From Candidatus Bathyarchaeia archaeon (GTDB lineage: Archaea > Thermoproteota > Bathyarchaeia > Bathyarchaeales > DTEX01): a DNA stretch of 64,000 bases. The stretch covers positions 1,698 to 65,697 of the forward strand of contig JAWAZE010000003.1 of NCBI GenBank assembly GCA_038817885.1. Reading direction: 5' to 3'. Within the stretch, counting starts at the first letter, position 1. Each line of letters starts with the position of its first letter. Shown here piece by piece: positions 1 to 64,000 of the stretch. The position numbers were made by a program, and so were the translations under genes. Below the pieces are notes generated by a model, which did no database searches, was not told the DNA's origin, and was given only the letters and a program-made list of their open reading frames with translations.

Positions 1-61
1 AAAATTAATTCTTAACAGCTTATTTATTAGGAACCTCGAAGCTGCATGTAAGAGCCTAGAT

Positions 62-592
62 ATGTACGCCATCTATAAAAGTTATGTTAATACTGCGGAT
101 TTTGAGAGATTGGGTAAGAGTGATGTAAAGCTTATGCTTGACTCGCTCTCGTCGGCGTGGGAGGGCATTATAAGGTTCGCCGCCTCCATATCACTATTAC
201 CTAAAGATGTCCACCCGAAACTCGGCGCTAAGCTCAAGTATTATGGGCGGGAACACTTCCTAAAAGGATTAAAAGCTAGAGCGAGCGGTCTCTTAGAAGA
301 CTCCCCAACAGAGGCAGCAAATTACATCTTTCACACTTTAATTGATGCCCTCGAAAGCTACGTTTATATAGCGTCCGTCACCGAGGGTGTAAGATTTGAT
401 TACGCCACAATCCTTAAGCATCTAAGCGAGTTGAAGAAGAGCCCGGTTAACGTATATTATAGCGCCATCAAGGCGCTGCGCGTAGAGGATGTTTCAAGCC
501 GAGAGGCTGAAAATATATTGAGGGCGGTTGCAGACGCAGCCCTAAACATAAGACAAAGAAGAAGGGAGTTAATATCGCGTCTATCAAGCTAA
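62..592 (+). CDS. hypothetical protein
   Basis: 176-aa ORF with ATG start and TAA stop. No competing ORF and no family motif recognised by eye. Confidence 0.45.
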   Translation: MYAIYKSYVNTADFERLGKSDVKLMLDSLSSAWEGIIRFAASISLLPKDVHPKLGAKLKYYGREHFLKGLKARASGLLEDSPTEAANYIFHTLIDALESYVYIASVTEGVRFDYATILKHLSELKKSPVNVYYSAIKALRVEDVSSREAENILRAVADAALNIRQRRRELISRLSS

Positions 593-644
593 GAGACCAA
601 AAAGAAAATAAGACCCAACCCATAAACTGTTAGCTGGTGAATGG

Positions 645-720
645 AGCCCGGTGGTGTAGCGGTCAAGCATGGTGGGCTCTGGACCCACTGACGGGAGTTC
701 GAATCTCCCCCGGGCTACCA
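645..720 (+). tRNA. tRNA-Gln (anticodon CTG), CCA encoded
   Basis: Cloverleaf folded by hand. Acceptor AGCCCGG/CCGGGCT. Anticodon arm GTGGG-CTCTGGA-CCCAC with CTG at 679-681. T arm GGGAG-TTCGAAT-CTCCC. Discriminator A717, CCA at 718-720. Confidence 0.95.
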
Positions 721-923
721 CATTTTAAACGGCTTAAAATAGGCTTTCATTAGATCAGATATTAATTCCGGCTTTTTCTTCCTGCGATTTCATAAAGAGA
801 GCTTAAAAAAACCTCTTTAGATTAGCGTCCATTTTTGCGTTTACCGGGAAATAGTGCAGAGGGCTGAGCTTCTCCTTAAAAATCTTTAAGGGGAGTGGCG
901 TATATGTTTCTTGGTGGTTAGGG

Positions 924-1439
924 TTGGGTTTCATCCACTTATATACTGGTGATGGTGAGGGCAAATCTATCACCGCCTTTGGTCTAGCCTTGAGAGCTGT
1001 CGGGCATGGCTATAAGGTTATAATAGTTCAGTTCATGAAGGGTAGAAAGGATGTTGGCGAGTATAAGATCCGGGGAAGGCTTGCGCCAAACTATGAGATC
1101 CGCCAATTTGGACGCAAGGAATTTATTGATTTAGAGAGCCCAAGCCTAATCGACTATGTATTGGCAAGGAGGGCCCTTAATTTCGCTAAAAAGGCGCTTA
1201 GTCGGAAGCCCCGTCTCCTAATCCTAGATGAGATAAACCTAGCCGTCTCAGTTGGGTTAGTTCAGCTTAGCGACGTCCTCGACCTTTTAAGTAATATACC
1301 TGAATCGACAACAGTTGTGTTGACTGGTAGGAATGCGCCTAAGGAGCTTATTGAGCTGGCTGACCTCGTCACCGAGATGCGTGAGATAAAGCATCCTTGG
1401 AGGAGTGGGGTTCAGGCTAGGAGGGGGATAGAATATTGA
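924..1439 (+). CDS. cobO: cob(I)yrinic acid a,c-diamide / cob(I)alamin adenosyltransferase (CobA/CobO/BtuR family)
   Basis: N-terminal IHLYTGDGEGKS P-loop-like motif. VIIVQFMKG and LLILDEINLA motifs and the ~170 aa size are typical of CobO/BtuR. TTG start. Confidence 0.8.
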   Translation: MGFIHLYTGDGEGKSITAFGLALRAVGHGYKVIIVQFMKGRKDVGEYKIRGRLAPNYEIRQFGRKEFIDLESPSLIDYVLARRALNFAKKALSRKPRLLILDEINLAVSVGLVQLSDVLDLLSNIPESTTVVLTGRNAPKELIELADLVTEMREIKHPWRSGVQARRGIEY

Positions 1440-1627
1440 GAGTTGGAGGCCTTTAGCGCCCCCTTTAAGATTCCGTCCCCTCCCTACCCTCGCAGTATAC
1501 AAGGTAGAGGAATACCAATATAAATGATATTAGAATTAGCACCTGCAAAATTGTTTTAAATGTATTAAAGAATTCTGCGCTCATTTTAGTTAATCCTCCA
1601 AGATTCTATTTAGAGCGTATGGACTAT

Positions 1628-2041
1628 TTAAGGCATTACCGTCTTCCACTCCCTCATCAGGAAGTCATAGAGTTCATCGCTCTCCTCGATGACGTCATAT
1701 TTCCCCAGAGACTCGGCGATCTTCTGCCCAATTAGATGGTAGCATAGGTAGGCTTTTTGGCTCATAACGTGAAAGTAGAAGTCGTTGCATGTGCAGAATA
1801 CGGCGTCGGGCATAACTAGGTAGTCCCTCCTCTTTCCGACAACTATCCAAACAACCCTCCCACTGGGCTTAAAAATATACTTCTTGATCCTACCATCCTT
1901 AATAGCCCTCCAAGCCTTTATGAAGCGGGATCCGAAGGCCGCGCTCAATTTATTAAAATTTTCATCACTAATCTTTCCAGACCTCTTAATATCCTCACAG
2001 ATGCTCTCAAGAAATTCGCTCTCGAATTTTTCCCTCTCCAT
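1628..2041 (-). CDS. SWIM-type zinc-finger protein
   Basis: CTCNDF...CYH (CxCx(n)CxH) SWIM signature near the C-terminus. Start trimmed to ATG at 2041 (MEREKF...); the ORF-track start at 2107 is an upstream alternative. Confidence 0.6.
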   Translation of the reverse strand: MEREKFESEFLESICEDIKRSGKISDENFNKLSAAFGSRFIKAWRAIKDGRIKKYIFKPSGRVVWIVVGKRRDYLVMPDAVFCTCNDFYFHVMSQKAYLCYHLIGQKIAESLGKYDVIEESDELYDFLMREWKTVMP

Positions 2042-2240
2042 GAAATCAAGACATATTATCTCGAGTTCTAGAATAAATATATTTTCGCAAGCGACATTCC
2101 CCCTCATATCTGCAATGGTTCATCACGTCTCAGCCCGCCCATCGCAATCATCGGGGCAAGAATAAATTATATTGCCGGAAGGATAAATCTTTTGTTCCTT
2201 GGGAGAAAAAATTAACTTCTCTAACCCAGCATAATACTGC

Positions 2241-2927
2241 TTGGTGAACCTGATGGAGAGCCGTCATCCGCCCGGCTCCGAGGAGGAGCTGAAAGAAGAG
2301 GTCTGTAGGGTCATGAGGAGGCTCTTCAATAGAGGTTTGATCTCAGCCATAAGTGGAAATGTTAGCGCCCGCCTCCCTGATGCTGGCGAATTCTGGATAA
2401 CTCCAAGCGGAGTATTCAAAGGCGATCTTAAGCCAAATGATCTGGTGAAGCTCGATCTTGATGGCAATGTTATTGAGGGCTCGCTGAAGCCATCTATCGA
2501 GACACCATTTCACGCAGCCATATATAGGCGGAGAAACGATGTAAACGCGGTTGTGCATAGCCATAATCCCATAACGAGCGGCCTCACCCTCGTGGGGATT
2601 AAGATTAAGCCCGCGACAATAGAGACTGCAACAATGCTTGGGGAGGTTAAGGTTGTTCCATGGGCCCTTCCGGGAACTAAGAGGTTGGCGAACCTTGTCA
2701 GCGAATATATTGAGGGGGCCAAAGCCCTAGTTCTCATGAACCACGGCGTTATAGGTGTTGGGAGAAGCCTTCTTGAGGCGGAGGCGATAGTTGAGGCCCT
2801 TGAGGAGGCTGCAACAGTACAGTTCATAGCATCATTATTCGCAAGAGATATTCCGCTTATCCCCGAAGAGGACATAGAGTTGATGAAGAAGTTATATGGA
2901 GGCCAGCCCCCTCTTACATTTGGTTAA
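2241..2927 (+). CDS. class II aldolase/adducin-family protein (fuculose-phosphate aldolase / MtnB-like)
   Basis: GNVSARL, PSIETPFHAAIY and VVHSHNP motifs, with metal-binding His residues typical of class II aldolases. Confidence 0.75.
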   Translation: MVNLMESRHPPGSEEELKEEVCRVMRRLFNRGLISAISGNVSARLPDAGEFWITPSGVFKGDLKPNDLVKLDLDGNVIEGSLKPSIETPFHAAIYRRRNDVNAVVHSHNPITSGLTLVGIKIKPATIETATMLGEVKVVPWALPGTKRLANLVSEYIEGAKALVLMNHGVIGVGRSLLEAEAIVEALEEAATVQFIASLFARDIPLIPEEDIELMKKLYGGQPPLTFG

Positions 2928-2996
2928 TTATTGCGTTGGGGATGGTAATGTTTAAATTGGAGTTTACTTTTTGCCTACCTAATAGGTGGGATATCT

Positions 2997-3158
2997 TTGG
3001 CGGGAGAGGGAGAGCAGGTCCTACTATATCAGTGTGTTAGATGCGGAACAATCGTTAAGTCAACCGATCTAGAGCTTGGCATAAGATGCCCATACTGCCG
3101 CTACAGGGTTCTTAAGAAGGTTAGGCCGCCTGTTGTTAAGCGGGTTCTAGCCAGATGA
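2997..3158 (+). CDS. rpoP: DNA-directed RNA polymerase subunit P (Rpo12)
   Basis: 53-codon ORF below the ORF-track cutoff. Translation is ...YQCVRCGTIVKSTDLELGIRCPYCRYRVLKKVRPPVVKRVLAR, a four-Cys zinc ribbon with the RpoP-typical IRCPYC and K-x-RP tail. The TTG start at 2997 is tentative. Confidence 0.8.
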   Translation: MAGEGEQVLLYQCVRCGTIVKSTDLELGIRCPYCRYRVLKKVRPPVVKRVLAR

Positions 3159-3234
3159 GATAGGGGATAGTGGGCTATAAGAAAACCATAATTATATTGC
3201 TTGAAATTATACTTGAGCTGAGATGTGGTGATCC

Positions 3235-4494
3235 ATGACGCCAGATTTTAAGGTTAAGGACATAAGCCTAGCAGATAGGGGAGAGATGCTTATAGAGTGG
3301 GCTTCCAGGCATATGCCGGTCCTAAACCAGATTGCCGCGCGATTTAGATGTGAGAGACCCCTTAAGGGATTGAGGATAGGAGCATGCCTACATGTAACTA
3401 AGGAGACAGCCGTCCTCATTAAGGCTCTGGTGGATGGTGGGGCTGATGTAGCCTTATGCGGCTCCAACCCACTCTCAACACAGGATGATGTTGCTGCGGC
3501 GCTTATTAAAGCTGGTGTTAGAGTTTATGCTTGGCGTGGGGAGACAACCGAGGAATATTATTGGTGTATAAACCGGGTGATAGATTTCCGGCCGACGATC
3601 ACGCTGGACGATGGCGCAGACCTCGTCACCACAATACACCTTTCAAGAAGAGAAGCCTTAGAGAACGTTTTAGGCGGGACCGAGGAGACGACGACAGGCG
3701 TTATGCGCTTAAAGGCCATGGCTGAGAAGGGCGCCCTCAAGTACCCTATAATAGCCGTGAACAATGCCTGCACAAAATATCTCTTCGACAATAGGTATGG
3801 GACCGGGCAGAGCACAATAGATGGTATACTGAGGACAACCAGCGTGCTTCTAGCTGGGAAGACCGTGGTTGTGTGTGGTTATGGCTGGTGTGGGCGCGGC
3901 ATAGCTATGAGGTCTAGGGGGATGGGCGCAAACGTTATAGTGGTTGAGGTTAATCCAGTAAGGGCTCTGGAGGCGGTCATGGACGGGTTCCAAGTTGCAC
4001 CCTTAAGTAGGGCGGCTGAGATAGGTGACATCTTCATAACCGCAACGGGCAACATAAATGTTATCCGAAGAGAACATATGCTTAAAATGAGGGACGGGGC
4101 CATACTCGCCAATAGCGGCCACTTCAACGTGGAGATAAGCCTCCCAGATCTAGAAGGCATATCGGAGTCAAAGAGGACAATCCGTCAAAACCTGGACGAA
4201 TACACCCTTAAGAATGGAAGGAGAATCTACCTATTAGCTGAGGGGCGGCTGGTAAACCTGGCGGCAGCCGAAGGCCACCCCTCTGAGGTTATGGACATGT
4301 CCTTCTCAAACCAAGCCCTATGCGTTGAATATTTGGCTAAGGGTCCTAGGATGGAGCCGAGGGTCTATGATGTCCCGAGAGAGATTGATGAGGCTGTTGC
4401 GAGACTAAAGCTAAAAGCAATGAATATAGAGATAGATGAGATGACTGAGGAGCAGAAAAAGTATATTGCGAGCTGGGAGGCTGGAACAGTCTAA
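3235..4494 (+). CDS. ahcY: S-adenosyl-L-homocysteine hydrolase
   Basis: Full-length match to adenosylhomocysteinase. Motifs: [33 protein letters not shown] fold, GHFNVEI. Confidence 0.95.
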
Positions 4495-4517
4495 AGATAT
4501 TGTAAGCCCCGCCGAAA

Positions 4518-5306
4518 ATGTGGTTGTTCATGAGTAGATATTATCTGCCCAGCGGCATGCGGCCGTCGACATTAGAGGAGCGCAGACGATTCTATAGGGA
4601 TGAGTTTAACATCAATGGGGTGAGGGGCTGGTTTAGCGGTTGGCGTGGAAAAGTCGTATTCGCAGTGATAATCGGCAGACATACGAGGATCTATCCGCCA
4701 GAATATGAGGAGGACGCCTCAACAACCATCATCATAGAGAACTACAGGGATTTAGAGGATCTCAGAGAATGGATACTTGAGTTCCTTCCAGAATCAGTAT
4801 ACTATGACAGGAACATTTACAGCGGGGAGGGAAATATCTTAGGTCAGGAACTCGCCTTCGACATCGACCCAGAAAACTTTACGTGCCCAATACACGGCTC
4901 GCTCGAGGATAAAATGCGCAGGCATCAGGGATTGAGCTTCTGCGAGCTAGAGTTTGAGATGGCTAAAGGGGAGACGATAAAACTTTACGAGGCACTTTCC
5001 GAGAACTTCACGAAGTTAAGGGTGGTCTATTCTGGAAGGGGATTCCACATACATGTTCTCGACGAAGATACGTTCAGTTGGAGCTACGAGAGGCGAAGGA
5101 ACTTCGCAATGGAAATGAAAGGTATGGGGTTTGTATTTGATGATTGGGTTACTTCCGGCGGGATGAGGTTGATAAGGCTACCTTATAGTCTCCATGGAAT
5201 GGTCTCCAGAATAGTGATCCCACTAGATTTTTCTGAGATAGAGAGATTTAACCCAGTAAGCGATGTTAAGTGTATACCAGCCTTCCTTAGAGCAGGCGCC
5301 GAGTAA
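4518..5306 (+). CDS. priS: DNA primase small (catalytic) subunit, AEP family
   Basis: AEP motifs: LAFDIDP (motif I), YSGRGFHIHV (motif II), RLIRLPYSLHG (motif III). Confidence 0.75.
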   Translation: MWLFMSRYYLPSGMRPSTLEERRRFYRDEFNINGVRGWFSGWRGKVVFAVIIGRHTRIYPPEYEEDASTTIIIENYRDLEDLREWILEFLPESVYYDRNIYSGEGNILGQELAFDIDPENFTCPIHGSLEDKMRRHQGLSFCELEFEMAKGETIKLYEALSENFTKLRVVYSGRGFHIHVLDEDTFSWSYERRRNFAMEMKGMGFVFDDWVTSGGMRLIRLPYSLHGMVSRIVIPLDFSEIERFNPVSDVKCIPAFLRAGAE

Positions 5307-5476
5307 TTACTTCTTTTTTCTTCTACAACCCTTCTTCTTAACTTCCTCAGCCTTCTTCTCCTTCTCACCATAATAGTAATACTTTTTCTTCTTCTCAGCC
5401 TCGGACAAACGATTCCCTCCAATAGATTATTTAATCAAAACTTACATAATAAATTTGTTAAGGAGAAAGTACTGGT

Positions 5477-6289
5477 GTGGTGATGGAGGGCGCGGTTGAT
5501 TTACTCGTGAATGTTGCGAGAGAAATATACTCTGCAGTTCATCCCCTACTTGGAACACTAAACGCCAGAAAGGTCGTCGGCTCGGGGTTCGGTGGGGATA
5601 AAACGAGGTTTATTGACGCCGTATCCGAGAAGGCTGCCATAGAATATTTAGAGAGAAATAATTTTTCCTGCGTCTTCATTGGGGAGGAGTGTGGTGTAAG
5701 GAGAATTGGTTTATCGCCCAACTTTTACCTAGCCGTTGATGGCGTTGATGGAACGAACAATGCTATGAGGGGCATAAGATTCGCGTCTGCATCCATAGCC
5801 CTATCAAGAACACCGTACCTAAGCGACATAGAGGCGGCTGTCGTAATGGATTTATACAGTGGAGAGATATTCTCCGCCGAGAGAGGCTCCGGCGCCAAAC
5901 GAAACGGGCAGAGAATAAGGACATCTGAAGCAAAATGCCTTAGAGATTCGATCGTCAGCATCAATATAACGAAGAATGCCGAGGCCGCAAAAAGATTGCT
6001 GCCAGTTATAAGTAGAGCGAAAGGTATAAGATCCTTCGGATCAGCGGCTCTAGAAATATGCCACGTTGCATGCGGCCTCCTGGAGGCGTATATAGATTTA
6101 CGTGGGGTTCTTAGAACTATGGATTTTGCCGCTGGAATGCTCATTTTAAGGGAGGCTGGTGGGGTGATTCTGCAGCCAAGTGGTGATGAGATACCTGGGG
6201 CGCCATTAACGGAGATTAGGCGCTTCTCAATAGTGGCGTCGGCTAACGAAGATCTACTTAAAGAAATATTGTCGCTAACAACCCAATAA
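5477..6289 (+). CDS. suhB: inositol monophosphatase / fructose-1,6-bisphosphatase family protein
   Basis: IGEE, AVDGVDGTNN (DPxDGT-like) and MDFAAG (WDxAAG-like) motifs. Confidence 0.75.
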   Translation: MVMEGAVDLLVNVAREIYSAVHPLLGTLNARKVVGSGFGGDKTRFIDAVSEKAAIEYLERNNFSCVFIGEECGVRRIGLSPNFYLAVDGVDGTNNAMRGIRFASASIALSRTPYLSDIEAAVVMDLYSGEIFSAERGSGAKRNGQRIRTSEAKCLRDSIVSINITKNAEAAKRLLPVISRAKGIRSFGSAALEICHVACGLLEAYIDLRGVLRTMDFAAGMLILREAGGVILQPSGDEIPGAPLTEIRRFSIVASANEDLLKEILSLTTQ

Positions 6290-6313
6290 GCAGATAATTG
6301 GCGGTGAATTGGG

Positions 6314-7180
6314 GTGGCTGCCGCACTTAAGCCAGTAAGTCCTTACCCGGCATTAACCATAATTAGTGAGGGGGAGAAGGCCCTAGTTATCTCCGACCTA
6401 CATTTGGGTTGGGAGGCAAGCCTCTCAGAGAAGGGAATTCACATACCAACCCAGACAAATAGGCTTTTAAGAAGATTGGAGCGAATATTAGCGCTTGAGA
6501 GGCCGGATTACCTAATCATCTTAGGCGACATTAAGCATACTATTGAGAAGATTGAAGCTGAGGAGTGGCGCGATATACCAGAATTTTTTGAGAGAATTCT
6601 CGACAAGGTTGGGCATATAAAGGTTGTGCCTGGAAATCATGATGGAAACATAGAGGCCCTACTGCCAAGCAGGGTTGAGGTTGCACCGCAGCATGGAATA
6701 ATCTTTGGCGGCGTCGGGCTATTTCATGGTCATACCTGGCCGGATGTGAGGATGATTGGATGCGAAACTTTGGTCATCGGCCACATCCACCCCGCAATAG
6801 TGTTTAAGGATCCGGCGGGCTTCCACATAACGAGCCAGATTTGGGTTAAGGCTCCCTGCGATGAATTTGCTCTTATTAGGGCGGTGCTAAAACGCTATAG
6901 GGTTAAGCTTAAGGCTGGGGACAGCCCGGAGGAGATCTTTAAGAAGAATTTTGCAGTTGAACCGAGAGTTAAATCTTTGGTTGTGATGCCGCCATTTAAT
7001 GATGTCTTGGGTGGGAGAGCTATAAATAGGGCTTCAACCATTAAAGATGCAATCTTTAAGGGCTTCATTGGGCCGGTGCTTAGATCCGGCGGCGTTATGC
7101 TTGATAGGGCTGAGATTTATCTACTTGATGGGACATTTATTGGGACTCTTGATAAGATTATTGCATTAAGCGAGCATTAA
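6314..7180 (+). CDS. metallophosphoesterase (calcineurin-like, ICC/SbcD-related archaeal family)
   Basis: Motifs SDLHLG, GDIKH, PGNHD, GHTW and GHIH, in canonical order. Confidence 0.7.
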   Translation: MAAALKPVSPYPALTIISEGEKALVISDLHLGWEASLSEKGIHIPTQTNRLLRRLERILALERPDYLIILGDIKHTIEKIEAEEWRDIPEFFERILDKVGHIKVVPGNHDGNIEALLPSRVEVAPQHGIIFGGVGLFHGHTWPDVRMIGCETLVIGHIHPAIVFKDPAGFHITSQIWVKAPCDEFALIRAVLKRYRVKLKAGDSPEEIFKKNFAVEPRVKSLVVMPPFNDVLGGRAINRASTIKDAIFKGFIGPVLRSGGVMLDRAEIYLLDGTFIGTLDKIIALSEH

Positions 7181-7254
7181 AGTCTCTAGTGAAAAATATA
7201 TTGTAGTTCCGCCCTTATAATTTATGATCACATGCTTCTAGGAAGCGTTTAAGA

Positions 7255-7821
7255 ATGGAGGAGGCAAAACTCAAGAAGTTAGCGGAGCTGAGGGAGATTC
7301 TTGAGGAGAGAATAAAGAGTTTAGAGGCTGAGATTGAAGGTTTAAGGATGATCCTAGAGTTCGTTAACAACCTTCTGCTCGAGAAGAGTTTTAGAAGGGT
7401 TGAGGAGATTATCCCAGCAAAGGTTTCTGAAGCGCCCCAGATTGCACAGCCACCAGCTGTAGAACCCTCTAGAATTATACCACTGAAAACGAGCTCCGGC
7501 GAACTACTAGCAAACATTTATATAGAAGATAGGAACCTGCGCGTCATTCCAGAACCTGGGAAAAAATTCGATGTAAGCGTCCCACCATTCGAGGCCTTCT
7601 TGGTCGAGAAGGTTCTAAATAAAATGCGTGATCTTGATCAGGAAGCCGTTAGGAGGGGTGAACTCGCCCCAGAGGAAGCTATCTCATACGAGGTAAGGAG
7701 GGATGGGAGTATCATTAAGGAGATATTTATTCAGAACGTGACGCCGCAGAGGGAGCGGGAGTTGAGGTCGGCGATACGCTGGACCCTAGAGAAGATGTAT
7801 GAGAAGACTAAGACTTCTTAA
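7255..7821 (+). CDS. hypothetical protein with N-terminal coiled coil
   Basis: 188-aa ORF with a heptad-like charged N-terminus (KLKKLAELREILEERIKSLEAEIEGL). No family recognised. Confidence 0.5.
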   Translation: MEEAKLKKLAELREILEERIKSLEAEIEGLRMILEFVNNLLLEKSFRRVEEIIPAKVSEAPQIAQPPAVEPSRIIPLKTSSGELLANIYIEDRNLRVIPEPGKKFDVSVPPFEAFLVEKVLNKMRDLDQEAVRRGELAPEEAISYEVRRDGSIIKEIFIQNVTPQRERELRSAIRWTLEKMYEKTKTS

Positions 7822-8031
7822 CCAGCGAAATAACCGGCATTGTTAGATACGAAATCTTCATAATCCTCTCCTCACATAAGATTATTTTGGACAATGAGGA
7901 GATCGAGGTACGTGGACGCTTGCTAGCGGTGGATGACGACCTTTTCCCGCTCCTGAGTCCAGTAACTAAATGATCCAGACCACGTAGATCCGTCAACCAA
8001 AATGTTAAAATTTTTATTAGCACTTTAATGT

Positions 8032-9390
8032 TTGCATGATATAGCTGAGGGTTTACATCTGGGAGGACCCATCTTGCGCCATGATATACTTCAACCAGTA
8101 CGTGGTATGAGGGATTTGATGCCGGAGGAGGCGTGGAAACTCCGGTTTATTGAGGACAACGCTAGGCGCCTAGCGGAATTATATGGTTATGAGGAGGTCA
8201 TAACGCCGATTATTGAGCATTATGAGCTGCTGGCAGCTAAGATTGGCGAGGAGAATAGGAAGAGGATGTACGTCTTTGAGGACATGGGTGGGAGGAAGGT
8301 TGCCTTGAGACCCGAGTTCACGGCATCGATGGCTAGGCTCGTCGCCACAAAATTATTGACGGCGCCTAAGCCCATAAGGCTATTTTCATTTGGGAGACTC
8401 TATCGCTATGATGAGCCTCAGCTCGGGAGGTACCGCGAATTTTGGCAGGCGAATTACGAGCTCGTAGGTTCAAGCAGACCTGAGGCGGACGCCGAGATCC
8501 TACACCTCACAAATGATTTTCTCAAAAGTCTCGGCTTAAGAAATTATACTGTGAAGGTTAACCATGTAGGTATTCTCCGCGAAATACTTAGCCATGAGGG
8601 TATTTCTGAGGATGGGCAGAATGCGATCATGCAGGCGCTCGATAAGAAGAATTGGGATAAAGCAATAGATCATGCCAAAAACCTCGGCGCGAGAGATGAA
8701 TGCATAGAGGTTTTGAGGAATCTCATCAATATAAGGGGTTACGATAAAAACAAGTTTATAAATGAGGTGGATGAGGCAGTTAAGGCTTATCCCGAGGCGA
8801 TGGGAGCCCTTAATAACTTCAGAGAGACTATTGATCTAATCGATGAGGCTGGCATAAAAATGCAGCTTTACTTCGAGGCTGGCTTCGCGAGGGGGCTAGA
8901 ATACTATACTGGAATAATATTTGAAACCTATGTGCCCGAGCTGAGCATCGCGATATGCGGCGGCGGGAGATATGATAAGCTCATAGAGTCTTTTGGAGGC
9001 GGCATGATCCCAGCCGTCGGCGTCGCCTTTGGCGTTGACAGAATCATGCTGGCCATGGATAAGCAGAGTATAAGTCTACCTAAGTCTCGGAGGGAGAAAG
9101 CTTTAGTCATCTCCTTAGATAGTGGCCTCCTAGCCGAGGCAATTAAAGTGGCGGGCATGCTCAGAGAGAACGGCATTCCATCGGAGGTTGAGGTTATGGG
9201 GCGAGGTCTCACAAGGGCTCTCTCCGACGCCAGCAGAAGGAATATAACACATGCCATAATTATTGGTCGAAAGGAAATCGGTTGGGGAAAGGTTATTTTA
9301 AGAGATATGGGGAGCAAAGTTCAGGAGGAGGTTAAAGTAGAAGAGCTACCAGTTAAAATACGCGGGGAATCATCCTCCAAAAGCGGTTAA
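8032..9390 (+). CDS. hisS: histidyl-tRNA synthetase
   Basis: Class II motifs: GMRDLMP, LRPEFT, RLYRYDEPQLGRYREFWQ, GGGRYD, AVGVAFG. The start may lie a few codons downstream. Confidence 0.9.
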   Translation: MHDIAEGLHLGGPILRHDILQPVRGMRDLMPEEAWKLRFIEDNARRLAELYGYEEVITPIIEHYELLAAKIGEENRKRMYVFEDMGGRKVALRPEFTASMARLVATKLLTAPKPIRLFSFGRLYRYDEPQLGRYREFWQANYELVGSSRPEADAEILHLTNDFLKSLGLRNYTVKVNHVGILREILSHEGISEDGQNAIMQALDKKNWDKAIDHAKNLGARDECIEVLRNLINIRGYDKNKFINEVDEAVKAYPEAMGALNNFRETIDLIDEAGIKMQLYFEAGFARGLEYYTGIIFETYVPELSIAICGGGRYDKLIESFGGGMIPAVGVAFGVDRIMLAMDKQSISLPKSRREKALVISLDSGLLAEAIKVAGMLRENGIPSEVEVMGRGLTRALSDASRRNITHAIIIGRKEIGWGKVILRDMGSKVQEEVKVEELPVKIRGESSSKSG

Positions 9391-10998
9391 AGTGTTCTCT
9401 AACGCCCTTATAACATTTTCTCTTCCCATTGTAATTATGTATGGGCCGAGCCTTGGGCCTGAGGGGACTCCTAAGAGCACCATGTAAAGCTTCTTGAAGA
9501 ACTCTTTTGGCTCAATGTTATTTTGTCTGGCGGCTTCGAAGATCGCGCCCTGAATCTTCTCCGCCTCGCTCTCCGCCCGAATCTTTTGGATTAGATATCT
9601 TATGGCGCTCGCCTCAGCCGAGCTAAGCTCAACTTTAGTCTCGGCTATTTCCTCAAAATCGCTTACCCAGTTTTGGGCGTACTGTATGCGCTTCTTTAAA
9701 TCCTCAATATTACTGTTTAAGTCCTTTATGTATCCATACTCCCGAAGTTTTCTAATGATGAAGTCTATTTCAGAGCCCCTTGGAGCGACCTTTACTAGGT
9801 AGGTGAGTACGTTGTAGGGTACGTGTATACTTGGCTTATTTGGGGGTTTTAGAAGGAAGCAGTATTCATATAAGCCCCTAAGCTTAATCCTCTCAGCCTC
9901 GCCCTCAACCTTAATCTTTCCAAAGTATATATCCTCAAGCTCATCAAACTCATTCATGTAGCGGGGCACATCGGAGATGGAGATGCTTCTTGTCCCAACG
10001 AACCTCTTAAGAGTCAATAGTAGCAGGGATTGGGGAGACCCATACCTAAGCCAAAGCTGCGGCGTAAGAACATTTCCAGCGGACTTTGATATCTTCTTTC
10101 CACTCTTATCTAAAAACATTTCGTAGCGCGCGTGGAGCGGCGGTTCATAGCTCAGAACCTCACGCGAAATTCTATCATTCACCCTAACCGAGTCGGCAAT
10201 ATCTTTCCCATAAGCCTCAAATTTTATTTCAAGGGCCCTCCACCTTGCCGCGAACTCCCCAGCCTTCCATCCAAGTTTTCCCTCACCCTTAGTATAATCT
10301 GTCTCACCCTCATACCCGCAGCCCTCAATCCACTTTCCCCTAACCTCCATACCCTCGCATGAATACAGCACCTTACCTTCCTCTGGGAGAAACCTATATG
10401 CCTTTGTCGTATAGATCCTTCCACAGGAGGCGCATACTGGGAAATATGGAAGAACCTTAAGGTACTTCTCCTGCCCCGTCTCCTCATAAATTATTTTTCC
10501 GACGTTCTCAGCCTTCATCAATATGTCCCGTATTTCATTATTAAGTAAGCCGCTCCTATAAACCTCAACCGCGGACATAAACTTGTATTCTATGCCGAGC
10601 TCATCTAGGGCGTCAAGCAGTAGACTAACCATATGATCCCCATAATTGCTATGGCAGCCAAGGGGGTCTGGGATGTCCGTCACAGGCTTACCTAAATGCT
10701 TCTCTAATGAGGCTGGCATCCCAGCTGGAACCTTTCTTAACCCATCCTTATTATCTGAGAAAACTATGAATTCCGACTTGTAGCCTTGATCCTTTAGGGC
10801 TAAAGAGACCCCATAATTTCTTGCCACTTCAGCTATGCTCCCTAAGTGCGGTATGCCGGACGCAGCGACCCCGCTTTCAACCCTAATGATGTCCAGTCTC
10901 CTACCAAGCTTCCGCTCCCGCTCAACTATCTTAACGGCCATCTTATCATACCATGTTCCACGACCAATAATCTTCCTCGCCTCACCCTGCTTCATCAC
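9370..10998 (-). CDS. lysK: lysyl-tRNA synthetase, class I (archaeal type)
   Basis: Class I signatures SGIPHLGS (HIGH-like) and KISKSAGN (KMSKS). Length and overall pattern fit archaeal LysK. Confidence 0.9.
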   Translation of the reverse strand: MMKQGEARKIIGRGTWYDKMAVKIVERERKLGRRLDIIRVESGVAASGIPHLGSIAEVARNYGVSLALKDQGYKSEFIVFSDNKDGLRKVPAGMPASLEKHLGKPVTDIPDPLGCHSNYGDHMVSLLLDALDELGIEYKFMSAVEVYRSGLLNNEIRDILMKAENVGKIIYEETGQEKYLKVLPYFPVCASCGRIYTTKAYRFLPEEGKVLYSCEGMEVRGKWIEGCGYEGETDYTKGEGKLGWKAGEFAARWRALEIKFEAYGKDIADSVRVNDRISREVLSYEPPLHARYEMFLDKSGKKISKSAGNVLTPQLWLRYGSPQSLLLLTLKRFVGTRSISISDVPRYMNEFDELEDIYFGKIKVEGEAERIKLRGLYEYCFLLKPPNKPSIHVPYNVLTYLVKVAPRGSEIDFIIRKLREYGYIKDLNSNIEDLKKRIQYAQNWVSDFEEIAETKVELSSAEASAIRYLIQKIRAESEAEKIQGAIFEAARQNNIEPKEFFKKLYMVLLGVPSGPRLGPYIITMGRENVIRALENTLTAFGG

Positions 10999-11158
10999 AA
11001 CATTCCTCTAAATTCACTACACCACGATATTGAGAAAAACTCGAATAAAAATAAAAACTTACTGTAGTATGAGATCGTCCCCGCCAGACCCTCGCCCTTC
11101 TATGAAGGGGGAATTATTATGGGCGATGGAAGATAATTATACAAAAATTTGATGGGAT

Positions 11159-13147
<1,989 letters not shown>

Positions 13148-13304
13148 CACTTTATTTTTCCACTTAAAAAATAATTTAAAAATATATTCTTTGCGGTAGC
13201 CGTATGCGAAGTTTCTCCGACAACAGATAAGTTTAAATTTATTACTCGGTTTTCTCTGAATTTTATAATACTGAAACGTAGGAAACGTTGGCAGAATATT
13301 AGGT

Positions 13305-13955
13305 GTGATAGCTTTGGATGAGAGGTCGGATGAGGTAAGCGGAATCAGCGAGTGGGTTCCGCGTACAAAGCTTGGTAGAATGGTACTTGAGGGTAAAATA
13401 TCATCTTTAGAGGAGGTATTCGCCAATGGAATGAAGATAAGTGAGCCGGAAATAGTAGATACGCTTGTACCAAACCTTGAGGAGGAAGTTTTACACATAA
13501 GCATCGTCCAGAGACAAACTGACGCGGGTGAGAGGTCAAGATTTAAGGCCATAGTTGCTATTGGAAATAAGGACGGCTATCTCGGCATCGGCGCTGGCAA
13601 GGCCACTCAGGTGCGCACGGCAATAGAGAAGGCTGCCAGGGATGCGCGTCTAAACATCACGGTCATTCGGAGAGGGTGTGGAAGCTGGGAGTGCGGGTGT
13701 GGGCAACCGCATTCAATACCCTTCGAGGTGACTGGGAAGTGTGGTGCTGTTAAGGTCAAAATTTTACCAGGTCCACGTGGTTTAGGGCTGGTTGCTGGTG
13801 AAGTTGCTAAAGTTATTCTTAGGCTTGCGGGTGTAAAGGACTGCTGGACTAGAAGTTATGGTCCGACAAGAACGGTCCCATCATTCACGTACGCCATATT
13901 TGACGCCCTTAAGAAAACATATGAAATTATCACTCCGCTAGACTGGGCGAGGTAA
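13305..13955 (+). CDS. rps5: 30S ribosomal protein uS5
   Basis: WVPRTKLGR..., GIGAGKA and ILPGPRGLGLVAG motifs. Conserved position before uL30/uL15/secY. Confidence 0.95.
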   Translation: MIALDERSDEVSGISEWVPRTKLGRMVLEGKISSLEEVFANGMKISEPEIVDTLVPNLEEEVLHISIVQRQTDAGERSRFKAIVAIGNKDGYLGIGAGKATQVRTAIEKAARDARLNITVIRRGCGSWECGCGQPHSIPFEVTGKCGAVKVKILPGPRGLGLVAGEVAKVILRLAGVKDCWTRSYGPTRTVPSFTYAIFDALKKTYEIITPLDWAR

Positions 13956-13961
13956 ATTCCT

Positions 13962-14441
13962 ATGGAGAAGGGAGATAAATGTTTAGCCGTTATTAGGGTC
14001 CGCGGCACTGTTAATGTGAGGAAAGATATCAACGATACACTTAGGATGCTCCATTTAGTTCGCAATTGCCATGCAACCTTAATAAATAATCGCCCCTCAT
14101 ATTTAGGCATGCTCCAAAAAATTCATAACTATGTAACGTGGGGTGAAGTCTCTAAGGAGGTTATAGCCTCCCTCCTAAGGGAGAGGGGAAGGCTTATAGG
14201 GAATAAGAAGATCACCGATGAATACGCTAAAAGAATCGGCTTTGAATCGATCGATGACCTAGCCGAGGCCATATATAGCTTAAAGGTTGAGTTCCATAAG
14301 CTCCCTGAAATTAAGCCCGTTTTCCGCCTACATCCACCAAGAGGTGGCTTTGGCAAAAGCGTAAAAAAGAGTTATAGGAGTGGAGGCTCAGTAGGTTATA
14401 GGGGCGAAGATATAAACAATTTACTTAAAAGGATGATTTAG
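13962..14441 (+). CDS. rpl30: 50S ribosomal protein uL30
   Basis: LAVIRVRGTVNVRKDINDTLRMLHL motif. Synteny uS5-uL30-uL15. Confidence 0.9.
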   Translation: MEKGDKCLAVIRVRGTVNVRKDINDTLRMLHLVRNCHATLINNRPSYLGMLQKIHNYVTWGEVSKEVIASLLRERGRLIGNKKITDEYAKRIGFESIDDLAEAIYSLKVEFHKLPEIKPVFRLHPPRGGFGKSVKKSYRSGGSVGYRGEDINNLLKRMI

Positions 14442-14453
14442 AGAGGGAAGTCC

Positions 14454-14888
14454 ATGCCACATAGTCTTAGGAAGATTCGTAAGAAGCGCGGGTCAAGGAC
14501 ATGCGGTTATGGTAGGGTTGGGCAGCATAGGAAAAGCGGATCTAAGGGCGAGAGGAGGGCTGGTAGACATAAGCATTTATGGTCTTGGGTCTTAAGATAT
14601 GAGCCGGACTACTTTGGCTATAAAGGATTCGTCTCACCTAAACAAAAGAAAGTGAAAGATGTTAGGTGCATAAACATAAATGAGTTGGAAGAAATGGCTC
14701 TCAAGATGTCTGCCGAAGCCGGGAAGGGGGAGAAAATATTCATAGATTTGGAGGCAATGGGGTACTCGAAGCTCTTAGGTGAGGGGAGAATAACCTTGCC
14801 AGTTATAGTTAAAGTCCCCTCATACACCGAGGAAGCATTACAAAAGATAAAAGAAGCTGGTGGAGAAATAATATCTACAAGGGAATAG
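14454..14888 (+). CDS. rpl15: 50S ribosomal protein uL15
   Basis: Basic N-terminus RKKRGSRTCGYGRVGQHRKSG typical of uL15. Synteny. Confidence 0.9.
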   Translation: MPHSLRKIRKKRGSRTCGYGRVGQHRKSGSKGERRAGRHKHLWSWVLRYEPDYFGYKGFVSPKQKKVKDVRCININELEEMALKMSAEAGKGEKIFIDLEAMGYSKLLGEGRITLPVIVKVPSYTEEALQKIKEAGGEIISTRE

Positions 14889-14953
14889 ACAATAAAACTA
14901 ACTAGAAAATAAAAATTTTATTTTATAAATCTAATTATACTTGAGGGAAAAAC

Positions 14954-16372
14954 TTGGCCGGCAGGTTTTTAAGGGCTTTTCAGCCGCTGATAAAATTTAT
15001 TCCTGAGATTAGGGCTCCTGAGCGTAGGGTTAGTTTTGGTGAGAAGCTTCTTTGGACTGGCCTCGCATTGATAATCTACCTTGTTATGAGTGAAATACCC
15101 TTATATGGCCTGTATAAAAGTGAGAGCGTTTTAGTTTATAGGGTCATATTCGCCTCGACTCAGGGCACATTAATGGAGCTTGGTATAGGCCCAATAGTTA
15201 CAGCCGGCCTAATATTACAGTTGCTCGCAGCCTCCGGACTCATAAGCGTCGATCTCTCCAATCCAGAGGATAGGGCGCTCTTCTCTGGCGCAAACAAGGT
15301 TCTAGCGGTACTCATGACCATCTTCCAAGCCTCAGCTTATCTTCTAAGCGGGGTCCTCCGCGCCATAGGAGCTATACAAGCGATGGTAATATTCATACAG
15401 CTGATTATCGCCGGCCTAATAGTATTACTTTTAGATGAGATGATACAGAAGGGTTGGGGGATTGGGAGCGGCATAAGCCTCTTTATTCTAGCGGGGGTCG
15501 CTCAAAGAATAATGATAGACTGCTTTTCACTAATGCCGCCTCTGGGCGGTGTAGGAGGGTTTAGGGGCATAATTCCAGCGATAATTAGCTCACTAATCAC
15601 AGGTACGTCCCTCCCAGCGCTGATTGTAAGGCCGGCGGACGACCCAAGCATCCTAGGCCTATTTTTAACGATAGCTATATTCATGTTCTGTATTTATATG
15701 CAGGGAGTTAGGGTTGAGATCCCAATATCGCATTCGGGATATAGGGGGTTTAGGGGGTCATACCCAATAAACCTATTATACGTCTCAAACCTACCAGTTA
15801 TATTTACATCAGCCCTCTTTGGGAACATACAGATTTTCGGGCAAATATTATGGAATAATTACCGGGATAATCCGATCTTAGGCCAATTAGTGAGGCTGAT
15901 AGGCACGTATGAGATGAGGGAGGGTGGTGTTGTACCGGTTGGAGGGCTGGCCTACTACGTTACTTCTCCAAGAGGTTTCATGGACTTTATAGGAAACCCC
16001 ATTAGATATGCCGTTTACATAGTTCTTTTAATCCTCTTCTGCGTCATTTTCTCATGGATCTGGCTGCAGGTTGGCGGTCTAGATCCGAGAACCGTTGCTA
16101 GGCAGTTGGTGGACGCTGGCCTACAAGTTCCAGGGTTCAGAAGGGCTGAGAAGCCCATCGAGTTCGTTCTGAGGCGCTACATTCCAACAGTGACATTGCT
16201 AGGGGGGCTTATTGTTGGTTTACTGGCCGCGATGGCAGATATATTTGGAGCATTCGGTACAGGAACGGGGATACTTCTCTCAGTGGGCATAATATATCAA
16301 TATTACCAGCAGATCATGAGGGAGCAGGTGGAGGAGATTTATCCGGGGATAAGGAGATTTCTCGGAAGGTAG
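14954..16372 (+). CDS. secY: preprotein translocase subunit SecY
   Basis: Ten-TM pattern, MELGIGPIVTAGLILQLL plug/TM2 motif, synteny after uL15. TTG start. Confidence 0.95.
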   Translation: MAGRFLRAFQPLIKFIPEIRAPERRVSFGEKLLWTGLALIIYLVMSEIPLYGLYKSESVLVYRVIFASTQGTLMELGIGPIVTAGLILQLLAASGLISVDLSNPEDRALFSGANKVLAVLMTIFQASAYLLSGVLRAIGAIQAMVIFIQLIIAGLIVLLLDEMIQKGWGIGSGISLFILAGVAQRIMIDCFSLMPPLGGVGGFRGIIPAIISSLITGTSLPALIVRPADDPSILGLFLTIAIFMFCIYMQGVRVEIPISHSGYRGFRGSYPINLLYVSNLPVIFTSALFGNIQIFGQILWNNYRDNPILGQLVRLIGTYEMREGGVVPVGGLAYYVTSPRGFMDFIGNPIRYAVYIVLLILFCVIFSWIWLQVGGLDPRTVARQLVDAGLQVPGFRRAEKPIEFVLRRYIPTVTLLGGLIVGLLAAMADIFGAFGTGTGILLSVGIIYQYYQQIMREQVEEIYPGIRRFLGR

Positions 16373-16379
16373 AGGGGAG

Positions 16380-16823
16380 ATGTCTTTAGGCTTCCTTGAG
16401 AGCCAACTATACCTGGCATTCTTCACGGTTCTTATAGCCCTCGCATTATCTTCGATATCAACTTTAGCTAGCCGCAAGCTCGTTGATAGACAGCTGCTGG
16501 CCGATGTTCAAAGGGAGATTTCTGAGTGGCGGGCTCAGATGGAGATCGCCAAGAAGACCGGTGATAAGAAGCTTATAGCTAAACTTAAGAAACAGGAACT
16601 TCGAATAATGCAGATGAGGGCGAAGGTTTCAGCCCAGCAATTAAAAGTTATGCTCGTTACTTTTGTCCCATTTATAGTGGTGTGGTGGATCCTAATGCCA
16701 TACCTCTATAAACCAGCAGCATTCATACCGCTCTTCGGGTCTAAAATCGAACTACCCTTCATCGTATGGTATATTATATGCAGCTTCTTCTTCCACACCA
16801 TACTCTCAAAAATATTTAAGTAG
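16380..16823 (+). CDS. DUF106 / EMC3-TMCO1-like membrane protein (archaeal YidC/Oxa1-like insertase candidate)
   Basis: TM1, then a Lys-rich coiled coil (KKTGDKKLIAKLKKQELRIMQM), then two TMs. Conserved position between secY and cmk. Confidence 0.75.
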   Translation: MSLGFLESQLYLAFFTVLIALALSSISTLASRKLVDRQLLADVQREISEWRAQMEIAKKTGDKKLIAKLKKQELRIMQMRAKVSAQQLKVMLVTFVPFIVVWWILMPYLYKPAAFIPLFGSKIELPFIVWYIICSFFFHTILSKIFK

Positions 16824-16842
16824 AAAAGGGTGGTGATAATCC

Positions 16843-17466
16843 GTGGGTTCGGCGGCCGAAGAGAAGAAAATCATCATATGTATTTCTGGTCTAGCCGGCT
16901 CGGGGAAGAGCACGGCTGCCAAAAGAATCGCCAGGCACTATGGTCTAAAACTTTATTCGGGTGGGGACGCCCTTAAGGCGGTTGCATCGGAGATGGGTTA
17001 TAGCGTATCTGAGCGGGGTTGGTGGGAGAGTGAGGGCGGCATGCGCTTTATTGAGGAGCGTCTTAAAACCTTAGATATTGATAGGCGCGTGGACGAGAAG
17101 ATGATGGAGTGGGCTAGGGAAGGCAACGTCGTATTAGATAGCTGGACCATGCCATGGCTTCTAAAAGAGGGCTTTAAGATATGGCTCAATGCATCCGAGG
17201 AGGTTAGGGCCGCCAGAATCGCTAAGAGGGATGGAATAAGCTTTGAGGAGGCCCTTAAGCGCATGAGGGATCGGGAGACTAGAACGAAGGAGATTTATAG
17301 GAGATTATATGGCTTTAAGCTGGGCGAAGACTTTGAGCCATTCCACGTAATACTCGATGTAAATGATCTGAATGAAGATGAAGTCTTTGAAACGTTACGA
17401 TTAATAATTGACAGATGGTTTCTAGGGAAAACGGAGAGGTGCGGTGCCTCTAAAAAGCCTTCTTAA
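16843..17466 (+). CDS. cmk: cytidylate kinase, archaeal type
   Basis: P-loop ISGLAGSGKST. Size and position after secY/DUF106 match the archaeal cmk locus. Confidence 0.75.
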   Translation: MGSAAEEKKIIICISGLAGSGKSTAAKRIARHYGLKLYSGGDALKAVASEMGYSVSERGWWESEGGMRFIEERLKTLDIDRRVDEKMMEWAREGNVVLDSWTMPWLLKEGFKIWLNASEEVRAARIAKRDGISFEEALKRMRDRETRTKEIYRRLYGFKLGEDFEPFHVILDVNDLNEDEVFETLRLIIDRWFLGKTERCGASKKPS

Positions 17467-18305
17467 TGAATGAGCGCAATGTTCACTAATAGGAAAATTA
17501 TGTCGCCCACCAACATAGCCGCAGAGAAGCCCAGCGTAATGAATACTATGAAGGGTAGCCCAGGCGTAACCCAGACTTTCCCGCGAAGGGCTGCCGGCAA
17601 CATCTCTTTAGGCCAGTTCTCGTCCGTGGGTAGGCGGCTGAACACCTTTAATCTTTTAACCACCGATCCATCCTCTCTCTCAATAAATTCCTCCATGAGC
17701 AGATAATGGTGCCTGCCTGAGCGCAGCTTATCCACATCGACCCTATAGCCTGTTAAGAGGGAAATAGCCTTTTTAAGTAACCCCTCATGCTCGAGACCCT
17801 CAAAGATCCTCTTATTCCGCATATAATCTACTAGGTTCCTCACGAGGATCGGTATTGTTGATAGCGCTGCGAGAAGAACCGCGTTGTTGAAGGTTGAGAT
17901 TGGCGGCGGTATGAAGGGCTGAATGGAATGACCAGCGAATAGCTTAGCCAGAGAAAGGTTTGGCTGTAACGGCATTGCCGCTGCTAGGCATATAAGGGCT
18001 TTTGCATCAGCCCCGCCAAATAAGCCCAAGTAAAATAGCGCTATAGAGAGGCAGGATGTCATTGCTATGATCAAGATCCACATAAAAATGAACTGTATGT
18101 CTAAGCCGCCTAAGATAAAAGATGAAAGCGTTAATGCTAAGCCTAGTGGGGCGAATAGTATCCACACGGCGTCCGGAACCTCCCTACTTCTAATGTCATG
18201 GAAAGATGCGATTAGGAGAAAGAGTAGACAGATGGAGATCCTGGTTAAGTCGAGTAAAAATATGACTCCCCCACGCACAATTAATTCAGTTAAGCTCAAG
18301 CCCAA
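17463..18305 (-). CDS. A24-family prepilin/preflagellin peptidase (PibD/FlaK-like)
   Basis: Polytopic membrane protein with the two catalytic Asp motifs, FHDIRSREVPD and GGADAKAL. Confidence 0.75.
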   Translation of the reverse strand: MGLSLTELIVRGGVIFLLDLTRISICLLFLLIASFHDIRSREVPDAVWILFAPLGLALTLSSFILGGLDIQFIFMWILIIAMTSCLSIALFYLGLFGGADAKALICLAAAMPLQPNLSLAKLFAGHSIQPFIPPPISTFNNAVLLAALSTIPILVRNLVDYMRNKRIFEGLEHEGLLKKAISLLTGYRVDVDKLRSGRHHYLLMEEFIEREDGSVVKRLKVFSRLPTDENWPKEMLPAALRGKVWVTPGLPFIVFITLGFSAAMLVGDIIFLLVNIALIH

Positions 18306-18354
18306 AATATTCCTCCCTAATCATAAAAGGAATTTAAAAAATGGGGGGTGTCGC

Positions 18355-18915
18355 TTAACTTCCTTTTTTCAGCAGAAGCTTTAAGAACTCCCTCATGAGT
18401 GCGGGTAGGTCTGGCCAAGCCCTGCTTGTAACTAGATTACCGTCGACTACGACTTCCCGATCCATATATTCTGCACCAGCCTGCTTAAGGTCCGGTGCAA
18501 CCGCCATATAGCATGTCATCCTCCTGCCTTTAGCCAGTCCGAGGGCGGTGACCACCAATGGGCCATGACATATAGCGGCTATGGGCTTATTATGTTCAAA
18601 GAAGTGCTTTACGATGCGCTCAAGGTCGGCGTATGTTCTTATGTATTCTGGCGCCCTTCCGCCAGGTATTATTAGACCATCAAATTCCTCCGGCTTAACA
18701 TCTTTAAAGGAGAGTTCAACCCACCCAAATCTATAGCCGGGCTTCTCAGTGTATGTTTCCCACCCGGGCTCAAAATCATGGACGACGGTAAATAGTGTCT
18801 TCTTCGAGGGGGCCGCTACAACAACGTCTACTCCCGCCTCTTTAAGCCTCCAGAAAGGATAAAAGATTTCCTGAGCCTCCACCCCATCCCCAGCAACTAT
18901 CAAAACCTTAGGCAA
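18355..18915 (-). CDS. pfpI: DJ-1/PfpI-family intracellular protease/deglycase
   Basis: AAICHGP nucleophile elbow, IIPGGRAPE, ~186 aa. TTG start. Confidence 0.85.
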   Translation of the reverse strand: MPKVLIVAGDGVEAQEIFYPFWRLKEAGVDVVVAAPSKKTLFTVVHDFEPGWETYTEKPGYRFGWVELSFKDVKPEEFDGLIIPGGRAPEYIRTYADLERIVKHFFEHNKPIAAICHGPLVVTALGLAKGRRMTCYMAVAPDLKQAGAEYMDREVVVDGNLVTSRAWPDLPALMREFLKLLLKKGS

Positions 18916-19074
18916 GCTCCCTCACCAAGGATTATTTTCCCCATAGAGTAACTTAAGAGTTACTATCGTGCGTTTTTAGATGGGGATAGGGCTGCTCGTA
19001 AAGAAGCGATTAAATATTTCTTGGCTATATATTATTATTGTTCCGATGAGACGATATTTGAGGGGCCTGAGACA

Positions 19075-19356
19075 ATGGTGATAAAAGCCTATGTATTATT
19101 GAAGGTTAGTTCCGGAGCCGAGAAGGACGTTTGTAGGAAAGTAGCTGACTTAGATAATGTGATAGATGCTAGCATAATCTATGGGGAATATGATATCATT
19201 GCTAAGGTTGGCACACAAGAAATAACCCAGCTAAATGACCTCTTAGATAAGATAAGAGGTATACCAAGCGTCATATTAACGTCCACGATGATCGTTGCAC
19301 AGGAATATAAAGGTAAGAATACTCGTGAAGCATTGAATGTTCAAAGCCGCAAATGA
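19075..19356 (+). CDS. stand-alone Lrp/AsnC ligand-binding (RAM) domain protein
   Basis: MVIKAYVLLKV...GEYDIIAKV pattern of an RAM domain with no HTH. Start trimmed to ATG 19075. Confidence 0.65.
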   Translation: MVIKAYVLLKVSSGAEKDVCRKVADLDNVIDASIIYGEYDIIAKVGTQEITQLNDLLDKIRGIPSVILTSTMIVAQEYKGKNTREALNVQSRK

Positions 19357-19432
19357 GGGACAACAACTTTAAAATGTCCCGACCGCCCTTTAACCACATG
19401 TCTCCCCTTTTCTTAAAAATTTAACTCTCAAT

Positions 19433-20506
19433 TTAACGAGAGCCTCCATTAATAAATAGTCTCATATCCCCTAGCACTGCCGATAGCGCCTGCATATCTT
19501 TCATTGTCTTAAGACCGGGTGGGGCGTTAATTATTCTGGGTATTAGGTTCACGATGATGGCTGCTGTGCTAACGTCTCCGTGGACGCATGGCGTTATCCG
19601 CTGATTTATCGTCGGGGTACCATCAATAAATATTGAGTCGCATTCCCACGCCGCGCCAATATAAGCCTTAAAGATTAATGTTATAAACGGTCGGTCACCA
19701 AGTGACCCATATGCTTTTTGACTTACACCGGCTACAAATCCAGGTTTAACGGTGATGAAGTCGCTCTCAACCCTCTCTTCGGCTATTACTGGTTTTATTG
19801 GCTCTTCCACTATACTGCTAAGCTTCACGCCGATTGAGTCGGCTATCATAGCGATTGACTGCTTAAGCCCTATATGCCCGGTTATCTCACCCTTACCGAC
19901 CTTCTCATTAAATTCCTTGACGCTTAACCCAGCACCAATCTTTTTCTGGAATGATGGTCTACGTTTAGAAGCATCTATGTTTCTTTCGACAACTATGCGC
20001 CTAATATCTTGGCATATGGCTGTTAAAGTTATGACAAGTGTGTCCATGAGGAAACCTGGATTTATGCCAGATCCAAGAACCGTGACACCGTGCTCCTTCG
20101 CAAGATTATCAATCGCTTTTGCAACCTCCTCATTTACAATGTGGGGATAGGATAGTTCTTCGCATGTCGATATCACATTGAAGCCCCGCTTAATGAGCTC
20201 AACTATCTGTGGATAAGCCTTGTCTAGAAATGATGTCGTCGCATGCACAGCAATATCGGCATTAACATTGAGGTCGGCAACACTCTTTTGAACAATTATC
20301 CCCATTTTCTCTCTAATTCTAATCACATCTCCAAGGTCCCTACCAGCCTTCTCTGGGGAGGGGTCAACAGCCCCAACAATTCTTACGCCACTCTTTTTTA
20401 GGAGAAGCCTAGCGATCTCGGAGCCTATTTGGCCTACGCCCACGAGAACAACATTAACCTCGGAGCCAAATGAGCCGCTATAATTCAAAATATTAGAGCC
20501 CCCCAA
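19433..20506 (-). CDS. NAD(P)-dependent amine dehydrogenase / DapB-N-like oxidoreductase (2,4-diaminopentanoate dehydrogenase-like family)
   Basis: N-terminal Rossmann VVLVGVGQIGSE, then a DapB-like C-terminal domain (GSGINPGF). The exact substrate cannot be called. Confidence 0.55.
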   Translation of the reverse strand: MGGSNILNYSGSFGSEVNVVLVGVGQIGSEIARLLLKKSGVRIVGAVDPSPEKAGRDLGDVIRIREKMGIIVQKSVADLNVNADIAVHATTSFLDKAYPQIVELIKRGFNVISTCEELSYPHIVNEEVAKAIDNLAKEHGVTVLGSGINPGFLMDTLVITLTAICQDIRRIVVERNIDASKRRPSFQKKIGAGLSVKEFNEKVGKGEITGHIGLKQSIAMIADSIGVKLSSIVEEPIKPVIAEERVESDFITVKPGFVAGVSQKAYGSLGDRPFITLIFKAYIGAAWECDSIFIDGTPTINQRITPCVHGDVSTAAIIVNLIPRIINAPPGLKTMKDMQALSAVLGDMRLFINGGSR

Positions 20507-20562
20507 TTTATAGCTTTATGGCGCGCCCCATAATTAATTTAAAGCGCATAAAATTTTCAACT

Positions 20563-21384
20563 TCAGAATTTCTTCATTACGTAGTTTACAATAGACTCAA
20601 ATATTAGTCTGCCATCTCCATACTTTGGCGGCCTCCCCATTCTAGTCCAGTTGGGTAGCTGCCAACCATAATATGCTCTTTCGGGGTGGGGCATCAAGCC
20701 AAATATTGTCCCACTTGGGTCGCATATTCCGGCTATATCATATAATGAACCGTTCGGGTTCTCTGGGAACCTACCTTCAGCTGGATCACCATTCTCACAG
20801 CAGTACCTAAATACGATTTGATCATTATCAATAAGCTTGTTGAGGAGATCTTTCTCTCTCTCCTTCGGCAGGATGAATCTTCCCTCCGCATGCGCTACTG
20901 GCATTCTTAGGATAGCGCCCTTCGGTATAAGCCATGTAAAAGCGCATTTACCGCGATTCTCGTGTCTCAGGTAAACCCACGTGCACCTGTACCCGATGGG
21001 GACGTTCGTTGCCAAAGCGGCCTCTGGACGTACACTCACGCCATTTATCTTGGGGAGTAGACCAGCTTCGATAAGCACTTGAAAGCCATTGCATATGCCG
21101 AGGATGGGTCTACCCTCATCTATAAAAGCCTTTACCTCGGAGCCAATTCTAGCCATAATAATCTTTGCGAGTATGGCTCCGGCTCTGACGTGATCCCCAT
21201 ATGAGAAGCCTCCCGGAAAGACAAGTATATGGTATTCAAAAAGAATTTCTTTCTTCCTTGATATCTCATTTATATGGTGGATTGATGCCTTAACACCGAG
21301 ATCCTCAAAGGACCTCTTTGTCTCCGCATCGCAGTTTGTTCCGCCAACCCTAATAATGCAGACTCTGATCTCCTCATGCCTCAA
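20563..21384 (-). CDS. purQ: phosphoribosylformylglycinamidine synthase subunit I (glutaminase)
   Basis: GICNGFQ nucleophile Cys and the MPHPER His-Glu motif. Adjacent to purL/purS. Confidence 0.9.
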   Translation of the reverse strand: MRHEEIRVCIIRVGGTNCDAETKRSFEDLGVKASIHHINEISRKKEILFEYHILVFPGGFSYGDHVRAGAILAKIIMARIGSEVKAFIDEGRPILGICNGFQVLIEAGLLPKINGVSVRPEAALATNVPIGYRCTWVYLRHENRGKCAFTWLIPKGAILRMPVAHAEGRFILPKEREKDLLNKLIDNDQIVFRYCCENGDPAEGRFPENPNGSLYDIAGICDPSGTIFGLMPHPERAYYGWQLPNWTRMGRPPKYGDGRLIFESIVNYVMKKF

Positions 21385-21387
21385 TAA

Positions 21388-23772
21388 TCATTCCCCAAGA
21401 AAAGTTTTCTTCCACGCATCAGATAATTTATCTACATCGGTGCTGATTACGGGTTCATCATTAAGCCCGTAAACGACAAAGAGGCCATCTTTTCTAACCC
21501 TACCTATTAATGCATAATACGCCCTTCTAACAATTGATTCGAACTCATCCCTCCATCCCTCAGAAACCTCGACTAGAAATCGGCTATTAGACTCTGAAAA
21601 TAGTATGTGATCGTTCCTTGAGGTCTGGCCGGCGTATGGAACATTTTTCAGCCATATTTCTAAGCCAGCATCCCCAGCCAAAGCCATCTCCGCAGCCGCA
21701 ACCGCTAAGCCCCCATCGGAGAGGTCATGGCATGCTCTCACATGCCCCTTGTCAATCGCCCTTAAAATCGCCCTTATGTTCCATTTAGCCTCCCTAAGCC
21801 TAACTCTCGGAACATTCCTCCCAAGATAACCCTTAAGCCGATAATATTCTGAGCCGCCGAGCTCGTCATATGTGCGTCCAACAATATATAATAGGTTACC
21901 GGGCTCCTTAAGATCCACTGAAACTATCCTCCTAACGTCTGGAACTATTCCTATAGCCGTTATCAGCAGGGTTGGGGTAACCGGGCCGAGGGGGGACTCA
22001 TTATATAGGCTGTCCTTCCCCGAGATGAAGGGTGTGCCGAAGCCCCTGGCAAACCTATAGCAGGCCCTACAGGCCCTAATGAGCGAGCCGAGCCTATCGG
22101 GTTTTTCCGGGTTCCCCCAAACGAAGTTATCTAACAGAGCTATTCTTCTCCCCCCAACCGCAACGTTATTCCTTATGGCTTCGTCAATGGCTGAGGCGGC
22201 CATCCAGTAAGCATCAATCTTACCATACCTCTGGTTTATGCCGCAGGAGATCACCACCCCCCTCCAAGAACTATCTAGTGGTTTTAGGATCGCGGCATCG
22301 CTGGGCCCATTATTCCTTCCGCAGAAAGGCTTTAAAACGGTGTTACCTTTAACCTCATGGTCATATGTTCTGACTATGGATTCTTTGCTGGCGACGTTCG
22401 GGGATGAAAGAATTTCAAGTAGATCCTTAGTTAGGTCGCTGGGCTCCTTAAAGTGCGGCTCACTGAGTTTAGGTCTGATGAAATTAGCGGTCCTTCTGGC
22501 CGTTGGGGGGCTGAAGAGAAACTGAATGTCGATCTCGGCAACAACATAATCCTTATAATATATTCTTAGCATCCTGTCCTCCGTTAGCTTACCTATAGGA
22601 GTTGCCTCAACATCCTCATCCCCAAAAATCTCTAAAACCTCACCTAGATTGCTCTCCGGAACGGTTAATAGCATACGCTCCTGAGACTCTGATATATAAA
22701 TTTCCCATGGAGCGATATTTGGATATTTTAATGGAACCTTATCTAACTCGACCCTCGCCCCGCAGTTAAACTTATATGCTGTCTCCCCAACAGCGCTTGA
22801 GAGACCGCCTCCGCCTAAATCGGTTATTGATGTTGCCAACTCCCGATCCCTTACGGCGATGATAGCCCTTCTCAGCTTTTCCTCCTCGATCGGATTCGCT
22901 ATCTGAACAGCTGGCCTCGAGACCTCCTCAGATTTCTCAGTCAGCTCCAGAGATGCAAATGTGACGCCATGCAGCCCATCTCTGCCAGTCCTGCCGCCCA
23001 CGAGAACCAGATGGTCTCCGGCCCTCGCCCTTTTAATGTACTTGCTGATTGGCAGTATTCCAACACATCCGCAGTAGACAACCACGTTCCCAACATAGCT
23101 CTCGTCAAAGCATATAGCTCCATTAACCGTTGGTATACCTATATTGTTGCCGTAATGACCTATCCCCGCAATAACCCCCCTAAAGATATATTTTGGATGT
23201 TTGATTCCAGGTGGGAGCTTAGAGTAGTCGTAATCTAGTGGCCCGAAGCCGAGAACATCCATGCATGCTACTGGATCAGCCCATACACCAAGTATATCGC
23301 GTATAACCCCGCCGATACCTGTTGCAGCCCCACCGAAGGGTTCTATGGCGGATGGATGATTATGTGTTTCAACCTTAACAGCTATACCATAGTCTCTCTC
23401 AAAGTGAATTATCCCAGCATTATCCTCAAAGACGGAAACGCACCACGGCCTATCAAGCTCATATGTGACTTTTGCGATGAAAGTCTTGAAGAGAGAGTTG
23501 ATCTCGCGGCCATCCGGGAGAACAATAATCCCCTTAAATGTTTTGTGGTAGCAGTGTTCGCTCCAAGTCTGCCCAATGGCCTGCAGCTCAACATCCGTTG
23601 GATTCCTGCCCCTCTGGGAAAAATAAGTCTTTACCGCCATCATTTCTTCAAGATTTAGCGCCAGGCCCATCTCCTCGCTTATCTTGGCCAGATCATCGTC
23701 GCTAGCCCCTAGAATATCGACCTCGTACAGCTCAAATGGTAAGTCCCTTCTGGTATAGAGCTGCCTCCTCAA
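21388..23772 (-). CDS. purL: phosphoribosylformylglycinamidine synthase subunit II
   Basis: VETHNHPS, GGAATGIGG and DLGGGGLS motifs. Length and synteny fit. Confidence 0.95.
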   Translation of the reverse strand: MRRQLYTRRDLPFELYEVDILGASDDDLAKISEEMGLALNLEEMMAVKTYFSQRGRNPTDVELQAIGQTWSEHCYHKTFKGIIVLPDGREINSLFKTFIAKVTYELDRPWCVSVFEDNAGIIHFERDYGIAVKVETHNHPSAIEPFGGAATGIGGVIRDILGVWADPVACMDVLGFGPLDYDYSKLPPGIKHPKYIFRGVIAGIGHYGNNIGIPTVNGAICFDESYVGNVVVYCGCVGILPISKYIKRARAGDHLVLVGGRTGRDGLHGVTFASLELTEKSEEVSRPAVQIANPIEEEKLRRAIIAVRDRELATSITDLGGGGLSSAVGETAYKFNCGARVELDKVPLKYPNIAPWEIYISESQERMLLTVPESNLGEVLEIFGDEDVEATPIGKLTEDRMLRIYYKDYVVAEIDIQFLFSPPTARRTANFIRPKLSEPHFKEPSDLTKDLLEILSSPNVASKESIVRTYDHEVKGNTVLKPFCGRNNGPSDAAILKPLDSSWRGVVISCGINQRYGKIDAYWMAASAIDEAIRNNVAVGGRRIALLDNFVWGNPEKPDRLGSLIRACRACYRFARGFGTPFISGKDSLYNESPLGPVTPTLLITAIGIVPDVRRIVSVDLKEPGNLLYIVGRTYDELGGSEYYRLKGYLGRNVPRVRLREAKWNIRAILRAIDKGHVRACHDLSDGGLAVAAAEMALAGDAGLEIWLKNVPYAGQTSRNDHILFSESNSRFLVEVSEGWRDEFESIVRRAYYALIGRVRKDGLFVVYGLNDEPVISTDVDKLSDAWKKTFLGE

Positions 23773-24023
23773 GATTTAATCTCCTCTACGCTATATCTAT
23801 AATCATCCTTAACCGGATTAGCCAGCAGCCTCCTACACATCTCCTCGACGAGAACCACAGCCTCATCAGCCGAGTTAGCCTCAAGAACAATCTCATATAC
23901 CTTACTGACCCTAACGGACCCAACAGGGTACCTTAATTCAATGAGGGCGTTTTTAGTAGACTCCCCCTCAGGGTCAACGTGGCCGGGCTTCAACGCAACT
24001 TCAACTCTAGCAACATATCTCAT
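23769..24023 (-). CDS. purS: phosphoribosylformylglycinamidine synthase subunit PurS
   Basis: 84 aa. VEVALKPGHVDPEGES motif. The stop overlaps the purL start. Confidence 0.85.
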   Translation of the reverse strand: MRYVARVEVALKPGHVDPEGESTKNALIELRYPVGSVRVSKVYEIVLEANSADEAVVLVEEMCRRLLANPVKDDYRYSVEEIKS

Positions 24024-24216
24024 GAAAAATAGAAATAGGAAATCTCAGTAAATACTTTTTCGAGTTTAAAATAGATTAGACGTATGTGAAAACCAACACC
24101 TAGAATTTGCGAAGAGCAAACCCATATAGCCGACGCTAACCAAGGAGACGTGAGCATCACCCTTTATCACAAAAGAAATCCTTAAAAGTTGAAGGATGTT
24201 TAGTAGAATATGATGC

Positions 24217-24344
24217 GGCCGCCGTAACGTAGTGGCTAAATTATAAGGACCGCGGACCCTGGTAGCGTACGGACACCAGTACAAAAGTGCTGGTGGTATA
24301 GGCCTGTGGAGCCCGGAGGCCGGGTTCAAATCCCGGCGGCGGCC
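24217..24344 (+). tRNA. tRNA-His (anticodon GTG) with encoded G-1 and two introns (about 24236-24262 in the D-loop; 24273-24301 in the anticodon stem)
   Basis: Hand fold: G-1 (24217); acceptor GCCGCCG/CGGCGGC; discriminator C24344; D stem ACGT/GCGT. The anticodon stem CGG|GC pairs with GCCCG only after a 29-nt insert is removed. Loop CTGTGGA with GTG at 24306-24308. T arm CCGGG-TTCAAAT-CCCGG. A G-1:C73 pair is the His identity hallmark. Confidence 0.8.
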
Positions 24345-24464
24345 TCCACATCACCTTATATAAAGTCTTAACGGTTTGCGAAGCATTTTAATTTGTTTAA
24401 TTGGCGGAGTTATAATAGATTTTGAAGAAAATTTATTAAGCTTGAATTCTGTTATTTTTATAGC

Positions 24465-25646
24465 ATGAGGCGCGAAATTATTTTATCTATTTTGCTAGCG
24501 AGTGCTTTGTTGCTCGTTGGTTTAGTTGATGCTACGCTGCCTTCGGCACATGGTTTGAGGGAGATAGATCTCTATAGCCCAATTTTAAGTGTAGAGACCG
24601 AGCCGAGAAGTATCTACATACCCATAACGGTTAGCAATCTAGTGAATGAGAGGCGAGAAATATCATTTAGGGTTGTTTCTCCGGCGGGATGGCGCTACAG
24701 TATATTATACAGGGAATACAATGCCCTGAGAATATTCCTAAAAGAAAGCGAATCAATGGATTTAACACTTGTCCTCGAACCCCTTAACGTTACTGAGGGA
24801 GAATATAATTTTAGTATCAGCGCATACTTCAACGACCAGCTCATCTCAAACATTCTAACTATAAACGTAAAAATAGTGAAAGCTGCCGCAACCATAAGTG
24901 TTGAAGCCACCTCAACTGAAGTTTCAGGATCCCCCGGCTCCGTCTTCTCCTTCAGAGTTAACATTAAAAACAATAGTTATAAAGATTTGACATTTAAGCT
25001 GAGTGCAAAGATTCCGGAAGGCTGGTATAACCTCGGTTTTAAGCCATCGCCCTATGAGACAAAAGTTATTTCCGATGTAACTGTGAGGGCGCGGTCTACA
25101 TATTGGAGCTTAGCCCTTGATGTCTACTGTCCTGAGGGGGTTGAGCCCGGAGTATATCCAATAGATGTCATTGTATCAGAGCCGACGGAGGGGATCTATG
25201 AGAAGATTACTTTAAGGGCCTCTGTAACCGGAACGCCTAAAGTCACTCTTAAAACGGAGGGCGACCTATTAAGTTATAATGTTGAGGCTGGAGGAGAAAT
25301 ATTAGTACCGCTGACCATCGAGAATACTGGCACAACGCACCTACGTGAAATAAGTATTTACAGTTACTCTCCAACGGGCTGGGAGACGGCAATTGAACCC
25401 AATAAAATTTCAGGCTTACCGAGGGGAGAGAAGGTTAATGCGGCTTTATATATAAGGCCTCCGTCGGGAGCCATCGCCGGGGACTACTCGGTTACTGTGC
25501 GCGCATGGAGCCTTGATGCTTCACATGAGATTACGCTTAGAATTACTGTAACAAAGACCACATATTGGGGTATAATAGGCATAGTGGTGATAGTGGCGGC
25601 AATATTTGGGTTAATGTTGGTCTTCTGGAGGTATGGCAGGCTGTGA
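24465..25646 (+). CDS. secreted, C-terminally membrane-anchored repeat protein (NEW3/CARDB-like, COG1470-like)
   Basis: N-terminal signal/TM and a C-terminal TM (WGIIGIVVIVAAIFGLMLVFW). Repeated beta-rich modules with a (P)GxYxxxV pattern. Precedes an ABC-2 transporter. Confidence 0.5.
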   Translation: MRREIILSILLASALLLVGLVDATLPSAHGLREIDLYSPILSVETEPRSIYIPITVSNLVNERREISFRVVSPAGWRYSILYREYNALRIFLKESESMDLTLVLEPLNVTEGEYNFSISAYFNDQLISNILTINVKIVKAAATISVEATSTEVSGSPGSVFSFRVNIKNNSYKDLTFKLSAKIPEGWYNLGFKPSPYETKVISDVTVRARSTYWSLALDVYCPEGVEPGVYPIDVIVSEPTEGIYEKITLRASVTGTPKVTLKTEGDLLSYNVEAGGEILVPLTIENTGTTHLREISIYSYSPTGWETAIEPNKISGLPRGEKVNAALYIRPPSGAIAGDYSVTVRAWSLDASHEITLRITVTKTTYWGIIGIVVIVAAIFGLMLVFWRYGRL

Positions 25647-26566
25647 AGTATGTCGTGATAAAGACCGTCAATCTCACTAAAAAATATGGCGATTTCACAG
25701 CAGTTAAAGATTTAAACTTAGAGGTTTATAGGGGCGAGTTCTTCTGCCTGCTTGGCCCAAATGGCGCTGGTAAGACCACAACCTTCCTTATGCTTCTCGG
25801 ATTGACGCGCCCAACCTATGGCTCGGCTTGGATAGATGGCTATGATGTGATTAAGAATCCGCTTGAGGCTAAGAAGAGAGTCGGATTCGTGGCCGAAACC
25901 CCCGGCCTATATGATGATTTAACGGCGAGAGAGAACCTAGTCTTTACGGCGGAGCTCAATGGTGTTCCTAGAGCTTTAAGGGAGAAGAGGATTTGGGAGC
26001 TTCTTGAGAAAGTGGACCTTAAAAAGTGGGCCGATGTGAAGGTGGGTAAGTTTTCTAGGGGGATGAAGCAGCGGTTGGCGATCGCCGACGCCCTAATTAA
26101 GGAGCCGAAGGTCCTTATACTTGATGAGCCTACATCCGGCATAGATCCTAAGGGGTCCGAAGAGATCCTATCCCTACTTGAAAATCTCTCAAGGAATGAG
26201 GGCATGACGATACTCATGTCATCCCACCTTCTACACCACGTTGAGAAGTACGGTGATAGGATAGCGATAATGGATAGGGGAGAAATCATAGCTATGGGCG
26301 ATGTAAGTTCATTGGTTAAGGAAGAGAATGTAATTGAGATAGAGCTAGAGGAGGTTAACAAGATCATCGTATCGGAAATTAGTAATATTAAAGGCGTTAA
26401 GGGAGTGGAGAGGGAAGGGAATAAGGTTACTGTAATCGCTAAGGGAGACATCCGGAGGGAGATTTTTGAGGCGATATCCAAGGTTGGGGGCAAGGTTGTC
26501 GGGATTAGATTTGCTCCGAGTTTAGGAAAAGTTTATGCAAAATATTTTAAGGAGGAGACTCTATGA
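25643..26566 (+). CDS. ABC transporter ATP-binding protein (ABC-2/CcmA-like)
   Basis: Walker A GPNGAGKTT, signature FSRGMKQR, Walker B LILDEPTSGID. Start placed at GTG 25643, which overlaps the upstream TGA (GTGA). Confidence 0.9.
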   Translation: MKYVVIKTVNLTKKYGDFTAVKDLNLEVYRGEFFCLLGPNGAGKTTTFLMLLGLTRPTYGSAWIDGYDVIKNPLEAKKRVGFVAETPGLYDDLTARENLVFTAELNGVPRALREKRIWELLEKVDLKKWADVKVGKFSRGMKQRLAIADALIKEPKVLILDEPTSGIDPKGSEEILSLLENLSRNEGMTILMSSHLLHHVEKYGDRIAIMDRGEIIAMGDVSSLVKEENVIEIELEEVNKIIVSEISNIKGVKGVEREGNKVTVIAKGDIRREIFEAISKVGGKVVGIRFAPSLGKVYAKYFKEETL

Positions 26567-27522
26567 AGGTTACACCAATTGTTAGGAAGGAGATTGCCGA
26601 CCACTTAGGCAGCAAGAGATTTCCACTTCTAGTTGCTCTTATACTCCTTTCTGGGCTCGCTACATCATATCTTGGCGTTCAATCAATTGCACAGGGGCCC
26701 ATAAGGGAAACCGAGCAGACAATGGTTTTCCTGAGACTGCTAACCGGGGGAGAGAGGGCCCAAATACTATCTTTTGTCTACTTTATAGGTTTATTTGGAC
26801 CAATTGTCGGAATATCTCTGAGCTTCGACTCAATTAACAGGGAGATGGCGAGCGGCTCCATGCTGAAGGTGCTTTCAAACCCGATATATAGGGATAGCGT
26901 CATCCTCAGTAAAATTATCGCCGGCCTTTTAATTATCCTGCTCATAGTCTTCAGTAGTTCCGGCATAGTTGTCGGCTTCAATATGCTTCTGGCGGGCTTT
27001 GGGCCAACCCTTGAAGGAACATTCAGAATAATATACTTTGCTACAGCATCTTTTCTTTATATAGGTCTCTGGTTCAGCATAGGCCTTCTCTTCTCAGTAA
27101 TCTTTAGAAGGACAACGACCTCAGCTCTAGCCTCAATAGCTCTCTGGATATTACTCTCCATCTTCTTCTACCTGATAGCGGACGTGATAGCGGCCGAAAT
27201 ATCTAAGATAAGATATTATTTTCCCAGCCCACCAGAAAGCGCAATTATAACATATTATGAGGTTAGTAATGCGATATCAAGAATTAGTCCACTGACACTC
27301 TATGCGGAGGTAGCGAATATTTTCTTAAATCCTGAGATTAGGACAACGGGTCTATTCTACATTTATTCGGAGAACCTTCCGGCCCCCCAACCATTAGGTC
27401 TCGACCTGAGTATAGCTCTCGCATGGCCTTCCTTCTCAGCCCTAATAGCGGGGTTCGTCATAATATTAGCATTGAGTACGCTGATATTCCTTAGGATGGA
27501 GATTAGGCCCTCATGGGCGTAA
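26563..27522 (+). CDS. ABC-2-type transporter permease
   Basis: Six-TM profile. The ATG overlaps the ATPase stop (ATGA). Confidence 0.7.
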   Translation: MKVTPIVRKEIADHLGSKRFPLLVALILLSGLATSYLGVQSIAQGPIRETEQTMVFLRLLTGGERAQILSFVYFIGLFGPIVGISLSFDSINREMASGSMLKVLSNPIYRDSVILSKIIAGLLIILLIVFSSSGIVVGFNMLLAGFGPTLEGTFRIIYFATASFLYIGLWFSIGLLFSVIFRRTTTSALASIALWILLSIFFYLIADVIAAEISKIRYYFPSPPESAIITYYEVSNAISRISPLTLYAEVANIFLNPEIRTTGLFYIYSENLPAPQPLGLDLSIALAWPSFSALIAGFVIILALSTLIFLRMEIRPSWA

Positions 27523-27530
27523 GGGGGGCA

Positions 27531-28835
27531 TTAGCGTTCCAGCCATTTAGGCAGCCGCTGCCCCTTTAACAGATCCTCAAGCTTCTCTCTTTCTCTTATG
27601 AGGGCATACCTTCCATCCTTAACTAAAGTCTCAGCGCACCTCGGCCTAGAATTATATTGCGAGCTCATTACAAAGCCATAGGCGCCAGCATTCAATATCG
27701 CTAGTAGATCACCCTCATGAACCTCTGGTAAGAGTCTATCCCTAGCCAATATATCGCCGGACTCGCAGAGTTGGCCGGCGACGTCATAGACTAACCTTTC
27801 CGGCTCTCTAAGCCTGTTTGCGACGACTACATGGTGATAAGCACCATACATTACTGGCCTGATCAGCAGGTTGAAGCCGACATCAACCCCGATAAATTTC
27901 TTGAAGGGCGTGACTTTAATAGTATTAACTTTTGTTAGGAGTATGCCCGCATCACAGACTATGTATCGCCCAGGCTCAATGCAGAATATCGGTTCACCCA
28001 AATCATACTCCCTAATCTTACTCCTGAATAGCCCGAGCATCCTCTCAGCATACTCCTCCAGGTTTAGCGGTTTCTCCTCCGGCTTATATGGGACGCCCAG
28101 CCCACCGCCGAAATCTATGAACTCGAAGGTTATACCGAGCTCCCTTCTAACTCGATGGGCTATCTCTAAAAGTTTTTCTGCGGCCAGACTAAAAGGTTCA
28201 ACGTTTAGTATTCCCGATCCAATATGCATATGTAATCCAAATCTCTTAACGCCAGCCTCTTTCGCGATCTCATATGCCTTGAGAACATCTGTCTCCAATA
28301 TGCCGAACTTTGAGTTTCTTCCAGCCGTGATCACATGCTCGTGGTGTCCGGCTCCTATCTCCGGGTTGACCCTAACAGATAATATTTCTGGGGTACGAAT
28401 CTTAATAAGCCTCCTCAGCTGGGAGAGGGAATCTATGTTAATTGTAACGTTAGCCTCAACGAGGAATCTGAGCTCGTCATCCCTAACGCTTGTCCCAGTA
28501 AAGAGTATTTTATCTGGTTGAAAGCCAGATTTTAATGCTAAGAAGACTTCCCCGGGGCTCACGGCGTCTAGGTATGCGCCCTCATCCCTTAAAATCCTCA
28601 GAACAGCTAGGCTCGTGTTAGCCTTAGCGGAATAGTAAATTCTAATTTTCTCGTAGTGTTTTAGGAGAGCTCCTCTCAGTCTGCGGAAGTTTTCACGTAT
28701 GCGGTTTTCGCTCAATACGTAGAGCGGCGTGTCGAATTTCTCTGCAAGCTCGATTACTGAGACCCCGTCAATGTATAGAGTCCCATCTCTATCCTCTAGA
28801 AATTTATGGGGGCTTATGAAAACCATACCCCACAA
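27531..28835 (-). CDS. lysA: diaminopimelate decarboxylase
   Basis: PLP fold-III decarboxylase motifs: YSAKAN (Lys-PLP), HIGSG, GGGLG, EPGR, CESGD. Last gene of the lys operon. Confidence 0.85.
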   Translation of the reverse strand: MWGMVFISPHKFLEDRDGTLYIDGVSVIELAEKFDTPLYVLSENRIRENFRRLRGALLKHYEKIRIYYSAKANTSLAVLRILRDEGAYLDAVSPGEVFLALKSGFQPDKILFTGTSVRDDELRFLVEANVTINIDSLSQLRRLIKIRTPEILSVRVNPEIGAGHHEHVITAGRNSKFGILETDVLKAYEIAKEAGVKRFGLHMHIGSGILNVEPFSLAAEKLLEIAHRVRRELGITFEFIDFGGGLGVPYKPEEKPLNLEEYAERMLGLFRSKIREYDLGEPIFCIEPGRYIVCDAGILLTKVNTIKVTPFKKFIGVDVGFNLLIRPVMYGAYHHVVVANRLREPERLVYDVAGQLCESGDILARDRLLPEVHEGDLLAILNAGAYGFVMSSQYNSRPRCAETLVKDGRYALIREREKLEDLLKGQRLPKWLER

Positions 28836-28850
28836 CCCCTGAAACCAATC

Positions 28851-29912
28851 CTAAATGTATCCTTTAGCGATCATGAGCTCAGCGCTAAGTATTCCCGCGC
28901 CAGCAGCGCCCCGAATTGTATTATGGCCCAAGCATAAATACTTAATTGTCATGGCCGGATCGCTGCGTATTCGCCCAATAACGACGCTCATACCCCTTCC
29001 AGCATCCCTATCAAGTCTAGGCTGAGGTCTATCAACCTCATCTCTGACTATTATCGGCCTCTCCGGAGCGGATGGCAGCTTAAGCCTCTGTGGCTCACCA
29101 ATAAAGTTCCTGAAGGCTTCTTTAACCTCCTCAATAGTTGGCTTATCTTCTAGATCCACATATACCGCCTCTAGGTGCCCATCTTTAACATTAACCCTAT
29201 TGCAGCTGGCGCTTATGGCAATGTCCGCCAGCCTAACCCTCTCGCCGTCAAAGATTCCGAGAATCTTTTTTGTCTCGGTCTCGATCTTCTCCTCCTCCTT
29301 AGCAATATATGGAATGACATTGTCTATTATGTCTAGTGATGGGATGCCTGGGTAGCCAGCCCCACTTAAAGCCTGCATTGTTGTAACAATCACCCTTTTC
29401 AATCCAAACTTCATTAACGGCTTTAACGTCAATGCAAGCTGTATTGTTGAGCAATTTGGATCGGTTGATATGAAGCCGCTCCAACCCCTCCTACGCTTCT
29501 GTATCGGTATGAGCCCAAGCTGCTCCGGGTTAACCTCGGGTATGAGGAGCGGGACATCTTCATCCATCCTGTGGGCGGCAGCCTTACTGAGGACGGGGAA
29601 TTCAGTTGCAAATGTCTCCTCAACTTGGCCAGCTATATCGCCCGGGAGCGCTGAGAAGACTATGTCGACGTCCCCCGCCCCCTTAACGGATTTGATGTCT
29701 GTGTTAACAACGGTCATCTCGCCTACCTCCTTAGGCATCTCAGTCTCCATACGCCATGCACATATGTCCTTATACTTTTTGTTGGCTGAACGCTCAGAGG
29801 CGGCCAATACTGAAATATCGAGCCAAGGATGATTTTCCAGTAATTGAATGAACCTTTGGCCTACAGCGCCGGTCGCAGCCAATATCGCTACGCTTCTACG
29901 CTTCAAGGGCAC
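28851..29912 (-). CDS. asd: aspartate-semialdehyde dehydrogenase
   Basis: ILAATGAVGQ Rossmann fold, PNCSTI active-site Cys, SGAGY motif. Confidence 0.9.
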   Translation of the reverse strand: MPLKRRSVAILAATGAVGQRFIQLLENHPWLDISVLAASERSANKKYKDICAWRMETEMPKEVGEMTVVNTDIKSVKGAGDVDIVFSALPGDIAGQVEETFATEFPVLSKAAAHRMDEDVPLLIPEVNPEQLGLIPIQKRRRGWSGFISTDPNCSTIQLALTLKPLMKFGLKRVIVTTMQALSGAGYPGIPSLDIIDNVIPYIAKEEEKIETETKKILGIFDGERVRLADIAISASCNRVNVKDGHLEAVYVDLEDKPTIEEVKEAFRNFIGEPQRLKLPSAPERPIIVRDEVDRPQPRLDRDAGRGMSVVIGRIRSDPAMTIKYLCLGHNTIRGAAGAGILSAELMIAKGYI

Positions 29913-31095
29913 CCCTCACGGCCACTATGGCTTCATCAATTTTACTCTCCTCAATAAATATGCTTATCGTTGACTTACTCGTTGTAACCTCAATTATATT
30001 TATGCCCTTAGATGCGAGCGCATTAGTTATTTTTGCAACCCACCCTGGGGAATCAACGAAGTCTGGATGAGATATCTCTATAAGGCCGGCTTTGGTTAAA
30101 CAGCTTAAAGCCTTAACGAAGCTCAGACCGTGAAGCTTGTTCATTAACCCTCTTAGATCTTTGGTTAAGATGAAAACGGTGATGGAATGCCTTCCGGTGC
30201 TTACTCCGAGAATGACATTTCCATCTAGAGAAGAGAATATTTGGCTTAAATTTATCGGGTTTATATCGCAAATTAAGCTTATGGCGGCAATATTTCTCTC
30301 TTCTCTGATCTCGAAGGACTTTGAGTTTAAAACGCCCATTATCTCAGTCCCAGGGGACCTAAGGTCGCCTGACATAAAGCTGACCACCCTCAGCATTTGT
30401 CCAGGAATCTTATACTTTAGGGCCTCAGCCTTAATGACCTTGGCGCCCCCATGCGCAAGCGCAAACATTTCATAGATGTCAATCTTATCCAGTATACGCG
30501 GGTTGTCAACGATCTTAGGGTCTGCTGATAGAACGCCCTCGGTCTCTTTAACGAGTAGGACTTCTTCAGCTCTTAAACAATTTGCCAGAAGGAGGGCGGT
30601 TGTATCGCTCCCACCCCTACCAAGCGTGGTCACATTTCCATTTCTATCTTTTCCAAGGAAACCGCATATAACCACTATCTTTCCGCTGGAAAGGAGGGGC
30701 TCAATATACTTTTGGACGCGCATACACGTTTCATGCATATCCGGCTTAGCGTCCATAAAATTTGAATCTGTTATTATAGGCCATTCTTCATGGTTCGGCT
30801 CGATGTAAACGGCATCTGCACCAAGCGCCCTCAGTGCAGAGCAAAAGATCCTCGCGCTCGTCCTCTCGCCCATTGAGAGTATATCGGCGTAATCCCTGTC
30901 GCTAATCTTTCCTAAATGCGAGATTATGTTGATGAGACTGTCCGTCGTATTACCCATCGCAGAGACCACCACGACGACCTCCTTAAATCCAGCCCTCAAG
31001 ATCATCTCAGCGGCCTTCCTAATCTTCTCCCCACTAGAGAGGTCTGCGCCGCCAAATTTTATAATGGTTCTACCGCTTACTATGAAGGTTACCAC
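29896..31095 (-). CDS. lysC: aspartate kinase
   Basis: IIKFGGADL, VVVVSAMG and GRGGSDTTA motifs, with C-terminal ACT-like repeats. Confidence 0.85.
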   Translation of the reverse strand: MVTFIVSGRTIIKFGGADLSSGEKIRKAAEMILRAGFKEVVVVVSAMGNTTDSLINIISHLGKISDRDYADILSMGERTSARIFCSALRALGADAVYIEPNHEEWPIITDSNFMDAKPDMHETCMRVQKYIEPLLSSGKIVVICGFLGKDRNGNVTTLGRGGSDTTALLLANCLRAEEVLLVKETEGVLSADPKIVDNPRILDKIDIYEMFALAHGGAKVIKAEALKYKIPGQMLRVVSFMSGDLRSPGTEIMGVLNSKSFEIREERNIAAISLICDINPINLSQIFSSLDGNVILGVSTGRHSITVFILTKDLRGLMNKLHGLSFVKALSCLTKAGLIEISHPDFVDSPGWVAKITNALASKGINIIEVTTSKSTISIFIEESKIDEAIVAVRGALEA

Positions 31096-31100
31096 CCCAT

Positions 31101-31898
31101 TTATAGCCCCAGCACATCATCCATACTATATATTCCCGGCTTATCCTGCCTATAAATCCATTCTGCAGCATACAAGGCGCCCTGCGCAAAAACACTCCTG
31201 GAGAAGGCTGTATGCTCAATGCGTATTACCTCATGTGGGCCGGCTATGATTACCTCATGGATCCCTGGGATACCACCGGCCCTAACTGCCAATATTTCTA
31301 CCTCGCCAGGCTTTCTGACGCTTATGCCCTCCCGACCATATGATACACTCGTATAGCCTCTGAGCTCAGAGATTATCTCCCCCATCCTCTTCGCGGTTCC
31401 GCTGGGCGCGTCCCTTTTACCTGAATGGTGCATCTCAATTATGCTGACATCGTAGCTTGCGGGGAAGACCTTTACCATGCGTAGGATCTTGAAGAGTATG
31501 TTTATGCCTATGGCGAAGTTTGGCGAGAAGACCGCTGGAACTTTATTTGAAACAGCTTCCCGGATTCTCCGCATCTGCTCCTCAGTGAAACCGGTTGTCC
31601 CCATAACTATCTTCTTGCCTAAATCTGCTACTACCGGGAGGTTTGTGACCTCCGCCTCAGGCGTTGTGAAGGATATGTAGACGTCAGAGTCCTTGACTGC
31701 TTCCGGTATTCCCGATGGATCAACTATCTTAACATCTAAGTCGCAGATGCCGGCCTCCCTTAAAGTCTTATTTACGCTTGGCTCTCCTTTTGCTGCCACC
31801 GCACCAGTTATCTTAAAACCCCTTGCAATAGCCTCCCTAATTAACGTGCTGCCCATCCTTCCAGTAGCGCCGGCGACGCATAACCTAATATTGGTCAT
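31101..31898 (-). CDS. dapB: 4-hydroxy-tetrahydrodipicolinate reductase
   Basis: VAGATGRMG Rossmann fold and the EMHHSGKRDAPSGTA signature. Confidence 0.9.
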   Translation of the reverse strand: MTNIRLCVAGATGRMGSTLIREAIARGFKITGAVAAKGEPSVNKTLREAGICDLDVKIVDPSGIPEAVKDSDVYISFTTPEAEVTNLPVVADLGKKIVMGTTGFTEEQMRRIREAVSNKVPAVFSPNFAIGINILFKILRMVKVFPASYDVSIIEMHHSGKRDAPSGTAKRMGEIISELRGYTSVSYGREGISVRKPGEVEILAVRAGGIPGIHEVIIAGPHEVIRIEHTAFSRSVFAQGALYAAEWIYRQDKPGIYSMDDVLGL

Positions 31899-32934
31899 AG
31901 GTCAGATCCCTCCAGAAACGCTCATCATATAGTCTTTTGCTCAAATCTACATCAAAGAAGTCTTCAATAGGTTTAAGAAGCCCCGGGTTCTTCTCATAGG
32001 CCGTTCTAACCGCCCCTAGGGCTAACTTTAAGCCTTTCTTGGTCATCTTCCCAAGGGGGCGCCTGCATGGGCCAGAGGGCATGCCAAGAATATTCATGAT
32101 AGTTTTATATGGGAGTGGGTTTCTAGCCCTGCATAGAACAGTACCGTATGGTGTCTCCTCCTCAGTCTTAACAGTTACAACTGAAAACAATGGCTTTAAT
32201 GCTTCATTAAGATTCTTAGCTTCCTCAACCCTCTTCTCAAGAATAGCTTTTGTGAGCCTCTCGACCGGGTTGGGGACAACGTTTGATACAACTGAGATGA
32301 CGCCGTTTGCATTTATATCTGGGTGGGTCATCATCTCATATGTTTTATCATCGTCTCCAGACAGTATATAGAAGTTATCCCCGCAAAGCTTCCTAGTCAA
32401 CTTCATGCTCTCAATATTCCCGGTAGCCTCCTTAACAGCACTAACATTTTCAAACTTTGAATGAAGAATAGCCAGGTCCTGCGGGAGCAGCTGGGTTCCA
32501 GTCCTCCCCGGAATAACGTATGGTATCACTTGAACCTCGGGGAACATGCGTGCGACTGGCTCAATATATTCTCTTCTTATCTCTAGGGAGCTCGGCCCAT
32601 TATAGTATGGGTCAACGAGCAGGACGCATTTAACGCCGAGATCGTAGACCGCCTTCGTCATTTTAATGGTTTTATCTGTGAAGTTGCTTCCGGTCCCAGC
32701 TATAACTGTGCATTTGTCGCCAGCAACATTGAACACCTCCTCAATAACCCTTATGCTTTCTTCGTGGGTCAATGTCGCGCTTTCACCAGTTGTCCCAACG
32801 GCTAATACTCCACTCACACCTTCCCTATGCTGGAAGTCGACAAGCCTCCTTAAGCCCTCAAAGTCGATGTCAAAGTTATCTTTCATGGGAGTTATAAGAG
32901 CTGTATAGCATCCCTCAAATTTTTCTATCTTCAT
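31885..32934 (-). CDS. dapA: 4-hydroxy-tetrahydrodipicolinate synthase
   Basis: ALITPM, GTTGES and YNGP motifs, plus the Schiff-base Lys context SAVKEATG. Start trimmed to ATG 32934. Carries a C-terminal extension relative to the classical enzyme. Confidence 0.85.
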   Translation of the reverse strand: MKIEKFEGCYTALITPMKDNFDIDFEGLRRLVDFQHREGVSGVLAVGTTGESATLTHEESIRVIEEVFNVAGDKCTVIAGTGSNFTDKTIKMTKAVYDLGVKCVLLVDPYYNGPSSLEIRREYIEPVARMFPEVQVIPYVIPGRTGTQLLPQDLAILHSKFENVSAVKEATGNIESMKLTRKLCGDNFYILSGDDDKTYEMMTHPDINANGVISVVSNVVPNPVERLTKAILEKRVEEAKNLNEALKPLFSVVTVKTEEETPYGTVLCRARNPLPYKTIMNILGMPSGPCRRPLGKMTKKGLKLALGAVRTAYEKNPGLLKPIEDFFDVDLSKRLYDERFWRDLTYDQY

Positions 32935-32982
32935 CGCCCACGCTCCTAACGGCAAAATTCTTTGGAACTTAAGCCTATTTAT

Positions 32983-33009
32983 GTTTTTCGTTTATAAAAT
33001 ACGAAAAAC
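32983..33009. promoter_or_regulatory. perfect 9-bp inverted repeat GTTTTTCGT-N9-ACGAAAAAC enclosing a TATA-like TTATAAAAT; candidate operator/promoter between dapA and lrp
   Basis: Read directly from the sequence. Lies in the 133-bp divergent intergenic region between dapA (start 32934) and the Lrp gene (start 33068). Confidence 0.4.
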
Positions 33010-33067
33010 GTAAAAATTACTATAACTATCATAAAACTTTTCAACGACAATCCATAATATTGTTAGT

Positions 33068-33460
33068 GTGGATCAGATAGACTTCCAAATACTGCGTATA
33101 TTAAAGGAGAATTCTAGGATTAAGTATGTGGATATTGCTAAAGCTGTCGGCCTGACTGAGGGGGCTATTAGAAGGAGAATAAGGCAGCTTAAAGAGGAAG
33201 GGGTGATAAGAAAGTTTACTGTTGAGACCAGTATAGAGCTCGAGGGGATAGTTTTAATCGAGACGGAGGTGGCTAAGACGAAGGAGGTCGTAGAAAAGGT
33301 GAGGAAAATCGGTAATAGGGTTTTTGAGGTGTCAGGTGAGTATGATGTTGCTGTGATGATAGAGGCCTATACTGTTGATGAACTGAATAGTAAAGTGGAC
33401 GAAATAAGGAAACTACCTGGCGTTTTGAATACGAAGACGCTGATTAAACTTAAGAATTAA
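33068..33460 (+). CDS. Lrp/AsnC-family transcriptional regulator (HTH + RAM)
   Basis: MDQIDFQILRILKENSRIKYVDIAKAVGLTEGAIRRRI HTH followed by an RAM domain. GTG start. Confidence 0.85.
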   Translation: MDQIDFQILRILKENSRIKYVDIAKAVGLTEGAIRRRIRQLKEEGVIRKFTVETSIELEGIVLIETEVAKTKEVVEKVRKIGNRVFEVSGEYDVAVMIEAYTVDELNSKVDEIRKLPGVLNTKTLIKLKN

Positions 33461-34332
33461 TCATCCCCGCATCGAAGAGCTTTAAGAGCATTATACATCT
33501 TCTCATAGGCTTTCACAAAATCCGCGTCCTTTGAGAGTAGGTTACGGACCCCCACATAAAAATTGATGAAGGCATCATAATCCTTTTTCTCAATAATACC
33601 TTTTAAATCCATAACCCTCTTTATCAACTTATCTAGATACGTAGCCGCATATTTATTGTCCATCTGTATTGATGCATAGAGTGATGGTTCCTCGCTCATC
33701 ACCGCCTCACTCAATATAAACTGCAGTGTAAACGTTGTTCCGCCAAGACGTTTGAGCATGTCTATATCTTCTTCACCGATAATTGATGCAAAGACAATAT
33801 TTACAAAGTGTGTTAAAGCTAGAATTAAAGCCATAGCCCTCTCATGGAGGTTCCAGTTAACTGGAATTATAGCGGCCTCTGGGAAAATTTTCTCCGCTAA
33901 ATCTTTCTCAGCTATGGGATCAACAACTGGCACCAAAGCGATCTTTTCGCTTGATAGTTTCTGGGCGCCGAAGCCGAAGAGGGGGTGTAAAGACAAAGCT
34001 CTTATGCCGCGCTCAGCGGCCCTCTTTAGGGTTGGTAGAACCCTTGATTTAAGCGAGGATATCTCCACAACAATTGCATCCTTGTCTATCTCCGGCAGAA
34101 TCTCGGTTAGAACTTCTGGAGTTACATCGATCGGTGTTGATACAAGTATTAGACTGGCTTTTCTCGCAGCCTCAACATTGCTTTCAGCCAACTTCACATT
34201 CATTAATTTAGCGACCTCTCTAGCTCTATCTACTCTAACATCTGATATTATTACCTCGTGGCCGTGCTCAAGAAAGTACCTTGCGAACCAGACGCCCATC
34301 CTTCCAGCCCCACCAATTATTGCGACGATCAA
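33457..34332 (-). CDS. tyrA: prephenate dehydrogenase
   Basis: IVAIIGGAGRMG Rossmann fold and the SLHPLFG motif. Start placed at TTG 34332, 9 nt after a GGGGG run. TTG 34350 is an alternative. The ORF-track start at 34389 overlaps the chorismate mutase gene. Confidence 0.8.
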   Translation of the reverse strand: MIVAIIGGAGRMGVWFARYFLEHGHEVIISDVRVDRAREVAKLMNVKLAESNVEAARKASLILVSTPIDVTPEVLTEILPEIDKDAIVVEISSLKSRVLPTLKRAAERGIRALSLHPLFGFGAQKLSSEKIALVPVVDPIAEKDLAEKIFPEAAIIPVNWNLHERAMALILALTHFVNIVFASIIGEEDIDMLKRLGGTTFTLQFILSEAVMSEEPSLYASIQMDNKYAATYLDKLIKRVMDLKGIIEKKDYDAFINFYVGVRNLLSKDADFVKAYEKMYNALKALRCGDD

Positions 34333-34351
34333 CCAGAACCGCCCCCACAAT

Positions 34352-34642
34352 CTATTTAAGGTTAGATTCAACAATCTCCTGCTGCACACGCTTCGACTCC
34401 TCGATCAGCAGATTTAGGAGCCTTAATGAAGAGTCTACGTTTATGCCATACTTTCTGCTTAAATCTATAACCTTATTCCTTAATTCGTTCTCAATGGAGA
34501 TATCCTCGATGGGCATCTTATTCCGAACCTTTATCTCGCCAATCCTCCTCGCAAGAGATAGTCTTTCACCATACAGCCGAATTATCTCAAGCGTTAACTC
34601 AGTAACTTTATCTCTAAGGATCTTAAGCTCATCGGAAAGCAA
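34352..34642 (-). CDS. chorismate mutase (AroQ class)
   Basis: 96-aa all-helical protein. LRDKVTELTLEIIRLYGERLSLARRIGEIK pattern. Adjacent to tyrA. Confidence 0.8.
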   Translation of the reverse strand: MLSDELKILRDKVTELTLEIIRLYGERLSLARRIGEIKVRNKMPIEDISIENELRNKVIDLSRKYGINVDSSLRLLNLLIEESKRVQQEIVESNLK

Positions 34643-34825
34643 CCTTATTCTCCCCCTAAAGCTTATGAGTTTTTAATGTAAAAGTTTTTTCATGAACAAT
34701 ATTTTGACAGCATACCCTACAACCTTCCGCCAAATCCTCAGAGTCTCTTCAGCGGAGAAAAAATAATGGAAACAATTTTCTTATTATGGCAAAGCTATTA
34801 TTTTTATGGAGTTGGTGGGGGATCC

Positions 34826-35740
34826 ATGCATCTATTGAATTTTAAGGATTGGTCTGGAGAGCAGATAATGGAGATCGTTGATGCGGGTATAGAGGTAAAG
34901 GGGAACCCCTCGAAATATCGTGATGCCCTGGATGGAAATACATTAGCCATGATATTTCAGAAGACCTCGACTAGAACCAGAGTGTCCTTTGAGGTGGCCA
35001 TGACGCAGATGGGGGGTCACGCAATATACTTGGATTGGAGGGCGACAAACTTTACTATAGCGGATATCTATGATGAGACACAATATCTCTCGCGAAACGT
35101 TGACTGTATATTAGCTAGATTGCTGAGACACCTAGACCTGAGGGTTATGGCTAGGGCTTCGCGGGTGCCCGTGATAAATGGATGCGATGAAAAGTATCAT
35201 CCAAGCCAGGTGATCGCTGACCTCATAACGATGAAGGAGAGGAGGGGGGCTCTGAAGGGCGCTAAGCTGGTTTATGTAGGCGTGCATAATAATGTATGTA
35301 ATTCTTTAATCGAAGCTTGCACAAAAGTCGGCGTAAAAATATTAACTGTTACGCCAATCTTCAATGAACCCTCAAGAGACGATGAACTTCTAGAGGAAGC
35401 TAAGAAGAGTGGTCTCTGGGAGACGACGCTCGACTTAAAAAGTGCTATGAAAGACGCTGACTTCGTTTACACGGATACATGGGTCGACATGGAGTTCTTC
35501 CTAGATCCAAAGTATGCTGAGGAGAGGGAGAGGCGCATAAAAATTATGATACCATACCAAATAAACAGGGAGAATATGGCTGGATGCAACGCTTGGATAA
35601 TGCATGACATGCCGATACATAGAGGGTACGAGATAAGCCCCGAAATGATTGAGGATCAAAGGTCAATAATTTATGAACAGAGCGAAAACAGATTATATGC
35701 AGCCAAAGCCATACTCCTAAAGTTGCTCGGCAAGTATTAA
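34826..35740 (+). CDS. ornithine-carbamoyltransferase-family transcarbamylase with atypical second-substrate motifs
   Basis: Carbamoyl-phosphate motifs STRTRVSFE and HPSQ are present. The OTC motifs DxxxSMG and HCLP are replaced by TDTWVDMEF and HDMPIHRG. ATG 34826 is preceded by GGTGGGGG. Confidence 0.75.
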   Translation: MHLLNFKDWSGEQIMEIVDAGIEVKGNPSKYRDALDGNTLAMIFQKTSTRTRVSFEVAMTQMGGHAIYLDWRATNFTIADIYDETQYLSRNVDCILARLLRHLDLRVMARASRVPVINGCDEKYHPSQVIADLITMKERRGALKGAKLVYVGVHNNVCNSLIEACTKVGVKILTVTPIFNEPSRDDELLEEAKKSGLWETTLDLKSAMKDADFVYTDTWVDMEFFLDPKYAEERERRIKIMIPYQINRENMAGCNAWIMHDMPIHRGYEISPEMIEDQRSIIYEQSENRLYAAKAILLKLLGKY

Positions 35741-35824
35741 CTATGGCATTTAAAAGCCCATAATTTTTAAATAATTCATTTTACTTCAATAACTCAATTT
35801 GGACTGGATAATCTGGGTGGGAAA

Positions 35825-36415
35825 GTGGGGGACTTTCCAGAGGACTGGTATAAAAAGTATTTGCTCTTCAATAAGTGGAGTTGGGAGGGTATAGAGGTAA
35901 AGGACCCTGGGCTTAAGAGGTACATGTGTCTTAGACCCGTTATTTTACCCCACTCCATGGGGAGGCATGGAAAAACGAGGTTTGGTAAAGCTGAGGTTAA
36001 TATAGTTGAAAGGCTTGTAAACCAGCTCATGCGCCCCGGAAGGAATGGGGGCAAAAAGGCTAAAGCTATTAAAATTGTTAAGAATGCGTTTGAGATAATT
36101 CACCTTCAAACTGGAAGGAACCCGATAGAGATCCTCGTAAGGGCGATTGAGAATGCGGCGCCCTGCGAAGACACAACGAGAATTATGTATGGTGGGATAG
36201 TTTATCATCAGTCTGTCGATATATCTCCACAGAGGAGGGTTGACCTAGCCCTAAGATGGATTGGTGAGGGCGCCCGCATCGCATCCTTCAGTAACCCAAA
36301 GACAATTGAGGAGTGCCTGGCTGAGGAAATAATTTCAGCCGCAAATAATGATCTCAAGAGCTACGCTATACAACGCAAAAACGAGCTAGAAAGAATAGCC
36401 TTACACGCGCGCTAA
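35825..36415 (+). CDS. rps7: 30S ribosomal protein uS7
   Basis: [31 protein letters not shown] and [13 protein letters not shown] motifs. GTG start. Confidence 0.9.
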
Positions 36416-36505
36416 GAAGATATCCCTACTCCACATCACATTTATTAACAGTTTTATTTCTAACCTTAATATTATTTTAAATTAAATTTGATTTGGAGGG
36501 AATCT

Positions 36506-38215
36506 ATGGACTTACTCATAAAGGGTGGTTATGTCTACGACCCCTTAAATGGTGTTAACGGCGAGGTCATGGACATATGTGTTAGGGATGGAAAGATTAT
36601 TGAGAAGGTTAATGAGCGCAAAGCCTATGTGATCGATGCTTCTGGAATGATCGTCATGCCCGGCGGAATAGATATACATACTCATATAGCTGGCGCCGAG
36701 GTTAACTCGGGCAGGCTTCTCAGGCCCGAGGATCACGCCCGCGATGTTGAGCCTAGAACTCCGATAACTAGGTCTGGCGTAGGCTATTCTATTCCATCAA
36801 CGTTCACCACGGGTTACCGCTATGCTCGCATGGGTTATACGTTCCTCTGTAACCCATCGATGCCGCCGCTGGAGGCCAGGCATACCCATGAGGAGCTAGA
36901 TGATACGCCAATAGTGGATAAAGTGACCTACCCATTGCTCGGGGACTGGTGGTTCGTTCTAGAGCATTTAAGAGATAAGAAGATTAAGGAATGCGCCGAG
37001 CATGTTGCTTGGATGCTCATCGCCACGAAGGGCTATGCGATAAAAATAGTTAACCCGGGCGGTCTAGAGACATGGGGCTTTGGAAGAAACGTTAAGGGTT
37101 TAGATGACCCGGTACCGTACTTTAACGTAACCCCTAGAGAGATAATTCGCGGGCTATGCATCGTTAATAAGATCCTTAATCTTCCGCATACAATACACGT
37201 TCACACGAATAGGCTTGGCCAGCCGGGCAACTACGCCACAACCATCGAGACTATGGATTGCGTTAAGGATCTGGCTGCGGATGGTAAGCCCGCCATCCAC
37301 ATTACACATTGTCAGTTCAGCGCTTTTAGGGGCGACAACTGGGCGACGATGCGTTCTGGGGCTGAGGAGATCGCCAAGTATGTTAATGCGCATAGCCACG
37401 TCACTTTAGACATGGGACAAGTAGTATTTACGGATACTACTACGATGACGGCTGACGGCCCATGGCAGTACACGCTATATGAGTTAAGCGGGAACAAGTG
37501 GGTTAATCATGACGTCGAGACTGAGACGAGCTCCGGTATAGTGCCCTTCAGATATAGGCGCAAGAGCTACGTCCACGCGACGATGTGGTCCATAGGCTTA
37601 GAACTGGCACTTCTAATAGAGGATCCGTGGAAGATATACTTAACGACAGACCACCCGAACGGCGGCCCCTTCACAGAGTACCCGAGGATAATATCTTGGC
37701 TTATGAGTAGGAAGGCTAGGGAGGAGACCCTCAAGAGGATAAATAAGAAGGCTAGGGCTAGATCCATCCTCCCGAGTATAGATAGGGAGTACACATTTTA
37801 TGAGATAGCGATAGTCACGCGGGCCGGGCAGGCTAAGGTATTAGGCTTTGAGTCGATTAGTAAGGGTCATCTCGGCGTCGGCGCGGACGCTGACATAGCC
37901 ATATATGAAGTCGATCCGAGGAAGGTTGACCCATCAAACGACTATAAGGCTGTTCAAAGAGCGTTCTCTAGGGCAGCCTATACAATTAAGGGTGGCGAGA
38001 TCGTTGTTAAGGGTGGTGAGATCGTCAGGGCTCCGGATGGGAAAACCTACTGGATAAACTTTGAGAGTTCATCCCAGATAGACCCGCTCTCAAGCGTATC
38101 CGCCAGCCTGAAAAAGAAGTTCAGGGAGTACTGGACTGTTGAACTTGAAAACTATTTTATACCGGAAAGATATCTCAAGCATTCGGTACCAATAAGTATT
38201 AAAGCGGGGGTATAG
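36506..38215 (+). CDS. fwdA: formylmethanofuran dehydrogenase subunit A (amidohydrolase)
   Basis: Full-length resemblance to FwdA: IKGGYVYDPLNGV, PGGIDIHTHIAG, MTADGPW, GHLGVGADADIA. ATG 36506 is preceded by GGAGGG. Confidence 0.9.
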   Translation: MDLLIKGGYVYDPLNGVNGEVMDICVRDGKIIEKVNERKAYVIDASGMIVMPGGIDIHTHIAGAEVNSGRLLRPEDHARDVEPRTPITRSGVGYSIPSTFTTGYRYARMGYTFLCNPSMPPLEARHTHEELDDTPIVDKVTYPLLGDWWFVLEHLRDKKIKECAEHVAWMLIATKGYAIKIVNPGGLETWGFGRNVKGLDDPVPYFNVTPREIIRGLCIVNKILNLPHTIHVHTNRLGQPGNYATTIETMDCVKDLAADGKPAIHITHCQFSAFRGDNWATMRSGAEEIAKYVNAHSHVTLDMGQVVFTDTTTMTADGPWQYTLYELSGNKWVNHDVETETSSGIVPFRYRRKSYVHATMWSIGLELALLIEDPWKIYLTTDHPNGGPFTEYPRIISWLMSRKAREETLKRINKKARARSILPSIDREYTFYEIAIVTRAGQAKVLGFESISKGHLGVGADADIAIYEVDPRKVDPSNDYKAVQRAFSRAAYTIKGGEIVVKGGEIVRAPDGKTYWINFESSSQIDPLSSVSASLKKKFREYWTVELENYFIPERYLKHSVPISIKAGV

Positions 38216-38218
38216 GCC

Positions 38219-39040
38219 ATCCTGATCCACATAACCCCAAAATACGAATTTAACGTTCCAGTTTATGCGGGGTGCATTTCACCAGACGTCTTAAGCGGAA
38301 AGAGTCTTAAAGAAATACTGGGGCTGAGGGTTTTCGAGGGAAATAAAAACCGCCCTCTCGGAGACCTATTTAACGTTAGCCTCGAGGGGAAGGATGATGA
38401 GACGGAAGTCACACTGCGCCTCTCAGGGAATTTCATAAAGGTTAGGAGGATTGGATCCAGCATGACGAAGGGCAAGATCATTGTGGATGGCGACGTTGGG
38501 ATGCACGTTGGGGAGGGGATGAGTGGGGGAGAAATAATTGTTAACGGCTACGCTGATTCGTGGGCCGGAGGGGGCATGAAGGGGGGTAAGATAGAGGTTA
38601 AGGGCTCAGCCGGAGACTATATTGGGGCTCCCTACCGTGGAATTAAAGAGGGGATGAGGGGCGGGAGAATAATTATACATGGGGATGCTGGTAGGGAGGT
38701 TGGGGCCTCCATGAGGGGAGGCTTAATCAGGATATACGGCTCAGTTAAGCACTTCGTTGGGATAAACATGGCTGATGGTACAATAGTCGTTCACGGAGAC
38801 TGTGCGGGTAAGACTGGTGGCGGGATGAGGGGCGGGAGAATAATCATTTGCGGCTATATCCCATCTGTTCTGCCAACATTCACATTCGAGGATATAAGGC
38901 CGAGCGTGAATATAGATGGCGAGAAGATTAGCGGACCATTCTATCGTTTTGTGGGAGATATAGCTGATAGGGGCGAGGGGAGACTATTCTTATCCAAGGA
39001 GAAGAACCCGCATCTATCCTTCTATGAGAAATATTTGTAG
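38219..39040 (+). CDS. fwdC: formylmethanofuran dehydrogenase subunit C (start codon unresolved; the first canonical start is 38462)
   Basis: GxxGG beta-helix repeats lie downstream of 38462. The conserved FwdC N-terminal domain (ITPKYEFNVPVYAGCISPDVLSGKSLKEI...GNFIKVRRIG) is encoded at 38216-38461, in frame and with no ATG/GTG/TTG. See findings. Confidence 0.8.
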   Translation: MLIHITPKYEFNVPVYAGCISPDVLSGKSLKEILGLRVFEGNKNRPLGDLFNVSLEGKDDETEVTLRLSGNFIKVRRIGSSMTKGKIIVDGDVGMHVGEGMSGGEIIVNGYADSWAGGGMKGGKIEVKGSAGDYIGAPYRGIKEGMRGGRIIIHGDAGREVGASMRGGLIRIYGSVKHFVGINMADGTIVVHGDCAGKTGGGMRGGRIIICGYIPSVLPTFTFEDIRPSVNIDGEKISGPFYRFVGDIADRGEGRLFLSKEKNPHLSFYEKYL

Positions 39041-39049
39041 GAGGTAGTG

Positions 39050-40012
39050 ATGCCCCTAAGCATAAATAAGGAAGCTGCAAAGATCGCTATGGAGATCTGC
39101 AGCTCTCCGGAAAAATATAATGTCATCGTGGAGAGGAGTTCTTTAGGGGCGCATATAATTGATGCGGGAATAGAGGCTAAGGGAGGACTCCTTGTAGGTA
39201 AACTTATAGTAGAAATATGTCTAGGTGGGCTTGGCGGAGCAAACATCTCCATAATGCGCTTAGGGGATTTAGAGATACCATCAATAAATGTTTACACAGA
39301 CCAGCCGGCAATCTCAACGCTAGCCTCACAGATGGCTGGGTGGAGGATTAGGGTCGGCGATTATGTGGCGATGGGCTCCGGCCCAGCAAGAGCATTAGCC
39401 CAAAAACCAAAGAGCATTTATGAGAGAATAGGGTATAGAGATGAGGCTGATGAGGCTGTAATAGTTTTAGAGACTTCTAAGAAGCCCCCGGATGAGGTTA
39501 TTAGGAGTATTGCCGATTCCTGCCGCATATCCCCGGAAAGACTCTACATAATAGTCTCCCCTACAACATCCATAGCCTGCCTAACGCAGATTTCTGGGAG
39601 GATTGTTGAGGTTGGGGTTTATAGGCTGGTTGAGATGGGCTTTGATCCCAACGCTATAATCTATGCGCTTGGGGAGGCCCCTATCCCCCCACCACACCCC
39701 GATGAGATCGAGTCTATGGGCAGATCTAATGATGTAATATTGTACTGTGGCTCGGTGCACGTTATCGTAGATCACCATGATGACAGGTACCTGGAAAAGA
39801 TCGCCGGGGAGGCCGTCTCAATGGCCTCAAAGGATTATGGGAGACCTTTCGCAGAGATCTTCAGGGGTGTTGGCGGAGACTTCTATAAGATTGATCCGAA
39901 GGTGTTCGCCCCAGCCAAGATTACAATTATGAACAAGAGGACTGGAAAAATATTTTCTTGTGGAAAAATAAACACTGAAATATTGTTAAAATCTATGGGT
40001 TGCATTGGCTAG
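39050..40012 (+). CDS. mch: methenyltetrahydromethanopterin cyclohydrolase
   Basis: Motifs IDAGIEAKGG, NVYTDQPAISTLASQMAGWRI, AMGSGPARALA, SKDYGRPFAEIF and DFYKIDPKVFAPA match Mch along the whole length. GGAGGT lies upstream. Confidence 0.9.
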   Translation: MPLSINKEAAKIAMEICSSPEKYNVIVERSSLGAHIIDAGIEAKGGLLVGKLIVEICLGGLGGANISIMRLGDLEIPSINVYTDQPAISTLASQMAGWRIRVGDYVAMGSGPARALAQKPKSIYERIGYRDEADEAVIVLETSKKPPDEVIRSIADSCRISPERLYIIVSPTTSIACLTQISGRIVEVGVYRLVEMGFDPNAIIYALGEAPIPPPHPDEIESMGRSNDVILYCGSVHVIVDHHDDRYLEKIAGEAVSMASKDYGRPFAEIFRGVGGDFYKIDPKVFAPAKITIMNKRTGKIFSCGKINTEILLKSMGCIG

Positions 40013-41052
40013 GTCCTGCCTGCGGATGCTTCACGCTTCCTCCTCGACATCTTAATCAATAAATCGATTACTTTATTATCTTTTAGGGGCTTCACTCTAA
40101 AAACTCCCTTCGACTCAACCCTCCTGAAGATTTCGTCCCCAACCTCGGTTCGCACTATCGTTAATGTCCAGCCGTCAAGCCCAAGCCCGCCAACGGATAT
40201 ATCGGCCAGCTCCGCCGAGAAATCTGGGCAGGCGCTACAGAAGCGGCACGCGTACTCCTTAACGTCCTTTAGGGGGATCGCCTTAACCTGGTCGTCCCTC
40301 ATCTTAATGAGGAACTTGCCTTTTATGTTAACTTTCTTCACATCCTCCGGCTTAATACCCAACCTCTTCAAAAGAAACTCTTTCACTAAACCATCATACA
40401 TAAAGCTCTCGCTGCAGAAGAGGCCTATAGTGAACTTTAAGGCGTCGGCATACTTTTTTAGTGGGAGAAATTGTATCCTTCTGATGGCGCATATCTGGCA
40501 TGGTGTTCCGACAAAAGCCATCTTACCTATCCTCTTCTGAACGCCACTTCTGAGCGCTAGGAGATTTGGTGAGTATGTATATCTTGTTCCAGAGCACCGG
40601 ATTATGTCTTCCCTTGAAAGAGCCAGAATGGGGACAGCTTTCAGGGGGTTCACGTTATCTTCTCCTGAGACGGCGGCTCCCTGTATGACGCCCTCCTCAA
40701 GCATGGAAACCAGGATGGATGTTACTACACCCCCATCCTGGCAAACCCTCATAATCCCTTCATCCATTGTCTGAGCCACTAAAATCCTCCTATAAACGCC
40801 AAACTCCTCCTCCGCACCTCTTTCTCGCCCAAATATTAGGCGCTCTAGGGAGGGGATGGAGATATTATATCTTGGGCAGACATTAGCGCATATCCCGCAC
40901 ACCTTACATTCGCTGACAACCCTTGGGCCCCCATCATAGTCTAGGCAGGTATATGGGCATGAGACGACGCATGCACCACATCCAACACACAATCCACCAT
41001 CAATAACAGACTTCTTCAGACTCTCCTCAAAACTAATCTTCTCAATAGACAT
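40009..41052 (-). CDS. coenzyme F420 hydrogenase/dehydrogenase beta-subunit family protein (FrhB/FdhB/FpoF-like) with N-terminal 2x[4Fe-4S] domain
   Basis: CVGCGACVVSCP and CKVCGICANVCP clusters, then an FrhB-type domain (MAFVGTPCQI, CRFCSACPDFSAELADISVGG). Confidence 0.75.
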   Translation of the reverse strand: MSIEKISFEESLKKSVIDGGLCVGCGACVVSCPYTCLDYDGGPRVVSECKVCGICANVCPRYNISIPSLERLIFGRERGAEEEFGVYRRILVAQTMDEGIMRVCQDGGVVTSILVSMLEEGVIQGAAVSGEDNVNPLKAVPILALSREDIIRCSGTRYTYSPNLLALRSGVQKRIGKMAFVGTPCQICAIRRIQFLPLKKYADALKFTIGLFCSESFMYDGLVKEFLLKRLGIKPEDVKKVNIKGKFLIKMRDDQVKAIPLKDVKEYACRFCSACPDFSAELADISVGGLGLDGWTLTIVRTEVGDEIFRRVESKGVFRVKPLKDNKVIDLLIKMSRRKREASAGRT

Positions 41053-41106
41053 CCTCCAACCACCAGAACATTAAAAAGATATTGAGGAACAGAACACAAA
41101 TATTTT

Positions 41107-42057
41107 TTGGTCCAGCATTATATTTTGATGGACTTAAATAGCATACTTGACGAGGCATTAACGGTTAGCTCAAGAGAGTTTCTTGGTTTAATAGGACAAG
41201 TTAACCAGATATTGACGCGTGAAGCTGAAACGAGCTTTATGGGGGGATTAAAGATCTTTGGCAGGCTCATCCACATTCCTCCGAGGGGGGAGGCGATAGT
41301 AATTGGTGATATCCATGGAGACCTCGAGAGTCTAAAGCATATACTCCATGAGACTGGTTTTCTGGATAAAGCATTAAATGAACGTGATATCTATTTAATC
41401 TTCCTCGGGGATTACGGAGACAGGGGAGAATATTCTCCAGAAGTCTATTATATTATCTTGACATTAAAGAAGCTCTTCCCCGGAAAAGTCATCCTCCTCC
41501 AGGGTAACCATGAGGGGCCTGAAGACCTGCTCGCACACCCCCACGATCTACCCTACCATATGAGGAGGAAGTTTGGTTCAGGTGGATTTACAGTCTACAG
41601 GGAGCTCAGCCAGCTCTTCAGGCGCTTCTACACAGCGGTTCTAGTGAAGGATAAATATGTGATGCTGCATGGGGGTGTGCCGAGCGGGGCGAAGATTATT
41701 GAGGATCTAGCCTTCGCATACATGAAGCATCCGGCCGAGAGCCACCTTGAGGAGATTTTATGGAGCGACCCGGCGGACTGGATAAGCGGCAAGTACCCAT
41801 CGCCGCGTGGAGCCGGATATCTCTTCGACGAGGACATAACGGTTAGGTTCCTTAAAATCTTAGGGGTAAAATTTCTGGTTAGGGGTCATGAGCCGGCCAA
41901 TGAGGGGTATAAATTTAATCACGGTGGGAGGGTCTTGACGCTCTTCTCGAGGAAGGGGCCACCATACTATAACACTAATGCAGCGTATCTAACGCTAGAT
42001 CTAGCGCTCCAGCCGGATTCCGCCGAGGAGATTGAGCAATATATCCGAGGGTTTTAG
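41107..42057 (+). CDS. PPP-family serine/threonine protein phosphatase
   Basis: GDIHGD, GDYGDRG and GNHE motifs in order, with RGHE later. Confidence 0.8.
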   Translation: MVQHYILMDLNSILDEALTVSSREFLGLIGQVNQILTREAETSFMGGLKIFGRLIHIPPRGEAIVIGDIHGDLESLKHILHETGFLDKALNERDIYLIFLGDYGDRGEYSPEVYYIILTLKKLFPGKVILLQGNHEGPEDLLAHPHDLPYHMRRKFGSGGFTVYRELSQLFRRFYTAVLVKDKYVMLHGGVPSGAKIIEDLAFAYMKHPAESHLEEILWSDPADWISGKYPSPRGAGYLFDEDITVRFLKILGVKFLVRGHEPANEGYKFNHGGRVLTLFSRKGPPYYNTNAAYLTLDLALQPDSAEEIEQYIRGF

Positions 42058-42073
42058 GTTACTCTTCTATTAG

Positions 42074-43051
42074 TTGGGGATGGGGTTGGTATTAAAGGAA
42101 TGCTACACATCCACGATCGGCAGCTTCCCCCTAATAGATACTGAGGATAATAGGAGGAGGTGCCTAGAGGATTTAATTAAGCTTGGGATAGATTATCCAG
42201 CCTACCCCCAGCTAACAGATATGGGTAAGCAGTTTCTAGACGATTTAGCCAGCCAAGATTGCGGAATAATATCGTATCAAGGCGAATATAAGGTTACTAG
42301 AAGGGAGATAAATGTCGACGTCAGGCCGCCGGGGCTTGAGATATTCCTTTGGACTATTAATTATATTGAGAGGATGGGGCTGAGGGTTAAGATCAAGTCC
42401 CCCGTGACCGGCCCATTCACCCTAGCATACTATATAATTGTCGGAGAGGGCAGAGGCCTGCTTAATAGGGCTATAGCGGATATTACCCTTGTGGAGCAGA
42501 TTACACAGATAGTCTCAAAGGTATGTAGTGTTGTCTCAAAGAGGGCTGATATGATCTCCATAGATGAACCCATTTTAAGCATCATAGTTGGTTTGAGGGT
42601 GATGTTCGATTATGGGGAGAAGAAGATTATGGAAGTCCTTAACACTATAAGAGAGAGCTGTGGAAATGTTTTAACAGGGATCCATGTTTGCGGCAGAATA
42701 TCACCTAAGTTGGCGGATACTCTATTAAATACAGAATTAGACTTCCTAAGCCACGAATTCTATGACACACCGGCAAATATGAGGGTTTATACCCCAGAGA
42801 ACATTAGAGGGAGCGGAAAGACATTATCTGTGGGCTGCCTTTCAAGCAGAAAACCATTTGTAGAGAGTGTTAATGAAATCCTCAGTGTAATGAGGAAATT
42901 TAAGGGGTTTGGTGACCGCCTAATATTTACGCCAGACTGCGGCTTCAGAAATCTAATTGTTGATGGTTCTAGGGAGAGGGGGTATAATATAGCGATAGAA
43001 AAGCTTAGGAATATGGTTTTAGCGGCGGCCAAATTGAGGGAGGAAATATAG
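42074..43051 (+). CDS. cobalamin-independent methionine synthase catalytic-domain protein (MetE C-terminal-like, archaeal short form)
   Basis: Zn-ligand pattern IHVCG ... PDCGFRN, as in the MetE catalytic domain. ~325 aa. Confidence 0.65.
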   Translation: MGMGLVLKECYTSTIGSFPLIDTEDNRRRCLEDLIKLGIDYPAYPQLTDMGKQFLDDLASQDCGIISYQGEYKVTRREINVDVRPPGLEIFLWTINYIERMGLRVKIKSPVTGPFTLAYYIIVGEGRGLLNRAIADITLVEQITQIVSKVCSVVSKRADMISIDEPILSIIVGLRVMFDYGEKKIMEVLNTIRESCGNVLTGIHVCGRISPKLADTLLNTELDFLSHEFYDTPANMRVYTPENIRGSGKTLSVGCLSSRKPFVESVNEILSVMRKFKGFGDRLIFTPDCGFRNLIVDGSRERGYNIAIEKLRNMVLAAAKLREEI

Positions 43052-43057
43052 ACTATC

Positions 43058-44299
43058 CTATATTAGCCCCATATCTTGAAGCATCTTTTTGAACTCCTCC
43101 TCCCTCAGCGAAGCCTTTCTGCCACACTCATAGAGCCTTTTAACCTCATTAACAACTTTCATAAGCGTTCCCTCATCCGGCTCCCTTCCAGTTATCTCGA
43201 TGATCTTATGTCTAATTATGGCTTTTCCAGAATGCTTACCTATCGTCAATCTACGCGCGTTGCCGACGAGCTCGGGCGGGTATGGCTCATATGTTCTTGG
43301 ATCATTTAGTACACCGTGCGTATGGATTCCTGATTCGTGGGCGAATGCGTAGGCTCCTACAATCGCTTTATTTGGTGGAACAACATAGCTTGTTGCCCGG
43401 CTTATCAGCTGTGCTAGTGCGGTTAGCTTCTGGGTCTTCCCCTCAAATTTCTTAACCCCATAATGCATATAAAGGTTCATTATAACCTTCTCAGTCTCAG
43501 CGTTTCCAGCCCTCTCGCCTATCCCAAGGAAAGTTGTACTCAAGTATACTCTATCCCAGATGCCATCCGCCGCTCTAACGGCAGCTATCGTATTCTCTAC
43601 AGCGTTTCCAAAATCGTCATGGGCGTGAATCTCAATATCTCTTATCTTGGTCTCATATTTTATAGCCCTAATTTTTCTTGGTATCCCATTGGGTAGTGGC
43701 GCATTTATGTCTGAAAGCCCTACACCAACCGTGTCGCATATTCTATAACACTCCGCCCCCGCCTCAGCAACGGCATTAATGAATCTTTTTTCAAATTCCC
43801 AATCAGCCCTCGTGCTATCCTCGCCGTGGACGAAAACCCTTAATCCATGATCTTTAGCCGCGTACTCAACGACTTCAATAACCCTATTTAAGAGTTCTTC
43901 CGGGGTTTTATCCGGCCACTTAGCCCTAAAATGTATATATGAGACTGGGTGTGATATGCCGACCTCCTCGAAGCCGCAGTCTATTGCATCATCAACATCC
44001 TCCTTAACAGCCCTACACCACCCAGCCAACCTAACCCCCAAACCCATCTTCTGAATAAGTTTAACAGCCTCCTTATCCTGCCTCTGATAATGATGAAGCT
44101 CTATCCGCTCAACGCCAATTTCAGCTAGCATGCAAGCTACTTCCGCAGCCTCCTCCGGGGAGATGGCTAAACCAGGCATCTGAATCCCATCCCTGAGGGT
44201 TGTGTCATCGATTATTGGATCAACCTTTAGAGACAGCCTAAAATAGAGGTCCTCAAAGCCCATCTTATTAATCAAATCTGGATCGAAAATCAATAACAC
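43058..44299 (-). CDS. homocitrate / 2-isopropylmalate / citramalate synthase-family protein (HMGL-like, no LeuA regulatory domain)
   Basis: DTTLRDGIQ, HAHDDFGNA and HESGIH motifs. 413 aa. Confidence 0.75.
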   Translation of the reverse strand: MLLIFDPDLINKMGFEDLYFRLSLKVDPIIDDTTLRDGIQMPGLAISPEEAAEVACMLAEIGVERIELHHYQRQDKEAVKLIQKMGLGVRLAGWCRAVKEDVDDAIDCGFEEVGISHPVSYIHFRAKWPDKTPEELLNRVIEVVEYAAKDHGLRVFVHGEDSTRADWEFEKRFINAVAEAGAECYRICDTVGVGLSDINAPLPNGIPRKIRAIKYETKIRDIEIHAHDDFGNAVENTIAAVRAADGIWDRVYLSTTFLGIGERAGNAETEKVIMNLYMHYGVKKFEGKTQKLTALAQLISRATSYVVPPNKAIVGAYAFAHESGIHTHGVLNDPRTYEPYPPELVGNARRLTIGKHSGKAIIRHKIIEITGREPDEGTLMKVVNEVKRLYECGRKASLREEEFKKMLQDMGLI

Positions 44300-44322
44300 C
44301 CCCTACTCCTATTTATTGGGAA

Positions 44323-44592
44323 TTAATCTGGTGGGTGGAATATTGATATGAGTGTCTCGGTTCGCACAACATTTGGGTGCTGCTCAATCATCTCATAGAT
44401 TATTTTATGTAGCTCTTCGAGGCTGTTTGCCTCGACAACAACGACAGCATCATATCTCCCGAGAACAGAATTAGCCATCTTAACGCCCTTTATACGCCTA
44501 GATCTAACGATCTCCTCAGATGTTCCAGGCTTCATCCTCACAAGGACAAAAGCTCTCAAGGGTTTCCTCCTTAAGTTCCTACCCGCACTCAT
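44323..44592 (-). CDS. stand-alone Lrp/AsnC ligand-binding (RAM) domain protein
   Basis: AFVLVRMKPG...GRYDAVVVVEA pattern. Paralogous to 44615-44854. Confidence 0.65.
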   Translation of the reverse strand: MSAGRNLRRKPLRAFVLVRMKPGTSEEIVRSRRIKGVKMANSVLGRYDAVVVVEANSLEELHKIIYEMIEQHPNVVRTETLISIFHPPD

Positions 44593-44614
44593 GCCATAAC
44601 CTCCTAGGATACTA

Positions 44615-44854
44615 TCATGCCTCAGTCAGGGCGAGCGAGGTCTCCGTATGAACGATGTCAGGATCCCTCTCAATAACATTATATAATAGATTATGCAGTG
44701 TCTCGAAATCCGGGGTCTCAATTACCACAATTGCATCAAACCTGCCATATATCGCGTCTGCGGAGAGAACCTCCTTAACTTTACTCTTTATCCTCTTAAC
44801 CACCTCTAAAGATGTGCCGGGTTTTGTTTCAATAAATATGTATGCCTTTACCAT
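44615..44854 (-). CDS. stand-alone Lrp/AsnC ligand-binding (RAM) domain protein
   Basis: MVKAYIFIETKPG...GRFDAIVVIETPD pattern. 79 aa, no HTH. Confidence 0.7.
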   Translation of the reverse strand: MVKAYIFIETKPGTSLEVVKRIKSKVKEVLSADAIYGRFDAIVVIETPDFETLHNLLYNVIERDPDIVHTETSLALTEA

Positions 44855-44873
44855 CCTCCCACCAAACCATACA

Positions 44874-46352
44874 TTAATAATTGAGGTACTTCATGATCTC
44901 CCATGGGGATACATAGAGACAGTATTGCAGCCAGTCTTTCGTCTTATACTCGATGAAGGTGTCGAAGATATGGCTTCCCAGGGCTCGGTGGATAACCTCA
45001 TCACTCTTCATTTCATCGAGGGCCTCCTTAAGAGTTGAGGGTAGCTGACCTATGCCGAGAGCCTTCTTCCTCTCAGGAGTTAACTTATAAATATCTTCAT
45101 CTACGGGGTCGCCGGGCTCAATCTTCTTTTTTACCCCATCAAGCCCAGCCATTAATAAGCATGATAAGGCCAAGTAGGGGTTGCATGATGGGTCTGCGCC
45201 ACGATATTCTATGCGCTTGAAAGCCGCGTACTGCGCCCCCCTATGATAAACTGGTATCCTGATTAGCGCGGATCTATTTCTACGCGACCAAACAATGTAT
45301 ATTGGCGCCTCAAACCCTGGGACAAGTCTCTTGTATGAGTTTACAGTTGGGCAGCAGACGGCTGTGAGGGCTCTCGCATGCTCGAGCAGTCCACCAATAA
45401 AATATCTTCCAGTCTGGCTAAGCTCGGCATATTCATCACTACTATCATACATCACGTTCACCTCACCCCTCCAAAGCGACATGTGGACATGCATCCCGCT
45501 GGCATTATCCATGAAGACTGGTTTAGGCATAAAGGTCGCTATCAACCCCCTCTTTTTAGCAACATTCTTCGCCACAAACTTATAATATATTACTCTATCA
45601 GCGGTCTCAACGAGCTGCCCATACTGAAAATTAATTTCAACCTGGCCTGCCGTCGCAACCTCATGATGATGCTTCTCCACCTTAAAACCAAAATAGTCTT
45701 CAAGGAGCGCTGAGACCTCATTTCTATACTCTATTGTCGTATCCTCCGGCGGCGCCCTAAAATAGGCGTCTTTAGGACTTAAAATATACCCATCACCTGA
45801 GATCTCAGGGGACCCTGGAACGACCCTTGGAGCGCCCCAGGAGTCGCTTTTACCGCCGTCCGGGCTGACCCATAAATCCCAGACGAGTTTTGTCGGATTT
45901 ATTGATGAGAAGACGAAGTGCTCCATTTCTGGGGCGAAAAGACATGTGTAGCCCATTTCGGCAGATACTTTAACGGCCCTTTTAGCAACATATCCTCTTG
46001 GATCAACCTCAGAGGGCTCTCCGCGTCCATAAGCCTCGCGGACATCACCTATAACTATAGCGCTCCTCTGGTCTTCTCCAGCAGTCCATGGGATTATCGC
46101 CAGCGTCCTCGGGTCTGGCATAAGAACCATGTCTGACTCCTCAATCGACTTAAATCCTCGAACAGACGACCCATCAAAGCCTAAGCCCGAGAGGAAGGCA
46201 TTTCCTTCAACAAACTCCCTCGCCGATACAACCATATCTTGCATTAATCCTCTTATGTCAGTGAAGGTTGAGTGTACCCACCGAACCCTATTCACCCTAA
46301 TCTTTTCAACAGCCATCTTAATAGCATCATCAATGTTATCGCTGTATGTCAA
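44874..46352 (-). CDS. glnA: glutamine synthetase, type I
   Basis: FDGSS, the GSGMHVH-like NASGMHVHMS, NSYKRL and RIPV... motifs. Confidence 0.9.
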   Translation of the reverse strand: MTYSDNIDDAIKMAVEKIRVNRVRWVHSTFTDIRGLMQDMVVSAREFVEGNAFLSGLGFDGSSVRGFKSIEESDMVLMPDPRTLAIIPWTAGEDQRSAIVIGDVREAYGRGEPSEVDPRGYVAKRAVKVSAEMGYTCLFAPEMEHFVFSSINPTKLVWDLWVSPDGGKSDSWGAPRVVPGSPEISGDGYILSPKDAYFRAPPEDTTIEYRNEVSALLEDYFGFKVEKHHHEVATAGQVEINFQYGQLVETADRVIYYKFVAKNVAKKRGLIATFMPKPVFMDNASGMHVHMSLWRGEVNVMYDSSDEYAELSQTGRYFIGGLLEHARALTAVCCPTVNSYKRLVPGFEAPIYIVWSRRNRSALIRIPVYHRGAQYAAFKRIEYRGADPSCNPYLALSCLLMAGLDGVKKKIEPGDPVDEDIYKLTPERKKALGIGQLPSTLKEALDEMKSDEVIHRALGSHIFDTFIEYKTKDWLQYCLYVSPWEIMKYLNY

Positions 46353-46434
46353 ATGCCCCCACCATTCATTTAATGGATGTAATTTTTATCACGCATCATA
46401 TATAAATTTTTTGCTCAATATTGAAAAACTTTTA

Positions 46435-46464
46435 AATAAATGTTTTATTTTATGAATAAATGTT
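46435..46464. repeat. two copies of AATAAATGTT with 20-bp periodicity in the glnA/lrp divergent intergenic region
   Basis: Exact 10-mers at 46435-46444 and 46455-46464, read directly. Confidence 0.9.
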
Positions 46465-46497
46465 CAATAGGGGGTATGCGCGTCGCCACACAGCGAG

Positions 46498-46950
46498 ATT
46501 GATGAACTGGATTTCCAAATAATTAAATTATTACAGGAGGATTCGCGGATCAGCTATAATAAGTTGGCTAGTAGACTTGGGGTATCCGTCGGAACAATAT
46601 ATAATCGCATAAAAAATCTTGAGGGAAAAGGTGTCCTGAAGGGTTATACTGCGGTTGTTGATCCCGTGAAGGTGGGGTATGGAACAATTGCCATAGTGCT
46701 CATTCAGGCAGAGGGGGCGCATTTAGTTGAAGTAGAAAACGAGATAGCAAAGATTGGCAATGTTATTGCCGTTTATGATATAACTGGTGATTTCGATATT
46801 GCGGTGATAGCCAGGTTTAGAGATAGATTCGAGTTGAACTCTTTTGTTAAAAGACTATTGTCGATGCCTTATGTAAAGCGCACGGTCACAAACGTCGTCT
46901 TAAACGTTGTAAAGGAGGACTTCAGGGTAAATATTTCAGATAACCTTTAG
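46498..46950 (+). CDS. Lrp/AsnC-family transcriptional regulator (start unresolved; the first canonical start 46564 would delete half of the HTH)
   Basis: The in-frame sequence from 46498 reads I-DELDFQIIKLLQEDSRISYNKLASRLGVSVGTIYNRI. This aligns residue for residue with the paralog at 33068 (MDQIDFQILRILKENSRIKY...). An RAM domain follows. Confidence 0.7.
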   Translation: MDELDFQIIKLLQEDSRISYNKLASRLGVSVGTIYNRIKNLEGKGVLKGYTAVVDPVKVGYGTIAIVLIQAEGAHLVEVENEIAKIGNVIAVYDITGDFDIAVIARFRDRFELNSFVKRLLSMPYVKRTVTNVVLNVVKEDFRVNISDNL

Positions 46951-47493
46951 TAGGTCTGAGCGCGTTATTATTCCGACGAGCTCACCTTTCTTCATAATCA
47001 AAACGCCGGGATGAACCTCTAATAGCGACTTTATCACACTTATATCCGTATCTTCTGAAACAGTTGGGAGCGGCGGCTCCATAATCTTCTCAACAGGCTC
47101 TTCGGCTATATTTGAGCTTAGGTTACGTACAATGCCCTCCTCAGTGACCATACCAACAACCTTGCCACCATTGACAACCGGTATCTGCGAAATACCATAT
47201 TTTACCATCATCTCACTAACCTTTCTCACCTTCTCCTTAGGAGATGCCACTATAACCTCTCTGGTCATTATCTCCCCGCACTTCTTCCCATGCTTACTAG
47301 TTAATATCTGTAGAATCTTATTCACCGTAGATAGTCTTGGGTCAACCTTCCCACCCTCTATCTTCGCTATATGCGCCTGAGAGACGCCGATAAGCCTCGC
47401 AAGCTCACTCTGGGTTAACCCAGCCTCAAGCCTCAACTTTTTAAGCAGTGACCCAGTTATTATCAACGAAGAATAACCCCCAGTTATAACCAA
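46936..47493 (-). CDS. XRE-type HTH + tandem CBS-domain regulator
   Basis: LRLEAGLTQSELARLIGVSQAHIAKIEGG (HTH_3), then a two-CBS pattern (IMTREVIV..., ISQIPVV, VGIITRSDLL). Confidence 0.8.
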   Translation of the reverse strand: MVITGGYSSLIITGSLLKKLRLEAGLTQSELARLIGVSQAHIAKIEGGKVDPRLSTVNKILQILTSKHGKKCGEIMTREVIVASPKEKVRKVSEMMVKYGISQIPVVNGGKVVGMVTEEGIVRNLSSNIAEEPVEKIMEPPLPTVSEDTDISVIKSLLEVHPGVLIMKKGELVGIITRSDLLKVI

Positions 47494-47577
47494 ATAAATT
47501 TAGTAATTTTGCAGTTAATATTATTTTCCCCAGCGGATATATTGTGGGCGGAGAAAAGATCTTTTAGATATGTATTA

Positions 47578-47632
47578 TAATGCATATTTTTTTCGGCTTT
47601 TTATACCAAAAGCTATATATACACAATGCATA
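47578..47632. repeat. direct repeat AATGCATAT (x2, each containing the palindrome ATGCAT) flanking TATA-like sequences upstream of the SAM synthetase gene
   Basis: Exact 9-mers at 47578-47586 and 47624-47632, read directly. Confidence 0.9.
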
Positions 47633-47670
47633 TAGTCTTTTGGAAGGGGATTTGGGGAGAAGGGGCTAAA

Positions 47671-48876
47671 ATGGAGAATATTGTTATCGCTCCTCTGAAG
47701 AGTATACCACTTGAAGAGCAAGAAATTGAGATAGTTGAGAGGAAGGGGCTGGGTCACCCAGACACGATATGCGATTCAATAATGGATGAGGTCTCAGTAA
47801 GCCTATGCAGAGAATACCTCGAGAAGACTGGCATGATACTGCATCATAACATCGATAAATCCCTTCTAGTTGCGGGGGAGGTTGAAGTAAGGTTCCATGG
47901 GGGGATCGTTAAGAAGCCAATGAAGCTAATTTTTGGCGATAGAGCAACCTTCGAAGTCGATAAAATTAAGATCCCGGTTGAGGAGATAGCCATCCAGACA
48001 GCGAAGAATTGGTTTAGGAGGAACCTTAGGTTTGTTAACCCAGATGAACACGTTATATACCAGGTTGAGATACTGCCCGGATCCCAGGCTCTGACAGATA
48101 TTTTTAAGCGCAGTAAAAGGATACTTGGGGCAAATGATACTTCGGCCGCCGTGGGCTGGGCACCGCTAACCAGAACTGAGAAGACCACTTTAGACCTTGA
48201 AAAATATCTTAATTCTAGGGACTTTAAGAGAAGGTTCCCTGAGACCGGCGAAGATATTAAGGTCATGGGCTTTAGAAAAAATAGGAGCCTAAACCTAACT
48301 ATATCGATGGCTTTCGTAGACCGCCTCATAACCGATGAAAAACATTATTTTGAGAGGAAGGGGGCTGTTCTAGAAGACATAAAGAGATATGTTGAGAAAA
48401 ACTGTGAGGGCTTTGATAAAATTTCCATCGAGCTCAATGCCTTGGATGTGCCGGGCAGGGGCGTGGATGGAGTCTATTTAACCGTGCTCGGCACCAGCGC
48501 CGATGGAGCCGATTCCGGGCAGGTGGGTAGGGGGAATAGGGTTAATGGGCTCATATCACTCAATAGGCCGCAGTGCTCTGAGGCCGCTGCTGGCAAGAAC
48601 CCTGTGAGCCACGTTGGCAAAATATACAATTTGCTGACACATAGGATTGCCAGCAAAATCTATAATGAGCTGAGCTCCGTAAAAGAAGTTTATGTATGGA
48701 TGCTGAGCAAAATCGGGCAGCCCATAAACCAACCAGTTATAACGGCAGTACAATTAACAGCAAGTGAGGATCTCAATAATGTGAAGATGAAGGTTAAAGA
48801 AATAGTTGAATATGAATTAGAGAACATGGAAGAGTTTATAATGAGTCTAGCTTATGGGAAAATACCTATATGTTAA
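47671..48876 (+). CDS. mat: S-adenosylmethionine synthetase, archaeal type
   Basis: [15 protein letters not shown]-terminal signature and [17 protein letters not shown] motif. Start trimmed to ATG 47671 (MENIVI...). Confidence 0.9.
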
Positions 48877-48999
48877 GTTTGCCTTTACAATAAATTTTTT
48901 TATATATTAAATCTACTCAATAACTGTTCCTCTTAAAATTGGTATAAACTTATCTCTGCCGAACATCTTATCCCAAGAGTAAATAGGCCAGCAAAGATG

Positions 49000-49188
49000 T
49001 TAGATAATATTGGCTGTAGGGCTAAACCGATCACGAGGCCTGAGAAAGGTTGCGCCTGCAATAGCACCTATACCAGTAACCTTAAACAGTACTAAGATTA
49101 TGAAGCCAACTATAATATAACCTATTATGGCCGTGATGTTCTGTATGAGGTAAACTTCCTTCCTAAGGTACGTGAGTTTTGCGGTCAA
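49000..49188 (-). CDS. possible small membrane protein
   Basis: 62-aa ORF (TTG start) with one or two hydrophobic segments (IIGYIIVGFIILVLF, GIGAIAGA). No homology recognised. Confidence 0.25.
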   Translation of the reverse strand: MTAKLTYLRKEVYLIQNITAIIGYIIVGFIILVLFKVTGIGAIAGATFLRPRDRFSPTANII

Positions 49189-49293
49189 AGTTCAGGATAT
49201 AAAGGGCGTCGTGAGGACGCAGACCCTGGCGGTCATTCCGCGGCCATTAAGGGAGTAATTAATAGCTTGACCGCTGATTTGGCTGCCGGCTGA

Positions 49294-50664
49294 TCATTCA
49301 TGTAGCCCTCTTTCCTTCCTCTCCTTAAGAGTTTCCTTTATAGCGAGCTCAACCTGCTCAACCGCCGTCCCAAGATAATTTCTCGGATCTAGAATTTTAT
49401 CTATCTCCTCAGGCGTCAAAAAACTCGTAACGGTCTCATCATTCATGAGAACCTCTTTAAATAGCCTTTTTTCTCTGGCGCTTATGACTGATAGACGCCT
49501 CAGTAGTTCATGCGCCTCCTGCCTACTCATGCCCTTCTTCGTGAGGGCTATCATAACAGCCTCAGAGAGAGCTCTACCCTGCGTTAATCCCATATTCTCC
49601 AGCATCTTCTCCTCATCAACCTCAAGGTTTGATAGAACTTTTATCATAAGGTAGAGCATGTAGTCAACTAAAATGCAGGCCTCCGGCATAATAAACCTTT
49701 CAGCGGACGACTGCGTTAGATCCCTCTCATGCCATGTTGGAACGTTTTCTAGGGCTGGGATGGCGAGCCCCCGAACAACCTTTGCTAGGCCGCATATTCT
49801 TTCGCAGATTTCTGGGTTACGCTTATGGGGCATTGTTGAGCTACCAACCTGCTTCTCAACCTCAAAGGGCTCGAAGGCCTCCGCTATCTCCGTCCTCTGA
49901 AGCTCCCTTATCTCCGTGGCAAACTTATCTAATGTGGAGGCTACCATCGCTAATAGGCATATTAACTCTGAGTGAACATCACGTGATATTATCTGAGTCG
50001 TGATTCCAGCCGGCTTAAGGCCGAGCTTCTGCATAACGAGCTCCTGTATCTTCATGGCATTAGGACCTAAACCAGCTTGCGTTCCCACAGCGCCAGTTAT
50101 CTTACCAACTAAAACGCGCTTCCTACACTCTCTAAGCCTCTGAATGTGCCTCGAAACCTCGCGCATCCACCCAGCCATCTTAAATCCAAACGTTATTGGA
50201 AGCGCATGCTGCCCATGAGTGCGCCCCATCATTACCGTGTTTTTATAGCGGTCTGCAAGTTTCAGTAAGACAAGTTCCAGGTCATTTAAGCGTTGCTCAA
50301 TTATTTCGAGGGCCTCCTTAAGCTGCAGAGCCCTAGCGGTATCAACAACATCGTAGCTTGTTATGCCAAGATGCACGTATGCCCCGCTTGGACCGCAAAC
50401 TTCCGCTAGAGCTCTGACAAGGGCCATTACATCATGTTTAATCTCCTTCTCAATCTCCTTAACGCGGCTAACCTTAACATATTTTATCGAGGCCATCTCA
50501 GATATTTTCTCAGCATCCTCCCTTGGGATCTCACCAACCTCACTCTGAGCTAAGGCCAGCGCAGCCTCAACGTTAAGCATCTTTTGGATATAATTTTCCT
50601 CCTCAAAGACCCTAAGCATTTCAGGGGTCCCGTAGCGCCCGGTATCTATTGGTAAAATCGGCAT
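49294..50664 (-). CDS. purB: adenylosuccinate lyase
   Basis: Fumarate-lyase signature GSSTMPHKRNP. N-terminal IDTGRYGTPEM. Start trimmed to ATG 50664. Confidence 0.9.
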   Translation of the reverse strand: MPILPIDTGRYGTPEMLRVFEEENYIQKMLNVEAALALAQSEVGEIPREDAEKISEMASIKYVKVSRVKEIEKEIKHDVMALVRALAEVCGPSGAYVHLGITSYDVVDTARALQLKEALEIIEQRLNDLELVLLKLADRYKNTVMMGRTHGQHALPITFGFKMAGWMREVSRHIQRLRECRKRVLVGKITGAVGTQAGLGPNAMKIQELVMQKLGLKPAGITTQIISRDVHSELICLLAMVASTLDKFATEIRELQRTEIAEAFEPFEVEKQVGSSTMPHKRNPEICERICGLAKVVRGLAIPALENVPTWHERDLTQSSAERFIMPEACILVDYMLYLMIKVLSNLEVDEEKMLENMGLTQGRALSEAVMIALTKKGMSRQEAHELLRRLSVISAREKRLFKEVLMNDETVTSFLTPEEIDKILDPRNYLGTAVEQVELAIKETLKERKERGLHE

Positions 50665-50759
50665 TCCACGTTTCCCCATAAACTGAATATTATGCGGATA
50701 CAAATTAATTTCACTATTCTTCTTAAAGATTTTTTATTGGGTGAGCGGGAAGGCTTTTA

Positions 50760-52247
50760 GTGATGGGAGCTTTAGTGGCGGTAGTCTCGAAGGATGGGGA
50801 GAATGCTGTCCCTAAAGCGATAAGAATGCTTGGTATGCTTAAGCATAGGGGGTCAGATCTTTACGGCATTGCAACCGATAAGACAACGACCTACGCGAAA
50901 GACATACGTGACCTAAACAGCCTCTCAAGAGATTCAACTTCAAGAGTAGTTTTAGGTTACAATTTTAGGCGGCTCCTCCCAGAAGATATCCCACAGCCAG
51001 TTGAGGTGGGTGATTTAAAGGTAATCTTAGAGGGTAGAATTTACTCGTCGTCATCTGGGAAGGGCGGAGTCTATGAGGTCATCAAGCGGCATGGGGAAGA
51101 ATCTTTAAGGAATGCCATTATAAATGCGGAGGGGGATTTCATAATCGCCATCCTCTCTGGGCAACGGCTACTTATTGGGAGGGATGTTATTGGCGCAGCC
51201 CCACTCTACTTTCTTAATAATAACCGTCTTCTGGCATTCGCCTCTGAGCGGAAAGCCTTATGGATCCTCAACGCAAGGGACGAAGACATAATGTCCTTCC
51301 CACCTGGGAGCATTGCGGAGGCAACAGACAAAGGTATTATTTTAAAGCAGATTAAAGCCTTAGAGAGAACGGAGGCCAAATTAGTTAAAGACGAGGAGGC
51401 TCTCTTGGGGGAACTACATAACCTGTTATTGGAGGCCGTTAAGAGGAGGCTCAATGCTTTAGAGGGAAAAATCTCTGTAGCGTTCTCCGGCGGTCTAGAC
51501 AGCAGCATAATCGCCGCCCTGATTAAGGGGGTTCATGCGGACGCCATCCTGGTAACCGTTGGGTTGGAGGGCTCAAAGGATCTGGATGATGCCGAGAAGG
51601 TTGCTGGCGAAATCGGTTTGCGAGTTAGGACTGAAATATATACTTTGAGGGATATCGAGGAAACTTTGCCAAGGGTTTTATGGTTGATTGAGGAGGCAAA
51701 TGCCCTAAAGGCCTCAATTAAAATCCCAGAGTATTGGGCTGCTGAAGTATCCTCCAAGTTAAGCTGTAGGGCGGTATTTTTTGGGCAGGGAGGGGATGAG
51801 CTGTTCGGGGGCTACCATAAATATCTGGGGGAATATAGGAAGTCTTTAGAGAGTGCCGAGATGGCGCTATACTTAGATACAATTAACCTCTACAGGGATT
51901 CTTTAGAGATGAGTGAAAAGATATGCGCATTCCATAGTATAGAGGCAAGGTTCCCGTACATGGACTATGAGTTAGCCGCCTTCGCCCTGAAAATCCCCAT
52001 AACGATAAAGATATCGTCCGCCGACGACCCCCTCAGAAAAAGAATTTTAAGGAGATATGCTGAGCAGATTGGTCTTCCGGCTGACGTGTACCTAAAGCCT
52101 AAAAGGGCTATTCAGTATGGGGCTGGAGTAAGCAAAGCGCTTAAGAAGATCGCCAAAAGAAATGGATTAAGTATGCAGGGGCTTGTCGGTAAGGTTTTTA
52201 GGGAGGTTAAGGGGGCGTATGAAAACAGCTCTAATCTATTCTTCTAA
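50760..52247 (+). CDS. asparagine synthetase-like protein (AsnB family, lacks N-terminal Cys nucleophile)
   Basis: Ntn-type N-domain landmarks (LKHRGSD, EGRIY, GRDVIGAAPLYF) and the PP-loop SGGLDSS. The N-terminus reads (V)MGALVAV instead of MCG. Confidence 0.75.
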   Translation: MMGALVAVVSKDGENAVPKAIRMLGMLKHRGSDLYGIATDKTTTYAKDIRDLNSLSRDSTSRVVLGYNFRRLLPEDIPQPVEVGDLKVILEGRIYSSSSGKGGVYEVIKRHGEESLRNAIINAEGDFIIAILSGQRLLIGRDVIGAAPLYFLNNNRLLAFASERKALWILNARDEDIMSFPPGSIAEATDKGIILKQIKALERTEAKLVKDEEALLGELHNLLLEAVKRRLNALEGKISVAFSGGLDSSIIAALIKGVHADAILVTVGLEGSKDLDDAEKVAGEIGLRVRTEIYTLRDIEETLPRVLWLIEEANALKASIKIPEYWAAEVSSKLSCRAVFFGQGGDELFGGYHKYLGEYRKSLESAEMALYLDTINLYRDSLEMSEKICAFHSIEARFPYMDYELAAFALKIPITIKISSADDPLRKRILRRYAEQIGLPADVYLKPKRAIQYGAGVSKALKKIAKRNGLSMQGLVGKVFREVKGAYENSSNLFF

Positions 52248-53271
52248 GTACCTAGAGCATAGAACTGGAGACTGCCCGGAGAGGGCTCAGCGCTTAACCG
52301 CCGCTATGAGCGGCATTAAAAGGAGCGGAATACTCAGCGGGGATAAGGTAGCCTTAGTGGAGCCAAGATATGCGCGCATAGAGGAGCTGCAGATGGCTCA
52401 CAAGCGAGAATACATTGAAATGGTCAAGCAGACCTGTGAGGCTGGGGGAGGCTTAATCGGCGAGGAGACACCTGTATCACGAGAAAGCTTCGATGTTGCA
52501 AGGCTCGCCGCAGGCGGGGCAATAAAGGCCATGGATAAAGTCCTCTCGGGCGATTTTAAGAATTCATTTGTATTGGCTAGACCGCCGGGGCATCATGCTG
52601 AGCCAAGGCGCTCGATGGGCTTCTGTATTTTTAACAACGTCGCTCTAGCGGCTAAGCATCTTATTGAGAGGAGGGGGATGAGGAGGGTGTTAATATTGGA
52701 TATAGATGCGCACCATGGCAATGGTACACAAAAGATTTTCTATGATGCAAGCGATGTTCTTTACATAAGTATCCATGAGGATCCTTCAGATTTTCCTAAA
52801 ACTGGCTTCATCTGGGAGGTTGGTGAAAAAGATGGCGTAGGTTACACCGTCAATATACCTTTACCCTATGGGGCTGGCGACTCATCATACTGGAGAGCAT
52901 TTAAAGAAATAATTTTGCCAATACTTGAGCAATATAAGCCAGAGTTCATTTTGATCTCAGTCGGCTATGACGGCTACTACATGGATACAATTTCAGAGCT
53001 ATCCCTTTCAGCCCACATATATTCAAAAATATTTCAAGAGGTTACTGGCGCTGCTGAAAGGTTATGTAGCGGCAGGGTAGCCGCCATCCTTGAGGGAGGG
53101 TATAACCTTAGGTTCCTTAGGAAGATTGTGGCGGCATCCCTATCTATAATGGCCAGCATAGACGTTAGGGTGAGGGATCGACGGCCACCATTAAATTTGT
53201 GGGCGGAGAGGATGGCGGAAAAAATAATTAATGATGCTAAAAGGGTTCAATCAAGATATTGGTCTCTGTAG
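52219..53271 (+). CDS. histone deacetylase-family / acetoin-utilisation (AcuC/AphA-like) deacetylase
   Basis: RPPGHHA, DIDAHHGNGTQ and GGYN motifs. ATG 52219 overlaps the end of the AsnB-like gene. Confidence 0.85.
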   Translation: MKTALIYSSKYLEHRTGDCPERAQRLTAAMSGIKRSGILSGDKVALVEPRYARIEELQMAHKREYIEMVKQTCEAGGGLIGEETPVSRESFDVARLAAGGAIKAMDKVLSGDFKNSFVLARPPGHHAEPRRSMGFCIFNNVALAAKHLIERRGMRRVLILDIDAHHGNGTQKIFYDASDVLYISIHEDPSDFPKTGFIWEVGEKDGVGYTVNIPLPYGAGDSSYWRAFKEIILPILEQYKPEFILISVGYDGYYMDTISELSLSAHIYSKIFQEVTGAAERLCSGRVAAILEGGYNLRFLRKIVAASLSIMASIDVRVRDRRPPLNLWAERMAEKIINDAKRVQSRYWSL

Positions 53272-53297
53272 ATGACTAATAGGAGAGTTCTTCCAGT

Positions 53298-53480
53298 TTA
53301 TTCAGTAATGGTTATGGCGCCGCTCGGACACTGTGTTTCGCACGCCCTACAAACGAGACAGGCGTCAACATTGACAGGCACGGACTTTCCTTCTCTAAGC
53401 TCATATGTTCCTACAGGGCAAACATCAGCGCATGTCCCGCATCCAGTACATTTATTCGGGTCAACATCTATCTTCACCAT
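53298..53480 (-). CDS. 2x[4Fe-4S] ferredoxin
   Basis: CTGCGTCADVCP and CLVCRACETQCP cluster motifs. 60 aa from ATG 53480. Confidence 0.8.
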   Translation of the reverse strand: MVKIDVDPNKCTGCGTCADVCPVGTYELREGKSVPVNVDACLVCRACETQCPSGAITITE

Positions 53481-53643
53481 ACATAGGCACCTCAACTTAA
53501 ATTTTTGAAAGAAAGCACTTTCTGAAATAAAAAATTTTTGGATTTTTGTGAGAAAAATTAACTGTTAGTGCGGTGAGCACGTCCCCCCTTAAAATAAAGG
53601 ATCCTATTAAGAGTGTTAAGAAGATTCTTGTAAAGATTATCCC

Positions 53644-55377
53644 TTACAGAGTTTCTTCCTTAAGTCTTAGGAGAATTTCCTCGATAATAGCCTTCGCCTC
53701 ATCCATTTTACGGGTGTATTCTTCAACGATCTTACGATGCTCCTCCGCGGATATTTCTCTCCTGTGAAGCTTAAGATCTGCCTCCTCAATACTCCTCTTC
53801 GAAGCTTCAATGCTAGCGCTCGCCCTCTCCAGCCGTTTTATCATCTCAGCATAATGCCCCTCAGCTGACTCTAATTCAGCCTTAAGATTCATAAGCTTCT
53901 TCTCCGCCGCATGGAGCTTCTCCTCAAGCATTCTTTTCGTCAATTGATACCGACGCTTAGGTACCCTCCCCCTCACATACTCCTGCCTTATAGATTCTAG
54001 TTCAGATGAGATATGTTCCACCTCACCATATACTTCGATAAAAGACTTTAAGCGCTCCGGAGAGAATGTGGCAACCCTAACGCCGCTAAATGGTTTAACG
54101 AACGCGACGAATATGCTCGCCAGGCTGATTAAGACCATGATTAATACTGTTGGTCTGAGAGCCGCCCAGAGAAAAGTATAGTTATATTTAATGCCTAGTA
54201 GTTTAAACTCGTCGTATCTCGTCACATTATAGTACACGATGGTTATCTTCTCCTGGAAAAAGCTTATCTTCTCATAGCTGATTTCGGGGTGGTGATTCTC
54301 ACTTATAATGTTCGCCCCTTCAGGTAACAAAATTGATACGATGATTCTGGGGATAAACCATTCATCCGGCTTTGTAATTTTAATGCTCAAGGAATATTTC
54401 TGCCAACCATCCCTCTTAATATATTTCCAGAATGGGAGCGAATACGATATAGCTATCTTGGCCCTTTCACTATTTCTTAGCTTATCAGATAAGGTAACCA
54501 CCACAAATACTCCGCTTCTCCCACCCTCCTCAATTAATACGCTATTCTCCGGGTACCTTCCATATATATCGTATACAGATATATCTGCCGAGCTGGGCGG
54601 CAGGATTACATTAAGGTTGGCGACGTTAACCATCTCCACATCATAGATGTCTCTCACATATATTCTCCCCCAACCATCAATAGAGATCTCCCTCCTCACC
54701 TCTAAAATCTTAAGGATGCTGAAGGTTTCGTCCGTGAACTCCACCCATGATGAAATACTCGTGTAGGCTGGAAGCGGTCTCGTTAAATTATTAAGTAGCC
54801 TAAAGTCTCCCGTCATATTTAAGAAGATATCGTGCGGAAAACCTTCTGGTGAAACTTCGGCATCGGGTGGAAGTATTAGCGTTACGTTGCAAAGCTCGGA
54901 TTTATCCCTTAACACCGGATGTAATGGGAAGACTGCGCGAAATCTATTTTCGGCCCCTCTCTCGATTAGGTTAGAGAAAACCGTAATTAATGTGAAATTA
55001 TATGGTTGACCTCTACCCACCTCACCTGCTCTAAGAGAAATATTAAGCCATTTAAAAGCATAATCTTCCTCAGAGATCTCGGTTTGGAGGGCCCCGTAAA
55101 GATCGTATGCCGATGAGTAGACTAAGTTTCCATAGAAGTCCCTCGGTATGCCGATTAGATAGAATGAGGGTGATTGGGCGTACTCATTAATGGGCGTTAT
55201 GAGGAAAGTATCATTGATCATAATATACCCGCCATTCTGAATAACGATCTTTCTCTCAACCTTCACGGAGAAACTGGGAGAATCATTCATGCTGCTAAAG
55301 GCTTTCTCTGTGGAAAGGCAAGCAATAAAGGTAATTAAGAGTAGGAAACCTATCATCAGCACCCTTAATCGCCCCAT
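53644..55377 (-). CDS. hypothetical type-I membrane protein with large extracellular domain and cytoplasmic coiled coil
   Basis: N-terminal signal/TM (VLMIGFLLLITFIACL), a central TM (VLIMVLISLASIFVAFV), and a C-terminal charged heptad-rich tail of ~150 aa. Confidence 0.5.
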   Translation of the reverse strand: MGRLRVLMIGFLLLITFIACLSTEKAFSSMNDSPSFSVKVERKIVIQNGGYIMINDTFLITPINEYAQSPSFYLIGIPRDFYGNLVYSSAYDLYGALQTEISEEDYAFKWLNISLRAGEVGRGQPYNFTLITVFSNLIERGAENRFRAVFPLHPVLRDKSELCNVTLILPPDAEVSPEGFPHDIFLNMTGDFRLLNNLTRPLPAYTSISSWVEFTDETFSILKILEVRREISIDGWGRIYVRDIYDVEMVNVANLNVILPPSSADISVYDIYGRYPENSVLIEEGGRSGVFVVVTLSDKLRNSERAKIAISYSLPFWKYIKRDGWQKYSLSIKITKPDEWFIPRIIVSILLPEGANIISENHHPEISYEKISFFQEKITIVYYNVTRYDEFKLLGIKYNYTFLWAALRPTVLIMVLISLASIFVAFVKPFSGVRVATFSPERLKSFIEVYGEVEHISSELESIRQEYVRGRVPKRRYQLTKRMLEEKLHAAEKKLMNLKAELESAEGHYAEMIKRLERASASIEASKRSIEEADLKLHRREISAEEHRKIVEEYTRKMDEAKAIIEEILLRLKEETL

Positions 55378-55435
55378 CGAACGGCTCCCCCCATAATGTT
55401 AGGTTGGCAAGCAGCGAGTATGATTCAAGCGAGCT

Positions 55436-55783
55436 TTAACCGTACCCGGACTGTCTAAGGTAATATGCTTCCTCCTTCTTAGGACCGAAACTTCTAACTC
55501 CCTTCTTCATAAGCTGTTCTCGAAGACTTAATGCATAACTTTGGCTTATTTCACCCCTCTTCTCTAAATATGCTATTATCTCCTCAGCCTGCTCCTCAGT
55601 ATCGCATCTCCTTATAAAGTCGATTACATCTGGATTATATCCATCAAACCTCCTTGACGCCGCCTTTTCCCCTTCCTCCGGATCCAACCTTACGGAGGAT
55701 ATCGTTATTTTACATGCACCCTCCTCCATCTCCCTAGCAAGGTTGGGGAACACCCTTCTAAATGCTTTTTTATCGATCTCCAT
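55436..55783 (-). CDS. hypothetical small acidic protein (possibly DUF2095-like)
   Basis: 115-aa ORF with ATG start. The family assignment is from memory only and is weak. Confidence 0.4.
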   Translation of the reverse strand: MEIDKKAFRRVFPNLAREMEEGACKITISSVRLDPEEGEKAASRRFDGYNPDVIDFIRRCDTEEQAEEIIAYLEKRGEISQSYALSLREQLMKKGVRSFGPKKEEAYYLRQSGYG

Positions 55784-55845
55784 TGTGTCTGCCTCAAGTA
55801 ATATTATTGCTTAGGGAGGATTTAAAAGGATAACCAAATTTTTAT

Positions 55846-56490
55846 TTATCGCCTTCTTCGTTTGGGGATAAATCTTTGTAGGGGATCCTTTTTAAGAACT
55901 TTTCTTAGCTGATCTATCGATAACCCCCTTTTAATGTCCCCATATATGTCACATATCTCTTCTTTACTCATGTCTTCCGGCTTTCTAACAATTATCTCAA
56001 CGTTGTCTCCGGAGGGAAGTTTGACAAAGATGTGGAGGGTTTCGCTAACCCCATCCTTATCTGCGGGCGCCGTCTTCATGCTTATTATTCTTAAGCCACC
56101 TTCGCTGATAGTCTTGATAACCGACTCCTTCTCCTGTGAGAAAACGACTATATCTATATCGCTATTCTTATTCGCTATACCCCTCCAAACGCTACCTATA
56201 AGTCTTGGGTGAAATGCGGATAATATCTCCATTATTTCAAGCGCTTCTCTCCGCATACGTATTAAGCGAGAAGACCTCTCCTCCCCCTCATACTCCTCCG
56301 CAATCTGATCCAGCTCCTCAGCAACCTCAAAATTTGATGGCAGAACCCTCAAGCCAAGTATTTTTGCAGCCTTCTCTTTCGCCTGCTTAAACTCTTTCTC
56401 CTGTAACGTGTAGAGTAGAAGGGCGGCTTCACGGGCAACCCTTCTTCTAAGATGAACAATTTCCCCGTCTTTAGTCATATGCCGACTCAA
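55846..56490 (-). CDS. nucleotidyltransferase-domain protein (Pol-beta superfamily)
   Basis: GSVWRGIANKNSDIDIVVF matches the G[SG]-x(9-13)-DxD minimal NTase motif. Confidence 0.6.
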   Translation of the reverse strand: MSRHMTKDGEIVHLRRRVAREAALLLYTLQEKEFKQAKEKAAKILGLRVLPSNFEVAEELDQIAEEYEGEERSSRLIRMRREALEIMEILSAFHPRLIGSVWRGIANKNSDIDIVVFSQEKESVIKTISEGGLRIISMKTAPADKDGVSETLHIFVKLPSGDNVEIIVRKPEDMSKEEICDIYGDIKRGLSIDQLRKVLKKDPLQRFIPKRRRR

Positions 56491-56499
56491 TAATGCTAG

Positions 56500-57204
56500 C
56501 TATGTAACCTCTTGTTCTTCTCCGCTTTCCTCAGAAGCTTTGGTTTCACTTGAGGATTCCTCTAAAAATTCATCGCTCGCAGCTACTTTTACTTCCGGCG
56601 CTTCCATAATCGGTGTTACATGAAGCTCCGGTCTAGAGAGCAACTTCGACTTTCTTATACCCACGTGGCGTAATGGCGTTATCTTCTTAGCCTCATTATA
56701 TATGTCTGAGGCGATTTTCCCAAGAACTGCCTCCTGGACGAACTGCTCAAACGTTAATGCTTTTGCTTTCTCCTCGATTATCCTCCTCATTATTGCGCGG
56801 ATTGCCCTTTCCTGAGAGGTTTTTATCCTAGTTAGCGTGAAGGCGGAGGCTGCAACCCTCAATTTATAGCCATCTTTTGTCGCAACATTAAATATTCCAT
56901 CAACTTTAGTAGTCTTTCTCCTAATAAGACTTCTAAGATAATCTCTGGAGTATTCATGCCCCTTAAATATTGTTACAGCTCTCTTACCATCCACGCTAAT
57001 TATTTGAAAATATGTTTTTAGGTATTGGTGGGAGAAGTCTTGAGTTATATCATAGAGCGTTGCCTCAACAACCCTTCCCAGCAGCTTCTCCGGATCATCG
57101 GCGGGTATAGCGCCTATCTCAACACTACCAAAGTAATGTGGAGCAATTATAGTATACCACTTTTTACTACGCCACTTGTCCTTAACACGCACGCTCTTAG
57201 ACAA
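56500..57204 (-). CDS. rps3ae: 30S ribosomal protein S3Ae (eS1)
   Basis: KDKWRSKKWYTIIAPHYFG N-terminus and overall eS1 pattern, with an acidic C-terminal tail. TTG start. Confidence 0.9.
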   Translation of the reverse strand: MSKSVRVKDKWRSKKWYTIIAPHYFGSVEIGAIPADDPEKLLGRVVEATLYDITQDFSHQYLKTYFQIISVDGKRAVTIFKGHEYSRDYLRSLIRRKTTKVDGIFNVATKDGYKLRVAASAFTLTRIKTSQERAIRAIMRRIIEEKAKALTFEQFVQEAVLGKIASDIYNEAKKITPLRHVGIRKSKLLSRPELHVTPIMEAPEVKVAASDEFLEESSSETKASEESGEEQEVT

Positions 57205-57328
57205 ATACGCACCACCGCACCCAAGATAATGGAGATAGAGTTATATTAAAGGTTTACTAAGAGAATACAAAAACATATTTATCAGCCACCATTAAGCTCT
57301 TTAATTTTTCGGGGCAGGGAGAAAGAAG

Positions 57329-58627
57329 ATGATTGATGTCAAGTTGATAAGAGGGAACCCGGACTTCGTTCGGGAGAACATTAAGCGCAGAAATGATCCA
57401 GAAAAGCTCAGAATACTCGAAGAATTCATAGAGGTTGACAAGAAATGGCGGGAATTACAGACGAAGCTGAATAATCTTAGGAGGATTAGAAATGAGCTCA
57501 GCATTAAAGTGGCGCAGAAGAAGAAGCTCGGGGAGGATCCTGGAGAGCTGCTCATTGAGGCTGAGAGGATACAGGGCGAGATTAAGCTTCTGGAGAGCCA
57601 AGTAGACGAGTATCAGCAGAAGGCAAGATACCTACTCATGAGGATACCAAATCTGCTCCATGAGAGCGTTCCCTATGGAAAGGATGAAAACGATAATGTG
57701 GAAATAAGGCGGTGGGGTTCTCCGCCAAAATTCAACTTCCCCCCGAAAAGCCATATAGAGATAGCTAAGGATTTAGGTTTGGTTGATGAGGAGAGGGCTA
57801 ATAAGGTCTCAGGGGCAGGCTTCTTTTACTTCAAGGAGGAGCTCGTCCTCCTAGACCTTGCAATACAGAGATTTGCAATAGATTTCCTTAGGAAGAGGGG
57901 ATTCATCCTTGTCATGCCACCTTACATGATGCGCACGAAGCCCTATGAGGGGTGCGTTGACCTCGAAGACTTTGAGAATATAATGTATAAAATTGAGGAT
58001 GAGGACCTCTATTTGATCGCTACAAGTGAGCATCCAATAGCCGCGATGTTCATGGACGAGGTGTTAGACAAAGACCAGCTCCCACTCAAGTTTGTCGGAA
58101 TAAGCACTAACTTTAGAAAGGAGGTTGGGGCTCACGGAAAATATACAAAGGGCTTCTTTAGAATGCACCAATTCAACAAGATTGAACAATTTGCCTTCTG
58201 TCTTCCCGAGCAGTCATGGGAGATCCACGAGGAACTACAGCGAAACTGCGAGAAGATGTATCAGATGCTCGGGCTACATTATCGCGTAGTTAACGTCTGC
58301 ACAGGGGATATCGGGACCGTTGCGGCTAAGAAATATGACACTGAGGTTTGGATGGTTGACGGAAAATTCAGGGAGATAGGCTCGAACTCGAACTGCACCG
58401 ATTATCAAGCCAGAAGACTAAACATAAAATATCGTGAGGGGTCTGGCAAGCCTCCAAAAGGCTACGTACACACACTTAACAGCACGGCCCTAGCGACCAG
58501 CAGAACGATGATGGCTATTTTAGAGCACTACCAGCAGGAGGATGGTTCAGTCATAATACCCGAGGTTTTAAGGCAGTATATGGGTGGAATAGAGAGGCTA
58601 GAACACAAAAGTAACTCTAAAAAATAA
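57329..58627 (+). CDS. serS: seryl-tRNA synthetase
   Basis: N-terminal coiled-coil arm. Class II motifs: FRKEVGAHG, GDIGTVAAKKYD, NSTALATSRTM. Confidence 0.95.
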   Translation: MIDVKLIRGNPDFVRENIKRRNDPEKLRILEEFIEVDKKWRELQTKLNNLRRIRNELSIKVAQKKKLGEDPGELLIEAERIQGEIKLLESQVDEYQQKARYLLMRIPNLLHESVPYGKDENDNVEIRRWGSPPKFNFPPKSHIEIAKDLGLVDEERANKVSGAGFFYFKEELVLLDLAIQRFAIDFLRKRGFILVMPPYMMRTKPYEGCVDLEDFENIMYKIEDEDLYLIATSEHPIAAMFMDEVLDKDQLPLKFVGISTNFRKEVGAHGKYTKGFFRMHQFNKIEQFAFCLPEQSWEIHEELQRNCEKMYQMLGLHYRVVNVCTGDIGTVAAKKYDTEVWMVDGKFREIGSNSNCTDYQARRLNIKYREGSGKPPKGYVHTLNSTALATSRTMMAILEHYQQEDGSVIIPEVLRQYMGGIERLEHKSNSKK

Positions 58628-58720
58628 AGTATTTTAATATTAATTCATTTAAATAACGCTTAAATTATCGGTGATCTAATACTTAGCTATGTTTTATTTG
58701 TGCGTGGGGGTTGATCGGGC

Positions 58721-60352
58721 ACGACTAAATATATTTTTGTTACCGGCGGGGTACTGAGCTCGGTGGGTAAGGGGGTTGTCACGTCCTCGGTGGGTAAAAT
58801 GCTTCAGTTCAGAGGATTTACTGTTACTGCAATAAAGATAGACCCGTATGTAAATGTGGATGCGGGGACGATGAATCCGTATGTTCACGGCGAAATATTT
58901 GTTACGGAAGATGGTGGTGAAACGGACCTTGATTTAGGGTGGTATGAAAGATTTCTAGACATTAATTTATCTAAGGAGAATAATATTACGACCGGGCAGA
59001 TCTATCAGACCGTAATTGATAAGGAGAGGAGGGGAGATTATCTTGGTAAATGCGTCCAAATAATACCTCACATAACCGACGAAATTAAGCGTAGGATACG
59101 CATGGTTGCCAAGAAATCTGGCGTTGATGTCGTCCTCACCGAATGCGGTGGAACTGTTGGGGATATAGAGGGGCTGCCATTCCTAGAAGCCATAAGGCAG
59201 ATGCGCCTAGAAGAGGGTTATGAAAACACGCTCTATATCCATGTAGCTTTAGTGCCGATATTAGATGTAACGTCGGAGATGAAGACTAAGCCGCTTCAGC
59301 ACAGCGTAAATGAGCTCCGCAGAATAGGTGTCCAGCCAGACATAATAGTATCTAGATGTACAAAAATGATTACGAAGGAAGCTCTTGAGAAGATCGCCCT
59401 ATTTGGGACAATACCTAAAGAGGCAGTCTTCTGCTCATATAACGTCCCAACAGTCTATGAGGTCCCCCTAATCCTCGATGGGCAGGGGATGGGAGACTAT
59501 ATATGTAAGCGCCTCGGCCTCACATCAAAACAAGTCAATAAGCATGAAATAGAGAGATGGAGGAACTTTGTTAACGCTTTAGAGAGCTGTAAATACACTA
59601 TAAAAGTGGCCCTCGTCGGCAAATATGCTGGTCTAGTAGATAGCTATGTCAGCATGAATGAGGCATTTAAGCACGCCGGCGCAGCCTGCAATACAAAGGT
59701 TATAATAGATTATATTGAGGCGGAGACCTTCGAGGAGGAGCCGGAAAAGATTACGATGCTTAAAAATTATGATGGAGTATTTGTTCCCTACGGATTCGGC
59801 CCGCGCGGCGCCCTCGGCAAGATAATGGCAATCCAATTCGCAAGGGAAAACAATATTCCCTTTTTAGGAGTCTGCTATGGATTCCAGCTCGCCGTTGTCG
59901 AGTTTGCAAGAAATGTCTGTGGACTAAAAGACGCAAATAGCACGGAGATCGATGAGAAGACCCCCCACCCAGTAGTCGATCTGATGCTGGAGCAGCACCA
60001 TATATCTTATAAGGGAGCCACCATGCGTCTGGGATCCCAAAAGATAATCATTAGGGAGGGGACGCTGGCCCATAGGTTATATGGCGCAAGAGAAATTTAT
60101 GAGAGGCATAGACATAGATATGAGGTGAATCCGGAATACGTAGAGATGTTGGAGAAGCATGGGCTCGTCTTCTCGGGAAGAAGCCCAGATGGGAGGCGGA
60201 TGGAGATCCTTGAGCTGCCAGATAAATTCTTCTTCGCATCACAATTTCACGGAGAGTTTAAGAGTAGACCTGGGAAGCCGAGCCCAGAATACTATGGCTT
60301 CGTTAAAGCCTGTCTCGACAGAAAGCTCGGTAAAGATAAACCAGAGTTTTAA
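58721..60352 (+). CDS. pyrG: CTP synthase (start codon unresolved; the first canonical start is GTG 58763)
   Basis: Full-length CTP synthase: KIDPYVNVDAGTMNP, GTVGDIE, GVCYGFQ, HRHRYEV. The conserved N-terminal strand T-KYIFVTGGVLSSVGKG is encoded from 58721, upstream of any ATG/GTG/TTG. See findings. Confidence 0.85.
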   Translation, partial: TTKYIFVTGGVLSSVGKGVVTSSVGKMLQFRGFTVTAIKIDPYVNVDAGTMNPYVHGEIFVTEDGGETDLDLGWYERFLDINLSKENNITTGQIYQTVIDKERRGDYLGKCVQIIPHITDEIKRRIRMVAKKSGVDVVLTECGGTVGDIEGLPFLEAIRQMRLEEGYENTLYIHVALVPILDVTSEMKTKPLQHSVNELRRIGVQPDIIVSRCTKMITKEALEKIALFGTIPKEAVFCSYNVPTVYEVPLILDGQGMGDYICKRLGLTSKQVNKHEIERWRNFVNALESCKYTIKVALVGKYAGLVDSYVSMNEAFKHAGAACNTKVIIDYIEAETFEEEPEKITMLKNYDGVFVPYGFGPRGALGKIMAIQFARENNIPFLGVCYGFQLAVVEFARNVCGLKDANSTEIDEKTPHPVVDLMLEQHHISYKGATMRLGSQKIIIREGTLAHRLYGAREIYERHRHRYEVNPEYVEMLEKHGLVFSGRSPDGRRMEILELPDKFFFASQFHGEFKSRPGKPSPEYYGFVKACLDRKLGKDKPEF

Positions 60353-60360
60353 GCAAAAAC

Positions 60361-60391
60361 TTAATTTAATTCCTGCCCATTTAATTTAATT
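60361..60391. repeat. direct repeat TTAATTTAATT (x2, 20-bp period) between pyrG and the sec61-beta gene; probable promoter/TATA region
   Basis: Exact 11-mers at 60361-60371 and 60381-60391. The second ends 17 nt before ATG 60409. Confidence 0.9.
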
Positions 60392-60408
60392 GGATTGGTG
60401 GCTGGGAG

Positions 60409-60585
60409 ATGAGTGGGAGGAGGGAGACGCGTAGACGGAGGGCTGCGCCCCCGCCAGCTACTGGTGCTGGGCTGTTAAGGTTTTTTGAGGAGGAAAGCTT
60501 AGGGATAAAAATTAAGCCGAGGATGCTGATAATCTTAACCGTTGCGTTCATCATAATATGTATATTAATTCAATTCTATGCGTAG
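60409..60585 (+). CDS. secG: preprotein translocase subunit Sec61-beta (SecG, archaeal)
   Basis: 58-aa ORF below the ORF-track cutoff: MSGRRETRRRRAAPPPATGAGLLRFFEEESLGIKIKPRMLIILTVAFIIICILIQFYA. It has a basic N-terminus, a GAGL-x-RFFEEE motif and a single C-terminal TM, as in Sec61-beta. Confidence 0.75.
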   Translation: MSGRRETRRRRAAPPPATGAGLLRFFEEESLGIKIKPRMLIILTVAFIIICILIQFYA

Positions 60586-60673
60586 TCTCCCCAATTTCCC
60601 AACATTGAAGTATCTTTAAATTTGGTCTCCTATATCACTGATATATTTACGAGAGGAGAGAATGGATTGAGAG

Positions 60674-62497
60674 ATGTCTCATAGAGAAACCATTAATCTC
60701 GCAGTTAAGTACTACTCCTCCCTTTTTCATCTCCCCTCCCTCAAACTTCTTCTCCTCACCTCATATTTAACAAGCCTATCCCTCGGCTTCCTCACCGGCT
60801 TATTCAGCAAGAATATTCAAGTAATCGGTCTGTTATCTGGAACTGCCTTCTTTTCTTTAACCTTACTCTCAGATTGCTTAATTTGTAGGTTAATGCTTAA
60901 GCGAGACGTGGTTTTAAGCGATCTTAAGAGAATAATCTTTCTCTCGGCTATGTCTAACCTTATATTTATTGTCTTCGCAATGGTCAGCCTACTAATTCAA
61001 CGTTTAAGCATAGACATTTACATCAAGGCACTTTCACTCGGACTTTTCTTAACGGCGTCCTTGCGCCTCCTCGTGATAGACACAATCTCCTTTAACAGCA
61101 AAAAATCTAAAATTATATCAAGCATAATTCAACCAACCCTCCTCCCAATCTCGGCGACCGCCCTTATAACGATTTTCAGCCAAGAGGAACCGTATTTCCT
61201 CAGCCTTCTCTGCCCCCCCTTTTTAGCACTAATATTTTCTATTTTAGGCGTATGGCTTTTTACAAAATCCCTAAATAAAGAGGGGAGGAGGGTGCTCGGC
61301 ATACCGTCGCTTGAAATAGCTAAAGCGTTTATAGCTAACTGGACCGAGGGCGTTAAAGAGCCGTTCGAAGAAGTATTAGAGAGACTAAGTATTGAGAGGG
61401 ATATCTCCATATCAGCATTAATATTTAGGGCAAAAAACGCCAATAGATTGAAGGCAATGATGATCGTCCCAAACATACATCCAGGACCATTCAAAAACGT
61501 TGGAAGTAGTCTCCTCCCAAGCATGATAAAGGAACATTTAGAAAAAGAGTTTCAATGCGTGGTTTCTGTCCCCCACGGGGTTTCCGGCCATGAACTTGAT
61601 TTACCCTCCCAAGCAGAGAGTGAAAGAGTCGTTAAGAGCCTGCTCAGCTCCTTGAAGAAAACGCATGATTTCTCCAGCAAGATAACTAAATTCTTTATGA
61701 TTGAGGGTGAAGGGGCTAAAGTTGGCTGCCAAATATTTAACGACTGCGTATTTATGACTTTAACAACTTCACCTGAAACTATGGAGGATCTACCGCTAGA
61801 GATTAATGACGCAATTGTTAAGAGGGCGGTAGAGCGCGGTTTTTCCTGCGCTATCGTCGTTGACGCGCATAACAGCACTAACGGGCCCTTTAACATGGAG
61901 AGGTCTGTAAGGGTTCTCGAAGAAACAGCCTACTTAGCCTTAGAGAGAGCAAAGCTGCTTAAACACGAACTATCTAGCGACATAAGGATCGGCGCTGGAG
62001 AAGTGGTTTTAAGTGATTTAGGGCTTAAGGAGGGGATGGGGCCGGGAGGGATAACAGCGATCGTCATAAATGTTGGTGGGCAGAGAACAGCCTATGTTAC
62101 TATTGATGGAAATAACATGATATCTGGCTTAAGGGAGAAGATTTTATCGAGTCTTAGGGAGGTCAGTGTGGAGGGCGGCGAGATTTTTACAACTGACACG
62201 CATGCCGTCAGCGCCGTTGTATTAAATAAGAGGGGGTACCATCCAGTAGGCGAGGCTGTTGATCATGAGAGGATAATTAATGAAGTTAAGAAAGCCGTAT
62301 ATAAGGCCATAGAGAGTGAGGAGCCGTCTGAGGTTGCATGGCGTAGAATAGATGTTCAGGGGGTTAAAGTGATCGGCGAGAGGAGAATAAGCGAGCTAAG
62401 CCTACTAACGGACAGCGTATTCAGAAAGGCAAAGAAAAACTCCATTATATTTGCCATTCTTGGAGCAGCCCTCACATTAATTTTCACAAAAATTTAA
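60674..62497 (+). CDS. polytopic membrane protein with large soluble C-terminal domain (possibly DUF2070-like)
   Basis: About 6 N-terminal TMs, a soluble domain of ~350 aa and a terminal TM. The family name is from memory only. Confidence 0.45.
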   Translation: MSHRETINLAVKYYSSLFHLPSLKLLLLTSYLTSLSLGFLTGLFSKNIQVIGLLSGTAFFSLTLLSDCLICRLMLKRDVVLSDLKRIIFLSAMSNLIFIVFAMVSLLIQRLSIDIYIKALSLGLFLTASLRLLVIDTISFNSKKSKIISSIIQPTLLPISATALITIFSQEEPYFLSLLCPPFLALIFSILGVWLFTKSLNKEGRRVLGIPSLEIAKAFIANWTEGVKEPFEEVLERLSIERDISISALIFRAKNANRLKAMMIVPNIHPGPFKNVGSSLLPSMIKEHLEKEFQCVVSVPHGVSGHELDLPSQAESERVVKSLLSSLKKTHDFSSKITKFFMIEGEGAKVGCQIFNDCVFMTLTTSPETMEDLPLEINDAIVKRAVERGFSCAIVVDAHNSTNGPFNMERSVRVLEETAYLALERAKLLKHELSSDIRIGAGEVVLSDLGLKEGMGPGGITAIVINVGGQRTAYVTIDGNNMISGLREKILSSLREVSVEGGEIFTTDTHAVSAVVLNKRGYHPVGEAVDHERIINEVKKAVYKAIESEEPSEVAWRRIDVQGVKVIGERRISELSLLTDSVFRKAKKNSIIFAILGAALTLIFTKI

Positions 62498-62596
62498 AAA
62501 TATGAAGAATGAAATAAGGAAAACATTATATCGTAGTTGTGTAAAAGATTAAAGGTGATTTAAAAGAGGATACGGCTAAAGGAGTAGAGATGCGCT

Positions 62597-62872
62597 ATGG
62601 TCGAAGAAAGCCAGGTGATGGTTGGAAAGAAGCCAGTAATGAACTACGTTGTTGCATGCCTCACAGCGTTCAACTCTGGTGCGAAGAAAGTAACTGTGAA
62701 GGCTAGGGGAAGGGCGATAAGCAGGGCTGTCGACGTTGTTGAGTTACTCCGCCGTGCCTTCTTGAAAGACCTCGCTATCGAGAAAATCGAGATAGGCACC
62801 CAAGAGATGAGCAGCCCCGATAGACCAAAAGTGAACGTCTCGACAATAGAGATATCGCTAGTAAAGAAATAG
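62597..62872 (+). CDS. albA: DNA/RNA-binding protein Alba
   Basis: VGKKPVMNYVVACLTAFNSGAKKVTVKARGRAISRAVDVVE is the canonical Alba core. 91 aa. Confidence 0.9.
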   Translation: MVEESQVMVGKKPVMNYVVACLTAFNSGAKKVTVKARGRAISRAVDVVELLRRAFLKDLAIEKIEIGTQEMSSPDRPKVNVSTIEISLVKK

Positions 62873-62910
62873 TGAAGTGACAAAAATCTCTTTTTTATTT
62901 TATTTTTAAT

Positions 62911-63777
62911 CTAAAAACCTGAGGGTTCCCTCTCTATTACAATAATCTGTGTTTTATTTCCCGAGTGTAGCTCAAATCTCCCATCGAAGCGCTCTCTGAC
63001 CCTCACCCAAAACGCTATGGCGTATTTTCCAACATGGGACTCTGAGAGGAGATCGGCGCAATTGTCCCAGAGTACAAGGGTTGCTTTGCCAGCCCTATCG
63101 GCAATCTCTGCGCGCCTCACTCTACCCTCCGCTCCATTTTGCCGTCTAAATATTGTTATTGGGTAAATCCGCTCAATTAAGCCAAGAACGTTAATGGTTT
63201 TTCCACTGCATTGGGGCAGCTCATCGATCTTCTTTGTGAATAGGGTTAGGGGTGGGTAATCGCTGCTTTTAACTCCCACAGGATTAATTTCCATTATGCT
63301 TCTTGGTCCAGCGTTTAATTCCAGATTTCCCCCCGCTCTACGCCTCACAGAGAGGCGTGATAACCTTACTATGTTATCTATTAGGCTTTCAGGGCTGGCG
63401 GAGGCGGCCTTATCATCCCATAGGATAATTTTAGCGACACCAGTATTATCAGCTATGCACATGTCCCTCTTCCCCCTCTCTACACCATCCAGCCGACTGA
63501 ACCTTTTTAACTGAGATACATATATTACCCGGCCAGTAACAGTGACGCTACGCAGGCCTGAAACGAGATCCTTAATCAGCATTTCATATCTAAGATTGGA
63601 CTCGATGGTGACGCCCATCTCGGCGGCCAATGATAAGGCGGCGCTCTCCCGCGTTAAAAAGCCTCCAGCCAACTTCACCTTCTCCTCAATCATCTTCATA
63701 AGATCCTCTCTAGTCAATTCAGGCCTCATGGAGAGGATTTTAGCGATGATGTATTCAAGTGTTGGGGGCATTCTCAA
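62911..63777 (-). CDS. OB-fold ssDNA-binding protein, replication protein A-like (two OB folds)
   Basis: Helical N-domain, then two repeats of the pattern V-x-GRV...R/G...ADxTG-x-I-LW (VTGRVIYV...IADNTGVAKIILWD; LGLIERIYP...IADRAGKATLVLWD). Confidence 0.5.
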   Translation of the reverse strand: MRMPPTLEYIIAKILSMRPELTREDLMKMIEEKVKLAGGFLTRESAALSLAAEMGVTIESNLRYEMLIKDLVSGLRSVTVTGRVIYVSQLKRFSRLDGVERGKRDMCIADNTGVAKIILWDDKAASASPESLIDNIVRLSRLSVRRRAGGNLELNAGPRSIMEINPVGVKSSDYPPLTLFTKKIDELPQCSGKTINVLGLIERIYPITIFRRQNGAEGRVRRAEIADRAGKATLVLWDNCADLLSESHVGKYAIAFWVRVRERFDGRFELHSGNKTQIIVIEREPSGF

Positions 63778-63854
63778 CCAACTAAAGTAGGATTAGCTGT
63801 GGGGCTATAAGAATATAACTCTGCTTTAAGAACTAATATTTTGGGTGACTGGAC

Positions 63855-64000
63855 ATGAATTTATCAGCAGTAAGCATTGTCGCCGGCTGGGCCATGATAA
63901 TAGCCGGGATAATAATATTTTTCGTAGCTATGATAATGGTTATTTTTGGGGCTGCTGGGAGGAGGGGGCTGAGGGGTAGGTTTAGGGGAGGGGGCTTAAT
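63855..64000 (+). CDS. partial ORF, small hydrophobic/Gly-Arg-rich membrane protein (runs off the window)
   Basis: ATG 63855, MNLSAVSIVAGWAMIIAGIIIFFVAMIMVIFGAAGRRGLRGRFRGGG... Incomplete. Confidence 0.3.
   Translation, partial: MNLSAVSIVAGWAMIIAGIIIFFVAMIMVIFGAAGRRGLRGRFRGGGL

Follow-up and report, generated by a model that had tools for sequence, protein, structure and literature searches.

Probable initiation at an AUC codon of fwdC, a gene lacking a canonical start codon in a lineage of Bathyarchaeia

In a 64,000-nucleotide stretch of DNA from a hot-spring Candidatus Bathyarchaeia archaeon (contig JAWAZE010000003.1, assembly GCA_038817885.1; hereafter, the window), the gene fwdC directly follows fwdA and has no ATG, GTG or TTG at the position where its homologs start. 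Judging from comparison of the sequence with those of related genomes, fwdC is most likely a separate gene that encodes a full-length protein of about 273 residues and is initiated at AUC 38219, with the start directed by a Shine-Dalgarno (SD) sequence and probably aided by reinitiation; we put the probability of this reading at about 0.74. All coordinates below refer to the window, and all features described lie on the forward strand.

In this region, the genes follow the order rpS7 - fwdA - fwdC - mch. The fwdA gene, encoding formylmethanofuran dehydrogenase subunit A (36506..38215), runs from ATG 36506 to the TAG at 38213-38215, apparently an ordinary stop codon; FwdA matches TIGR03121 with 823 bits, with profile position 2 falling on residue 9 of the open reading frame (ORF) that opens at TTG 36488, and the aligned start is ATG in about 20 relatives. 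The intergenic distance between fwdA and fwdC, which lie on the same strand, is +3 nt, a putatively non-coding GCC (38216..38218) at which the codon is variable in relatives, and the fwdC coding sequence (38219..39040) then comprises 273 codons and a TAG stop. The 274 codons of the frame opening at 38216, after the fwdA TAG, match the FwdC equivalog TIGR03122 with 261 bits (curated cut-off, 130.65 bits), and residues 4-258 of this frame cover positions 1-259 of the 260 in the profile, that is, a full-length FwdC. The Pfam GXGXG beta-helix domain (PF01493) is also present (38.3 bits; cut-off, 32.5), and residues 5-260 align with the solved FwdC structure 5t5i_C (E = 4.6e-62), residue 5 falling on residue 5. 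Both FwdA and FwdC belong to the FwdABCDFG complex; neither fwdB nor fwdD is present in the window. The next gene, mch (methenyl-H4MPT cyclohydrolase; 39050..40012; Pfam MCH, 393 bits), has a canonical start, either GTG 39047 or ATG 39050.

The absence of a canonical start upstream of the conserved part of fwdC, reported in the first-pass annotation of this DNA, is borne out in all particulars. None of the 82 codons that follow the TAG at 38213-38215 is ATG, GTG or TTG; CTG 38222, ATC 38225 and ATA 38231 are in frame as had been described; and the first canonical codon is ATG 38462, codon 83 after the TAG and 81 codons downstream of ATC 38219. The conserved FwdC N-terminal domain (38219..38461, aligned to residues 5-83 of 5t5i_C) indeed precedes this ATG, with the TIGR03122 match beginning at profile position 1, and a protein started at 38462 would, as claimed, lose the domain and retain profile positions 78-259 alone. 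The gap from the upstream stop to the first canonical start, 82 codons, is by far the largest among the approximately 60 ORFs of the window, the next ones being 31 and 28 codons. We considered and rejected the length of this run as an anomaly in itself: ATG, GTG and TTG account for 4.3% of the coding codons of the window, so that 82 consecutive codons without any of them have P ~0.03, and internal runs of 80-169 codons occur in many genes. What stands out is the one codon at the start position, not the length of the run.

This codon, ATC 38219 (38219..38221), which we propose to be read as Met by the initiator tRNA, occupies the position of the Met in canonical FwdC homologs (MIF.ITPK). Within the FwdC clade to which the window belongs, the codon aligned with the initiator Met is non-canonical in 20 of the 28 species, namely, ATC in 11, ATT in 5, ATA in 2, and CTG and GTC in one each. 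Three nested members of the clade (L014, L023 and L024) have ATG at exactly the same position, and in every more distant locus from Bathyarchaeia, ATG, GTG or TTG is found at this position or within one codon of it. All genomes involved are metagenome-assembled genomes (MAGs) of uncultured organisms. The codon at the start position is always at most one mismatch away from AUG in the clade, except in L027 (GTC), where an ATG lies three codons downstream; in 14 of the 20 species (the window and 13 others), there is no ATG, GTG or TTG for the next 9 to 83 codons. Conservation of ATC, ATT and ATA alone cannot tell a start codon from an isoleucine codon because the three are synonymous; the case for a start codon is therefore built on the homology to the canonical Met, the SD spacing, and the free variation of the preceding codon (GCC, ACC, GAC, GAA, AAA, AAG or ACA). 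The codon that follows the start position is usually ATH or CTG as well, and a start one codon downstream of 38219 is conceivable, though less likely.

The SD sequence, GGGGGT (38206..38211), lies inside the last codons of fwdA, 7 nt before ATC 38219, with a core-to-start spacing of 8 nt. It can pair, via one G:U, with CCUCC, the anti-SD that we assume here, as in archaea generally. All clade members with a near-cognate fwdC start have a GG[AG]GG core, and 18 of the 20 species have a spacer of 7-9 nt between this core and the start; the canonical genes of the window show SD spacing of 5-10 nt. In two species (L012 and L017), the upstream TTG or GTG start chosen by the gene caller is located just 1 nt from the SD core. 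Altogether, the comparative data support a near-cognate start at ATC 38219 with GGGGGT as the SD, one of the three options that the first-pass annotation listed with no preference among them. A hairpin or pseudoknot at the junction that would drive readthrough or start selection was also considered and rejected: RNAalifold predicted no pairs for 12 junctions, and among these there is no conserved structure that would occlude the site.

Under the proposed mechanism, fwdA and fwdC would be two separate genes on one mRNA. The strong SD GGGGGU at 38206-38211, in the last fwdA codons, would hold the small ribosomal subunit in register, and the initiator Met-tRNA would read AUC 38219 with a third-position mismatch. 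Given a fwdA stop only 3 nt upstream, ribosomes coming straight from termination on fwdA probably account for a large part of the initiation (termination-reinitiation), which would tie the output of FwdC to that of FwdA. An intergenic range of -8 to +10 nt has been treated as predictive of termination-reinitiation on the basis of experiments in Haloferax volcanii and Escherichia coli (PMC10666635), and the fwdA-fwdC spacing falls within this range in the window (+3) and in 18 of the 20 species (+2 to +6), the fwdA stop being farther away in L029 (+14) and the genes overlapping in L012. The share of reinitiation at fwdC is uncertain because the putative ACG start of another gene, pyrG (see below), which follows a 94-nt intergenic gap, would need no such coupling. 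What the sequences themselves establish is the anatomy of the locus, the conservation of the near-cognate codon and of its SD, the purifying selection on the N-terminal domain (see below), and the exclusion of readthrough and of a sequencing error; the actual use of AUC, Met as the initial residue and a contribution from coupling to fwdA are our inference. Counting against the proposal, reviews give AUG, GUG and UUG as the sole archaeal start codons (PMC7531240, PMC4705826), and the activity of AUU in E. coli is about 0.3% of that of AUG, a value cited in PMC10666635. Our literature search turned up no description of non-NTG starts in Bathyarchaeia or other archaea.

The first-pass annotation also presented fwdA and fwdC as one continuous frame interrupted only by TAG and, as one option, suggested readthrough to yield an FwdA-FwdC fusion. 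Such a fusion, made by means of pyrrolysine or a suppressor tRNA, would be some 850 residues long. The two ORFs do share a frame in the window, with the TAG and one codon between them, and some Bathyarchaeota encode PylRS (PMC9630628). This arrangement is, however, incidental: when the junction is aligned with those of relatives, the start-less state of fwdC persists in 20 of the 28 species, whereas the fwdA stop can be TAG, TAA or TGA, with TAA and TGA found in start-less relatives too, and the frames of the two genes differ in L017 (spacer of 2 nt), L021 (4 nt), L029 (14 nt) and L012 (where the genes overlap). Given that the fwdA stop is variable and that the genes are out of frame in four species, readthrough is in effect excluded, and we regard the fusion as very improbable. 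Also against it, TAG terminates 19 of the approximately 60 ORFs of the window, fwdC and mch among them; a search for a tRNA-Pyl gene in the window found none, the only tRNA gene there being tRNA-Gln; and among the best 120 of 1,870 FwdC homologs, none is longer than 298 aa or has a fused architecture. Genome-wide reassignment of TAG was rejected as well, given how often ORFs of the window end in TAG and given that tRNA-Gln is the sole tRNA gene found there. The remaining option, a base-call error, or more broadly a sequencing or assembly error by which ATG was read as ATC, can be weighed together with editing of the mRNA back to AUG. The two codons differ by a single base, and ACG-to-AUG editing is known in plant organelles. 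Nevertheless, independent assemblies are identical at fwdC (for example, L088, GCA_038846195.1, is identical to the window across 5,822 nt), the exact FwdC protein is deposited under at least six NCBI MAG accessions, and the near-cognate state is inherited through the clade, in about 20 species, in the form of ATC, ATT, ATA or CTG; no single type of editing would restore AUG both from codons with C, U or A in the third position and from one with C in the first. An error or editing is thus contradicted by the data and hardly credible.

A closer competitor is a near-cognate start at another codon, CTG 38222, ATC 38225 or ATA 38231. NCBI records disagree on the same fwdC sequence, some annotating a 273-aa product from ATC 38219 and two choosing ATA 38231, which gives a 269-aa product (MTPKYEF...); a look-up of the 269-aa variant on contigs returned nothing. 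The ATA is retained in the six closest genomes, and TGATCC at 38223-38228 could pair with the anti-SD in a register that fits it. The TGATCC is, however, not conserved even in the closest relatives, and other clade members have ATT, CTT, GTT, GTC or TTG at the position of 38231, where it apparently encodes an ordinary hydrophobic residue. Moreover, the canonical Met of homologs aligns at 38219, and a start at one of the later codons would be 11-20 nt away from the conserved GGAGG core; we consider a start at any of them unlikely. Finally, this copy of fwdC might be decaying, or its sole product might be a truncated beta-helix protein started at ATG 38462 (38462..38464), the first canonical start, with a GGAGG 12 nt upstream. 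The N-terminal domain (codons 2-82), however, shows dN/dS of 0.11-0.21 against relatives that are 81% identical, and this purifying selection implies that the domain is translated; about 20 species retain an uninterrupted reading frame. Both the ATG and the GGAGG correspond to protein residues that are kept in all FwdC, including the solved structure 5t5i_C: the former encodes Met-83 (..RIGxxMTxG..), and the latter encodes the conserved Arg-Arg of KVRRIG. Decay or truncation accordingly has very little to recommend it, and ATG 38462 appears to be an internal Met codon rather than the start.

The proposed initiation at AUC has partial parallels in well-characterized systems. Conserved AUU starts are known in bacteria, in E. 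coli infC (encoding IF3) and pcnB. As in those genes, fwdC has a codon that differs from AUG at the third base where orthologs have AUG, an SD is located upstream, and the start is maintained in several species and is no one-off mutation. Unlike infC and pcnB, fwdC is archaeal, so that fidelity would depend on aIF1 and aIF2 instead of IF3, and its codon drifts among AUC, AUU, AUA and CUG; in addition, it encodes a subunit of a metabolic enzyme and, in contrast to infC, neither encodes a fidelity factor nor has an obvious autoregulatory logic. The same single-mismatch codons (AUH, CUG and ACG) are used in non-AUG initiation in eukaryotes and viruses, and archaea share with eukaryotes start-selection machinery of the eIF1/eIF2 type; in fwdC, by contrast, there would be no scanning or Kozak context, and SD pairing would position the ribosome. 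Termination-reinitiation coupling has been described for closely spaced gene pairs in H. volcanii and E. coli (PMC6728339, PMC10666635). Similarly to those pairs, fwdA and fwdC are on the same strand, encode parts of one complex and are +3 nt apart, with the ribosome-binding site of fwdC inside the last 15 nt of fwdA; the characterized pairs restart at ATG or GTG, typically in ATGA or TGATG overlaps, whereas the putative restart codon of fwdC is non-NTG. With the fwd/fmd operons of methanogens (FwdABCDFG; 5t5i), the window shares the adjacency of fwdA and fwdC and an FwdC that is homologous over its full length, with the N-terminal domain and the GXGXG beta-helix; it differs in the non-canonical start of fwdC and in the order rpS7 - fwdA - fwdC - mch. 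The in-frame TAG between conserved segments resembles the recoding of UAG as pyrrolysine in methanogens and some Bathyarchaeota, but in the present case, neither the TAG nor the shared frame is kept, and many ORFs of the window end in TAG.

If the proposed start is used, an AUH or CUG start conserved across a clade in a core gene of C1 metabolism would be natural evidence that archaea can initiate translation with third- and first-position mismatches, in agreement with the ACG and CUG cases in other genes described below, and AUC or ACG with GGAGG 7-10 nt upstream would provide testable contexts for aIF1/aIF2 fidelity. Gene callers treat such genes inconsistently: a caller restricted to ATG, GTG and TTG would cut fwdC to 192 aa, and a mis-called fwdC could wrongly imply a defective methyl branch of the Wood-Ljungdahl pathway in metabolic reconstructions of Bathyarchaeia.

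Candidate near-cognate starts are also found beyond fwdC, and they hint at a wider repertoire of start codons in this lineage. In pyrG (CTP synthase), the position of the initiator Met is occupied by ACG (58721..58723), with position 2 of NF003792 falling on residue 3 of the open frame. The start region reads TGA TCG GGC ACG ACT AAA TAT ATT TTT (*SG-T-TKYIFVTGG), and an SD, GGGGGT (58706..58711), lies upstream. The ACG is shared with L089, L092 and L093; the sister genome L090 has ATG, and one of the canonical codons (ATG, GTG or TTG) is present in about 70 other genomes. Initiation at this ACG would yield the N-terminal peptide M-TKYIFVTGGVLSSVGK. Outside the window, L029 has CTG at the start positions of fwdA and mch, and L033 and L070 have ACG at that of fwdA, in each case with an SD upstream. 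Hence a broader proposal, which we advance tentatively and at slightly below even odds: in this mostly hot-spring lineage of Bathyarchaeia, AUC, AUU, AUA, CUG and ACG might serve as heritable starts of essential genes when led by a strong SD. The cases it takes in are fwdC in about 20 species, pyrG (ACG) in four, fwdA and mch (CUG) in L029, and fwdA (ACG) in L033 and L070. Such a repertoire would imply relaxed or differently tuned proofreading of the start codon (aIF1, aIF2 or the initiator tRNA) and systematic mis-annotation of N-termini in these genomes.

We screened 20 open frames of the window for missing N-termini using NCBIfam profiles. Most were canonical, including serS, lysM, dapA, purB, glnA, cobA, rpS3Ae, and the genes for aspartate kinase and methionine adenosyltransferase; only pyrG and one lrp paralog stood out. 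The latter, encoding an Lrp/AsnC regulator (46471..46950), is a candidate third case, with a possible start at ATT 46498 or GTA 46474. The first canonical codon, TTG 46564, comes after the part that encodes its helix-turn-helix N-terminus, and position 1 of the LysM profile falls on residue 10, that is, ATT 46498. The relatives have ATG (L175), ATT (L169), GTT (L170) or TTA (L171) at this position, and the L171 gene contains no canonical codon for 102 codons. Farther upstream, an in-frame peptide, VCASPHSE, is conserved, with GTA in the window where L175 has GTG.

In the window, which belongs to an uncultured member of the Bathyarchaeia, fwdA (from 36488 or 36506 to 38215; 823 bits against the FwdA profile TIGR03121) ends ...IKAGV-TAG, with the stop codon at 38213-38215. 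Past this codon, the same frame reads on GCC ATC CTG ATC CAC ATA ACC CCA AAA, and the 274 codons after the TAG, up to the TAG at 39038-39040, encode a full-length FwdC (261 bits against the profile TIGR03122, with residue 4 at profile position 1; residue 5 pairs with residue 5 of the solved structure 5t5i_C). The earliest ATG, GTG or TTG in this frame is the ATG at 38462, codon 83. Rereading the window sequence confirmed all coordinates of the first-pass annotation at this junction, along with the lack of a canonical start codon (ATG, GTG or TTG) in the 82 codons between the TAG and ATG 38462. Such a run is unremarkable by itself (P ~0.03; internal runs of 80-169 codons occur in several window genes); what stands out is one codon, the one at the start position. 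The gene for ribosomal protein S7 precedes fwdA, and fwdB and fwdD are absent from the window.

We aligned 80 Bathyarchaeia fwdA-fwdC junctions to the window; the closest public loci come from hot-spring MAGs. Within the clade of 28 tips that includes the window FwdC in a neighbour-joining tree, in 20 species the codon at the place of the canonical initiator Met is itself non-canonical (ATC in 11, ATT in 5, ATA in 2, CTG in 1 and GTC in 1). In 14 of these, the next 9-83 codons are free of ATG, GTG and TTG; the first canonical codon lies at +83 in locus L021, +66 in L016 and between +29 and +33 in six further species. Three nested members of the clade (L014, L023 and L024) have ATG at exactly the fwdC start position; for example, the sister species L014 (ATG) and L015 (CTG) differ in this codon, the surrounding sequence being otherwise the same. 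In every other, more distant locus, an ATG, GTG or TTG stands at this position or within one codon of it, in most cases overlapping the fwdA stop or directly next to it (TAATG, TAAATG, TGATG). The missing canonical start is thus conserved among relatives, whereas the TAG itself is not, and the non-canonical fwdC start is an inherited state.

A base-call error, one of the explanations raised initially, can be rejected because this state is inherited across 20 species and the exact window FwdC protein is found in at least six NCBI MAG accessions; one locus (L088, GCA_038846195.1) matches the window without a difference over 5,822 nt. Readthrough of the TAG yielding an FwdA-FwdC fusion also had to be considered. 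Some Bathyarchaeota carry the pyrrolysine machinery (PMC9630628), so that the idea of pyrrolysine insertion is reasonable. The continuous frame interrupted only by TAG is indeed present in the window, but it is incidental: the fwdA stop among the 20 species is TAG, TAA or TGA, and fwdC is out of frame with fwdA in four loci, with spacers of 2 nt (L017), 4 nt (L021) and 14 nt (L029) or an overlap (L012). These junctions exclude readthrough, with or without pyrrolysine. No fusion was found among the best 120 of 1,870 FwdC homologues, none longer than 298 aa; TAG terminates 19 of about 60 window ORFs, including fwdC and mch (the next gene, encoding methenyl-H4MPT cyclohydrolase), and the window's sole tRNA gene is tRNA-Gln. 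We also note that fwdA, fwdC and mch share one reading frame (36470-40540) with only TAGs between them (38213 and 39038), mch itself terminating at TAG 40010; this common frame is probably a coincidence.

A truncated FwdC starting at ATG 38462, which is preceded by GGAGG, or a pseudogene, is unlikely because codons 2-82 show dN/dS of 0.11-0.21 against 81%-identical relatives, Met-83 is conserved as an internal residue in the crystal structure as well as in all homologues, and the GGAGG codes for the conserved Arg-Arg of KVRRIG. The pattern of substitution argues that the N-terminal domain is translated. Compared with its closest species-level relative (L001), the window shows nucleotide identity of 87-98% over fwdA together with the initial ~250 nt of fwdC (36500-38500) and only 64-83% on either side; dS in fwdC is 0.12 in codons 2-82 versus 0.90 in the rest. 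This tract suggests recombination or unusually constrained synonymous sites.

Three features point to ATC 38219 as the start: it occupies the place of the Met in canonical FwdC (ILIHITPK versus MIF.ITPK); the codon between it and the fwdA stop drifts freely (GCC, ACC, GAC, GAA, AAA, AAG, ACA); and an invariant GG[AG]GG core lies 7-9 nt upstream of the near-cognate codon in 18 of the 20 species, the same class of spacing as at canonical starts in the window (5-10 nt). The aligned codon is always within one mismatch of AUG, except for the GTC in L027, where ATG lies three codons downstream. Because ATH codons are synonymous for Ile, it is homology, spacing and the variability of the upstream codon that carry this assignment; a start one codon downstream of ATC 38219 is less likely, though conceivable. 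Initiation or reinitiation at a near-cognate codon, also among the original proposals, is thereby supported, and from this comparative, MAG-derived evidence we put the probability that fwdC translation initiates at AUC 38219 at about 0.74. The Shine-Dalgarno (SD) core would anchor initiation there by initiator Met-tRNA, with Met as the predicted residue 1. RNA structure prediction gave no conserved fold at the junction. FwdA and FwdC are subunits of one complex, and 2-6 nt separate the fwdA stop from the fwdC start in 18 of the 20 species, so we propose that initiation at AUC draws mainly on ribosomes finishing fwdA. In Haloferax volcanii and E. coli, experiments have demonstrated termination-reinitiation coupling that drops steeply with intergenic distance; the authors regarded distances of -8 to +10 nt as predictive and reported such pairs to be enriched for same-complex subunits (PMC10666635).

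Existing annotations treat this start silently and inconsistently. Four NCBI records for the identical fwdC begin at ATC 38219 (273 aa, MLIHITPK...) and two at ATA 38231 (269 aa, MTPKYEF...), so that MEM2168774 and others differ in start from MEM1586122 and MEM2559778 on the same sequence; the NCBI pipeline thus already annotates some non-canonical starts. In relatives, JGI gene calls begin at TTG or GTG codons abutting the SD core; in L012 and L017, this codon is only 1 nt from the core, and ATT is the better placed. A strong SD core accompanies every near-cognate fwdC start, whereas, among the loci with ATG, L023 and L024 have GGAGTG.. instead and L014 has GGTGG; in this small sample, SD strength may compensate for start-codon strength.

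Twenty window ORFs, read from the upstream stop, were screened against NCBIfam for missing N-termini. Most starts were canonical; that of pyrG (CTP synthase) was not. This gene reads TGA TCG GGC ACG ACT AAA TAT ATT TTT GTT ACC GGC GGG, with ACG 58721 at the ATG position of the universal M-TKYIFVTGG N-terminus (*SG-T-TKYIFVTGG) and GGGGGT upstream; canonical codons begin only with GTG 58763, within the P-loop (SSxGKG). The ACG is common to L089, L092 and L093, which belong to the MAGs that also supplied the closest fwdC loci, whereas the sister locus L090 has ATG, and one of ATG, GTG and TTG is present in about 70 other archaea and bacteria. A 94-nt intergenic gap precedes pyrG, and therefore its ACG start cannot rely on coupling.

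Among relatives, L029 (CAYGAE010000094.1, 780-3430) contains three consecutive genes without canonical starts: fwdA (CTG, 8 nt from GGAGG), fwdC (ATC) and mch (CTG, 9 nt from GGAGG). In L033 and L070, ACG stands in for the Met codon of fwdA, 7 nt downstream of GGAGG, and mch of L018 may start at CTG. Neighbouring genes in close relatives are otherwise canonical, which makes such starts a minority: about 2-3 of 60 genes in the window. Mechanistically, the fwdC start is akin to termination-reinitiation coupling and to infC and pcnB of bacteria, whose AUU starts are conserved; the set of codons used (AUH, CUG, ACG) recalls non-AUG initiation in eukaryotes, whose eIF1/eIF2-type machinery archaea share. 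In reviews, AUG, GUG and UUG are the only archaeal start codons listed (PMC7531240, PMC4705826), and the literature searched yielded no account of non-NTG starts in Bathyarchaeia or other archaea. An expanded start-codon repertoire in this lineage is a possible, if somewhat doubtful, reading of this handful of genes.

Unusual N-termini were also noted in two other window genes and in a related locus. In an Lrp/AsnC paralogue (open frame 46471-46950), the helix-turn-helix (HTH) N-terminus precedes the first canonical codon, TTG 46564, and ATT 46498, a candidate start, aligns with the family Met. The in-frame upstream peptide VCASPHSE is conserved among related loci (L169-L175), with GTA 46474 versus GTG in L175; out-of-frame ATGs at 46476 and 46502 open short ORFs only, and L171 has 102 codons without a canonical codon. 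The acetyl-CoA synthetase ORF (11159-13576, minus strand; 805 codons) matches its profile only from residue 166, indicating either an N-terminal extension of ~165 residues or an unrecognised upstream in-frame gene. In L171 (JZ_bin_23; 1225-1719, minus strand), an XRE-HTH/CBS-domain gene reads ATG TGA CTG GAG..., with a conserved HTH after the in-frame TGA and 42 codons without a canonical codon; a pseudogene, recoding or a further non-canonical start could explain this.
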